A program made the translations under genes and the position numbers. Positions 1-64,000 of a stretch of DNA of 64,000 nucleotides are shown here, in pieces. The stretch is taken from the NCBI RefSeq assembly GCF_038025025.1, contig NW_027117349.1, positions 248,001 through 312,000 of the forward strand. The letters are read 5' to 3'. The notes under the pieces were generated by a model. The model worked only from the letters and a program-made list of their open reading frames with translations. It did no database searches and was not told the origin of the DNA. This DNA comes from Phyllosticta citribraziliensis (Eukaryota). Position 1 is the first letter of the stretch. The number at the start of each line of letters is the position of its first letter.

Positions 1-3000
1 TGCTCTCGTTCTGGAAGAGGAACGAAAGAGATGAGCGGGACCAGAGGAAGATGGCTGAGAAGCAAGAAATGGAGAATGCGAAGAAGGCTGAGGCTGAACG
101 TGAAGCCAACCGGCAGAAGCGGAAGCTCAATTTCTTGATCTCCCAGACTGAGCTGTATTCCCACTTCATTGGCAAGAAGGTCAAGACGGATGAAGTCGAG
201 CGATCGACGGACGACGTCGGCGTCTCGAACCAGACAATCAAGCAAGGCCAACCGGACGCGCACACGGTCGATCTTCCGGCAAGTCACGCCAAAGTGGACG
301 CAAAGGTCACGGGCTTTGACCAGCTCGATTTCGACGCCGATGATGAGACGGCGCTTCACCAGGCCGCAATGGCAAACGCCCAGAATGCGGTCAAGGAAGC
401 CCAAGATCGCGCGAGGGCTTTCAATCAAGGCAACGAGGATGCGCAGGCCGACTTTGACGACAGTGAGGAGATGAACTTTCAGAATCCGACCAGTTTGCAA
501 AGCTTGGACATCCCGCAACCGAAGATGCTTTCGTGCCAGCTCAAGGAGTATCAACTTAAGGGTCTCAATTGGTTGGTCAATCTGTACGAACAGGGCATCA
601 ACGGCATTTTGGCCGACGAAATGGGGCTCGGCAAGACTGTCCAGTCAATCTCCGTCATGGCTTACCTCGCCGAAGTGCACAACATCTGGGGACCATTTCT
701 GGTGATAGCTCCAGCTTCGACGCTCCACAACTGGCAGCAAGAAATCACCAGGTTTGTTCCTGACCTCTCCGTCTTGCCCTACTGGGGAAGCGCCAAGGAT
801 CGCAAGATTCTGCGAAAGTTTTGGGACCGCAAGCACATCACCTACAAGAGAGATTCGCCGTTCCACGTTTTGGTAACGTCATATCAGCTCGTGGTCCAGG
901 ACGCGCAATACTTCCAAAAGATCCGGTGGCAGTACATGATTCTTGACGAAGCACAAGCCATCAAATCCTCTCAGAGCTCTAGATGGAAAAGTCTCCTGGG
1001 CTTCCACTGCCGTAACCGTCTTCTGTTGACCGGCACTCCGATTCAAAACAACATGCAGGAACTATGGGCGCTTCTTCATTTCATCATGCCAAGCTTGTTC
1101 GACTCCCACGATGAATTCAGCGATTGGTTCTCCAAGGACATTGAAAGCCACGCGCAATCAAACACCAAGCTCAACGAGGATCAGCTGAAGCGTCTTCACA
1201 TGATTTTGAAGCCCTTTATGCTTCGACGTATCAAGAAGCATGTGCAAAAGGAGCTTGGAGACAAGATTGAAATGGACGTCTTCTGCGATTTGACCTACCG
1301 CCAGCGCGCCTATTACACCAACCTGCGCAACAAGATCAGCATCATGGACCTCATCGAGAAGGCCGCGGTCGGAGATGACCAGGACACGGCTACTCTGATG
1401 AATTTGGTCATGCAATTCCGAAAAGTCTGCAATCACCCGGATCTGTTCGAGCGCGCCGAGACTCACTCCCCAATGTCCCTCGCCCACTTTGCCGAGACTG
1501 CATCCTTCATGCGTGAAGGCCATGAAGTCAACGTCGCCTACTCGGTTCGCAACCTCATCGAATACTCCATTCCCAGTTTGATTGGCAACGGGCCTGGCAG
1601 GCTCTCCGTCCCAGGGCCGGAGAACCCACAGGCTGGTTGGAGAGGTAAATACCTGGAACATTTAATGAACATCTGGAAGCCGGACAATGTTCTCGAGAGT
1701 TCAAGGCAAGACGGCGAGTTTTCATGGTTGCGCTTTGCCGACACATCGCCCAGCGAAGTCTTCTCAGCTGCACATAATGGCCTCTTCCGCCGCACCGTGG
1801 ACATCACGAGGAAGCCCCGTCAGCTTGGCCGATTCAAAGTTCTCTACGATGAAGACGACGGCAATTACCAACCAACGCACGCCATGTTCAACATCGTACA
1901 ATACAACGATCGCCGGCCGCTTGCAGAGGTCACCAACGAAGGCTTCATGCAAAACCTTCTCAACATCTCGAACAGCGCGTATGCGGCTACAGGACTCGAG
2001 ATAATGGAGGCGGCGTCGAAGCCCGGTGCCTCTGCTCCGCCTATAGATTTGTTCTATCCTAGCCAAGACGCCATGACGGAACAACGCACAGCCAACTTCA
2101 ATCCAGAGGTTCGGGCTGCGCTCTATGGCATCAACGAAAGAGCTGAGCAACAGCTGCTTGAGGCCAAGGTGGAGCCCGACAGGTTACCCATCACCGACAT
2201 GCTTCCAGCCCCTTCCAATGCCAAGCAACGTTACACCCACGTCACCGTTCCCTCGATGAGACGCTTCGTCACCGATTCCGGCAAGCTTGCAACTCTGGAT
2301 CGACTCTTGAAGAAGCTGAAGGAGGAAGGTCACCGTGTCCTGCTTTACTTCCAAATGACACGCATGATTGACCTAATGGAAGAGTATCTGACATACCGCA
2401 ATTACAAATATTGTCGTCTCGACGGATCTACCAAGTTGGAGGATCGTCGCGACACTGTCGCTGACTTCCAGACACGGCCCGAGATCTTTGTGTTCCTCTT
2501 GTCGACTCGCGCGGGTGGTCTTGGTATCAACCTGACCTCGGCAGACACGGTCATATTCTACGACTCTGATTGGAATCCCACGATCGACAGTCAGGCTATG
2601 GATCGTGCTCATCGTCTCGGTCAGACCAGACAGGTGACGGTATATCGTCTCATCACTCGCGGCACAATCGAGGAGCGCATCCGGAAGCGTGCCTTGCAAA
2701 AGGAAGAAGTCCAACGTGTTGTCATCTCTGGTGGCGCAGGCGCACAGGTCGACTTCAACACCAGATCCAGAGAAAACAGAACCAAGGATATTGCCATGTG
2801 GCTCGCGGATGATGACCAAGCTGAGATGATCGAAAAGAAGGAAGCAGAAATGGCAGCTGCCGAGGCCAATGCGCCAACGGGCCGTAGGAAGAAGGCTCAG
2901 GCCAAGAAAGCCAAGGAAATCAACCTCGACGACATGTATCATGAAGGTAGGTCGAATCTCCGGCTCGAGTATTTTGTGGTAGTGACTAACAGTCAATGTA

Positions 3001-3162
3001 GGCGAGGGCCACTTTGACGATGGCAGTGCGAAGCCTTCTGGAGCAGCAACACCTGTTTCTGAGGTGCCGGTCAAGGGCAAGCGAAAGGGGATGTCAAAGA
3101 AAGCAAAGACGCTCAAGCAGCGTCTTGCGATTGCTGATGGCTCTGGTGACGTGCATGGGTGA
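1..3162 (+). CDS. INO80: Chromatin-remodelling ATPase Ino80 (5' end outside window)
   Basis: DBINO-like N-terminal part (FWKRNE...[16 protein letters not shown]) and split SNF2 ATPase motifs ([27 protein letters not shown]). Intron 2947-3001 (GTAGGT..CTAAC..TAG) restores the frame to TGA 3160-3162. Confidence 0.96.
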
Positions 3163-3758
3163 GCGAGTTGTAGCGGAAATTTTAGGCATGATAGCCCTGG
3201 AGTGATTTGGTAATATCCGGAAGAGGCTTATGACTGACTGACGGGCATCAAGTTCTGGCATTTCGACATGTTTGGCCCACCGACTTGAGGGCACTTTTTT
3301 CTTTCGGGCACTACTTTTTGTGCGAATGCGGGATACACAAAAACGGTGCAGGCATTAGAGGCAGCGGTGGCATGCTCGCTCTCGTCATAGTGAAAACGTC
3401 GAATGAGTACCCAATGCGTCACGATGCTATCATTCTCTTGGTAGACATCACCGGTTTCTTTTCTGTTGTCCTTTTGATGTAGTAAGAAGAAGACTCCGGC
3501 ATCATTCTTTTTCATTGTACACTATGGCCATCCACAGGTCTTTTCAAACTTGCGACTTTATCGTGTAGGCTACATGTAGACCGAAGTACTGCTTTTAACA
3601 CCTGTAGAATTATTTTGCCTGATGTAGCTAGCGTGACCAGTGGCCGGACCGGGACCCGCTTAGCTCCGGTAATCGATTGCGCGCTTGAGTGGCAGTCTGC
3701 CCGAACTTTTCTAAGCTCTTCCAAGACAACAATCCAACGCCATCGCACAGCACCAACG

Positions 3759-5976
3759 ATGGCTGGACCAATTGCTCTCAGAGCGCGCCAGCTGTGGACT
3801 AATGCACCACGTGTGCGGCTCGCAGCATATTACCGGCGAAGCACGCAAGGTCGCGGCTTCGCCACCATCTCGAGCGAGACTGGGTAAGCTTGGAAACTGT
3901 TCTCACAGAGCAATGAGGTTAACCAAGGCACCTTGTAGCCGCCCCACGTACGATGTCGTCGTTATTGGCGGTGGCCACGCCGGCACCGAAGCCTCGACCG
4001 CCGCCGCGCGCACCGGCGCACGCACCGCGCTCGTGACGCCCTCACTGTCGAACCTGGGCGTGTGCAGTTGCAATCCGTCGTTCGGCGGTATTGGCAAGGG
4101 CACTATGCTGCGAGAGATTGATGCGCTCGATGGCGTCGTGGGAAGAATCGTGGACAAGGCGGGCGTCCAGTTCCGCGTGCTGAACCGCAAGAAGGGCCCC
4201 GCTGTTTGGGGACCTCGCGCGCAGATCGATCGCAAACTTTACAACCGGTACATGCGCGAGGAGATCGTGGGATACCCTGGCTTGAGTGTTGTCGAAGGCA
4301 AGGTCGCGGACATCGTGGTGGAGAGGGAGGAAGTCGGCGAAGGGAGGTATGGGAAGATTACTGGAGTCAGGTTGGAAGACGGCACGATGATTGAGGCGAA
4401 AAATATCGTCATAACGACGGGGACTTTCTTGGGCGGCGAGATTCACATAGGTAGGTTTGTCGAGGTGGCAAATGGAGCACATCGTTCTGACTGTTGTGCA
4501 GGCCTGGACGTGTTCCCTTCTGGCCGCATGGGCGAGGCTGCGACATTTGGATTGAGTAAATCGTTACGAGACGCTGGATTCCAGCTGGGTAGACTGAAAA
4601 CGGGGACGCCTCCTCGGCTGGACAAGAAGACGATCAATTTCGACGTCCTCGACCCGCAAGCTGGCGACGAACCTCCGATGCCGTTCAGTTACCTGAATGA
4701 CCGGGTGCAGGTTGAGGACCAAATGCTTTGCCACATGACGTTCACCAACGAAGCAGCGCACAACGTAATAAGAGCAAATCTGGACAAGAGCATTCACATC
4801 CGAGAAACAGTCAAAGGACCCCGGTATTGCCCATCTTTGGAATCCAAGATTCTCAAATTTGGACACAAGGAAAAGCACACAATATGGCTGGAGCCGGAAG
4901 GCTTCGACACGGATGTGTATTATCCCAACGGAATTTCCATGACTGTGCCAGCGGATGCGCAGTATGAGATGCTCCGGACAGTCAGGGGTCTGGAAAATGT
5001 CAATATGCTCCAGCCTGGCTACGGAGTCGAGTACGACTACGTCGATCCCCGCAACCTCCGTTCTACCTTGGAGACCAAAAATATCAAGGGCCTGTTCCTT
5101 GCTGGACAAATCAACGGCACTACAGGTTACGAAGAGGCTGCTGGACAAGGTGTCGTTGCGGGAATCAACGCCGGACTTTCGGCACAGGACAAAGCACCGT
5201 TCACCCTCACGCGAGCCGATGGTTACATTGGCATCATGATTGACGACCTCATCACTAAGGGTGTCACCGAGCCCTATCGCATGTTTACTTCACGAAGCGA
5301 GTTCCGCATGTCTGCGCGCGCCGACAATGCCGACATGCGCCTTACGGCCAAGGGCCGTGACGCAGGCGTCGTAAACGACAAGCGATGGCAGATCTTCCAA
5401 GACACGCAAGCGCAGATGCAAGATCTCATTGCAATGCTGCAACGCGAAGTGCACAGCTCGGCGCACTGGACGACGCAGGGCTTCGACATCCGGCGCGACA
5501 CGTCACGACGCAGCGCGTTCGAAGTGCTGCGGATGAATGGAGTCGACATGGAAAAGCTAAGCACCATCTACCCAGACATTCTCAAGTACGACGCAGGCGT
5601 GCGCGAGCGCGTGCAGATCGAAGGCGTGTATGCGCCGTACATTGAGACGCAGCAGACGTTGATGCGCGTCTTTCTGCGCGACGAGAACCTCACGCTGCCG
5701 CCCGACCTCGAATACGACCGCATTCACGGTTTGTCCAACGAGGAGCGCCAGCTGCTCGCCGTCACGCGGCCCGAGAGTGTCGGCCAGGCCCGCCGCATTG
5801 AGGGAATCACGCCCAATGGTGCGCTGCGGCTCCTCGTCTACGTCAAGCAGGAGGCTAGGAATAAAGCGAGGGAACGCGCGTGGGTTGAAGTCGAGACAAA
5901 GTTGAAGGAGAGAGGGGCGCTGCCGAGCGCAGAGGAGGATAGAGAGATTGCAAATGCAGTCGAGGGGACCGCTTAG
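3759..5976 (+). CDS. MTO1: Mitochondrial tRNA modification enzyme Mto1 (GidA/MnmG family)
   Basis: Arg-rich presequence from ATG 3759. Motifs [40 protein letters not shown]. Introns 3884-3938 and 4451-4501. Confidence 0.95.
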
Positions 5977-6655
5977 ATTTGAGCTGAGCCATTCGTCATA
6001 AGAGGTGTTTGGGTCCTAGAGCATTGCGAGGGAGTTGTTGGCGTTGAATACCCGGGTTGCTTTCAAGGGATACCTGTAAAACATGTAGCAGTACAATGCT
6101 TGCACCAGTCGTTTTCCGCCATTGGACTGATCTTAAAAGCATTCGACTTCCTAGACCACGCATCGAATCGAACACTCCCATCATGCTTTCTAATCATAAT
6201 GCCATTTATCTCTGCTGTATGCACAAAGTCTGCCCAAAGCATCCATTGGCACCTAGGTTCGGCGAATCGTACTCGTCCCGACGTTCCCGGTTTACTCAAC
6301 CGACATCGCAAGCCTCGTCTGCGGACTGTCAAGAACACATTTTCCTCCCGCAATAAAACCACGGGTTTTATTTCGTTGGGCACGACTGCTCCGTCTAGAT
6401 AAGGAGCCATTTCAAGTTGCACAAGATATTACCAACACGCTCCGTCATCAATCCACTGGCAGCCCATTAATCCCTTTGGACCACGTTGTTTTAAACGTCT
6501 GCTTGCGTGCGTCTCTTAGCTGGTTTTGTATTCTTATCTGACCGAATTCGCTGCTCCATCGAATTTTTCGTCTTTTTTTGCACTGTATACGAAAAGAAGA
6601 GGAAGAGGAAGAGCAGAGGCAGAAAAAAGTTTTCGTACATCATTGCAGAGGAAAT

Positions 6656-8101
6656 ATGCAGGCCGTCGTCTTCAAGGGCCTGCGCAAGGTCGCAGTTGAG
6701 CAGAGGCCTATCCCGGAAATTCAAGAGCCGGGCGATGTCGTGGTCAAAGTCAAGTACTCAGGGCTTTGCGGAAGGTTCGTCTGCTTCGATTTCATTCTCT
6801 GTCTCTTCGTTTCTCCCTAGTCTTACTTCCTCCCATCTCGTCTTCAATGTCAGACTTCACGCTCGCCAGCGCTCTAGCTGATGCCCCTGATCTCTCACAG
6901 CGACCTCCACTACTACCGCGGCCTCGAGGCCGCCGGCGACAACCCTGACTTCATCATCGGGCACGAGCTGACAGGCACGATCCACGAAGTCGGATCAGCA
7001 ATCAAGAGCCTGGCCGTCGGCGACCGCATCGTGTGTCCCTTCACCATCAGCTGCGGCGAGTGCTTCTACTGCGAGCTGGATCTGTCATCGCGGTGCGTCA
7101 TGTCGCGGTGCTTTGGCACGCCCGTGTTGGACGGCGCCCAAGCCGAGTATGGTGAGTGCAATACCTAAAGTTATTGGGTTTTGAGCGTGTGCTGATGGAG
7201 CGTTCTAGTGCGCATACCGCTGGCCGAGTCGACTGTTTTCAAGGCCCCTGATGGCGTTAAGGATAAGAGTCTGATTCTTATGGCTGACATCTTTCCCGTA
7301 AGCAATGCTGTTTCAGTCATGGAAGAGGAATCGCTGTCGTTCTGCCCCAGCCTTTATTCCTTCATTTTGCGATAACGTAGCCTCAGCGTCTTCCATCTTC
7401 CGCGCATAATTCAAATTTGACTGCTCACACAAACTCCACAGACGGGCTATTTTGCCGCCAACAACGCCTTCAGCCGGCTCCCACTCTCGCGCATCTCAGC
7501 CTCGACTGCCGTCGTCATCGGCTGTGGACCCGTCGGGCTTTGCGCGCTCGTCGCCGCGGCCGCATACTCACCCGCCCAAATCTTCGCCATCGACAGCGTT
7601 CCCTCGCGCCTCGAGCAGGCCGCCGCCATGGGTGCCATCCCCCTGAACTTCAAGGAGGTCGACGTCGCCCAGAAAGTGCGCGAGGCCACGGGTGGACGTG
7701 GCGCCGATGTCGTGCTGGAAATCGTGGGACTGAGTCCGGCGTTGAGACTGGCATTTGATGTCGTTAGGCCTTTTGGTGTCGTCAGTAGCGTTGGCGTGCA
7801 TAATGGGGAGATTCCCTTTGCTGGTGCCGAAGGTGAGTTTCTTGTGCGCAGAGGGAGTTGGTATTTGGAGGCAGTCTTGCTGACACGGACGACTCTAGCG
7901 TACGACAAGAATATTCAGTTGCAGATGGGCCGGTGTCCCGTGCGGTCACTATTCCCGCAAGCATTGGAGGTTTTGAAGGAGCATGAGGACAAGCTGGACT
8001 GTCTCACTGCGAGGCTGATTCCCCTGAGCCAAGCGATCGAGGCGTACGAGCGGTTCGACAGAGCAGAGGTTCAGAAGTTTGTGTTTGAGATTGGCCAGTA
8101 A
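6656..8101 (+). CDS. Zinc-dependent medium-chain alcohol dehydrogenase
   Basis: Spliced product has GLCGSDLH, GHE, the structural-Zn motif CGECFYC...C, ADIFPTG and GCGPVG. Introns 6775-6900, 7152-7208, 7298-7441, 7833-7898. TAA 8099-8101. Confidence 0.9.
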
Positions 8102-8870
8102 AGCGGACCTGGAGTGTTGTTGGCGCATGTGAGGTGGTGCATTGGGAGATGGTGTTGCAGGGTCGGAGTTGCATTGGGAGCAGGCGGCATGTTGAAGCAT
8201 CCGGTGGTTGTCTCTTTTGGATACTCTCCATCTTTACTCTTTTGGGTAGTAGATTGAAGGAAAATGATGGGTTTGTCCAAGGCCAACCAGAAAGCAGTGT
8301 GGTCGAATTTCAACGTTCTGATTGGCCGACATTCGACAGACGCGGTAGGCAAAGCGCAGGTCAAAAAGGACTTGTTGATGGGATATCTGAGTATGGACGA
8401 AGTCAATGAGCCAGTCCAAACCCCCCGAGGAATCCTCAACAGGAGCAGGTTCGACAAAGTTGCAAGGTGGATGTTTGGTGCCCAAGGAGAGAGAGGTGGA
8501 TCAGCGTTTCCCCGATTGGTCGCTCCAGGTTCGCCACAGCCCGAGTGACGGTGACAAGGAAAAAGCGGTCCAGCAGCCCTGGACAGCCTTTGACTGCACA
8601 AAACCCGCAAAGAACGCCAGGCTGCTGCTTCTCCTCCTCCTCCATCCTCCCACGGCCCTTTGCTCAACCGTTCCCTCTCCACTCTCCCCCAAGTCGACCG
8701 ACAGCTTCGTTGCTTGACGTCGCAGCCCTAAGGATTATCGTTATCGCACCAGTAGCGCCGCCGCCGCCCGTGCCCCGCTACTGACGTCCTCGCAGCTCGA
8801 CTTCGAAAAATCTTACCCCGGAGTCTCGACACCCACACAACCCCTCTTCATCGACCCCCGAGCATTCACC

Positions 8871-10803
8871 ATGGTTTCCGCATCCAAGGCCGCTCGTCAG
8901 GAGAAGCGCGAGGCTTCCGGCAAGGGCAAGCCCAGCCTCAAGGAGAGAAAGGCAGCAAAGGACGCTGCTAAGAACGGCGGCGAGGGCCCCGTCGATGGGG
9001 CCACCGAGACGCTCGAGAAGCTCACCTTGCAAAAGGACGAGCACGGCGTCTCTGACCGCGTCACCACTGGTGTCCTGGCCTCGCTCGAAGCCAGCCGCGA
9101 CGTCAAGATCACCTCGGCGTCGCTCGTGTTTCACGGCAAGGTCCTCTTCACCGACACGACCCTCGAGGTCAACTACGGCCGTCGCTACGGCCTGCTCGGT
9201 GAGAACGGCTGCGGAAAGTCCACCCTGCTCCGTTCCATCGCTGCCCGCGAATTCCCCTTCCCTGAGCACATTGACATCTACCTGCTGAATGAGGGTGCAC
9301 CCAAGACCGACGTCGGTGCCCTCGACTGGGTCGTTGGCGAGGCCCAGGCTCAGCTGGCAAGGATGGAGAAGCAGGCTGAGGAGATTCTTGAGACCCAAGG
9401 TCCCGAGGCCCCTTTCCTGGAGGAGCTCTACGAGGTGAGTTTAGCAATGCTGCACACAATTCGATCGTGCTAACTCTGCGCAGCGCATGGAGGACATGGA
9501 CCCCAGCACTTTCGCGACCCGCGCCTCGCTCATCCTGACTGGTCTCGGTTTCAACAAGAAGACGATCCACAAGAAGACCAAGGACATGTCCGGTGGTTGG
9601 AGAATGCGTGTCGCTCTCGGCAAGGCTCTGTTCGTCAAGCCTTCGCTGCTTCTGCTCGACGACCCCACAGCCCATTTGGACCTCGAGGCCTGCGTGTGGC
9701 TCGAGGAATACCTCAAGAAGTGGGACCGCACTCTCATCCTCGTCTCTCACTCCATGGACTTCCTCAACGGTGTCTGCACCAACATGCTCGACATGCGCAT
9801 GAAGAGCCTCATGTACTTCGGTGGTAACTACGACTCGTACATGAAGACGAGGACTGAGAACGAAATCAACCAGCAAAAGGCCTACGAGAAGCAGCAAGAG
9901 GAAATCAAGCACATCAAGAAGTTCATTGCTTCGGCTGGTACCTATGCCAACTTGGTCAGGCAGGCCAAGTCGAGGCAAAAGATTCTCGACAAGATGGAGG
10001 CCGACGGCTTCATCCAACCCGTCGTCCAGGACCGTGTCTTTACCTTCCGCTTCGCTGATGTCGAGAAGCTGCCTCCTCCCGTCCTCTCCCTTGACAACGT
10101 CACCTTTTCCTACTCGGGCAATGCCGAGGACAACCTGTACGAGCACCTCGACTTTGGTGTCGACATGGACTCTCGTACCGCTCTTGTCGGCCCCAACGGT
10201 GTTGGAAAGTCGACTCTGCTGCGCATTTTCACCGGCGAGCTCTCCCCCACCAGGGGAAGCGTCTCTCGCCACACTCACTTGAAGCTCGGCATGTACAGCC
10301 AGCACTCTGCTGAGCAGCTTGACCTGACCAAGTCGTCCCTCGACTTTGTCCGCTCAAAGTTCTCGCACATCTCTCAGGACTACCAGTACTGGAGACAGCA
10401 GCTTGGCCGCTACGGTCTCTCTGGTGAATCGCAGACGGCCCTGATGGGTACTCTGTCCGAAGGCCAGAAGTCGCGTATCGTCTTTGCCCTGCTTGCCATT
10501 GAGTCGCCCAACATGCTTCTGCTCGACGAGCCTACCAACGGTCTCGACATCCCCACGATCGACTCGCTCGCCGACGCCATCAACTCTTTCAACGGTGGTG
10601 TTGTCGTCGTGTCCCACGACTTCAGGTGAGCCTCCTAAGCGCAAGATTTCGGAATGACTTGCTGACGTGAATCTAGATTGCTCGACAAGATTGCCAAGGA
10701 CATCATGGTCTGCGAGAACAAGACTGTGCGCAGGTGGGACGGCAGCATCGGAGAGTACAAGAACTACCTCCGCAAGAAGATGATCTCGGCCGGCGCCGTC
10801 TAA
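8871..10803 (+). CDS. ARB1: ABC-F family ATPase Arb1/ABCF2
   Basis: Two NBDs ([34 protein letters not shown]) and no TM segments. Introns 9435-9483 and 10626-10676. TAA 10801-10803. Confidence 0.94.
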
Positions 10804-11684
10804 ACGTCGTCGGATAGTGTACAAGCGACGAACAAGGGCAGCTAGACGCGGGAGACGGACTCGGGCGGTCGAAAAAAGGCTGGAACTTTTTCTTCCTTCT
10901 TCCTCTCTTTTTTCCTTGGACCCGGCCCTTTGACGCAAGACATACGATCGACATTAGAACTGCATTTGGGGGACTGGTCTCGTCTCGTCCGCGCCTTGCT
11001 GCATTTGCGTTTCCGCGCCGGGTAGATTGGGTCGCTGCATCATCCGTCCGTCGGCCAAGTAGATGTACGCATCAAAAAGCGGGGGAAAGAATGGTTGACT
11101 TTCGTGAGGCCCACAGACACGAGCAATTGATGTCGAGAGAAGCGACAGCGGAGGAGGATGGGAAAGAAAAAATGGGGCGAAGGGAATGGGCTTGTGCGGT
11201 GGCACTGCGACCACCGACATGTTTTGGGCTAGAAGATATCGGGGACACTCGAGTAACTTTTTTCATTTTTTCCTTTCTTTCCATCTTTCGTTTTTGTTGT
11301 TTTGTCCTGGGAAAGATAGAGGATGCGGAGTTGGCGCCTGCCTGCCTGCTCTCGGTACTACTGCCGCCTTTTTCACTGCTGCTGCTGCTGCTGCTGGTAT
11401 CCGACCCGTCTTAATTCGAGAGAAAGACGATGTTGAATATGACACGACGTTGCACCAACAAACCTAGACTTAGTTAGAAATGCGAATATGGAATGGACTG
11501 CTTGAAGCTTCGTGGTTGTGCCCGCGTTGGCCTCTCGAGTCTCTGCCAGACAGACAGACCGATGGAGACCGATGTAAGTTTTCCCAACATACGTCGTTTG
11601 CCTACCTACAGCACCAGATAGTTTGGTAGGTACATACCTGGTAGGTACTTGCCCGCCATCCACTGCCTCATCCCCAAGCCCGTG

Positions 11685-11717
<33 letters not shown>

Positions 11718-13911
11718 CCGCCGCCGCCGCCGCCCTCGGAAAGCCTAGGTCCAAGGAGCAAGCAAGCAAGCAAGCAAGCACGTAGATGGTCGCGGACGTC
11801 AAACGCCGCACTCACGGACGAAACGCCTCACGGCGTCTACAAATAGCACACAGGTCAAACGGGTCTAAAACGGCCGAGTCGCGCGGTACCGTTAGGTACG
11901 GTACGCCACAGCAAACGCTGCCACGCCACGCCGGCGCTCTAGTGCGGTGGTGACTTGCCTATCTTTCGAGCTGTCTGTCTGCGCATCGGTCTGTCTGGGG
12001 GCGAGGAAGCGAGAATGGCAGGCAGGGAGGGAGAAGGGGGGAGGAGATGCAAAAAAAGGTGTGAGGAGGGATGGACGGGAGGGGAAGGGCTGGCGATGCT
12101 GCCCTGCCGCCTTGGAGTTTCGCGTGCGTGCGTGCGCGCCTTCCATGCGTCCGTCCTTTTCTCTCGAATTGAAACAGGTTCCGTTGTAGACCTCGGATCG
12201 GTATCTACCGACTTGCTTGGAACGGCAGTTGATCGGGAATCGGCCTGTTGCAAACCGCCACAACGTGTGGCGTGCCCCCAGGTCTTTGGCAGGTACCGTA
12301 GGAAGGCAGAAGATGGATGATTGTGCCACTGATGAGGTACGCGTTCGTGCTGGAAGATGGAGCTTTGCTGCCATGCAGGCAGTCAGGCAAGTAAGTAGCA
12401 GATGAAGGTGAGGCAGCAGGCAGAGCAAGGCGATTGACGGACAGCTCGATGAACGGTAAAATGGGCCGAGGCGGTGCGGACGATGGTGGAGGTGGTGGTG
12501 GTGGTGGTGGCACACACGAGGCGCAAGGCGTGCGGCGCGTGCGGGGGCGCGGCCAAGAAAACGTGCGCGTCTGGCGTTTTGGACGGATGCGGAAGTCGGT
12601 GGAGAGAAGGAGGGCAAGAGAGCGTGAGAGCAGGCTGGTGCTGGCCGTCCCCCGCCCCTCCGATGGAATGAAGGGAACAAAAATGCAAAAGTGGGATGGA
12701 CGGGTGCAGAGGCAGTGCGGGAAGAGGTGCTTATTTTTGGCACCAGCAGAATTGACGTCTGTCTCGGTCATCGAGTATAGCGGAGCGGGTGTTGGGTGGG
12801 GAATGGGTCACGTTCTCTGTCTATCTCCAGTGCCTGGTCGAGCTGCTTGGGGGCCCTTGGGGATTTTTTTTGGGGGTTCGGGCTGGAGCAGTGGGTACAT
12901 GTAGTGCGGTTGATCGATGATCAGATGTGCGGCGCAAGGGCTCGGGTTTGGCGTGTGCTGGAGGAGTGAGGCGAGAGAGCGCGAGCAGAGTCTGGACCTG
13001 GAGTGCCTGCGCATCTCGTAACCCGAGGGAATGAAGGAGCTGCTGAGCCACGCGCGGTCTTTGCAGCACGGGCACAGTGGACAGTAGTAGTAGACAGTAC
13101 AACTACATGTACCTACATTAGTGCGCGCAAGAAGCAGCCCGAAGCAGCAGCAGCGGTGTGGTCTCCCAGACGCGCTCTGACGGCATGGGGCGCAGGTGTG
13201 TGATTGCTAAGGGTTGCGGCACGAGCCTTTTGGCGCAGGCGCGGCGGCGGCGTCGAGAGAAGATGAAGCTGGCCGCGGTGCATGTGTGGTTCTCAGCGTT
13301 GAGAGCGGCGCGGCGCGAACGGCTGGTGGCTGTGGGTCCGGTCGACGTCCAGAAATCGGAAGGAGCGGCGCCATGGATGGATCAAAGGTGGGTGCGGCAG
13401 GATTTTGCGCGGGCTGCTCGTATGGATGCCATCCATGTCGACCATGGTGCGAAGAAGGAGACGGAGCCTCACGACGGCCGCCTGAAGGCAATGGATGCGA
13501 TGCTGCTGGATGCTGCCTGTTGGTCGTGTGGGCTCGCATGGGGGCGGCCCTGACTCGCGGCGGTGCAGTCCAAGGTCCAGATGGCAAAGGGTCCAGGGTC
13601 CAGAGCCTTGAGGGTCACTTGAGAGGTGAGAGTCACAGAAGGTTGAGGCGTTAATATACCTGTAGAGTATAACTGACATGCGGCTGCCGTGGCGGGACGG
13701 CGGGGTCTGCAGCAGTGTCGCCACAAAGGGTCAAGGCACTGTAGACGAGTGGACTGGCCGGTGAAGAACAGCGAAAAGGCACATTCACGTCAAGGCAGTT
13801 TCAGGTGAGCGTATTGGTGTGCAGCGCGGCCACGTCAGGCGGGTGGAGATGTGGTTGAGGGCCAATGACGAGAACGCGAGGTGTTTACTTTGACACCCCC
13901 GCACGTCGCAT

Positions 13912-13938
13912 TTTCCCAAACAGGAAACAAGTAAATAT
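13912..13938 (+). promoter_or_regulatory. Mcm1 (MADS) + forkhead composite site
   Basis: TTTCCCAAACAGGAAA-CAA-GTAAATAT closely matches the yeast CLB2-cluster Mcm1/Fkh2 element, including the 3-nt spacer. About 1.0 kb upstream of the forkhead gene. Confidence 0.55.
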
Positions 13939-14958
13939 TGCAGCGGGCGGAGACCCTGGGGCTGAACAGCCTAGATGTAAGCTTTGGACGGGCGAGGATA
14001 TTGGACGGAAGAAGAGTCGTGACAGCAAACGTCGCAAAGAGGCGGACGCGGACTCGTCATGATCCGCTTGGATTGGAGATCTGCCGGCAGCGGGCGGGGC
14101 TGCTGCTGCGGGTGATGCGACGGGCGACGGGACCGAGTTGCGGTGATCGCAGACGTGCGACGGCGGCTTGGGGAGGGAGGGGGGCGTCGAGTCGCGGCGT
14201 TTCATTGTTTGCAACGACGACGACGACGTGAGGCGCTCTCTCGCCAAACGCCGGGCTCCTGGGGATTGCAGCCCAGGTGCGCCCAGCATTCACGACCCGA
14301 CCTGTCCTTGCTTCGTCATAGCCCGTGTGGGGGCCCCCCGGCCAATGGGCGAAAACGCCAGCTCAGAACGACAGGCTGCTAGCGCCTGCGGGACCGTGGG
14401 GCCTGTCTGCGCGACCACCCCGAACCACTAAATACCTACCTACCGTACCTACATCTTAGCCGTCGCCCGACCACCTCTTCCGTCCTCTACCTCCACGACT
14501 CCACGACTCTATCGCCGTCGCATCCGCCCTCAGACACCCTACCCTGTCCACCCCTTGCCACGCCCGTTCTTTGTGCGCGTCGCCTGTCCTCCCCCGCCGT
14601 CGCCTTGGCACAGACCCCCAAGCGCCCAACTCCACCAGCCGAGAGCACCTTGTAAGACGTCCTCCCTTGACAAGCCGCATACGACCCCATCTCACCACCC
14701 AAAGATCGTCCCATCCGTCAATCCGCCCAGCAAACCGCCCAGCGACTTCATCTCCCGACTCGCGCCCGCCAAAACGACTACTTCTCCGTCCTGCCCCCCC
14801 CGCCATCCGACCCCCGAAAGAGTCCGCCTCCCGTCGCGCCCACCACCGCTCCACCACCACCATCGTCATCCGAAACCCGCCGTTTTCTCGCGTTTTTACG
14901 TGTCATTCGACCCATCTGGCCCACCGCGACGCTTTGCGACGCCCCGCAACCGACCGCC

Positions 14959-17154
14959 ATGGCTGCGACGCGTCGACAAGCCGCGCCGCTGCAGATTTTC
15001 CAGGACCCCATCAACCCGTTTGACCCCGACGAAGCTTTCCTCTCCTCCTTTGGCCCAGTCACCGACGTGTCGTCGAGCCACCACACGCTGTTGAACCCAC
15101 CCACCTCCGAGGCCAGCGGCCAGTCGCCGCACAAGCACCATGGCCACTCGAGCTCTCCTCCACCCCACGCACTGGCCGAGTCCAGCATCAACTCCATCTC
15201 CATCCCCCCGCCCAGGCGCAATGACTTCACCACCGACTCGCCCATGAAGAGGTCGTCGAGCATGTCGAGCATGACGCCGCACATGCCCAGGACCCACGGC
15301 CCCCTCTTCACCACCTTTCCCTCAACCGGAATGCTCGACAAGGAAAACAACTTTGCCGCCCTCTACGCCGACCACATGACGCTTCCCTCGGATTCGCACT
15401 ACCACTCCAAACCCCTCCCCAAGAAGACCACCCTCGACTCGGCACCGTTGCGAGACAGGAATTCCAAAAAGTCTAAGACACAGGACGCCGATCAGGACAA
15501 GCCCATTCCTGCGCCCAGCGAGATGCCGCCCGTCGAGGACGAGGGCAACAAGCCCGCTTACAGCTACGCCACCCTCATTGGCATGGCAATTCTCCGTGCT
15601 CCACAGAGGCGTTTGACCCTGGCGCAAATCTACAAGTGGATCTCAGACACCTTCAGCTACTACCGCAGCGGCGAGACCGGATGGCAAAATAGCATCCGGC
15701 ACAACCTCAGTCTCAACAAGGCCTTCATCAAGCAGGAGCGCCCGAAAGACGATCCTGGCAAGGGCAACTATTGGGCCATTGAGCCCGGCTGTGAGCGCCA
15801 GTTCCTCAAGGACAAGCCGCGCCGCATTGCGAACCCCGACAACTTTTTCCCGGCCACCCAGAGCGACTTTTCAAGACCGGCGACCGCTCCGACGAGGTCG
15901 GCGGCGCCACCAATGCCCTCCTACCAACTCCAGTCGACCCCTGTCAAGGAGAGCATCGACTCAAGCAAGTTCCCTGATGAGACCGAATTGTCCTCGGACG
16001 CCACCATTCCTGCTTCGGATCCAGCTATTCACGACGGCCAGGACGCCGCCAGCAGCGGTCAAGAAAACGACATGCCGCCGCCTGCCCACGCTCTGCGGTC
16101 CTCTCCGCCGCCTGCAGACATCACCTCGTCACCGCCTCCCGCCATGTCGGGCAACCCGCAGCACGAGGGAACCCCTCCACGCACGCTGCGCTTCCAATCC
16201 ACAAGCCGCTCAGGCGGCCGCAAGCGCAAGTTTGCCGCTCTCGGCGACAGTGGCTACTACTCGTCAATTGAGTCATCCGCCGTCAAGGCCGCTGCGCTCG
16301 CCCCTCTGCCTGTCTCGGACGCCGACTTTGACCGTCCTGCGCACAAGCGAGGCCGTGCAGAGGAGGAAATTGCCCGCATTAGGAGCTCATCTTACGACAG
16401 CCCTACCAAAGGCCGTCCCAACTTCAAACAGCCGTCGTCAATCTACGCCTCGTCGTCACCTTTCCGCCCCTTTGACAAGAGCACGGGAGACTACCAGACT
16501 CCATTGACCCCGGCCATTGTCTTCAAGAAGCCCGCGAAGCCGCCGGCGTCCGTCTCTCCCAACACCAATTTGCGCAACCACCGTAAACGCATCCAGGACC
16601 TCATTGGTTCCCCGGACAAGACCCTCGGCATGCTCTCTGACGGACAGCCGTGGAGTCCTGCTTTCCAGCTCCCCGACGACGAGCACTTCAATCTCATGGA
16701 AGAAAACTTCAGCGAGAACTTTGACGTCTTCAACGACAGCCCCCTGCGCCAAATCTACTCTGCGCGCGGCTCTCCCGAGAAGCGTTCTGCTAAGCGTCCC
16801 TCGAGCAGCCGTGCCATTACCCACTCCAACATCCTTGCCGACATTACCGGCAGCCGTGCAAATGCTACCCCCGAGGCGTCCAAGGATTGGCTCAAGCCGC
16901 CCTCGCACGGCAGGAGTCTGTCCGACTTCTTTGCCGGCAAGCAGCCAAGCCCCTCCAAGACGCCCGGTGGCGGCAATGGCGACGAACTCTTCGGCGTCGA
17001 CCTGCATTCTGACGACACTGAAGAGCCCGGTCTGGGCTTCGACATCCTGCAGGGCTTCCAGAAGATCGGCTCCCGCCAGACGCCTCAGGAAGAGAGCCCA
17101 ACCAAGAGGGCTTCCAGGCCCGGCATGAACCGCCGCTACACCACATTCCTCTGA
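14959..17154 (+). CDS. Forkhead transcription factor, Sep1/Hcm1-like
   Basis: Intronless 731-aa ORF with forkhead domain KPAYSYATLIGMAI...WQNSIRHNLSLNKAF...GKGNYW. KEN box (DKEN), many SP/TP sites, no FHA domain seen. Confidence 0.93.
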   Translation: MAATRRQAAPLQIFQDPINPFDPDEAFLSSFGPVTDVSSSHHTLLNPPTSEASGQSPHKHHGHSSSPPPHALAESSINSISIPPPRRNDFTTDSPMKRSSSMSSMTPHMPRTHGPLFTTFPSTGMLDKENNFAALYADHMTLPSDSHYHSKPLPKKTTLDSAPLRDRNSKKSKTQDADQDKPIPAPSEMPPVEDEGNKPAYSYATLIGMAILRAPQRRLTLAQIYKWISDTFSYYRSGETGWQNSIRHNLSLNKAFIKQERPKDDPGKGNYWAIEPGCERQFLKDKPRRIANPDNFFPATQSDFSRPATAPTRSAAPPMPSYQLQSTPVKESIDSSKFPDETELSSDATIPASDPAIHDGQDAASSGQENDMPPPAHALRSSPPPADITSSPPPAMSGNPQHEGTPPRTLRFQSTSRSGGRKRKFAALGDSGYYSSIESSAVKAAALAPLPVSDADFDRPAHKRGRAEEEIARIRSSSYDSPTKGRPNFKQPSSIYASSSPFRPFDKSTGDYQTPLTPAIVFKKPAKPPASVSPNTNLRNHRKRIQDLIGSPDKTLGMLSDGQPWSPAFQLPDDEHFNLMEENFSENFDVFNDSPLRQIYSARGSPEKRSAKRPSSSRAITHSNILADITGSRANATPEASKDWLKPPSHGRSLSDFFAGKQPSPSKTPGGGNGDELFGVDLHSDDTEEPGLGFDILQGFQKIGSRQTPQEESPTKRASRPGMNRRYTTFL

Positions 17155-19462
17155 GCAACTATCGGTGCTCAGTCTTGACCATCACAATTGATGCTGGCTT
17201 CCTCCACATTGGCGTGTGAATTTCGTTCGGACTTGGCGTTTTGGTTTTCAAATGGGACGACTGGCGGATCATGACTGCCATGACCTCGTTCCAACTTGAC
17301 GATCGTTACGTGTTACGAATGATACCCCACGCGCAGGTGCTTTACAATCACAACAACACACACCCTTACAACAACCCCAAACTTCAACATTCTCCCTGAT
17401 ACCCGCTTTTTGACGGAATTACTTGGCTTTTGGCGCATCCGGATGGGTCTGGAGTCGCCGAGATTGACTCGGTTCCACGTCACCAACACTACACCATGCC
17501 AGCAACAATTGTCCCCCTACCCTCCTGCTTTCACACAATCGAAAATTGGGCAATTCGTTGCCTTTTACTTGCGCGCTTCGTCTCAACCCCTGAAGGATGT
17601 CTTTTGAATCGCTCCTGGCTCTCAACTCATCTGGCTCCTTTGGACCGGACTCGGGTTGACACGACAAACGGTGGATCAATGACTTGATATCTCGTTGGAG
17701 GATAGGACGTCTGCGTACGTTGCGGCAGGCGCAGTCGATTTTCGTCTAATAGTCTCTGGGTTTCCTCTTTCCTACTTCTACTTGATCTTGTCTCTCTCAC
17801 TTTCTCCCTCCTTGATCCGTGTGACTGACGTGTGTGTGTGTTTTTCCTCTCTGTGTCTGTCCTCTTTTGGCAATTTTGGTTTCATTTTTTTCGTTCTTGT
17901 TTCTCTTTATCTTATATTGGAGCGTCGTCGTTCATTGGACTCGAACATAGCGTAGCGATATCACATGAAATTGGGGCTTTCTGGGTTTTGGTCTGGTCTG
18001 GTCTGGTTTTGGCTTTCATGGTTTGGCAATGGCAAAGTAAAGGTCTGGTACCGGTATTTGGTTTTGCTGTCTTCTCGGGCTTTTGGGTTCTTCGCGTTGG
18101 GTTTTAGGACTGGACTGGACTTGGATTGGATGGGATATGTTGGGTCAGGATCCCGCAGGCGATTTTTCTCGTACACAATTATCACTTTAGTACGATTTGC
18201 TACTCTCTATTGGTATGATGTTGACTGGTATGATGTTGACGAGCAAGTGATGACATTCCTGTGAACGTCGTCCCAACTCCTCACTGCAGTTATTCGTTCA
18301 AGTCCATCATGTCATCGCCCACACACCCTCCCGTCCACCCCGTCCCCCTCATCAGGCTCCCAATGACTCACAGAGCCTACAGAGTACAGTCATTGTCATC
18401 CCCACATTTCATTTCTCGTCTCTCCACCTCCTCGCCTCGATCTCCTCGTCCAGCAGCGCCGACGAGCAGCCAGCTGCCGTACCAACAAGCTTTTTGCAGA
18501 GATTGAACGTGGATGGCGGCGGGGACCAAGGAAGTTCGCCGCCGCCGCCGCCGTCCTGCCAGGAGTGTTCCCCGCCTGCCCAGAGCAACCGTGCAAGTGG
18601 ACGACGGCCGGGGGGGCAAGCTCCGTCGCCGTCGTGGCTTGAGCGTTTCTTCCTCAGCTACCTCAGCCATGTACCTTCTGCACCTCCCTGGTACCTTCCT
18701 TGCCTAGGCGCCGGGCTGGGTCAGGTCGGTTGGGTCAGGTCAGGGGTGAGGCATGTTGGGGGCGTGTGACGTGGCAGCGTGGCAGGCGGAATTGACTTTT
18801 TTTTTCTTTCCCCCCCCCCCATCTGCCCCCTCCCTCCCTCCCTGCTGGTCCCTGGTTCCTGGTTTCTGTCGTCCTTCGCCGCTGCTTCTCTAGCGTTGGT
18901 TTGGTTCCCCGCCCGCATGTGCGTTCCTGGTCTGTCTCCTCGGCTAGCTGACGGAGACGAGAGTGTTGGGATGGTGTCGTTGCGAGCGGCATGTTTGGTG
19001 GGAGCATCCCAGGCCGGGGAGGGTTGGCGCGAGGAGAGAGGATGTGACGTGGGGGATCCGTACCCAGTAGCAGCTTGTGGAGCTGTGTTCTATGCGAAAG
19101 TATGTGTAGGCGTGCAGGAGAGATAGACGCGATAGACAACTGGTTGGTTGATAGGGTGGTCGGATGTGGAAGATTGACTTTTTACCCTTTCTCTTTTGCT
19201 CCAATGCGTGTTTTGTTTTTGTGATGATGGGTATCTTTGATGTTGGGCTGATGACTCTGCTCGCTCGGCAGACTTTTGCCCGTGGGACTTCTCAAATGCG
19301 TCCCAAAAGCTTGCAGGAGCCAGGATGGAAACGACAAGCCCCCAATGCAAAAAAAGATGAAGATTTACCCCTGGACGCCGCTCACCCAATCTTGTCCATC
19401 GCGCTCCTTCTGAACTCCCCCTTCTTCTCTCCATCCCCGCGCTTCTGCCAGCTTCTCCCAGT

Positions 19463-19994
19463 CTAATCACTGCTCGCACAACCCTGGCAGCCGCAACTGA
19501 CGCACTGAATGTTCTGGTCCTCCTTGAGCTGGTCGCGCGGCACGCGGCAGATGCAGGTCGAGTTGAAGTTGGTCTCCTTGGTCTGGATGCAGCGCAGGCA
19601 GCACAGGTGCTCGTAGCCCTGCTTCTTCCACTTGGCGATGAGGTTGGCGTCGGCCTTGCCGTTCTTGACGCACCAGTCGTACAGCTCGCGCGAGATCTTT
19701 TCCGACGTGTACAGGTCCCATATGTAGCGTGATCCTAAAGATGCCCAAGTCACGTACGTCAGCCTTCGATTCTTTCTCGTTTGGGGCGACGGGAGTTTGT
19801 GGGGACGGCCTACGCTTGTGTGTGATTTGGAAAATGGGCCACTGTGTTTCTTGCCGCTTCTTGCCCTCGTGGCTCGAGTTGATGGCGTCCTTCATTGCGT
19901 TTTCGTACTCGAGCAGCGTGTCTTCAATGTCTTCGTAGCCCTCCGGCGGCGCCTTTTTGCGGCCGTAGCCCTTGGACGTGCGAACAACGGGCAT
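19463..19994 (-). CDS. BUD31: Splicing factor Bud31/Cwc14 (G10 family)
   Basis: [24 protein letters not shown]...CICRVP...[11 protein letters not shown]. Intron 19735-19813 joins ...QITHK-R-SRYIWD. Confidence 0.95.
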
Positions 19995-20420
19995 GGTGGT
20001 GTGGCAACGCGCAAGACGATCGAAGACTTCAAGGCCCGAAGAGTGTGGACGGTTTTCTGCCGCGGGGTTGGTTGCGCGCAAAGCTGTGGTTGGAGGCGAT
20101 GTGCGAGGCGCGATTCTTGCCAAATCGTTAGCCGCTACAGTGGCACGAGCGTGTGGATCTTGGTGGCCAGAGATGCGACGGTACTTACGTGAAGAAGAGA
20201 AGTTCGAGGAAGGTCCGCAAGTCGGCGACGATGCCATGCGGTGCTTACCTACGCCAGCGGCGTAACGACGGCTTACGTGATGCGGCTCCGCCCGCGCTGA
20301 GGTGTCCACCGCCGCCCGGAACGTCAGTTGGTGCGCACACGCCTCCCCCGGACGGTCGTCGTTGTTGCGGGTACCTGGACCTAGCCTGACAATCCGGAGC
20401 AACACCGCTCAGATATCACC

Positions 20421-21064
20421 ATGACGATCAACCCGACCTATCTCGCGCAGCGGACGCGCTCTTGCAAGTTTATTTTCTTTCGCCATTGGGATTGGACTGC
20501 CGCTGACGTGATGTCCTTCATCTAGCTGTCAATTGGACCGATGCCAAATCGAGAGTGATCAGGAGCTACCGCGACTGGCTGCGGGCTGTATGTGTCCCAA
20601 AACTATCCTTCTGAGCCCATTGGGATGGACGCTTTGCTGTGCGGGCGCTGACCGGCGCAACGAGCACAGGCTCCCGAGATCCAAAAGATGTACACCCTCG
20701 GCTTCCCCGTCTCCACCATCAGGACCAAGGTCAGGCAGGAGTTTGAGAGGCACAGATACGTCCAGCAGCTGAAGACGGTGGACGTCCTCATTTTCCACTC
20801 GCACTCCGAGTTGCAGGTACGCTACACTCTGGGGAGTGGGGAATGGAAGGTGGGGTTGGGAGGACCGTGGGCTGATGCAGCATATAGGAAACCCTCAACT
20901 TCTGGAAGCAACACCCCCACGTCCTCAAGTACTTTACTTCGGAGGAGGAAGAGCCGAGGCACAAGCTGCCCAACAACTTCATCAGCGGGTTTTTGGAGGT
21001 GGGCTGCACCGTCATTCGTTCGAAAGTGACCATTGCTGATGATATATTCCAGGGCCGCAACTAG
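20421..21064 (+). CDS. NDUFA6: Complex I LYR-family subunit NDUFA6 (B14 / 14.8 kDa)
   Basis: Spliced product MTINPTYLAQRTRSSVNWTDAKSRVIRSYRDWLRAAPEIQKMY...ETLNFWKQHPHVLKYF...FLEGRN. Four introns; the first (20464-20525) is GC-AG. Confidence 0.92.
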
Positions 21065-21171
21065 ACTCCTGTACAATGCAATTCCAAGATTCCAGTGCCC
21101 GTACTGTGCCGCAGCACTTGCTTCCACGCCTAAAACGCCAATCCAATCCACCGTTTTTTGAGACGTGAAAT

Positions 21172-21742
21172 CTACTTTGTCGCAACAAATTCGTCGCGCG
21201 TAACCGTGAACTTGTCGATCACAACGTCGCAGAGGTCGGCGAGGTCGTCAAGGCCCTTTTCGAGCACGTCGTAGACACTGACGTCGTCTGTCTGCTGTCA
21301 GCGTTTCGTCCCGCAAGCTGCGCTTCAATATGTTGGCCACTGACCATATGTTTGTATGCGAAGGTTCATCCTGTTCTCGGAGGGATGGGGGATCGAATAA
21401 CCGCAAAACTCGACCGAGGGACTACATATGTTAGCTGAGAAAATCTACATCAACCTTGACTGGTCCACCTACTTCTTCATGATGATGTAGCGGAGTGCGT
21501 TTCCGAGTGTGTGGTCCTCGTTTTCGAATTCGAAAGAAGCGGCAGTCGTTTCAGAGCCTGGCAGCTACGTGCTTGTCAGCTCCAGACTCGTAGCCACGAA
21601 AGTATTCCGGTAGGCTACTTACAACGCGGATGCGCTGCTTTTCCTCAACCTCTTCTTCCTCCTCGGGGTTCTCCTCTGCGTAGTCGACGACGGGGGCGTC
21701 CTGCATCTCCTGATCTTGGGGCTCTTTCGTTTGCGACGGCAT
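21172..21742 (-). CDS. RPC19: RNA polymerase I/III shared subunit AC19
   Basis: Acidic N-terminus, then [38 protein letters not shown] (RPB11/L fold). Three introns. TAG at 21172-21174. Confidence 0.93.
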
Positions 21743-21963
21743 GGTGGCGGGTGTGAGTTGGTTGGCGCAGTCGAAGATGGACGGAATTGCAAGAGTCGAG
21801 GATTTGCGGCGACGACGGAGATTTAAGGTTATCTGATCGATAAGCGGGCGGTCAACAGTCAGCGGGGCCTCCGATTGGCCCACGCCAAAAAGCTCGAAGC
21901 CGAACCCTTTATCATTGTTGCTGCATGCGCCCAACTTTCGCAGTCACCAAACCCAAATTCGCC

Positions 21964-22732
21964 ATGGCCGACAGAATACGAAGCGCAACCCTCAACCGCG
22001 ACACCAATGAGACCAAGATTCAGCTCAGCCTGAACTTGGACGGTGGCGCCCTGGAGCTCCCGCAAGATGCGGCCAACGGAGATGCTGGGAGTCACGCCGC
22101 GCAGGTCTCCAAGAGCCAGCACATTGACCTTGACACTGGCATTGGATTCCTCGACCACATGCTCCACGCCCTGGCGAAGCATTCCGGTTGGAGTCTGAGG
22201 CTCAGATGCCGGGGCGACTTGCACAGTGCGTGAATCAGCACCCGTTTTCCATCCGCCGCGAAGCAATTGCTCTGTCAATTGCTTTCGAGAATTCGTAGTC
22301 ATTGGCTAATCACTAAGTACAGTCGACGACCACCACACCGCCGAAGACGTCTGCATCGCCCTCGGTCTCGCCTTCAAGCAAGCCCTCGGCGGCACCACCG
22401 GCCTCGCCCGCTTCGGAAGCGCATACTGCCCGCTCGACGAAGCCCTCTCCCGCGCCGTCATCGACCTCTCCAACCGCCCCTACTCCGTCATCAACCTCGG
22501 CCTGCGCCGCGAGAAGATTGGCGACCTCAGCACCGAGATGATTCCCCACTGCCTCCAGAGCTTTGCCCAGGGTGCCGGCGTCACCCTGCACGTAGACTGC
22601 CTTCGGGGTGACAATGACCACCACAGGGCCGAGAGTGCCTTCAAGGCGCTGGCTGTGGCGACGAGGCAGGCTACCACTCGGGTCAAGGGTCGGGAAGGCG
22701 AAGAGCCTAGCACAAAGGGTGTCTTGTATTGA
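21964..22732 (+). CDS. HIS3: Imidazoleglycerol-phosphate dehydratase
   Basis: [29 protein letters not shown] (across intron 22226-22322), [13 protein letters not shown]-terminal PSTKGVL. Confidence 0.96.
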
Positions 22733-23540
22733 GCAAGTGTTGGGTGTAGCTTGGCAGAATGATGTGGCAATATAAACCTGAAGGACTTGGTCTTGGGTCA
22801 GGACGAAACGCAGAAATATTAGGACTCGCCTGCAGATGGCAAATCGGTACCTCAAGTTCTGCAGAGACGGAGACGAGTTTGCTTCACCCCTCGGAGGCTG
22901 CTGACAATGTCGTGGGACACGAGCTCGGTGGAGCGGACGAGAATAACGGCTTCTACCACACGCTTAAGATGCTTCACAGTAAATGTTAAAAATCGGAGTC
23001 AAAAGCTACTTCTCTCGTACAGATATCAGAGCCTCATCTCAATTCACTTCAGCGGCTTGCGGTTTGGTCGGCGATGCTCTCTCTTCTGAGCTGCTCTGAA
23101 CTCACAAGGCACCTGTGAAAGTGAGAATCTTGGACTTTGGTACTGGGCTATTTTGACCTGCACTCTCCCTCTGGATCGGAAGAGGACTATGTGCGGCTTC
23201 CGACCCTATATAAATTCCTCCCGCACTCTTCCAGCGCAAACAGAACAACAACCTTCACCTCACCTTCCAAACTTGACTCCCTCCTTCTGGTCCTGACGCT
23301 TGCGTTTCAATTCGCCTATCCCGGCCTCTGTTGGCCTCGGTCATCGAGCTCTGGATTTTTCTTGTTGGCTCTGCGACGAGTTGCTTCACTGACGTCGTTG
23401 ACTCCATTTACATCTCACCAACGTTTGACAATCTGCGAACTCTAGGAGCAAGACGTAAGTGACCATGTCTCCAAAGCTACTTCACCTCATTTCCCTTGAC
23501 TACGTGTGCTGACACTTTGATCTTTCCCTAGTAGCTCAGC

Positions 23541-24401
23541 ATGACCGAAATCGGCGACAAAGAATCAGCTAGGGAGTGGATGAGAATCTGGGAAAATCGC
23601 ACCGATGACAACATCTGCGACGAGATCGAAGGGCTCATCTTGGACGGCAACGGCGACTTCCTCGAGCCACCCTCTTACACTTGGGATGAACAATCGGACG
23701 AGGTGAGCCCTGAGCTCGAAATGGTGAAGCCCAAGTCGCAACAGCTGAATCTGTGGATTTGCTGTGACGACGGCACGATCAAGGTCATTGAGATCAAGTT
23801 CTCTGAGCATGGAGGCCCTCGCCCCTTCTCAAGGGTTCACAATGCCGCCGGAGGCTACCATAGCAATATCCCAGAAGCGGCGGCTCCGGACATCATTCGC
23901 TCATTCATGGAGTTCTATCTGGCTGTCCGGGAGCGCGTCGAAAAGTTCAACGCCGCTCGTCGTCGCGCCTACGATGAGGCGGCCATAGAAGCGACAATTG
24001 ATAAAACTTTGGTCAAGGTAACTTATGGCGGCTTTCTGCGTTATGGGTCTCGACTAACGATTGCTTAGTTTGCCGCAGCTTCCTCAGGTACACGCAATGC
24101 TCCATGACAGATTGACAATTCTAATTCTCAACTAGGTCCGAAGTCCGGTCTCCAGCTTACTCCACGTACACGAAAACGAACGCCGGCCATCAAGTCTGAA
24201 GAAGGCATCTACGGCGCCGTTGCCCCGTTCTTCAAGGCGGACCAACAAGTCATGGATGCTGCCGAGAAAGCCATCAACACCTTCGATGCCATCGGTTCGC
24301 CCTACGGTTCTGTCGGCACAGTCATGCAGGAACTTGGACGAGCTCTCCATGGCTATCGAAATGCAAATGCGGGCCCTGCCGCCAAGCGAACCAGGCGCTA
24401 A
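23541..24401 (+). CDS. Hypothetical 253-aa protein, no recognised family
   Basis: Exons 23541-24017, 24069-24087 and 24136-24401 with canonical GT..CTAAY..AG introns give one open frame of 762 nt. TATATAAA near 23207 and a likely 5'UTR intron 23455-23531. Confidence 0.7.
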
Positions 24402-27400
24402 AAGAGTTCACCAGGAAGAGAATGAGGGGGAAAATCCAGTGAATGCTATATGAAAGGGGAAAAGGGTCAGCTGAAACATGGAGGTTCAATTCGTGACTGC
24501 CTCTCCTTTCCAGACATCAGAGAAGTGCGCCCTTTGCGGCATCACCAGTTCCCTACGGAGGGTAACTGGATGACGACTTTCGGTTTGAAGAACGGGTAAA
24601 AAGAATACGGAAGGACACTCTCTTCGAAAATGGTATATGGTTGGACAAAAGGTCAGGATGGCTACACTCGGTTGAAGGAAAGGCTAAAAGCTTTAGGAAT
24701 TCGATTTAGATACATTTTGGGATAATGGACAATCTTGATGCTTGGACATTATGACTGACGGCAAATCAACTGTTTATGATTCTGTCGATACTTCCAGAAA
24801 TTTCTCGCTTATGATGCCATTTGGCTATACTCCTTGAAAATCAAAGGAGTCTTCTCAATTCATCCATCACAGTGTGGTTTTAAGTCTGGAAATCATGAGA
24901 CACTGGATGGATGCATATCTAGTGAAAAAATACGTTGGTTCGGGGTTTGTCGAATTACTGCCCGTCTTCTCCTCTCTTACGGCTACTTTGCCAGCTTCTG
25001 TGGGCTGAATCCTATTTTATTGCTCTGGCCCAGCCAGCGCCTTGCGCTCTGTGACATAGGATTGAATCAATCTCCCCTCAAAAAAAGCTCTACACTGACG
25101 CGCTCTGCACCGATATTTCCGTTTCCAGTAACAATTTCGCTGATACTTCCATCATCACCAAGGACCAAAGGCCATTTTGGGCTTTGGAGTCAGTTCAAAG
25201 CACAGATATACGACCCCTTGCTGGTCAACGCGTAAATAACTGAACCTGGACAGTCCCAACAAGTGTCGAACACGTGCAGTATCCTCAGCCATCGTTTCTC
25301 GATCTAGGGGATCAAAAGTTCTATCACATTCACAAGTGGTTGAGATGGCTTGATCGTATGATGTTCCAGCACTTGGTCCATCCCAAGGTGCATCTTTTCC
25401 GATATAGCTGGTTGTCTGACTCGATGAATAGCAGCTAGACCCCTACGTGGAAGGGATCGATGGCGTTCTTTGGCCCCCATCTACCTCCTCGGAAACCAAA
25501 AGGCCATGAGGCCATGCCACTGCATCACAGGACTCGAAGAGCTTCTGCCAGGAACCATATTGGTGGCTCAGCAGGGCCGACGATGTGATCTGCCATCGCT
25601 TAGACGGGTGAACAAAGGCCATCTGAGCGCACCTTGTAGAGGATGGATGAACGAGCCAACTTGGCACGAAAAGAGGAACCACGAATGGCGAAGCGAGATT
25701 ATGGCTGATTCGCCTCGTCCCGTGGGCCAACCCAACGAAGGAATCGCTCCACTCGATGCCCTCTTGCCGATGCCCAGATACGAAAGAATGGTCAGCCTGC
25801 CCGAGCCCAGCGCGCACGCCGACGTAACCAAGATCTCGCATAGAAGACTTTGTGCATGATCGGTACGCGCTGAAAGAAACAGCCCATCTCACAGCGGCTC
25901 TGCAGGGAAGGCTGATCGGAACCGTATCACGGGTCTCCCAGCGCCATGGGCAGAAGGATTCAAAAACCAAAACCGCGCACGCACTTGTCGTCAGCCTCGC
26001 TCGTATCTCACAAGGCATGCAGCTGGCAATGCTCATGACTGGCGCAAATGGATCAAGGACGGCGCCTGCAGCGGCGCTCTCGCAAAGGAAGGAGTCTCAG
26101 GCCGAGCCAAAGTCGCATGTCTCATGTGGTGTCCGGATTCGTCTCGTTGCATATGGTGCGTGCTGGCAGTTGGTCCTCAACAACGGTTTTGATCCGCCAT
26201 CTGGCGCGGCTCAGGCAGCCCGGCTGTCTCTACACTGTATCCGAGTCGTGCGGTTCCTGCTTGACTTGATTATGAATGGTGGTGATTCAGGAGGGGGCGA
26301 ATTGAGAGCTTTGTGTTCAACTGTTTCAGCGCCATTGTCCTGAATTGTCGCCAGCCAGAACGGCCGCTGTAGCAACGCCTTGAGCGCAGCATTCCGAGTG
26401 GCCAGAGACATTGCCCAGCACGTCGTATGTGCGACCATGTACCCTTCCGCTGACATCAAACCCCCGGGCGATTGGTGAGGGGAAGTCCATGGCCGCGACA
26501 TGGGAGACGCCATCCGACATCCGCCTGCAGACTCATCTCAACACGGCAGAGGGCGCCTATCGCAGATACCACAACCCTGCCTCTCCCTCGAGACGACCGA
26601 AAGAGACCAAGACGAGGCTCCGTCGCGAAGATGGTAAGACTGGCGCAAGCAGACGGGTGGCAGCGAGCGCGCCGGGAATGCGCGCCATGTTCTCCGCGCC
26701 GGGTGAGGCAGCCACGAACGGACATGTCGCGATGCATGCGGTTCCATCTGGATTTCGAACATCTGGCGTGGGATCAGTGAGTCCGCCCATCGTTACACAG
26801 CGATGGCCGCCGGCGCGTCCCCGGGAGCAAGACGACGGTTACGGTCGATGGCAGGGTCGACGGCAGAAGCACTGACGAGCCAAGAAGACGTACTCCACTG
26901 CCTCTTCACTGCGCCACTTGCGATCCTGGTTACATGAGCGGCAGCGGCCATGAGCAGGCAAGAGGGCAGCGGAGACGGCGCAAATCGATCTTGCGTGCAT
27001 CGTCCGGCTTGTGTGCAGAGTGAGACTTGCAGAGAACCGCCAGCGCTTCCCACTGGCTGTACCGGTCGGGCGGGACGGGCAGGGCGATCCGCGCGGTTCT
27101 TTTGTTCCGTATATCCATGCGCGACGAGGTGTTGAAGTTTTGCGAAGCCCCCGAGGAGGATGGAGGTGGGTCGATTCGAACGAGGCCGCGTGCCGCTGCA
27201 AGCAGGCTCAGGAGCGGAGCGATCTGTGGCTAGGACAGGGCAACGGAGGTCAGATTATTGGACATTCAGATCGCCAGGGACTGGGTGATTGCGAAATATC
27301 GTGGAGCGCGGCGTCGGGAGAGGACGAAGGCCCCTGGTGAGCCCCTACTAGTGCCGGAGGGAGGACGACACGGTTGCGGGCAACGTCGTAACAGGGTCGT

Positions 27401-28789
27401 CCAGCGCGCGCGCAATGGCAGGAATGCGATCGATTGGGTGCTGATTGATTTTCTGCCATGATGAGGCTCCGGCGAAGTTGAAGATCAGAAGGGAACGGCG
27501 AGCCGATGCCGACACACAACCAACGGAACGATCCGACGAGCGCGCACTGGCGGAGATTACCGCCAACGTCTGCCCCGGGCCATCATCCACAACCACAACT
27601 TGACCTCACCTTATTCTTTCTCCCTACCCACCTGCCGCCGCGTGGTGTCGTTGTCGGTGATCAGAGTCCATGCCGGATCCAATAGTCCACGCGCAAAAGT
27701 GATCCACACGTCGTTGATCCTGCTCTCTCCAATCCAGTGCACTGCGCAGCGCCTGTCGAAGCCCGCCAAATCGTCCAAACATACCGTCACTGACTCGACC
27801 CTTTCGGATGAAAATTTGTCAGTCCGTCTCCAGATTTCCGCAAATGGCGACTCGAGCAAAAGTTTGCCTGCCAGAGAGGGCATGCAAACGGCCGGCACCT
27901 GGGCCAATTGGCCGTCTTTGCCGTCGAGCTTGCGCGATGCTTCCCTTTGTAGATTCACCGGTGGCCGACGATAAATGTGACAGAATCAGAGGTGAGTCGA
28001 GACTCTGTCCAGCTCAACACCATAGCTGATGTACTCAACAGTGCAAGCATTCGACGTACCCTAACCGCCGCGGGCAATTTGCCTTCCAATGACAGACATG
28101 GTGCTGAAACAATAGCCTCTATTATGCCCTCTAGAGAGAGACGAAACTCGAAGAAGAAAACAGAGCTAACCTTTCTTTGGGAGCATCGTCCCCACACTTA
28201 CGTACTCTCCCATCTCTTCTATCCAAGACCTCTTGGCCAAGACCAACGGCCTTCGAGATTCCCCGTCGCCCTACCGGCTACGCGTGCCTCTGATCGTGTC
28301 GGAGATCCGCGCCGTTCGCGCCTCCAGAGCATCGATGAGGAAAGCTTAGCCGCCAAGGAGAAGCAGAACGCTACATCTCCGTCCACTCCACCTCCCGTCT
28401 TCCCCCATCGCCTTCCGTCCATCTGAAACCTCCACGACCTCGGTACTGGACTCTTCCCGCTCTCCTCCTGCGTGGCTTTGGGACATTGCGCCGCATCTCC
28501 CGTCCCGCCAGCCACGGCCTCTGCGAAAGATCTGTATCCTGCCCATCTGGTGTTGACCTCCGCGCCTGAGCCCCCTGGGCTGCGGTCTAGTCATGTCTAT
28601 TCGTAGTTCCTCCCTGACACGGGGAACGGCGGATGTGATCGATCACTCCCTCGCGGCGGCCGGCTGGCGGGCCTAGAAGAAAAATCGGATCTCGAGATCT
28701 CACCGAGCACTCGCACTCACCGCTGCCTTGTCTGCTTGCCTCTCCACCATCTCATCATCTCTCTCTCTCGTTGCCTTTGTCTACTCCAA

Positions 28790-28952
28790 TACCCTCAGTC
28801 TTTGAATGCCTGTCTCTTCTCTACTACCCTCAGTCTTGCTTTCCTGCCCATTCTCTACTACCCTCAGTCCTACTTTCCTGCCCATTCTCTCCTACCCTCA
28901 GTCTTGACAGCCTCTATTTTCTCCACCCGCAAACTTGACTACCTGCCCTTCT
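28790..28952. repeat. Minisatellite, ~34-35 bp unit, 4 copies plus 1 degenerate
   Basis: TACCCTCAGTC recurs at 28790, 28825, 28859 and 28893, followed by variants of TTGCTTTCCTGCCCATTCTC. Confidence 0.85.
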
Positions 28953-30149
28953 CCACTATACCTAAAATTTTCACTGCCACCATTGCCCGCTGCCCTCTGT
29001 CTACATCTATCTCTATCCACTATACTCAACGCCCTGGAAAACCATACCCATGAATCGATCAAGTTTTTTTTTCTTTCTTGCTCCTTTTGCTCCTTCCCGC
29101 GCGCGCGCGTTGCGATCTCCCCTCCCCCCATCTCACCGGCCTCTCGTATCTCGTATCTTGTAACCCGGCCTTCTGCTCCGCCCGTCATCGTGATCGTGAT
29201 CTTCGTCTTCATGCTCTCCTCCTCCTTCCCTTCCTTCCTTCCCTTCAATTTCCCGATTCGCCGATGGTCTCGATCAAGTCCAGACGCATACAGACCCGCG
29301 GTCCGGTCCAGACTCGCCGCGTTTACTAAAAGCAGTCTTGCTCCCCCGCGCGCGCGCGCGCGCTCTCCCTCTGGCCCGCTCCAGACGCGCCGTCTCTCCT
29401 CCGGGCGCCTAGGCGTGTGCTACACCGACGATGCTTTGTGATCAGCTCCATCTCCGCGTCTGTTTGGCTGTCTATCTTGTGTGTGCTGTCTCAACGGCTT
29501 GGGCGTCTCCATGCGGCCCCGCTCCGCCCCGCCCGCTGGCCCTGCACGTCGTCCCTCCCTCCATCCCTCGTGCCTGCCGGGAACATGTTGCGCGATGATG
29601 TGCATGCGGGAGGTAAGAGGTGGTCTTAGGACCGCCCGGCAGCTACCGCCATGGTGAAGGACTTGTCGCATTTGGCGCCGCGGTGTGTTGGTATGGCCGA
29701 GGTGCGAGGTTGAGGACTTTGGTGGACGGAGTAATCACTTGCCGACCTACGTAGCCATGATCATGATAGTGATGTGGATTTTGCCGTGCGTGCAAACTGC
29801 CGTCGACCTAAGGATGTGCAAAGGCTCAGTGTTTGACGGGCAGTGAGTGTTGTGCGTCATCCGGTTAGACAAACCGCCGCAAACACAGAAACAAGACACA
29901 TCGATGCAGTCGAATTATGCACTGTAGCCACTCAACCTTCACAGTGAGCGGTAGACATGGCAACACAAACAACGCATTCATCGTCCCATCTCCAACATTC
30001 ATAGCTGAAGCCAATACACCTCCAAGTGACCAAGTGAGGTGCCAGTGTCGCCACCACGCGGCGGCAGCGCCACGCAGTCTCAGTTGACCCAAAGAGGGAC
30101 GCCGAGAACCAGAAAGAGAGGGGGAAGGCGGTTCTCGTCGTAGCCTCGC

Positions 30150-30243
30150 TGACTCACACCTCTCTCGCCTTCCACGCAAGCTGTGTTTTCCCTCTTCCCC
30201 CCCTTCGCGCAGCACAATGGGTAGCCAATGAGTCAGTGAGTCA
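30150..30243. promoter_or_regulatory. Cluster of three TGASTCA (Gcn4/CpcA/AP-1 type) sites
   Basis: TGACTCA 30150-30156, TGAGTCA 30229-30235 and TGAGTCA 30237-30243. CCAAT at 30225-30229 abuts the tandem pair. Confidence 0.45.
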
Positions 30244-33200
30244 TGGAATAGACGGTTTGGGTTGGATTCGCCACTCGCTCGCCCACCCGCATGCACGCAC
30301 ACAGACAGTCCAAACCCACCCGCTCGATCGAATGTAACAAGTCGAACAGACAGACAGCCAGACCAACAAAGCGCGCAAATGTGATAGCTTCACCTCCTCT
30401 CCCCTCCCTGCTGGTCCAGAGTCTCCGAGTTCCGACGTCTCTTGCAGTTCCGTTGCCACTTGGGTTGCACACTCGGCCCGGGTAGGGTAGGGGAAGTGGA
30501 TGCGGGTGTGATGGACAAACGGAGGGACGGACCGAGTGCAGGGAGAGAGAGAAAGGGAAAGGGAAGTGGGGAGGATGGTATGGGAAAGAGATGCAAAGAG
30601 AAGAGGTAGGTTTGTACAACCAACAAGTCACCTGGAGCGGAGAAAATGCGAGCTGCTTTGGCCGGGGCTAGCGTAGATGGGATCGGTCAAAGTGACTCCA
30701 GAGTAGACTGTACTGTGTGATGGACGCAAAGATGCGGAAATAGCGCTAGTAGCACTCGAGTGTCTCCTAACATCGGGTTCTCTCTCGCAATCAAGTGAAC
30801 AATCTGTGGCCATGTCTTGCGTAAGACAACCCCGTGTATTTGCCACCCACTTACCTGTACTCTTTCTCCCTGCCATGACCTTTGATAGCCGGACCGTACA
30901 ACGGTATAGTGTGATTTAGAGCCGTGCATTGCGGTTGAGGCAGGCAACACCAAACACTGCACCATTCCCTCTCTTCCCCGTCTCCCGCCCATTCCGCTAT
31001 CAGCAATTCAATCACTCACTTCAAGAAACAGGGAGGGAGGGGGTTTCGTCCCGCCGCGCCGTCCCGCCCCGCGCCGTTCCGGCCCATGGCGTTCAAGTTT
31101 CATCAATCTGAAACCAGACGGCTACCGAAAAGGGACATGGCTCAGGGCGTGTACGGTGCTCTTAGACCCGGTGCTTGGCCATAGCAGATGATGCTTGTTT
31201 TGGGCGTTGTTGTGCGTTACTTTGTTGTGAAAGGGGGGTCCCAGAGAGGTGGAATTGAACGGATGGGACCAGGGCCGGGAGGCATGTTGCAAGATCCGCT
31301 CGCTGACGGCTGCTGCCGCTGTGCCATCAATTTGCCGCAGTAACGCGTGTGTCAGAGTTGAAATCTAGAACCGACAGCGGAAAGTGCCAGCCCGAGAATT
31401 GCGCAAAGTCAAAAACTCAAATCAGTCCCTGGGCTTGGTCGAGGCTTGACCAGATTACTCAAGTACCCTTCATCGAAGTCAGAAATGTGACACGATGGGC
31501 GATGAGCGGTGCAATCGCGAACGGTAGCGACAGCGTGACGAAAAGGGCCACAAAAGCGCCAGCTGAAAGGTTAATAGGCGAGAGTAGACGAGAAAATCAG
31601 GGTCACCATGCAGCAAGAGGTATGGGGTAGCGAGGGTCCTGACAAAGGCGCAGCGAAAAAACGCGGAGGGACTGACGTCCAAGGCGAAGGACCGGCCCGC
31701 GATTTGTACGTTTGATCGCGGTGCTCGGGGAGTCGCGCGGATCGAAGGTGTTCTTGACTAAAAAACGACGAGAAAAGACGGACAAGAGTGACGATTTTGG
31801 TCTGTCTTTGTCCGTCATTTCCAACGGGGGTGATTGACGGGATGGATGCCTGAGAAGTCGGCCCCGTGGGCTGAGAAGTGAGGGTCCAGGTGGGGCCGTC
31901 GCGTCGACGAGCCGGCTCGCCTATAGCCGCGAGTCGACCGGGCTGCGTCGTCAAGCTGTGAGGCTATTCCAACCATGGTCCAGACGCATTGCTTGTCCCG
32001 ATCCAGGCGCGTCGCCCTGGGGAAACGTGGCGTTGTAGATTTACATGCCGTTTGCGGCGCTTCTTTGCGCGTGGCCGAGGTTCGCGGTCTCTTGGGTTTG
32101 TCGTCACAAGTTGCGCCGGCTCGGCCAAACGAGAAATTTTTCATGGTAGTGGCAGCATGGACATTTCAGCCACAGTGCAGGTAGCACAAAGGTGCGATTC
32201 CTCGTCGTTGTCAAGGCCATCTGCCTGAAGACATTTACGTCTTTCTTCAAGTATCTTCCAGCATCGCCGGATTCAACACCAGCTGCAGCGCGCGCTTGCA
32301 CACAACAAAAAGACAGTCCCGACGAAGAGGGGCGGGGCGGGACAAGAGTGATGGCGGGGTTAACGTGAACGTTGAAAATCCGGATCGGAACCAGCCGTTG
32401 GGCCATGTGGGGCGATCTAGCAACGCTGCGGCGGTGCTTTGGTTGCGGCGCGGCATCGTGACGAGCAGTCGGCAAGACGCTTCTGATAGAGCCTGGTCCA
32501 GACCATGACAAAGACGCGTCGGGAATTTCCCCCAAAGCATGACGAGAATCAACGTCGAGTCTTGGCTAGTATTATCCCGATGTTCAACGGGGAGGCTCGA
32601 GGGGGTGGATTTGATTAGATGGTACCAGGGGTTTTGATTGAGAAGGGTTCCGACGATGGGAAGATGCTGGCGAAGTGCGTTGAGATGCGATCTGCAGACG
32701 ATGGTGGTTGGAATGACGATGCGAGGGTCGTTGTGGTCGTGGCCCAGGGGCACGTGCGCTGCGGGTGATGCGGCGGGGGGAAGAGGAAGCGTGCTTCCGG
32801 TCTGAGAGGCTTGCCGGGGTTGCGACGCGACCTGGTGGCCATTGAGAAGAGGCGGGTTACGACAATGTCGAATGAAGGGACTGCGAGGCTCATGAGCGAG
32901 ATGGACGATGCGACAAATTTGGCAAGAAGGATTGCAGGTGCATATGCAGGGGGGGATGGGAGCGATGAGCGCAACCGACCTGGAAGGGGCATCGACTCCG
33001 AACCCGTAGGGCAGGCGACGAGAAAAGGGCACCGGATGGACCACAGGTCGGGGACGCGATGGAAACGCAACAAATCAAAACGAAGCAAACACGGATCTCA
33101 GACTCTCAGGGCTTTGCAGAGGGCGGACGTGAAGGGAGGGCAATATCCGACATCAGTCGAGACCCGAGGGCGCGGGATGCAAAGCGCAGTGAGCTACCTG

Positions 33201-36200
33201 CACTGGGCTGGTGGTGTCTATGACGAAATTCGCAAGGCGAGACCTGGATGATGCAGCGTGAGGTCGTTGGAGTAGGAGGCCGGTGTGTGTGATTCAGCCA
33301 AGCAACGAGCGACGAGCGACGGGCGGGACGTTGCGGTGGCGCCCTGTCGTCGACCTAAACCGGACCGGACCTAGCGGCGGGCGGGTGGACGGGACAACGC
33401 CCTGGCCTGACCCGGCGCAAATCGCTGCCCTGCCCTGGCCCCAACCAAGTCACGGCACCTCTCTCTTGCACGTCCACGTCCTCCTCTCCGTATGTAGCCA
33501 TGTTGTGAGCCCTGGTCCGAGACACGCCGAGATTCTTGCTCCTTTGGCATCGCTGCCCTGGGTCCAGCATCGTGAGTGCGAATCTGGTCCGTATGCGGTA
33601 ATCTAGAGCCCTGTTAGACATGTTCAGAAAGGAAATGGCACGTGCTGCATCTCTGACGATGCTTGCGGGGCCGAAAGGACTGGAGAAGCTCTTCGATCCA
33701 CCCACGAATGCCCTGTGCCAATCAGCTGTCCTGGGCCGCGGAGCTCGGCGTCTGCCCACCAACATGGCCTCTGAATTTGGTGCAATTGTCTGCTCTCACG
33801 GACCAGAAGTCGCTGGATTTGGACATTGGGCCGCCACAGAAACAACCAAGAGAGAAGAAAAGAAGAAAATAAAAATGTCGCGGCTCGCATGACGTGCAAA
33901 GGGCTGTGGCTAGCTGATGTGAGGGCCAAGCAAGGCTCTGAGATGGCCGGTGCCTTTTTGGACGTGGAGCGATCGAGCAGGCGCGCATGCTATTCTAGGC
34001 TTCCGCAATCAATCTGGTGGGCTGCGGTGCTGCTCGAGGCAACATGTCGAGAACAGGAGGGCATGCAGTCTGCCGCGGAGGGCCTTCCCAAACGGAGCGA
34101 GGTTAATATCAGTAGATTCAGAGAAGGATAGCAAGCAGCGAGGCCTGTGGGTGAACCGGGCGGGTAGCAGCAAACCGCGCTTCTAGATGGGGAGAGACAC
34201 AGGTTACAGCGCAGGGCAGGGCATTTGCGGTGAGGCTGGGCTTTCAGGCGGTGATGGTGGTGGAGGTGGGTGTGGTGGTCGTCGTGGTCGTGGTGAAACC
34301 GGGGCAGGATGACGGCAGCCGGGCTGGCGTGATGGGGTTCCAGAGGGAGAGGGAGAGGCGCCACGGTTGCTCAAGGATGCATGGATGGCGGGCGCAGAAT
34401 CGTGAGCGACCGATTTGGAGGACGAGGGCAGATTCTGTCATATTGGCGTGGCTCATCATGTCAGGGTCTGTTTGTAGATGGAGTAGGCGTGTGCGTCGGG
34501 CGGGCGGGCGGGCTGGTGTTGCGGGTGGAGCTAGTGCAGGTCCCTACTCGGATGGTCAGGTCAGTTGTAGAGGCAGAGGCAGTTCGATAGGTGGGCGTTG
34601 GGCCGGGGAAGCGGCGCGTCGTCGGGTGGGTGGATCTGGCCAGGACGACGAGTGAAACAGGAAAGCTACCCCAGATTGCGTCAAGACCTCTCGAAGACGC
34701 AACGAAGGCCCAGCGGTCGGGTTGTGTGCGATGCAAGGCGCGTTGGTGTTTCAAGCAGGCAGATTCGGAGCGGAAGGGAGCCAGAGCAGGCGGGGAGCGC
34801 ATGAGCGATGGCGTGGGCGTGGGCGAGAGCGGAGGGCGCGCCCAGAGCAGAGAGGGTTTTGTTCACACTGTGGCTCTGAGCGGCCCGAGACTGTGGGACG
34901 ACGGTTTGAAAGGATTGTGCATCGATCGGGCGAGGGGGCAGGCAGGGGGAGATGAGATGATGGGGGACATGGCCGGAAGCGGAAGGACGAGATGAAGCTG
35001 TGGAGGACGAGGACGAGGACGAGAGGTGGTGGTGGGCAGGGGGCGTACTGGACAGGCAGGTGGGCAGACAGGGGGTCATCGACAGGGGGCTGGGGGGCTG
35101 GGATGAGGCCTGTCGCGTGGCTGCAGGTCAATCCCATCGACCCAGAGTGTCGGGAATGGCTGTGGCTGCCGTGCGTCTGTGGGAAAACCAAGTGCAGTGA
35201 GAACGGAAGCAAGTGGTATGATGAGGCCCCGGTGCCTGGACGACGGGCGTCTGCCGTACGCTGTGGCGACGCCCGCGCCCACGGTAAGCCATGTCTTTGT
35301 CTTTGCGCTTCGCATCGTGAGCCCAGGTGAGGTGAGCTGCCCGGTGCAGCTGATGTGGCCAGTGCCCGCGTCCGTGGCGCCTCCCACACGGCCCGCCTCT
35401 TCCATCTCGACCGCACACCACACACCACACACCACTCCACATGCGCCCGTCCCAGAACACCACCCTCCCCCAAAAGAAACCATTACATTTTCCACCATCG
35501 TGGCTCGCCCATGCCAGTGGGTCGCCGATGCCTGCTCCCGACCTCAGCTTCTCCTCCAGCCCGCCAAACCCTAGAGCCCGCCCGTCGCCCTCCAAACCCC
35601 ACGCGCGAGCCGATGGGCCAAATCCGGCCGCCGCCGGACGGCTCGCACGCACTGCGCTGTGTCAGTCGGCCGTGGGCGACCAGGCAGCGAAGGGGGAGTG
35701 GAGAGGAAGAAAGAAAAAATGGGAGGAAAAAAAAAAAAAAGAGAGAGAGAGAGAGAGACGCAGTCGAGGCAGATCTCTCATCTCCAAGATCCAACCCAAG
35801 CCCGCCCTCCCACGCACGCTGAGACGTCGCCTTCGTAATGCCATGGCCATCGGCCACTCGAGCCTCTGTGCGCGCTGCAATAAGCACGCCTCGCGACCCA
35901 TCGTCCACCTACCCACACTCATTGCCCGGACCCTGACTGACCACCCTCCCACTCCGTCCGATTGACCAGCTCCGCGCCCCTTGACCCTGTCGGCAAACCC
36001 TATGCCCACTTTCATCAGTCGAGATGCGCCCCGATCCAGGGCCGTGCCCGTCCCCCCGGTCATCCACCACCACCTTCTGGTCCCCCCCGGCCTCTTGCTC
36101 CGTCATCCTCGACCATCCCTGCCGCCAGTCCAGAGCCCATCTTGTGTATAAACTGTCCTCACGCATCAACCGCCATCAACTCTTCGATTAAGCTCCGCCA

Positions 36201-36304
36201 CAGCCTCTCCCTCCTCCGTACAACCCAAAGACACCTGTCCAACCGTCTTGTACTTGTACTCGCACACACCCGCCTCTGCTCGTCTCGCTTCCTTGTTTCA
36301 ACCA

Positions 36305-36333
36305 CCCCCCCCCCCCCCCCCCCCCCCCCCCCC
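36305..36333 (+). repeat. C29 homopolymer in presumed 5'UTR of the Azf1-type gene
   Basis: 29 consecutive C, between TATAAA (~36147) and ATG 36400. Confidence 0.9.
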
Positions 36334-36399
36334 ATCAGTCACACAGCATCTCCTCTCCACACGCCTCTGGTATCATCTTGTCTTTCACAACCTCTCAGA

Positions 36400-38200
36400 A
36401 TGACAGAAGTCATGGCTCCCCAGCACACTGCATCATGGCCTCGAAGGCCCGATCACAACATCCACATGGCCTCCATCAACGTTCCCGGTTTACCTGCTCC
36501 CTACGACACTTCGTCCGCGCGCATGGCCGTCATGCCCACCTCCCAGCCGTACCAGGCCAACAACTACGACCACTCGATGCCCTACATCAACAGCAACAAC
36601 AACAACAACAATAACAACAACAACACTTCTGCGCCAACCACCACCATGTCCTCCTACTCGACCTCGTATGCCTACGAGCCGCTCGAGACCACATCCTTCA
36701 ACTTCCAGAGTAGCTTTGGCTCGAGCTACCCGCCAGTCACTGCCTCGTCGTCATCCTACCTCTCTGGCTCCGTGCTGCCTTCGGCAATGCCGCAATCCGG
36801 CTACTCGAGCAGGCCCTTCTGCAAGACTGAGCTACCTTCCCCAGTGGAGCCCTACCAGCAACTGGGAGAGCTCAGCTTGTCAGACGACAGGAAGCCCCCT
36901 CGCTCCGGGGACTCGGAGAACGGCACTGGTGTCACCTTTCACACCGATGTCGACAATCTTATGAGGGCCATCCAGGCAAAGCACCAGCCAGAAAAGCCGA
37001 AAAGGGTGGCGCCCGTGGACGTGAGTTGAGACACCTTGAACGATGCATCACCCTTTCTGATTTCTCCGTGTAGCCCCAGGTAAAGACGTGCCAAAAGCCC
37101 AAAAAGTATCGTTGCGACAGACCCGACTGCGATATGAGCTTTGCGCAAAAGACCCATCTCGAAATTCACATCCGAAAGCACTCGGGAGAGAAGCCATTTG
37201 TAAGCTCATTTCCCCAGCCTTGCCCTGTACTACTGCTGACTGAATGCGACAGGTCTGCGGCACGCCCGGTTGTGGAAGAAGATTCTCTCAAATGGGAAAC
37301 CTCAAGGCAAGCATCCTGGAAACAATCAAACTTCTCTCAATGCTAACACTGGACAGACTCATGAACGTCGCCACACTGGCGAAAAACCCTACTCGTGTAC
37401 CACATGTGGCAAATTGTTCGCCCAACGTGGCAACGTCCGTCAACACATGAACACTCACTCTCGCACCAAGCCGTTCATCTGCAAGCTTGAACGCTGCGGA
37501 AAGCAATTTTCGCAACTTGGAAACCTCAAGGTATGCAGCCATCATCGCTCGACAGCAACAAGTGTAGCTAACGACTGGACAGTCTCACCAGAATAAGTTT
37601 CACGCAAATGAGATCAAGATCCTCACGTCCAAGTTCGCCTCGTTTGGGGAAAACGACTTCGCCTCTGTCGAAGACAAGGAGCTGTGGGAGTACTTTTCGG
37701 AAGTTTACAAAAACTCCAACAAGGGCATCAAGGGCCGGGGCAAGGACATTCGCGTCAATCCTTCGATTCATGCCCCATCCTCGTCGCCGTCGTCTGGTCC
37801 CCCAGTGACTTCGGCCATGACACCGGGTCCGTACATCCCGACGAGTGTCGGCATGCACAGCCCTTACAGTTCAGTGTCGACGACCAGCTCGCACGGCTCG
37901 TATGCCAGCAGCGGCACAGCAGCCAGTCACGCCATGAGCGCAGCGCACTACAGTCGCAGTGTGGGAAGTCGCAGTCCATCTCTGTCAAGCGTCGACTCGG
38001 AGATGCACCACCACCACCAACACCAACCCCAACACCAACACCACAGCCAACAACATTACGGATATGGAGGCGGACCAGCGTCCTACAGCCTGCCCCAGCC
38101 GCAGCCTCATCAATTGCGGCAGCCGATCCACCCACCGGCAGCGCATTACCAGCAACCGCAAGCGACGTCGTATCCAGGATACGGCAGCGCAATGTACTGA
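36400..38200 (+). CDS. AZF1: Azf1-type C2H2 zinc-finger transcription factor
   Basis: Poly-Asn tract, [13 protein letters not shown] motif, four C2H2 fingers with HTGEKP-type linkers, then [23 protein letters not shown] typical of Azf1. Introns 37021-37073, 37200-37252, 37307-37356 (GC-AG), 37531-37582. Confidence 0.88.
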
Positions 38201-41200
38201 GGATATTTGATTCATGACACATGGCCTCTCTGATTAGATGAGACCTTGAAAAGCACGAAGACATGGTAATGTCGAGCACATGGGGACGAGGTTTGAGGCC
38301 TGTACGCGACTGCGCGGCAAAGCTGCAGCGCGGCAGCGGACTCGAGCTGGGATCTGTGATCTTCGCCGGGTCTTGTTTGCATTCTTTATCGAGACGGGCG
38401 ATGTACCGGTGTTTCCGGTGGGTCAAACAGACCCCTGGCTGGGCTAATGGGTAGAGGGGCGAACTGGTGTCATTGTTGATATTTTCTTTTGTCCATTACC
38501 ATTTCCTTGTATTCTCATTTGTTATTTTCGGCCACGGCTGTCGTCACTGTCTATACTATGCGGATTTCCAAAGGCTCCTACTGTTGTACATTGTCACCAC
38601 CCTTTGTTCCTGGTATCGTTTCTTTTTCGGACTGGTTCCTTCATCGATCTGGCAGTGGTGACACAAGCAAGTGGAGCGCTACGAAGATTGGAGATCGAGA
38701 CATTCCCATGCTCGCATCTAGAAGCCTGGTGGATTCCATTCTGCGCCCTTTCTGCTCGTCCTCTTCGGCTGCTGTCAAGCATCCCCCTTACGAGATGTAT
38801 ATAGAATTGTATCACTTGGCCCTCACAGCGCCCAACACGTACCAGCCCCAGGCCCCATGATTGCGTCTGTCATTGATTGCTGCTTCTGCTCGCGTATGCT
38901 GGTCCTGTTTCATGCTGTTGACCATGTCTTGGAGTGAGTGGTCAGTGATGAAATTTCGCAAGCACCGATGGAAGCCCGAGGTGGCGGAGAGGCCAAAGAC
39001 GAGTTGTCGATGGGCGGAGGAGGCACCGGTCGAGGCAGAGATTTCGTTTGCACGATGTTGGCAGCAATGAGACTGGTCGCATGGAGGAGTCGAGCTCCAG
39101 AAAGAGCGGGCCTCTGATTGGCTCGATGGGGCTCGCTTGGGGCACTAATGGCATCATGGCTCGCTCGTCTGTCACTTTTTGCTTCAAACTTTCAGCCTGC
39201 ACTGCACTGCACTGCAAGACGCGATCTGGTCCATCTCGCATCGCATCGGAGCCTTTCAGCCATCCCCGGATCCCACATGTCATGGCCCGGCGCTCTCGAA
39301 GCGGCCACGTGCAGCCTCTGTCTCAGCGCTTCAGAAGCGCGCGCAAACGTACCTACCTGCCTACCTTCCCACCTACCTACACTACATACACACGACCCAC
39401 GCAGGTGCAACAAGCACATGAATCGAAAAACGAATAACCAGCTTAATCTTACCACCCTCTGTCCACCACTGCTCAGCACAGCGCAGTCGCCCAGTCCAAC
39501 GTACGTCCATACGGCGCGCGGTACCGACCAGATGGATACGCGCCGGCCGACGGCGGCCAACGAGCGTCGTCTCTGAATCAAGACGCGTACTGTCCTGTCC
39601 GATCGCCGCCCATCCAGCGTATCGCATACGGACTGACTGACTGACTGACTCTTTGCCCACTTGCGCACGGCACGTTGGCGTCGAGCAGACCGCTTCTCCG
39701 ACGTTGGGTCGACGACCACGGCCATCCATGGAGACAGGAAACGGCAGTCCGTCTGTCTGTCGGTGTCTGCCGCCCCGCCCGCCCGCCTTCCCGCGCGCCA
39801 CCATGACCGCTGCCGACGACCTCTCTGCTTTCCATGCCCATCTATCTCTCCCATCATCATCATCATCACTCCACCATCAGACTGCTCCACCTACTCAGCG
39901 AGTCCTTGAAGCAAGACGAGCAGAAAAACGAGTACGAAAGGAAAACTCCCATTGCTCGCACCATGTCACCAGCCACTCCAGCGCAGAGCAACTCTAGGAT
40001 CCCCTGCCAAACACCCCCTTGCCCCCTTCGTCACGCTACCACAGTCACCCCCGTTCCCCCACACAACCACCTCATCACTCCTCTCCACGCCGCCAATCCG
40101 CCCCGTCATGCCCGGCCAATGGTAACGGCCAGACCCGCCTATGCCGGAGACCCTTTTTCATTCTGTTGAGCTGTGCGGAAAATTTCTGCTCGCTCGTTGC
40201 CAGTTGTCGCCGCTACTGGCTCGTCCACTGCCAACCTGCGACACGCAGCATCATCAAGCCCCCGCGCGCCGCGCCGACGGCGGATAAGTCGAGCCCTATC
40301 GGCTCGGCCAGGCTGCACCAGACCAGGCCAGGCTATGGATGGGACGCGGGTGTTTCCTGCCTTGGCCTGCCCTACACCAGCGTCGACGCAGTCGGTTGGC
40401 GCGTCGTTGGCATGGGATTTTTATTTTACTCTTTGGCGCATCTCATCTCAGGCCCATTGGCTCTGGCCCAGCCGGGAGCGTCCGAGGAAATGATGGCTCC
40501 GGCAGGGACGGGAAGTTCAGTCTGTCCACCTGTACGGATTCGGCAGCGCGGTTGTCGTTGTCGATGGTGTGTGGCTTTTTGGCGTGGTGGTTTCATTTTA
40601 CTGCCTTGCCTGCCTGCCTGCCTACTTGCCTAGGCTATCCAGAACGGCGGGTCAGACAAGTCAGTGGAAGATGAAACATTGAACCATGACCACGACAACA
40701 ACTCCGCGCAACTTTGCTCTCTGCCTGTCTTGGTCTCACGCGCACCCCCATCTTTCTCCCTCTCTCGTTGTCTCCCCCCGGACTGCTCGGCCTCTTGGCT
40801 ATCCGCATGGATACGCTGCATAGCACTGCACGCACACCTCACTCACTCACGCTTGCCTGCTTGCCTGCTTGCCCACCTGCTTGCTGCCCGTCTGCCCGTC
40901 TGCCTGCCTGCCTGCATACCCACACGCATGCATTCATGCATGCATGTAGGCTGTATGACCTGAAACAATCCGCAATCCTTCATGCTCTCGCTCTCTCTCA
41001 CTCTGCATCTCCTCCGCCCCGTCCACCAGGCCAGACCCAGGCATGCGACATCAGGAGAGAAGCCCCATTGGCCGGCGACCGGGGGGTTAGCAGGTGCGCT
41101 CTTCTCGCGGCGTCCATGGCGCTGCCTAGTCTATCCATCCAAACGGGTCCAGACGGCTGGCGGCAATGTGACGAAGGGCGAATGGGACAGCCAGCCTACA

Positions 41201-43106
41201 GGGGCACAAGGTCGCCTGGCCGGTCGGTAGATGCAGGTCTGCCTGTAGACGCAATGGGTGCCCTGCCTCCTAGGTACGATATACGGACAGGCCGCGACGA
41301 TGGACATGTACGGAGACAGACAGCCAGGCGGGGCGCGGATGGTGGGATGGATGAGCTGGACACGCTGCCAGTGTGGATGGTCGCCGGTGAAGAGGGCTGG
41401 GCTGGGGCATTCCCGGGCGGCCTGCCTGCGTCGCGTTGCGTTGCGCTGTGCTGCACTGCACCGCACTCTGCTGGTGCTGGGCTGGGCTGGGCTGAGCCGG
41501 GCATGGGGGCTACCCAGCTAGCAAGAGAGCAGCGCAGAGCAGCGTTGAGCTTGGCCACTGAGCTTGCTTGCTTGCTCGGGTTTGCCGTTGGGATTGGAAG
41601 TGTGTGCGCTTGCTCCCTCCCTCCCTTCTTCTCTCCCTTGCCAGTGTGGTCGAGGATGAAGAGGACTACACAGCCTGATGTGATGTCCCCACTCTCACCA
41701 CAGCATTGCCCGTCGCAGGTAGCCGTCCGTTGGGCATCGGCATCGACACCCCACAGACGCGATAGGCAGGAACGAGGAGACTGTCACAGTAAAGCTGGAT
41801 CGAAAAGATCAGACAAAGCGTTGCGACCGTGGGGTAGACAAGCACCATGCGGTCTTATCTTGCCATACTCTCTTGCAACTCAATTCAAGACCGCTAGCTA
41901 AGGGGTCTTTGGCGTGGCACCAAACCGAAACTCGCCCTGCGTTGTCGTTGCTTTTCCCTCCCAGGCCTCCTCCACTCTCAGGGCCCGTTGCTGGCACGGG
42001 GACCTGCTTGCCTGCTTGATTTCTGGCTTGCTAGATTGCCGTTTGCCCTGCGTCTGTTGGGCTAGCGCGCTCGACTCTAGCGCGACCTTTTTGCTGGAGC
42101 CGTCCGCCTGGCAGTATCTGTACGACGGGTTGTGTTTGTACCAAGGTCGATGTTCCTCTGGCCCTTAGTCTGATGTCTTGACTGCTCACTGTCCCTACCG
42201 TGACTGCTTACCTCTATCCCTACCCAAGATTGCGGCTGACAAACGGACCAAAGATGTGCGCTGACCTTTCATGAAAGCTTCTCTCCTTCTCACTGATCTC
42301 TAAACAGTAGCACGAGCAGCGTGTCCTTCTCCATCTCCAGAGATCCTACACCAGCTTCTTCGTCTTCTCAGCCAGCTTATAGCGCCCAGAATCAATACAC
42401 CAATGACAGAATTTAGCAAGCAAACACCTCGCCCTCACGCCACCCACTACCGGCCCAGATTTTCAGCGTGAAACGACCCCGGATCGCGACATGTCTCTGA
42501 GCAGCGGACACAGCGCACGCATGCAATGGCGGACAGACAACTGTCTGTCACTGTGAGCGACGCATCGCACTGCGTTTTGGCCGTCGCTGCGATAGGTCCT
42601 AAGAGGGTGGATGTCTGAGAAGGCTGGCTCGAGCACAGCATGCAACGACAAAGCTACATGTAGACAGAATGACGACGAAGCACGCGACGGGGCCAACGGT
42701 CGCTGTCCGGACCGTTGTGCTCCGCATTATCGAATTCTTCTCCGCGTCGCCCTTCTCCCAGCGAAGCTATCGAACAAGCGGAAGAGTCACCTCGACGAGC
42801 GCAACGGCAAAGGTCGACGGCGATACCAAGAAAAGAACGGCACTAGTAACCGATCAATCACTGGTCAATGATGGACGATGGATCGCTGCTGCCCAAAAAG
42901 CACGCCACCTATAAGCAGCCCTATGGCGCACAACAGCGGCGGCGGCAGCGGCAACAGTACTAGGGAGGACAACGTGAGAGACAGACGCGTAAGGAGGGCG
43001 TGATGCGCAACGACAACGAGACTGACTAGCGCAAGGCTGAATAGAACTGCGCTGGACTTTTGCGCCGACTTGGCCAGACTCGCCTCACTTTTGCGCTGGA
43101 TCAAGA

Positions 43107-43153
43107 ATGGGATGGGATGGGATGGGATGGGATGGGATGGGATGGGATGGGGG
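43107..43153 (+). repeat. (ATGGG)9 pentanucleotide microsatellite
   Basis: Nine perfect ATGGG units read directly. Confidence 0.9.
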
Positions 43154-44009
43154 TTTGCGGCGGTCGTGTGGAGTGGAGGTCTGTTGTTTGACTTGAGCGT
43201 GCAGTCGGGTACTTACCCACATACATGTAGGTGCTCAAGACGGTCGAATGAATGGACAGATAGATGGCAGGCAACAAACCACGTCCACTCCTATCACAAT
43301 CTCCCTCCCACTTCCATTCGCCCCCTTCCTCCTCCTCCTCCTCCTCCTCTCACAGTCAACGTCTCTCTTCCCGGCAGAAAAGCAGGGCTTCCGACTTCAA
43401 CCCTCCAGAGCTCCAACCCTTCAACCATGCCTCCCTCCAAAACCTTCTTCTGTAGCCCGCCACCCTCCTCATCCAATGATGCACTCCACTCCGCTCCCAA
43501 CAATCAAGTCTCTCATCTCGCCCTCCCACGCCCCAATCAGTCTCAGACGGTGCTGAAATGAAAGCCCTGATTGACAGAGACTGACTGACAGGCCTCGACA
43601 AGCTGGCCACAGCTAGCCTTCCAGCCAGTGATTCAACCACGTGGGCCCCACGTTGGCGTTTTGGATGCGTACCTAGGCCCTCCCAACGGGCGAGCAGCCT
43701 TGCGCGTCTGCTGGGTGGTGTAGGTGTGGGTGTCGGTAGATTTCCTGCCGCCGGATCTGGAGGGCCTGCCCCGAGTGTGATGAGTGTGGCATCCTCTTTC
43801 CTCTCCCGCGCCCCTCACCTCAAAGCCCGGCCTGCCCCTTTCCCACGCCTGCGCGACACTGTAGACGCACCACCGCCCGTCTCATCCATTCTATTCTCAT
43901 GCCGTCGTCCCTATTCATCGACGGTCCATCCCGCTTGCCTCGACCCCTGCATTGCACCTCGTGGCATGTACAGACAGTGCGAGAGCTGAATCCCACAATA
44001 TTGACTCAA

Positions 44010-44012
<3 letters not shown>

Positions 44013-44041
<29 letters not shown>
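44013..44041. repeat. (CT)14 microsatellite
   Basis: Read directly. Confidence 0.9.
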
Positions 44042-44046
<5 letters not shown>

Positions 44047-47000
44047 CGCTTTTGTCGTCTTCTTCGTCGCCGCCTCCGCCACCAGCACCAGCTGAGCGCA
44101 CCCCACGGAGCCCTCCTCTCCTCGTCCATGGCAAAAGCTGAATCGCATGTGTCGTGGAAGGGAAAGGGGGGGATGATGACACTTGAGGCCTTCTCCTGCA
44201 CTCTCGATCCCTCCCGCTCGCTCCCTGCGTTCATGCTTCCACGTCCGTCATCGCAGACCCTAGCCAGACCCAGACTCACGCCGAGTCTCAGTCTCGGTCT
44301 CAGTCTACCCCCCCCGCGTAAAGAATGAGCGATGGGAAAGTCTTCAGCGCAACATCTAGAAGACGGCGAAAAAGTAAAAGCGTGCGTGGAAAAAAGGAAT
44401 GGCGAGACAAAAAACCAAGTAGTAGGAAGAGCGCAAAAGGACACGACGAGGAGGAAGGAAATTCGCCGATTGGAACCATGCGTTCGTCCGTGCCTTGGCC
44501 CAGTAAAGATAAGTAATTGGGGTAGGCAAGATAGAAAACATGGTGCAGAATGACATGGTGAGTGCAAGTACAGAAGGGGAGGGTGGAGAAAACGGATACA
44601 CAATAGCAGTATAGAAGCACTTTTCGATTGAATTTTGGGTGCGACTGTAACACAAGAGAGGAGCTCTCTCCCCTCGCCACTTGGCTCTCCGTGCTGCCGG
44701 CTGTCACTCTGCTAGCTTACAATCAAGTCTCTGTGCCGAGCGTTGCCTTTTCCCTCTTATCCTTTTCCAGTGAAAGTGACGTGTGGACATATTGTCTCCG
44801 TGGGCACAGTAAGATAGAGTAGTCTTCCTGACTTACCATGTTTATGTCGTTGTCTGCTCCCATCGTTGCGGAAAGCAAGTGCATCGATCAAGTCCAAGAT
44901 GAGATTCACCCTGTCAGGGACCTGCAAACCTACCAGTCTCTGCGACACGGCAAACTCACTACCACATGTCATTACTACGTGCGTGTACATGTTTTTCGCA
45001 GGAGGCTCCTATCTCCCTGTTGGTCAGCGTCGCGTGGGTCGCACCGCACAGCAAGACGAGACAGCCAGGCAAGACAGACAAGACAGACAAGACAAACAGA
45101 CGGCGACAGGAACATGAACAAGCGAGCAAGCGTACTTACCTTGACCTACCTCGGTTGCGCGAGTCCGCACGTTGGTTTGTACGTCGGCATGACCAACCCA
45201 CCGCTGGTCGTCGACCGTGCGCACGCAAATAACCACGCGGCCGCCATTGTCATCCACCACCACCACCACCACAAAAGCACATCGACCACGAGGCATGACA
45301 GGTCCATGAAAAGACAAAGACTCGGCGACGGCGACGCGAGAAGACTGGGGCCATCGCTGTCACTCGCGATCCACGTGCAAGCCAGCATGGCTGCTGCTGG
45401 CGTGATGCCGAGGAGCCGCGGCCATGTCATTGTCCAGCCACGTGGATTGAGCTTCGGCGGCCTTTGCTTTACCCTGATAAGGAGCTTCGCGCGTATTCGT
45501 GTCTTGATCACGCGAAAATTCGACCCTGCAATCATTTTGCGGGATTGCGGAGCAAGGCTGAGGCAAAGAACCAACGCAAAGAGCGAGAACCGATTCAAGA
45601 GGCAGGCAGAACGGCAGCTCGGGCTTGTGTGGTCGCCTCCGAATCAATCCAGCAACAAGTCGCGCAGCAGCGGCGACGTCCTCGTACAAAAAGACATAGA
45701 CGAGATGGCCTACATGCCCATTGTATGCCATCCACTCGGGGCGTTTGTTTGAAGGCCCACAGTTGTGCTCTGGTGATGTGATCCGGGTAGATGCGAGCCG
45801 GAGACCGTGCCGTGCCGATCCTGCGGATCAGTGATGTGCGAGTGTGAGCGAGGGAGGCAGCAGCAGTCAGTAAGCACCGATGGGATGCCTTGGTGCTGCC
45901 ATCAAACTCGCCCACCTCTCAGCCTGGTACCTTCGCATCATCCATCCCAGTTGAATCAATCAGAGACCCCTCAGCCCGTCTCGGGACCCGGATACACACT
46001 CTCGGTGACTTTGACCGAAGGCGACAGGACGAGCAGCCATCCGGGCGTGGTGGTTCCCCAGACAGAGCAGCGTGCGTCGCGTCGCGCCGCCGCAGTCGAT
46101 CTCATTCGCGCCACCCCGCCGAATCGTCTGAGGCCGGATGGATGGAGAGCGAGAGGGGTACCGAGGTGTGATGTGATGGAGCCGGCGTGTCGGTACGATC
46201 CAGTGGTGGAGTGGAGAAAGTGGATAGGCGCGTGCTCACCTACATTGTGGTTCAGGTGAATGCGAGCCGGTGGGTAGATACAGTGGAAGGATTCGCTGCG
46301 AGTGAGAGAGGCTGCCAGGCAGATGGATGGGCACTCAACTTGTTGTGAGACACTTTTGCAGCCACGACGCCTGGGATGTCTGCTCAAGACTGCCCAACCT
46401 AGCGCACTGCCCTGTGTGAACGAGGCGTCGTCAGGATAGCGTGGTCGAGGCGAACCTTTGATGCCCCAATCCCTCTTTGCTCGGTGCCTGGTCCTTGAAG
46501 GGCTTTCAAGGTATCCACTCTGGGCAACGTGCCATACACAGGGTCGTATGTGGCAGCGCATCGCACATATGTGAGGCGCGACAGGATGCGAGTGTACGTA
46601 CTCCTCTTGGGCACGATCATGACTCCCAACTGAGCCACGTCTGCGTGACCATCCCAAGTCTTTCACAACAAACATGATGCCTGTTTGAGCGGCGGGACCG
46701 TTTCTGCTCTCGTTCAAGTTGACGGCGCGTGCCGCGCACGTGCATGGCGAGCTATCCTCCAGCGCTATCCGTTTTGAGCGAGACAGGGGGCAGCGAGACG
46801 GCTGTATGTAACCGTAGTCAAATGTCGGTGAGTATCGACGGCTCATCCTGGAACCGCGGTGTACGTTGCCGACACTGGTACTTCGCGACGATTCTGGCGA
46901 CATCTGGAAGCATGCAGGGCCCATGTTCTGCGAATAAGCGCCCTGGCTCAGACGGTGGTGACTGGGAGAGTCTGGAGTTTGGAACGGTGGCTGCAGCTTT

Positions 47001-49209
47001 CCTCGTCGCTCGTCTATCTGCGTAATCTGAGCGCCGTTGATCCAATTTGAAACAAGAATAGGCAGGTCAGCGGTGCGGCCATTATCGTCCAAGAACCACG
47101 GTCCTGGGAGTGTGTTTGCCGGAAATGACGCCTTCTTTTGGAGGCTGGGAATGGATGCGACATGATATTACCGCTGGCGCGGTCCAAGCGCAGCGCATGT
47201 AAATGGGATGGCAGTTGTGGCTCAAGCGTGGTGGTTGTCTGCCCCCCAACTGCGATGGAGTCGGCGGTTGCTGTCGTGTGCGCCGAGGTGCATGCGCAAC
47301 CTTCAGAGAGCCTGTTTGTCCAAACAGCAAGCACGCGCTGCAGAGACAGGAAAAACGACCGACGACGCAAGTCCGGGCTTCCCGGCACCCACTGTCTTGC
47401 TCCTGCGTCTTTTGTTTTCATTTCCCAGACCACCGGGTCGATGCGACGGTACAAGAGGTGGAATGATTCCAGCGGTCACGGATTCGGCCACGTACATGAT
47501 TCACACGGCATCCGGCGTCAGAGGAGTACATCAGCGCTGGTAGATGGTGGTGGCACGGCAGCTGAAGGCACCGCTACACGGCCCCTTCCTGTCGGACCAG
47601 GAGACGAATCCGCCAGCCAGGTTTGGGGGCAATAGATCCGGCCCCAATTTGAATCGTCGGACGCTGTTGGCTGAGCCGGTGGCGCAAGAGCGACTTGAAA
47701 GAGGGTGTAGTGGTGATGACGGGCAAAGGGGGCGGGCGTACCTCTGGGTCCACTTTGGGCTCAGCGTACACAGCAGATGAGCGAACAGGGAGCGCTGGAG
47801 GGCCAGAGGGCCAGAGGGCAGCGAGCTGATCAGAGGACGACGTCAATGGGCCCTTTTGGATGTCATTCGATTTTGGGCTTTGCCGCTTCGTGTTGGACGT
47901 CCAAGCGCATTTTTGGGCGTGTTGCAAGGTTGGACCATCGGGGGCAAGTCGCGCCTCACTAACCAGTGTGTGGCTTCCAATGACCAGACTGTCGGGACGC
48001 GATGATGGGAGGGGATTTTCGATGGCGCTGCTGGAGTCGTCGAATCTGACCAGGCTCGCATAGCAGAGGCTGGCGCGGACGGGCAGCGGGTTGCGCGCCC
48101 AAGGCGCTGAGTGGACAGGAAAAGAGGGGTGGTGCATCGGCTGCCGCCCGTGGCAGCCAAGACGGCGAGCAGGGGGCAGATGAAGCGCGTCAGGTCACGC
48201 TGCCACCGAACCTCAGTGTCGGGACAGAGATTAAGTTTAGACTTTCTGCGGCCGTTGCTCAAAGCCACATCCGGTTGCGGGTTGTAGGTAGCCAATGGAC
48301 TGGGGCTTGGATGTCAGGCCGGCAAAGAAGCACACCACTCTGCAGATGGGAATTTGCAGGATTGAGGCTGCAGAGTGCCGTTGCGGAGGGAAGGTGGTTG
48401 ACTGCGGCTGAGCTGAAGTTTTGGCGAAAAGGCTGATGAGGCGCTGGGAGAGGGAGGGTTCCCTTGGGTAGCAGTGCACGCGAAGCGAAGCGGTACAATG
48501 GCAGCGCCATGACAGCGCTGCGGTGCAAGGATGGTTGAGCATGGCAGCCTCACTCATGGGCGACGACGAGAGGCCGTGGTTCGTTGGTGGTACCTGGGTG
48601 GTGGAGCTGGAGGACGCATGGCCGGGTGTTCCTGGAAGAAGAAAGCAGCAGAGGGTGCGGAGTTTGGACCGGATGATAGCGTGGTGTCGTCATGAGGTTG
48701 GTGAGGTGTGCCGTTGTCGTCACCCAGGGCTGTGCGGCCGAAGATGCCGACGGAGGGCGGGCCTGGGGGCTGATGGTGATTGCGGCAACGGGATGGGTGA
48801 GCTGGCGAGAGGGCGAAAAGGGGGGCAATGGTTGACAGGTGGCAAGAAGTAGAGGGACGAGAGGTTTAACACGCGGCGCAGGAGGCCGACTTCGCAGGAT
48901 TCGAGGTGTTGAGTTCCTTCCTTCCTGGAGATCAGGTCGGTTGAAGCTCGGGAGAGATTGAAGGCGGAGAAGCGTCACGTGGGCGGTGAGGGGGGCCTGG
49001 ACCGGGACCGGGACGGGGACTGGGACGGGGACTGGGATGGCCGACTCGCGCGGTTAAGGTTACAGGTAGGTTTACCTTTTCCACGGGCTGAGTTAGCTTG
49101 TTCGTGTACATGTAAGCAGTACACCTCGTCCGGGCACATGGACGGTGAGTGCCGGCGACTTCGTCCAGTCCAGTGCAACGGGCCATGGTCAGTCTTGTAT
49201 GAGGGCACA

Positions 49210-49309
49210 ATGATCTGACTTTCGGGCGGCGAGAGGCCTTCGGAACTCTGACCTGCCGAACGACACGGGCCTTGCCGCCTAAGGCCTAGTGCTGCCCCCG
49301 CCAGCCAAT
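49210..49309. promoter_or_regulatory. Putative sterol-regulatory module of ERG3 (SRE-like, CGG-N12-CCG, CCAAT)
   Basis: GTCAGATCAT on the minus strand at 49210-49219; TTCGG-AACTCTGACCTG-CCGAA at 49239-49260; CCAAT at 49305-49309. All lie 300-400 bp upstream of the ATG. Confidence 0.55.
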
Positions 49310-49611
49310 GGCGCGTCGTGAGGGTCCCACCCGCGCTGCCGTTGGAAGCTTCGCTCATCTGCGCGCCAGCAAATTGCCAAAGAATCCCTTTGCTCTTAAA
49401 ACCGATCTTGGCCCTTGTCCGGTGTCGCAACCCAGAGCCCCTTCTCCTGCTCCAGCTCCAGCTCGTCATTCCCTTTATCAGATTGACTTTCCAACCCTCA
49501 ACCCCCGTTGTGTCTGTCGGCCGCCGTGTGCTACAACCCAGCTGCGTACTTTCTTCTGCTCCGGCCTGCCAGCCTACGCCACTTCGACAAGCTGCAGAAT
49601 CCACGCGCGTC

Positions 49612-50788
49612 ATGGACGTCGTACTCGAGGCCTTCGACGCCTACCTCTTCGACTATGTCTACGCCTTTTTGCTCCCCAGTCCCGTCGCGACAAAGTTGAC
49701 CAACGGCGCCGACTTCAATGCCACCCTGAACAACATGGCCGACATTCCCTCGCCCCAGGGCTCGTGGCAATTCGAACCCGCCAGCGAATACTTGTCCTTC
49801 CCCCCCTCCAAGTACGCCTGGATGAGCCGCTGGGCGCGCGATGATATGATGAGGCAGACGACGACCTTGTTCCTCATTACCTGGTGAGTTCTCTCGACAT
49901 CGCTGGCGGCGAATCTCGCATTGACTCAGTTGCGCCAGGCTTTTCGGAATCGTCATCTACTTCGTCTTCGCATCCTTGTCCTACGTTTTCGTTTTCGACA
50001 AGTCCACATTCGCGCACCCCAAGTACCTCAAGAACCAGATCTCTCTCGAAATCGCCCAGACGATGCGCGCCCTTCCCGTCATGGCTGTCTTCACCGTGCC
50101 CTTTTTCGTCGCCGAGGTGCGCGGCTACAGCAAAATGTATGACACAACCATCGAGGGTCCAGGAATGTGGTACAACATCATCCAATTCCCCTTCTTCATC
50201 ATGTTCACCGACTTCTGCATCTACTGGATTCACCGCTGGCTCCACCACCCCAAGATATACAAGCACCTGCACAAGCCGCACCACAAGTGGATTATGCCCA
50301 GCCCGTACGCTAGCCACGCGTTCCACCCGCTCGACGGCTACGCCCAGTCGCTGCCCTACCACGTCTTCCCCTTCCTGTTCCCCCTCCAGAAATTCGCCTA
50401 CGTCATTCTCTTTACCTTTGTCAACATATGGACCGTCATGATCCACGACGGCGAATACGTTGCCGAGAGCCCGATTATCAACGGCGCGGCTTGCCACACG
50501 ATGCACCAGTAAGACACTTCCATCCTTCTCAACCGCTAACGCTAATCCCTGCTTAGTCTCTACTTTAACTACAACTACGGCCAGTACACGACCCTGTGGG
50601 ACCGCCTGGGAGGCTCGTACCGCAAGCCCAATGACGAGCTGTTCCGCAAGGAGCTCAAGATGGCGCAGTCCGAGTGGGACAAGCAGTCCAAGGAGATGGA
50701 GCGCATCGTCAAGGAGGTCGAGGGCGAAGACGACCGCAGTTACGACCCCAACCCGACCGCCAAGAAGGAGGCCAAGAAGGTGCAGTGA
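49612..50788 (+). CDS. ERG3: C-5 sterol desaturase
   Basis: MDVVLE start and His boxes [28 protein letters not shown] and [11 protein letters not shown]. Introns 49884-49938 and 50509-50556. Confidence 0.96.
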
Positions 50789-52521
50789 GTGACGCGGGAG
50801 ACGTCCCGGGGGCGAAAGGCGAGCGCATAGTCACAGTGCGCCATTCCGTCCCCGCGGAGGAAGATGCCGATGCACTATGCACACGCTTTGCCAGGCCGAC
50901 GGGAGAGTGGATGTTTTGGGTCTCTGACAGTCGCGTCGAGGCTAGCGTGTCGGTAGGCGAGCGTGTGCGCGCATTGGCATCTGGAGCGTTGAGAGCGATG
51001 GTTGCAAACTTGTCGCCCATCATCTGCGGAGCCCGTCTGGCCCCGTCACATCACTTTAGTAAAGCAGCACCACCCACACCCCACAGGCCCATGGTAGGAA
51101 CCGCGAGGCATCCAGACCCGCCTCATCGATCCAGCACACTGGGGAAGACGCACTGTCTCGTGCACCCCCCTTTGTCGGGATCGATCCTAGCCATGGACCC
51201 ACCGTTGGTCTCGTCGCCTCGGTACCGCCCACGCGGAACGGCGCGTCAACCCTCTGACGTCGCCTCTCGTCGGGTTGGTATACTTGCGAGCCACGGAATT
51301 TGCAGTCAAATGGCCAAAGTCAAGAGTGATTTTGGTCGTTTTGGGCTGTGTCAAACAGGCATTGTCCTGACCTTTTTGCCTTTCTACCTGTTTAATCACG
51401 TTTTTAATACCAGCCCATTCGTTTACCTATGAGCATTGTCTACTTTGCCAAACCAGCGCACGAAAAGAAAAAGGGGAAATTCCTCCTCCCCTGTTTTGTC
51501 GCCATTGGCAGCGACGAGTCGATGCTTTGGGACAGCTTGCGTTGTCATGCGTTGGTTGACTTGTTGGCTGACTGGCTGACGCATCCTCCCCTCAGCACAC
51601 TGCCGTCTGACTTTGGTTTTTGGCCTTGCGCTGTCCTGCTTTTCGACAACCCACCCCGGAGGAACTCAAGATCATGTCTCTAGCCCCTGCTTGTTTTCCT
51701 TTCCCTTCTCAGGAGGTGGATTGAAGACGTGGCGCGTGCGAGACAACCAAGCCTGTCATCGGTACCGCAGATGACTTTGGCAACTCACGTCCCGTCTTGG
51801 TTGACGAGTCAGGCGGCAGAAACAAGAGAGCACGAGCAATTCTGGGGCGCTGGTCTTCGTCGTGCGGACCCAGTCCGCGCCAAGTCACTTTGCTGGATGT
51901 CGGTTTGGCTTCCAGCAGAGTCGCAACCGACGGAGTACCTGCGTTTGGTCTTTACGATTGAAGCGAGCTACAATAATACGAACGACAGTCTTTTCTGAGC
52001 ACCATTTTCTGCTGCTTGCTTGCTGCGTCGAGTGGCTTGCTGCGTCGCGTGATTGAAACGTCGTGAAGCGGATGTCGCGTTGTTTTGCTGAACGGATATC
52101 CAAAGACCCCTAACGTCATGCCTTCCCCCTTGCTCTTGACGCTCCCCTGGATGTGTGGCTCTCTTGCTACATTACTCAACCGTCTCAGCGAGTTTGGTCC
52201 AGCCGCCTTTCACTGTCGGTCCACCTTCGTTGGTCCAGTCCAAAGCTGTCGGTCCGGTCCAATGTGTCTACATGTCTGAAGTTATACTCTGTTCCCCAAA
52301 AAGGGGAAATGGTGGTCGTGATACACTCATTTTTCATACATTGGATGCGTCTACAAAGATCAAGAGAGTCGTCTATCCCGCACCAAGCCCAGACCCAAGA
52401 AAAACTCCCGTGAATGCAACTACTTGCTTGCCTGGTCTCATTCGGTGGAAGCAGGCAGAAAGGCATGCTTCATGTGTCGTCATGGCTCAAGCTGAACTCC
52501 TCCCTCCCCACCTCACTGCCC

Positions 52522-54270
52522 TCAAAGCGTCGGCGTCGTGGGCGCCTCCGGCATGCTCCCAGGCATCGACCTCGCCACACCAGACGCAGGCGACGGCGAC
52601 CCACTCCGCCAGTCGCCCCTCGCGCTCGCCTCTCGACTGCTATGCGGAAAAGTGCCCGTGCTGCGCAGACGCAGGTTGCCGGGCCTCGTCGCCTCGGACT
52701 CGCCGCGCATGGAGCGCGTGCGCTCGAGCTTTTTGGCGCGCTGCTCCGCCTCGCGCATCTTTTGGCCCTCGGCCGCCATGCGCGCTTCCAGCTCGTCTGC
52801 GGGGACGTGGGACGAGCGGTTGGCGGTCGCCGCGGCCTGTTTGCTGGCGTTTGTTGCGGTGGTTGTGCTGGTGGCAGCAGCAGCGCCAGGGGGAGTTGCG
52901 GTCCCATTGCCACCGCTACCGCTGCCGCGGAGGTTCTTCAAGCTGCCGCGCTCAGCGGCGCCAGGCTTGGGTCGTGGAGGTGACGCGTCCATGGCTGGAG
53001 CAGGTCCACCTGCTGTTTGATTCTCGTGGCGTCCGCCCTCGCCCGCGTCCTCCTTGCCGCTGAGATCGGCGTCGGCTGCTTCGTCTTCTCCGCCGCGGGT
53101 GTTGCGCTTGCGCGGCCAGAGGCTGGGTAGGAGGATTTGCTGGAAGCGCGGCTCGACGCAGCGCTCGTCGAACCAGGTGTGCAGGCGCGACTCGATGAGT
53201 TGGGCGATTTTTGGGACATCTTGGAGGCGCGAGCGCGATCCGAGCAGAGAGCGGACGGACAGGTCGAGACGGTAGTCGTCAAGAAAGGTGAAGGCGAGGG
53301 TAGTGGGCGTATGGGTATGGGAGGATGTCGAGTTTCTTGAGTTGCTGGGGTCGGCGTGGTCGTCGTCGTCGTCGTTTGAGCTGGGTGGTTGAGCAGAGGG
53401 AATAAAAGACACGGCGAGCTGCGTATAGGTTTAGTATGAGCAACTGAGAGCGGGTAAAGGGGGCAAGCTTACCGTGCCGCTGAATCTTATAACAGACACG
53501 GCCAGCGCGACTGGTAGCGTAGCAACCTGAGGTTTCGGCCAATTCAACTTGAGCGTCGTCTCAATGCCCAGGGTGATGGCGTCGCTCAGATCCACGTCCA
53601 TCCTGGCCTGCAGTCTTCCCTCGCTCGAGCTGCTGCCCTCGTTCTTGCTTGGACTCCCCAGGCCAAAGCCTCCATCCTCAACGGGAATTATCCTACAGTT
53701 GCTAAATATAGGAAACTCGTCCCCCAGCTCGATTTCCGTGACGCGAATCTCGCCGAGCCAGTCTGGTCTTGTGGGTCCATTCAAGATGTTGGTCAGGGAC
53801 GTGAGCACAGCACCATCCTGCCGCGCATCTGCCCGGAGTTGTGCAATGGTTTGCGCAACCAGGACATTGAACCAGTCCAAGCTCTCGGGCTGGTGGCCTT
53901 TGACATTATAGTAGGTTTTGGCTAGTATTGTATCGCTCGTGACTGGCGGAGGCGGTCGGAGAATCGTGCTGTGTTTGTGGCGGAGGAGCGATGAGTTGGG
54001 ACCAAGACTGCGTTGGTGGGATAAAGTGCGTTGTCGGCGTTCTGCACCGCGCGTCGCATGGCGGACTTCAGGCGGTGGTGGCTCGCCAAAGATGAAGAAT
54101 TTGATGAAGCAGAATATTATCAGAGTTATCGATATTTGTCCGAGCAAAAATCCCTGCGTGAAGGAGAGGCTAGAGGACTGCGGTGCTGGGGTTGGAGCTA
54201 TGAGTCAATGTTAGCGCAATGCAGTTCGTATCGGGTTGCGGGCTTCATAAATACCAGTCGCCGCAGCCAT
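52522..54270 (-). CDS. MMM1: ERMES subunit Mmm1
   Basis: [13 protein letters not shown] anchor, [18 protein letters not shown] domain, [18 protein letters not shown]. Introns 54198-54254 and 53419-53472. Confidence 0.94.
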
Positions 54271-54706
54271 GGGAGCTGATCGTGGGTTGATTGTTTTTTG
54301 GTCAACGAATACGCATTGCACCAGGAGGGTTTGCTAGTTGGGAGTCCTGGAAATGTCTGGGATGGAGGGACGCGACTTTGGCTCGGCGGCGGAAATCCTC
54401 CGCAATGACGTTGGCGAAAGCAGTCGAATCGACGCGGGTGGAAAGGACGTGGCCGACAAGCACGAATCTCTCAGCTCCAAATCGACAGCAACATTTCTTG
54501 AAGGCTCCAATGGCGCTTTTTTCGGTCCAAGCAGCTACTAAGATCATGTTGTCCGCATCTTCGAATTTACAGACGCCGTGTTAGCTGTCAACCCAGTATT
54601 CCGAATTCACCTCCGCGGCAACCACCTCTGCCGTCCTAGTCGTCGCGGCTCACGTCTCGCGCTTGGGGCACTCCGCAACTGTCAACCCTCGAATCAACAC
54701 ACCGCC

Positions 54707-55849
54707 ATGAATGACGACGCTGACAGCCCCTCGCTCTCTCCTGCCGCTGCATCGCATCAGCCGCGACTTCGTCTGCCTGCAACCTGCGAGCCGCCGACCG
54801 AGAACAATCCGGCAAAACAAGCAGTATGGATCATCTTCGGAGCTACCGGCCACATGGGACGCTCCTTGACTCGGTGCGCTCTGGGACACGGCGACCAAGT
54901 AGCCGCCGTGGGCTGGACGCAAGAGAATTCCGTCGAGCAGATGAAGCGCTGGGAGGCCCATGAGCGCAGCAACAAGAATTGCCTCGGCCTGCTGTGCGAC
55001 GTCCGCGCCAGGGAGACTGTCAAGGACGCAATAGACGCAACTGTGAAGAGATGGGGCAGGATAGACGTTGTGGCAAACTGCACCGGATATGGAGTGATAG
55101 GGGCCTGCGAGGAACAGGACGAGGCTGAACTCAGAGCCCAGGTCGAGACCAATTTCTTCGGCACGGTGCACATCTTGCAGCTTACGCTTCCGCTCTTCCG
55201 CCAACAACAGCACGGGAGGTACCTCATCTTCAGTAGCACGGCGGGAGCATTGGGCGTACCAGGACTGGGACCGTATTGTGCGACCAAGTACGCCGTGGAA
55301 GGGCTAATTGAGAGCATGTTGTACGAGATTGATACGTTCAATATCAAGGCAACTCTTGTAGAGCCTGGCCACGTGCGGTTGGATGAGCCGGAGGACCCTG
55401 GAGCAGATGACGGTGTGATACTTAAAAGATATGGCCACTTTTTTGTAAAGCCAGCCAGAGAACCGTACAATGGACCAAATGCACCAGCAGGACACGCCAA
55501 GCGGATGGTTCAATGGCTCAATGACAGACAACCCACAAGTGCGGTCAAGAGTGCGGAGCTCGTCTGGCAGCTCGGACATTGCTCGTATCCCCCGCTGCGG
55601 TTGCTTCTGGGCAGCTATGCGGTGGACAGCATAAGAGATCGGTTACGCAGCATCATTGAAGAGGTGAGCACACGTCTCGAGGCGAAGGTGTTCTTTCCGT
55701 CAGAATGTTGTTGTCTCTCGACATTTACGACAGTCGACTAATGCGTTCATTAGATAGAGGATTGGAAGCATCTCAGTTTCCCTGTTGGTGCAGAGGAAGA
55801 GAGCAAGCAGCCCAAGAAGTCGACGAATGAGGAGGAGGGGGTAGATTGA
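54707..55849 (+). CDS. Short-chain dehydrogenase/reductase
   Basis: FGATGHMG Rossmann motif, SST and catalytic YCATK. Intron 55664-55753 gives ...IIEE-IEDWKHLSFP. Confidence 0.9.
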
Positions 55850-56362
55850 CAAGACACGACTACCCACCAATATATTCAGCCAGCCTCTCTCGGCCTTAAG
55901 ACAAACAAGCCATTCCGTTTTCCCGCGTACAAAATCTGTCTCCCATCGTCGCCTCCAAACGATTCCCGTGGCCTTGTTGAATCATCTGGCCGACCAGCTA
56001 CCGTGGAACCTCCAAGTCAGTCAAACCTTGGATCCAGGCGACAGAATCCCATCCAGTCTAGTGGCATTGTTATCTTTGGAACATGACAATGAGATTTCAT
56101 CACCGGCTACTACGCCGGCCCAAATCCATCCAGCAGCGCTCCTCAACATCACAGGCGAGTTTCAACTTTGGACTGCTAGTCCAGTCAAAACCACAACGCA
56201 TCAGTAATGTAAGCCGTCGAGATCAACCGCAGCTGCTTAAAAAGCTCTTGCTACTCCCGCTCATTCTGGTGCAAGAAACACAGATACGAGCATCACATCT
56301 CTCTGCACACTGCCTCAACAACAAGACAACTACCACCAAGCGACAAAACACAAAACGCGGAA

Positions 56363-56892
56363 ATGTCATCCAATAACAGCACACCCAGCTCCTCTCGTAG
56401 CCCCTCCCCCTGCTTTTCCGTCTGTTCGAGCACGACGAGCATGGACACTCTCCTCGAGGATATTGGCGACGTACAACAGTTCAACAACTGGGCCCCGATG
56501 CCCACGCTGGTCCCCGTGACCAACGTCTCGAATGACTTCATCCCACCACCACAATGTAAGCGGCATCCCCCTTTCCCTTTTAGACGATTTTGAGGACTTG
56601 AGTTACGTGACTGACACTCTTAGCAGTCATTCCTGTCAGGACCGTCCTTTCCGTCACTGCCTTCGTTTCCATCATGTTAAAAGTCATGGTGTTAGTGCTT
56701 CTGTTCTCCGACATGATCCTAGCGCCGGTCTCGTTCACGAACAAGCTTTGGTTCGGGGCAGGACTAGGGGCCGAAGTGGCGTTGGTCGAAGTGGTCTTGG
56801 TCAAAGTAATTTTCGCAATTTTGGCTTGGGAGAGCGGTTACGGACGGCGGGGACGGAGGAATCGTGACATTGCGTTTTTCCCATCGTTTTGA
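56363..56892 (+). CDS. Hypothetical small membrane protein (~152 aa)
   Basis: Intron 56556-56623/56626 (GTAAGC..CTGAC..TAGCAG) joins a Ser-rich exon in frame to an exon with two hydrophobic segments and a basic tail. Confidence 0.55.
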
Positions 56893-57061
56893 TGATGGAT
56901 CTTGCTGAACGCGGACAACGCACAACGTGCAATACGCAATTGTAGCTATGGGTTGTGGAGTTTTTATACGTCATTTCATTTGGATTCAATTGGTCCTTTC
57001 AAATCATTGGAGGTGTCTATTTTTTACTCATTCCCGCGATTGCCGAATAGCAACGTCAAAT

Positions 57062-58683
57062 TTAGGAAACGACCTTCTCAATCATCTCAATACCGTACTT
57101 CTCCTTGAGCTCCTTGATGAGCGGGTCGTTAATGGCCGGGGTCATGGGGGCGAGAATGCCCTTGTCGGCAATCTTGCCCTCAATGACGAGCTTGACGGCG
57201 ACGGCGCAGGGGACACCGACGAGCTTGGCCATGGCCGAGTAGCCACCCGAGCCCTCGGGCTGGCCGTACTCGACGAGAGTCGAGGTGCGGACCTCGCTGG
57301 AGCCGTCGGCGTTCTCGATGCCGAACTTGTGCTGCAGCATGACCATGTCGCGCTCGCCCTTGGTGTACTGCATCTTCTTCTCGAGCGTGGCGCACAGCGT
57401 GTCGAGCGGGTTGCCGCGCGGCTCGACGGGCGTGTCGCTGAAGACGCCGATCCAGCGCAGGCCGTTGACGATGCGGTTCTTCTCTTCCGTGTCGGCGAAG
57501 CTGGTCTTGCTGCTAATGGCCCACACCAGGTCCGACTCGCCGGCAGTCGACGCGCCCAGGACGCGCTTGGTGACTTCGCGCCACGACAGCGGCGTGCTGC
57601 CGGGCTTGAGGTAGTCGACCTCGGCGTCGGAGAGGAAGCCCATGTCGACGAGCGTCTTGATGAACTCGGGGAAGCCCTGGTAGCGCAGGGTGCCGCGCAC
57701 AATGGTGTCGGCCTCGGGGATGCTGTAGCGCTCCTTGTAGGGGGTCGAGTCACGGTTGGGGTAGGCAACGAAGGCGTAGCCAGGGTAGATGAAGTAGGGC
57801 TTGGCGGTCGACATGAGGTCCTTGGACTCAATGTCGACGACCTTGCCGTCCTTCCAGTACTTGGCGGCGTTGCGGAGGGCCAGGAGGACACCGCGCGACG
57901 ACCACGAGAACTTGTAACCCAGGGGGTTGTCCGAGTTCTCGGGGGCGGGCAGACCACCGCAGTACGAGAGGAAAGACTTGATCTTGCCGCCGGCCCTGTG
58001 GACCTCGTCAATGGTCTTGACGGCGTACAGGTGGTCAACACCGGGGTCAAGGCCAATCTCGTTCATGACGGTAATGCCGGCCTCCTTGGCAGCAGCGTCA
58101 AGCTCCATCATGGCGGGAGAGACGTAGCTGGTGGTGACGACATGCTTCTTCTATGGGGGTGTTAGAATTGAACCTCCTCACGATCCAGCTTTCAGGTAGA
58201 CTTACGTTACGGATAGCAGACTTGATGACGGTGGCGTGGTGGGTGTAGGGGATGAGAGAGATGGTCTGTCAATGTGAGCTTGTTGTCTTGAGGAAAAGGT
58301 TGAGTTGTCAATCACCAGAGCATGCTTGCCGACCTCAGCGTCAAGAGCCTTCTCGTCAGAGACGTCAAGGGAAATGGCAGAGGCGTGCTTGATGCCCTCG
58401 GAGAACTTCTTGGCGTTCTCGAGGGTACGGCAGGCTGTTCACAGTGTTGGTGCACAGTCCAGTGGTAGATGAGTAGCTAGCGGACTTACCAACAGTGACC
58501 TATAGGACTGGTTAGCGCGGACATTGGACGCAAGGACCTGGTTTCCTCACCTTGAAGCCGGACTCGCTCAGAATCTCAGCGGTGGGACGGGCAACTGGAT
58601 CGGCAGTTAGAGGAATGGGCGTAATAGGCGGAAGAATGAGAAATACCAAAGCCAGAGCCGAGCAGCAGGATGGACTGGGTCAT
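57062..58683 (-). CDS. LYS9: Saccharopine dehydrogenase (glutamate-forming, saccharopine reductase)
   Basis: MTQSILLLGSGFVARP, ISLIPY, VTTSYVS, NEIGLDPGVDH, SYCGGLP, YKFSWS, RGTLRY. Five coding introns clustered at the 5' end and a probable 5'UTR intron 58716-58824. Confidence 0.95.
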
Positions 58684-59217
58684 TTTGATGATGATTCACG
58701 TATCACAAAAATAACCTGGGGAAAAAGTATGAGCAATCAATTGCTTGGACTCAAAACAAAACCGAAAAGTCAAGGAGCGTAGGAGAGCAGAGGTGTGGAG
58801 GTGGAGAACAAAGACTTGAAGTACCTTTGTAGAGTTGAGGGTGACGGAGATGTCGCAGGGCGTGCTCTGGATGCGTGTCGGGCGACACTCAAAAAAGTTC
58901 GGTGTTCAGGGTGGGGTGTTGGTCCACCGCCCAAGGCGGCAGCCAATTGCGGGACGAAGCCTGAAGCTGCCCTGAGGCGGGGCACTAATGGAGACGGAGC
59001 TTGGGCCACGTCCGGCGCCATTGTTTTTCCAGTTCCCTCCGCTTTCTTTTCTTCTCATCCGGCCACGACGCGTTCTTCGGCGTCTGCTCTTCTTTTCTTT
59101 CCATCGGCTTCCAGTCAGCCCGCGTCTATGACTCCTGCGCGTGGCTCGACGACTGCCCACCAACACTCAACACCTGTCGACCTCCTCATTTGACCTTGCT
59201 AACCAACAACATCCACC

Positions 59218-60373
59218 ATGGACGCTTTCTGGGCTCTGCCGCCGGTGACGAGGTACGTCGTCTATGCGCGCCGATCCTCCGACTCCTCAACTGACACTCT
59301 CCAGGACGATTGTGGCAGCGTCTCTCGTCACCTCCGTCGGCGTCTACAGTGGTCTTGTGCCCTTCCCGCCCTTGGTCTTCATCCCATACCGGGTCTTCAG
59401 GTTCCCGCCAGAAATCTGGAGAGTTGTGACTTCGTTCTTCATAACCGGCCCGCAACTTGGTATCATCATGGACCCGTACTTTCTCTACCAGTATGGCTCG
59501 CAGCTTGAGACTGGCTCGCCAAGGTTCTCTGAGCCTGGCTCCTTTTTCGTGTACATTGTGTTTGTCGGGGCTGTCATCTTGGTAAGTTTCTTGCAGTCAT
59601 GCTGTGCACCGTCTTCCAGCCTTTCTGCCCTTGGTCGGCTCCCCCTAGATAGTACAAGCTACACCCTGGATTATCTGCCCGCCCAGCCTTTTCTAGCTGA
59701 AGCGGTTCCTGGAACCAGGGAAGATTACCGCTGCACTTCGCACGAGCCATCATTCGCATACCTTACTTCGGCTCGTGTGCGGTGTAGCCATGGTGGGATC
59801 GTCAGTTGAGATAACGTCTGCGGTCTTCCATGTCGCAGAGGTGGTTTTGGCTCCCTACATGCTTTCCATCCGAATCGTCGTGCTTCTGAGCGTGAAAGGC
59901 TTCGTCAGACAGAGTTACTAACTCCTGTCAAGGGCCTGGCCGGCTATGTCCTCGGTGCCTTCAAATTCCTTGACGCCCTCATCATGGCAATCACGTACAC
60001 ATTTGCTCAGGAGAACGCCAACAGCATGGTCACCTTCTTCGTCATCACCATCCAAGCCAAGTACTTGCCCTACCTACTGCTCATGGTCACGTTTGTCATG
60101 GGAGGCACGGGAGCAGCATTGCACCAAGGAACTGGACTCTTTGCTGCCCATCTTTACGACTTTCTGACGCACATTTGGCCAACGTTCGGAGGGGGCAGAA
60201 ACTACATCAGCACACCGAGATTTGTGAGGAATTGGTTCGCTGGCAGTGGCGTCCGGCCTACTCCTCAGACTCGAGGTTACGGCACGTCATTTGCTGCACC
60301 AACAGAGGGTCGCAGTACCGGCACAAGCTGGTCTAGCACTCGCGGGCCAGGTCGTCGTTTGGGAGGAGATTGA
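59218..60373 (+). CDS. Derlin (Der1/Dfm1 family) ERAD membrane protein
   Basis: LPPVTR, EIWRVVT (WR motif), AKYLP, GLFAAHLYDFL and C-terminal GPGRRLGG (SHP-box-like). Introns 59253-59304 and 59582-59932. Confidence 0.9.
59694..59914 (+). ncRNA. Candidate intronic box H/ACA RNA
   Basis: Hairpin-hinge-hairpin-tail layout: hairpin 1 closed by TAGCTGA/TCAGTTG, H box AGATAA 59809-59814, hairpin 2 closed by TCTG/CAGA, ACA 59909-59911 just before the branch site TACTAAC. Confidence 0.6.
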
Positions 60374-60772
60374 GCTGACTGTTGATCGTTGATATGATAC
60401 AATTCAATGCAGACAGTATTAGTACTGACTTTTTTTGGTGTTGTCTGGTGACTCGAAAATGATGCGTGCAATCCTGCCAGTGACATGTGATGAAGCCATT
60501 GACTTGACCTGAGAATCGCCAGCCAAAGAATCGACGACCAAAGACGTGGTCGTTGAGCGTTGTGGCTTAGGTAATAGGGCGGTGAGGTGGTCGGCGCACT
60601 GGGGAAACTGGCTCGCCGAGAGAGCGCACGGGCCAGTAAAAATTTCGAGGTGCAGCTTTGGTTTGCGTCGCGACTCTCAACTCCAACCGCGAACACTGCC
60701 ACTCCAACAGAGGCAACAAGAAACGTCCAGCATCAACGGAAGGGGCTGCCAAAGCGAATTCTCATATCCACA

Positions 60773-62277
60773 ATGGCCGCCATAGTCCCTGCCCAGGATG
60801 CGGACTACACCATCAAACCGCAAGCCGTTACGCCCAAGATCGACACCAGCGAATGGCCCCTCCTGCTGAAGAACTACGACAACTTGCTCGTCCGCAGCGG
60901 TCACTTTGTCCCGATCCCCCACGGTTGCGCTCCCCACAAGCGTGACCTGAAGAGCTACATCTCCTCCGGTGTCATCAACCTCGACAAGCCCGCCAACCCT
61001 TCCAGTCACGAAGTCGTCGCGTGGATCAAGAGAATTCTTCGCGTCGAAAAGACCGGTCACAGCGGCACCCTCGACCCCAAGGTCACCGGCTGCTTGATTG
61101 TCTGCATCGACCGTGCCACTCGTCTCGTCAAGTCTCAGCAGGGCGCTGGTAAGGAGTACGTCTGCGTCATCCGTCTCCACGACAAGCTTCCCGGCGGCGA
61201 GGCCCAATTCGCACGCGCTCTCGAGACTCTCACCGGAGCCCTGTTCCAGCGTCCTCCTCTGATCTCGGCCGTCAAGCGCCAGCTCCGTATCCGAACCATT
61301 CACGAGAGCAAGCTGATCGAGTTTGACAATGACCGCCACCTTGGTGTCTTCTGGGTCAGCTGCGAGGCCGGTACCTACATTCGTACTCTCTGCGTTCACT
61401 TGGGTCTGCTGCTAGGTGTTGGTGCACACATGCAGGAGCTCAGGCGTGTGAGGAGTGGTGCTATGAGCGAGAATGACAACTTGGTCACCCTTCACGACGT
61501 TCTCGACGCCCAGCACGTCCACGACAACAACTTGGACGAGTCGTACTTGCGCCAGGTCATTTCTCCGCTCGAGTCGCTCCTTACCTCCTACAAGAGGATC
61601 GTCGTCAAGGACAGCGCTGTCAACGCCGTCTGCTACGGTGCCAAGCTCATGATTCCAGGCTTGCTCCGCTTCGGTAAGTTCATGTGATTGGATTTTTCCT
61701 ATGCTTCAGACTAACGTTTGTAGACCGCGACATTGAAGTTCACGAGGAGGTCATCCTGATGACCACCAAGGGCGAGGCCATTGCCCTCGGCATCGCCCTC
61801 ATGTCCACGGTTGAGATGACCACTTGCGACCACGGCGTTGTTGCCAAGATCAAGCGCGTCATCATGGAGCGCGACCTCTACCCCAAGCGCTGGGGTCTCG
61901 GCCCGGTTGCTACTGAGAAGAAGAAGCTCAAGGCCGACGGAAAGCTTGACAAGTACGGCAGGACCAACGAGAACACTCCGGCCCAATGGAAGAGCGACTA
62001 CAGGGACCTCTCCGCCGCTGAGCAAGCTTCGGTCCAGCCCGTTGCCGCAATCCCTTCTAAGCCTGCCGCCCCGTCTGCTGACGCCGAAGAGCTTCCTGAC
62101 GCTCCTGCGCCGGCATCTGTCAACGGGGACGAGTCCAAGGACAAGAAGAGGAAGAGCAAGCACGACGGCGAGACAGCGGAGGAGAAGGCTGAGCGCAAGC
62201 GCAGAAAGGCCGAGAAGAAGGAGAAGAAGGAGCGCCGCAAGTCGCAAAAGTCGGCCAAGGACAGTGACAGCGACTAA
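60773..62277 (+). CDS. CBF5: H/ACA RNP pseudouridine synthase Cbf5/dyskerin
   Basis: [37 protein letters not shown] domain and KKE-rich tail. Intron 61674-61723. Confidence 0.97.
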
Positions 62278-62850
62278 GCTTGTAGCCTTGCGCTGCGAGT
62301 GTTTATGCAAAAATCGGAGGATGCGTAGTTTTGGGAGGGATGCAATTACGGTTGGACTATGGGAAGACGCGGCGAGCTTTCAAAAGGGGAGCTGTTGAAG
62401 CTGTACCATACCATCATTGCGGACGGTGGAGTTTGCGGGTTCTGAAGGCGTAATATGGTCACGGACTGGGAACTGGATGCTTGTTCATAAGCGCTTGAAT
62501 GCGAAAAACAGACGATTTCAGCATATGACGTTGGGCGTGAGCACTGATGGGTCCAGTCAAGGCCCATCGCAGATCGTGAAATGCGGTGGTGGTGCGGCCT
62601 GCGGGCTGGGGTCTGTGCGCGTGGGCCGGGGAGCTGTGGTCGAAGCTGCTAGAAGGACCTGGGGTCTCTACGGCCAGTGGCCAAACCTGCCTTGCGCTTG
62701 TATGTAACCACTACCCGCGTCCGCTCATTCACCTCGCTGTCTATACCATCCTCAACTACAACGTCGACTCCGACTCGGTTACAAACTCTCCATTTCCGAC
62801 CACTCTACTCCCTTCCCTCAACACCTCTCCAACACCCTCGAATCCTCACA

Positions 62851-64000
62851 ATGGTCAAAGAGACCAAGCTCTACGATGCGCTGGGTAAGCTCCGGTTGAC
62901 GAGGCTGGTGACCATGGTTCTTCTCGGCTTTCCTCGCTAACTCTTCGTCCTCTAGGCGTGAGCTCTACGGCATCGCAAGATGACATCAGAAAGGCCTATC
63001 GCAAGGGTGCCTTGAAGTGGCATCCCGACAAGAACAAAGACAACCCTCAAGCTGCGGAAAAGTTCAAAGGTGAGTTGAGCATGCTTCAGCCCTGCGGAGC
63101 ATCTGCCGTCGCACCAGACTACGTGTTTGCTAACTATTCCATTCTACAGAGCTCTCACAAGCGTACGAAATCCTGTCCGATCCCGAAAAGCGAAAAACGT
63201 ACGACCAGTTTGGCCTGGAGTTCATACTGCGCGGCGGCGCACCTCCGCCAGAGGGCGCTGAAGGCTTCGCAGATGGAGGCAACCCGTTTGCTGGGGGAGG
63301 TCCGGGTGGCTTCAACTTTGGCGGCATGCCTGGCGGAGGCGGTAGCGGCGGCGCGCGCACTTTCCACTTCTCAACCGGCGGTCCTGGAGGCAGCTCGTTC
63401 CAATTCTCGAACGCCGAAGACATATTCGCAGATTTCTTGCGCTCCGGCGGCGGCGGAGGCGCAAGGAGTACAGGTATGGACGACGACGACTTTGGGTTTT
63501 CGCCCTTTGGTGGGGGCATGCCTGGTGGATTTCCCGGCGGAGGACGGCCAAGCGCGAAGAGGTCGGCGACGGGAAGTCGGTTCGGTGACCGCAGGCCGCA
63601 GACACCAGAGGTCACGGTTGTCGAGAAGCCGCTTCCGGTCACGCTGGAGGAGCTGTTCAATGGCACAACCAAGAAGATGAAGATCAAGCGCAAGACGTAC
63701 GACCCGGCAACCGGAAAACAGAGCACGCAGGATCGTATTCTCGAGGTGCCAATCAAGAAGGGTCTCAAGCCTGGATCCAAGATCAAATTCTCAGACGTCG
63801 GCGACCAAGTAGAGGGCGGTACTCAGGACCTCCACTTCATCGTTTCCGAGGTAAGTCGCACGGACAGTGTTTCAGATGATGTCATTGCTAACATTTTCTT
63901 CAGAAAGAGCACCCTATCTTCAAACGCGAAGGCGACGATATCCACCACAAAGTCGACATTGATCTTAAGGAAGCCCTCACCGGTTGGCGGCGAACTGTCC
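62851..64000 (+). CDS. SIS1: Type II Hsp40/DnaJ, Sis1-like (3' end outside window)
   Basis: [20 protein letters not shown]-domain, G/F region, [15 protein letters not shown]. Introns 62885-62955, 63070-63149, 63851-63903. Confidence 0.9.

What the first reader, a model, noticed from the sequence alone, without database searches (positions are those of the whole stretch)
59582..59932. Structured H/ACA-like RNA hidden in an oversized derlin intron, next to CBF5
Seen: the intron is 351 nt whereas the other introns here are about 50-145 nt. It folds by eye into two long hairpins. Hairpin 1 pairs TAGCTGA/TCAGTTG, GCGGTTCC/GGGATCGT, ACCA/TGGT, GCTGCAC/GTGTAGC and GCACGAGCC/GGCTCGTGT. An ANANNA hinge (AGATAA) follows, then hairpin 2 (GTCTG/CAGAC, CAGAGG/CTTCTG) and ACA+3 nt ending just upstream of the branch point. 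Known: this is the box H/ACA architecture, and such RNAs are bound by Cbf5. Inference: an ERAD gene is an atypical snoRNA host, and its position directly upstream of CBF5 could reflect co-expression or chance. Hairpin 1 also has an unpaired GAAGATTACC loop that could be a non-guide element. I could not assign a convincing target; TCCT/GGGA could loosely flank LSU rRNA UUUCCC-U-CAGGA but the geometry is imperfect.
Basis: partly seen in the sequence, partly recalled or inferred. Interest (0 to 1): 0.75.

Follow-up and report, generated by a model that had tools for sequence, protein, structure and literature searches.

The report
Known guide snoRNA in derlin intron
The long intron of this fungal ER quality-control gene does hold a real small RNA gene, but it is the counterpart of an already cloned Neurospora RNA that most likely guides chemical marks on ribosomal RNA; only a conserved loop in its extra middle hairpin is still unexplained.

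Summary
The 351-nt derlin intron (59582-59932) is real and spliced. The RNA is the ortholog of Neurospora Nc ACA9, cloned and northern-verified in 2009 as an intronic orphan and already drawn with three hairpins; probably the snR43 family. No Rfam model hits it. Family-wide pocket scan: hairpin 1 best fits the LSU uridine equal to yeast Psi966/human Psi1670; hairpin 3 fits the one equal to human Psi1766, unmodified in both yeasts. The middle hairpin's near-invariant loop can pair either with LSU helix 38 between those two targets or with the U14 site in 18S; unresolved. CBF5 adjacency is local (2 of 80 loci). The scan found this RNA before on other genomes. Ordinary kind, modest leads.

The parts
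59218..60373 (+). Derlin (Der1/Dfm1-like) host gene; exons 59218-59252, 59305-59581, 59933-60373
   Evidence: PF04511 on exons 2 and 3; both splice joints in 4 of 4 runs, poly(A) loose end at 60428 in run X2
59582..59932 (+). Intron 2, 351 nt, phase 0, branch point 59916-59922, AAG acceptor; hosts the snoRNA
   Evidence: same position and 309-426 nt long in 60 loci where both ends could be placed
59662..59862 (+). Box H/ACA snoRNA, about 201 nt, ortholog of N. crassa Nc ACA9 (ends inferred from the Nc cDNA and ACA+3)
59664..59720 (+). Hairpin 1: lower stem 59664-69/59715-20, pocket strands 59670-78 and 59706-14, upper stems 59679-87/59696-705; predicted guide for own LSU U960 (yeast Psi966, human Psi1670), possibly also 5.8S U72 (yeast Psi73)
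   Evidence: pocket cores invariant in 34 of 34 rows, 15-16 nt from the H box in 34 of 34; target ranks; covariation
59722..59727 (+). H box (AGAUUA)
   Evidence: ANANNA in 29 of 34 rows, ANANNG in the other 5; boxed as H in the published Nc ACA9 drawing
59727..59794 (+). Middle (extra) hairpin, stems 59730-48/59770-88, probably closed by 59727-29/59792-94
   Evidence: 12-pair helix 95% paired, 9 of 12 pairs with two-sided changes; RNAalifold
59749..59758 (+). Conserved apical-loop element of the middle hairpin; complementary to own LSU 992-1000 (helix 38) and to 18S 88-96 (U14 site); function unknown
   Evidence: 9-mer exact in 29 of 34 rows and in Nc ACA9; pairing tables
59795..59856 (+). 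Hairpin 3: lower stems 59795-804/59848-55, pocket strands 59805-13 and 59843-47, upper stem 59814-23/59833-42; predicted guide for own LSU U1032 (human Psi1766)
   Evidence: pocket 14 nt from ACA in 34 of 34 rows; top target of 1754 uridines; covariation
59857..59859 (+). ACA box
   Evidence: ACA in 33 of 34 rows
60773..62277 (+). CBF5 (dyskerin) gene, neighbour; not part of the RNA and not a conserved partner
   Evidence: Pfam; synteny tally

Best explanation
An intron-encoded box H/ACA pseudouridylation guide snoRNA, the ortholog of Neurospora Nc ACA9 and most likely of yeast snR43. Shown: the intron is spliced; the RNA sequence, boxes and three-hairpin fold are conserved; the Neurospora ortholog accumulates as a 201-nt RNA. 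Inferred from what is established for the class: it is trimmed out of the spliced intron, binds Cbf5/Nop10/Nhp2/Gar1, and hairpin 1 presents the LSU uridine equal to yeast Psi966 (about 0.85; perhaps also the 5.8S Psi73 site, about 0.5). Inferred more weakly: hairpin 3 guides the helix-38 uridine equal to human Psi1766 in most of the sampled fungi (about 0.6), a pocket that Neurospora has lost or changed and that is weakened by one substitution in this species; and the loop of the extra middle hairpin adds a third rRNA contact, most simply to helix 38 between the two targets (about 0.25) or to 18S helix 6 (about 0.2). Derlin supplies transcription and splicing only; CBF5 is a neighbour by local gene order.
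For: Orthology: six colinear blocks of 8-15 identical bases (window 59672-82, 59702-16, 59719-32, 59747-58, 59787-98, 59853-60; 72 bases) shared with Nc ACA9, compared by eye with the supplement text; same length, intronic, cloned and seen by northern; published drawing has the same three hairpins and boxes. Structure: 84.6% of cells paired, 37 of 48 pairs with two-sided changes, 0 of 500 shuffles as high, slid controls 42-45%. Geometry: 15-16 nt to H and 14 nt to ACA in 34 of 34 rows. Targets: among 1754 uridines of this genome's rRNA, hairpin 1 ranks LSU U960 first (mean 10.1, next 9.2; 5.8S U72 fourth) and hairpin 3 ranks LSU U1032 first (8.9, next 7.4; score at least 7 in 29 of 34); each strict target motif occurs once in 7557 bases, expected 0.03 and 0.007. 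Both hairpin-1 sites are the two known snR43 targets; human Psi1670 is 96% and Psi1766 40% modified. Canzler 2018 puts family HACA_9 with snR43.
Against: No direct sight of the small RNA or of any pseudouridine in this organism: the laid runs are contigs. Rfam snR43 and S. pombe snR92 models do not hit this genome at E<=10, so the snR43 link rests on target and on the numbering in Canzler 2018, whose supplements I could not read. On the window sequence alone U960 ranks second to third and U1032 is either unranked or tied with two other sites. The hairpin 3 target is unmodified in S. cerevisiae and S. pombe, 5 of 34 rows and Nc ACA9 lack that pocket strand, and only this genome's rRNA was used as target, with my own simple score. 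RNAalifold and single-sequence MFE close the hairpin 1 pocket partly in other ways. The host gene of Nc ACA9 is not named in what I read.
Confidence: 0.88

Rival explanations
1. Dual-function snoRNA: besides guiding LSU pseudouridines, the middle-hairpin loop binds 18S helix 6 at the U14 site and helps small-subunit rRNA folding or processing, as snR10 does with a separate element.
For: The loop shares an 8-base word with this genome's U14 and pairs 9-10 bases with 18S 88-96; duplex energy favours 18S in 20 of 34 rows; the last loop A is kept in 32 of 34 rows and pairs only in the 18S register. U14 pairs with 18S helix 6; snR10 precedent (abstract).
Against: An 8-base match somewhere in 18S arises in 5.6% of shuffles, somewhere in rRNA in 20%. 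The LSU register explains other positions better (59749 is A or G, both pairing with U, in 33 of 34; two rows extend the LSU duplex) and lies between the two guide targets, chance 0.5%. Two of 34 rows have lost the element. U14 with its own element is present.
Confidence: 0.2
2. The conserved structure is a cis element that controls splicing or retention of the derlin intron (for example under ER stress), or a cryptic alternative exon.
For: Intron-retaining contigs at about 7% (X1) and 23% (X3) of exon depth; 3 of 120 homologous protein records carry a peptide read from this intron stretch.
Against: H and ACA boxes, canonical pocket spacing and rRNA complementarity are what is conserved; the Neurospora ortholog is a stable separate RNA; reading on from exon 2 meets a stop at 59807-59809; the peptide records are most simply gene-model errors caused by RNA conservation.
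Confidence: 0.05
3. The position next to CBF5 is functional: guide RNA and enzyme are co-regulated as a mini-cluster.
For: Tandem neighbours 400 bases apart here; CBF5 follows derlin in L073/L074 (probably one organism); a near relative's derlin record is mislabelled cbf5 (P0003); LYS9 and DnaJ neighbours recur (12 and 7 of 80), so the block may be old.
Against: CBF5 adjacent in 2 of 80 loci, 1 of 49 with at least 1 kb downstream, 0 of 31 with at least 2 kb, while the RNA is kept. Derlin contigs end at 60428-60432 and the CBF5 contig starts at 60688. The loci are redundant and skewed to a few lineages.
Confidence: 0.08
4. The first reader's two-hairpin RNA at about 59694-59914.
For: All its stems exist in the window sequence and the sub-region 59694-59809 folds that way alone.
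Against: No covariation above shuffles; its 3' arm and ACA lie in unconserved flank; the cloned ortholog starts and ends elsewhere.
Confidence: 0.02

Closest known systems
Neurospora crassa Nc ACA9 (EU780988; Liu et al. 2009, PMC2780460)
   Same: Length about 201 nt, intronic, same H box, ACA, three hairpins, hairpin 1 pocket and middle-loop element; 72 identical bases in six colinear blocks (by eye).
   Different: Published as an orphan with no host gene named in the parts I read; its hairpin 3 pocket 5' strand differs and does not fit the helix-38 uridine.
Yeast snR43 / fungal family HACA_9 (Canzler et al. 2018, PMC5824354)
   Same: Targets 25S Psi966 and 5.8S Psi73 are the first and fourth ranked sites for hairpin 1.
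   Different: Rfam snR43 model does not match; Candida snR43 genes are non-genic, not intronic; whether snR43 has the middle hairpin and loop was not testable; hairpin 3 target is unmodified in yeast.
Human SNORA9 (ACA9)
   Same: Its ACA-side pocket pairs with the same helix-38 segment (drawn for Psi1768 in the supplement of PMC6182160); that it also guides Psi1670 and Psi1769 is recalled, from no call.
   Different: Register differs by 2-3 bases (predicted target here equals Psi1766); homology not tested.
U14 (box C/D) 18S helix 6 element; snR10 processing element
   Same: A short conserved single-stranded element outside the guide pockets with rRNA complementarity; 8-base word shared with this genome's U14.
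   Different: U14 is a C/D RNA; here the element sits in an apical loop of an H/ACA RNA, can equally pair with LSU helix 38, and no processing role is shown.

Membership tests
Box H/ACA snoRNA | H box ANANNA in a hinge after the first hairpin | tested here: met
   59722-59727; 29 of 34 rows ANANNA, 5 ANANNG
Box H/ACA snoRNA | ACA box 3 nt from the 3' end | tested here: met
   59857-59859, 33 of 34 rows; the cloned ortholog ends ACA+3; 3' end in this species not mapped
Box H/ACA snoRNA | Hairpin-hinge-hairpin-tail fold | tested here: met
   Met with one extra hairpin in the hinge; covariation above all 500 shuffles and slid controls
Box H/ACA snoRNA | Bipartite pocket pairing around a target U, 14-16 nt from H or ACA | tested here: met
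   Spacing 34 of 34 for both pockets; top-ranked rRNA targets; prediction only
Box H/ACA snoRNA | Stable small RNA bound by Cbf5/Nop10/Nhp2/Gar1 | not testable with these tools
   Only contigs could be laid; Neurospora ortholog cloned and seen by northern
Box H/ACA snoRNA | Target uridine converted in an RNA-dependent way | not testable with these tools
   Equivalent sites modified in yeast and human for hairpin 1, in human only for hairpin 3
Nc ACA9 orthologs | Colinear sequence identity, same length and fold | tested here: met
   By-eye comparison with supplement files 2 and 3; no alignment score was computed
Nc ACA9 orthologs | Same host intron (derlin) in N. crassa | not testable with these tools
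   Paper says 'Intron', chromosome V; no host named in passages read
snR43 family (Rfam RF01256; HACA_9) | Match to the Rfam covariance model | tested here: not met
   No match
snR43 family (Rfam RF01256; HACA_9) | Guides 25S Psi966 (and 5.8S Psi73) | tested here: met
   Predicted, ranks 1 and 4 of 1754; yeast assignments
snR43 family (Rfam RF01256; HACA_9) | Listed in HACA_9 by Canzler 2018 | tested here: inconclusive
   Inferred from the family numbering (HACA_3, 4, 6 match Nc ACA3, 4, 6) and from ACA9 not being among the orphans discussed; supplements unreadable
U14-like 18S processing element | Pairing with 18S helix 6 | tested here: inconclusive
   9-10 bp possible; rival LSU register fits about as well
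U14-like 18S processing element | Needed for pre-rRNA processing | not testable with these tools
   needs genetics

The most novel reading that the evidence does not exclude
A three-armed H/ACA RNP that grips the A-site-finger region at three points: hairpin 1 at the Psi966 site, a conserved apical loop on helix 38 across the Psi1004 site, and hairpin 3 at a uridine modified in humans (Psi1766) but not in yeasts. The loop would be an extra-pairing or rRNA-chaperone element of an H/ACA guide, or, in its other register, a second U14-like 18S helix 6 binder linking small- and large-subunit maturation in one RNA.
Probability: 0.3. Interest if true: 0.6.

Novelty: new member of a known kind. Interest (0 to 1): 0.3.

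Why it matters
As it stands it is annotation: an Rfam-missing but published fungal snoRNA gets a host gene, corrected boundaries and predicted targets, and it explains gene-model errors in derlin records. It would matter more if two leads held: a fungal guide for the helix-38 uridine that is partially and variably modified in humans (Psi1766), in a group where the neighbouring yeast guide snR33 was reported missing; and a conserved antisense loop on an extra hairpin, which would make extra rRNA pairing by an H/ACA guide directly testable by one loop mutation.

Tried and rejected
Rfam at gathering score on the window (0 hits) and at E<=10 on 59500-60000 (3 weak unrelated hits). Rfam snR43 and S. 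pombe snR92 against this genome: none. DNA search of the genome with the intron: one copy only. tRNA scan: none. Bacterial promoter/terminator scan: not applicable, its one hit is the hairpin 3 upper stem. Conserved cassette exon rejected (stop in frame; conservation follows RNA pairing). Single-sequence target scan was not decisive. Laid runs are contigs, so they show splicing but not the small RNA. Papers with nothing useful: PMC6984369, PMC4914119, PMC5062969; PMC3496775 not held; supplements of PMC5824354 unreadable and may already hold the HACA_9 alignment and both targets. No search listing showed a paper on a snoRNA in a derlin intron (20 of 87 listed), on Nc ACA9 beyond the two papers, or on extra pairing by this RNA (listings only). 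Sequence look-ups in the scan's own notes found nothing; the word look-up did.

Full report
1. The observation. The window lies in a 31-Mb, 22-contig fungal genome whose derlin is closest to Botryosphaeriales records. The gene has exons 59218-59252, 59305-59581 and 59933-60373; exons 2 and 3 hit Pfam DER1, the next gene on the same strand is CBF5, the divergent upstream gene is a saccharopine dehydrogenase, and a DnaJ gene follows CBF5. Both derlin introns (52 and 351 nt, GT..AG) are skipped in contigs of 4 of 4 laid runs; intron-retaining contigs occur at lower depth in three of them, and one contig ends in poly(A) at 60428. Rfam gives nothing at gathering score and three weak unrelated hits at E<=10.

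2. Comparison. A scan of metagenome contigs with a derlin exon 3 alignment gave 127 pattern hits, 105 confirmed, the best 80 kept. In 60 of the 80 both splice sites could be placed automatically (49 distinct introns, 309-426 nt; a few acceptors are misplaced). After a 93% redundancy filter 33 loci plus the window were aligned. Identity to the window row is 75% in 59664-59721, 62% in 59728-59794, 57% in 59795-59856, and 25-30% in both flanks. A covariance model from these 34 rows finds the element in 75 of 80 loci; the five misses are two spliced transcripts and three contigs that begin at exon 3. The loci are unnamed, redundant and probably skewed to a few lineages.

3. Anatomy. The conserved block is about 59662-59862. 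Hairpin 1 (59664-59720) has an internal loop whose cores are invariant in 34 of 34 rows; the H box follows at 59722-59727 (ANANNA in 29 of 34, ANANNG in 5); a long middle hairpin (59727-59794) carries an apical 9-mer that is exact in 29 of 34 rows; hairpin 3 (59795-59856) has a second internal loop; ACA is at 59857-59859 (33 of 34). For these 48 pairs 84.6% of cells pair, 37 pairs show two-sided changes, none of 500 shuffles reaches this and slid partners give 42-45%; the structure was drawn from the window row and the alignment, which favours it over slid controls, and two helices are poorly aligned (74% and 53% paired). The RNA sits a median 77 nt from the donor and 73 nt from the acceptor.

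4. Identity. Liu et al. 2009 (PMC2780460; passages, section 7 and supplement files 2 and 3 seen) list Nc ACA9: 201 nt, intronic, cloned and seen by northern, orphan. By eye it shares six colinear blocks of 8-15 identical bases with the window (59672-82, 59702-16, 59719-32, 59747-58, 59787-98, 59853-60), the same boxes and the same length, and their drawing already shows three hairpins. No host gene is named in what I read. Canzler et al. 2018 (PMC5824354; passages and section 27 seen, supplements not readable) place family HACA_9 with snR43; that HACA_9 contains Nc ACA9 is my inference from their numbering. The Rfam snR43 and S. pombe snR92 models do not match this genome. Candida snR43 genes are non-genic (PMC5033589, passages and supplement rows).

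5. Targets. I took this genome's own LSU, 5.8S and SSU (the LSU stretch is 5602 nt and holds insertions) and scored each row's pockets against all 1754 uridines with a simple pairing score. Hairpin 1: LSU U960 first (mean 10.1; next 9.2), 5.8S U72 fourth. Hairpin 3: LSU U1032 first (8.9; next 7.4; at least 7 in 29 of 34). Each strict motif occurs once in 7557 bases (expected 0.03 and 0.007), and pocket-to-box spacing is 15-16 and 14 nt in 34 of 34 rows. U960 has the context of human Psi1670, aligned to the yeast site listed as 964 in Taoka 2018 (PMC6182160; table passages and supplement rows), that is Psi966, guided by snR43 together with 5.8S Psi73 (PMC5699541, table passage). U1032 has the context of human Psi1766 (40% modified; helix 38 per PMC10454564 passages), unmodified in S. 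cerevisiae and S. pombe (PMC4605285 supplement rows). Against: on the window sequence alone U960 is second or third and U1032 is tied or unranked, because this species has U at 59812 where most rows and a close relative have A; 5 of 34 rows and Nc ACA9 lack that pocket strand; only one genome's rRNA was used.

6. The unexplained part. The middle loop (59749-59758) pairs 9 bases with own LSU 992-1000, across the uridine equal to yeast Psi1004 in helix 38 (PMC2794176 passages) and between the two predicted targets; a shuffled 9-mer does so in that interval in 0.5% of trials. It also pairs 9-10 bases with 18S 88-96 and shares an 8-base word with this genome's U14; U14 binds 18S helix 6 (PMC10783500 passages); chance for 18S 5.6%, for any rRNA 20%. 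Variation does not decide: position 59749 pairs in 33 of 34 rows in the LSU register and 19 of 34 in the 18S register; position 59758 pairs in 2 and 32; duplex energy favours LSU in 14 rows and 18S in 20; two rows have lost the element. Both tests were chosen after seeing the match. A precedent for a separate processing element in an H/ACA guide is snR10 (PMC2879522, abstract only).

7. CBF5. It follows derlin in 2 of 80 loci (probably one organism), in 1 of 49 with at least 1 kb downstream and 0 of 31 with at least 2 kb; LYS9 is upstream in 12 and DnaJ downstream in 7 of 80. The order may be old in some lineages but the RNA does not depend on it, and derlin and CBF5 contigs are separate.

8. 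How it works. Shown: spliced intron, conserved boxes and fold, stable ortholog in Neurospora. From established knowledge of the class: release from the intron, assembly with Cbf5, Nop10, Nhp2 and Gar1, isomerisation of the unpaired U. Inferred: Psi966-equivalent (0.85), 5.8S site (0.5), Psi1766-equivalent (0.6), a third contact by the loop (about 0.45 in all).

9. Novelty. The RNA and its three-hairpin shape are published; the snR43 link is probably in the 2018 supplement. I found no paper naming derlin as host, the hairpin 3 target or the loop pairing (searches; listings only), but unseen supplements may hold them. After my identification, the scan's own notes showed two earlier reports of the same RNA on other genomes. 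Verdict: new member of a known kind, interest 0.3.

Noticed in passing
P0008, P0041, P0062; window 59695-59735: Three of 120 derlin protein records contain a peptide translated from the snoRNA stretch, most likely gene-model errors caused by the conserved RNA.
   Followed up: partly
L033:4724-4947, L080:4722-4944, L083:611-833: Hairpin 3 pocket 5' strand is changed so that it fits the uridine 6 bases upstream (own LSU U1026; human Um1760 position), a possible target shift along a short tandem repeat in helix 38; not top-ranked in the scan.
   Followed up: partly
L011:1653-1859, L082:4720-4940: These two rows have lost the conserved middle-loop element; L082 and L039 also have an altered hairpin 3 pocket.
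   Followed up: no
window 59812: This species has U where most orthologs and a close relative (run X3) have A, weakening the hairpin 3 pairing next to the target.
   Followed up: partly
L033:7001-8353 (-) and similar loci: In several loci the gene downstream of derlin is the RNA polymerase I A49 subunit (PF06870), another ribosome-biogenesis gene, in place of CBF5.
   Followed up: partly
L002:1501-7102 (-): The genome's LSU rRNA gene spans 5602 nt against a 3401-position model, so it holds about 2.2 kb of insertions, probably group I introns; Rfam listed none at gathering score.
   Followed up: no
window 59930-59932: The host intron uses the rarer AAG acceptor, and many orthologs do too.
   Followed up: no
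L085:1501-1600 (-): U14 snoRNA of this genome, below the Rfam cut-off (38.7 bits) but with C and D boxes and the 18S-binding word.
   Followed up: partly
window 57062-58720 (-), 59218-60373, 60773-62277, 62852-64000: Local block LYS9-derlin-CBF5-DnaJ; LYS9 upstream and DnaJ downstream recur in other fungi without CBF5 between.
   Followed up: partly
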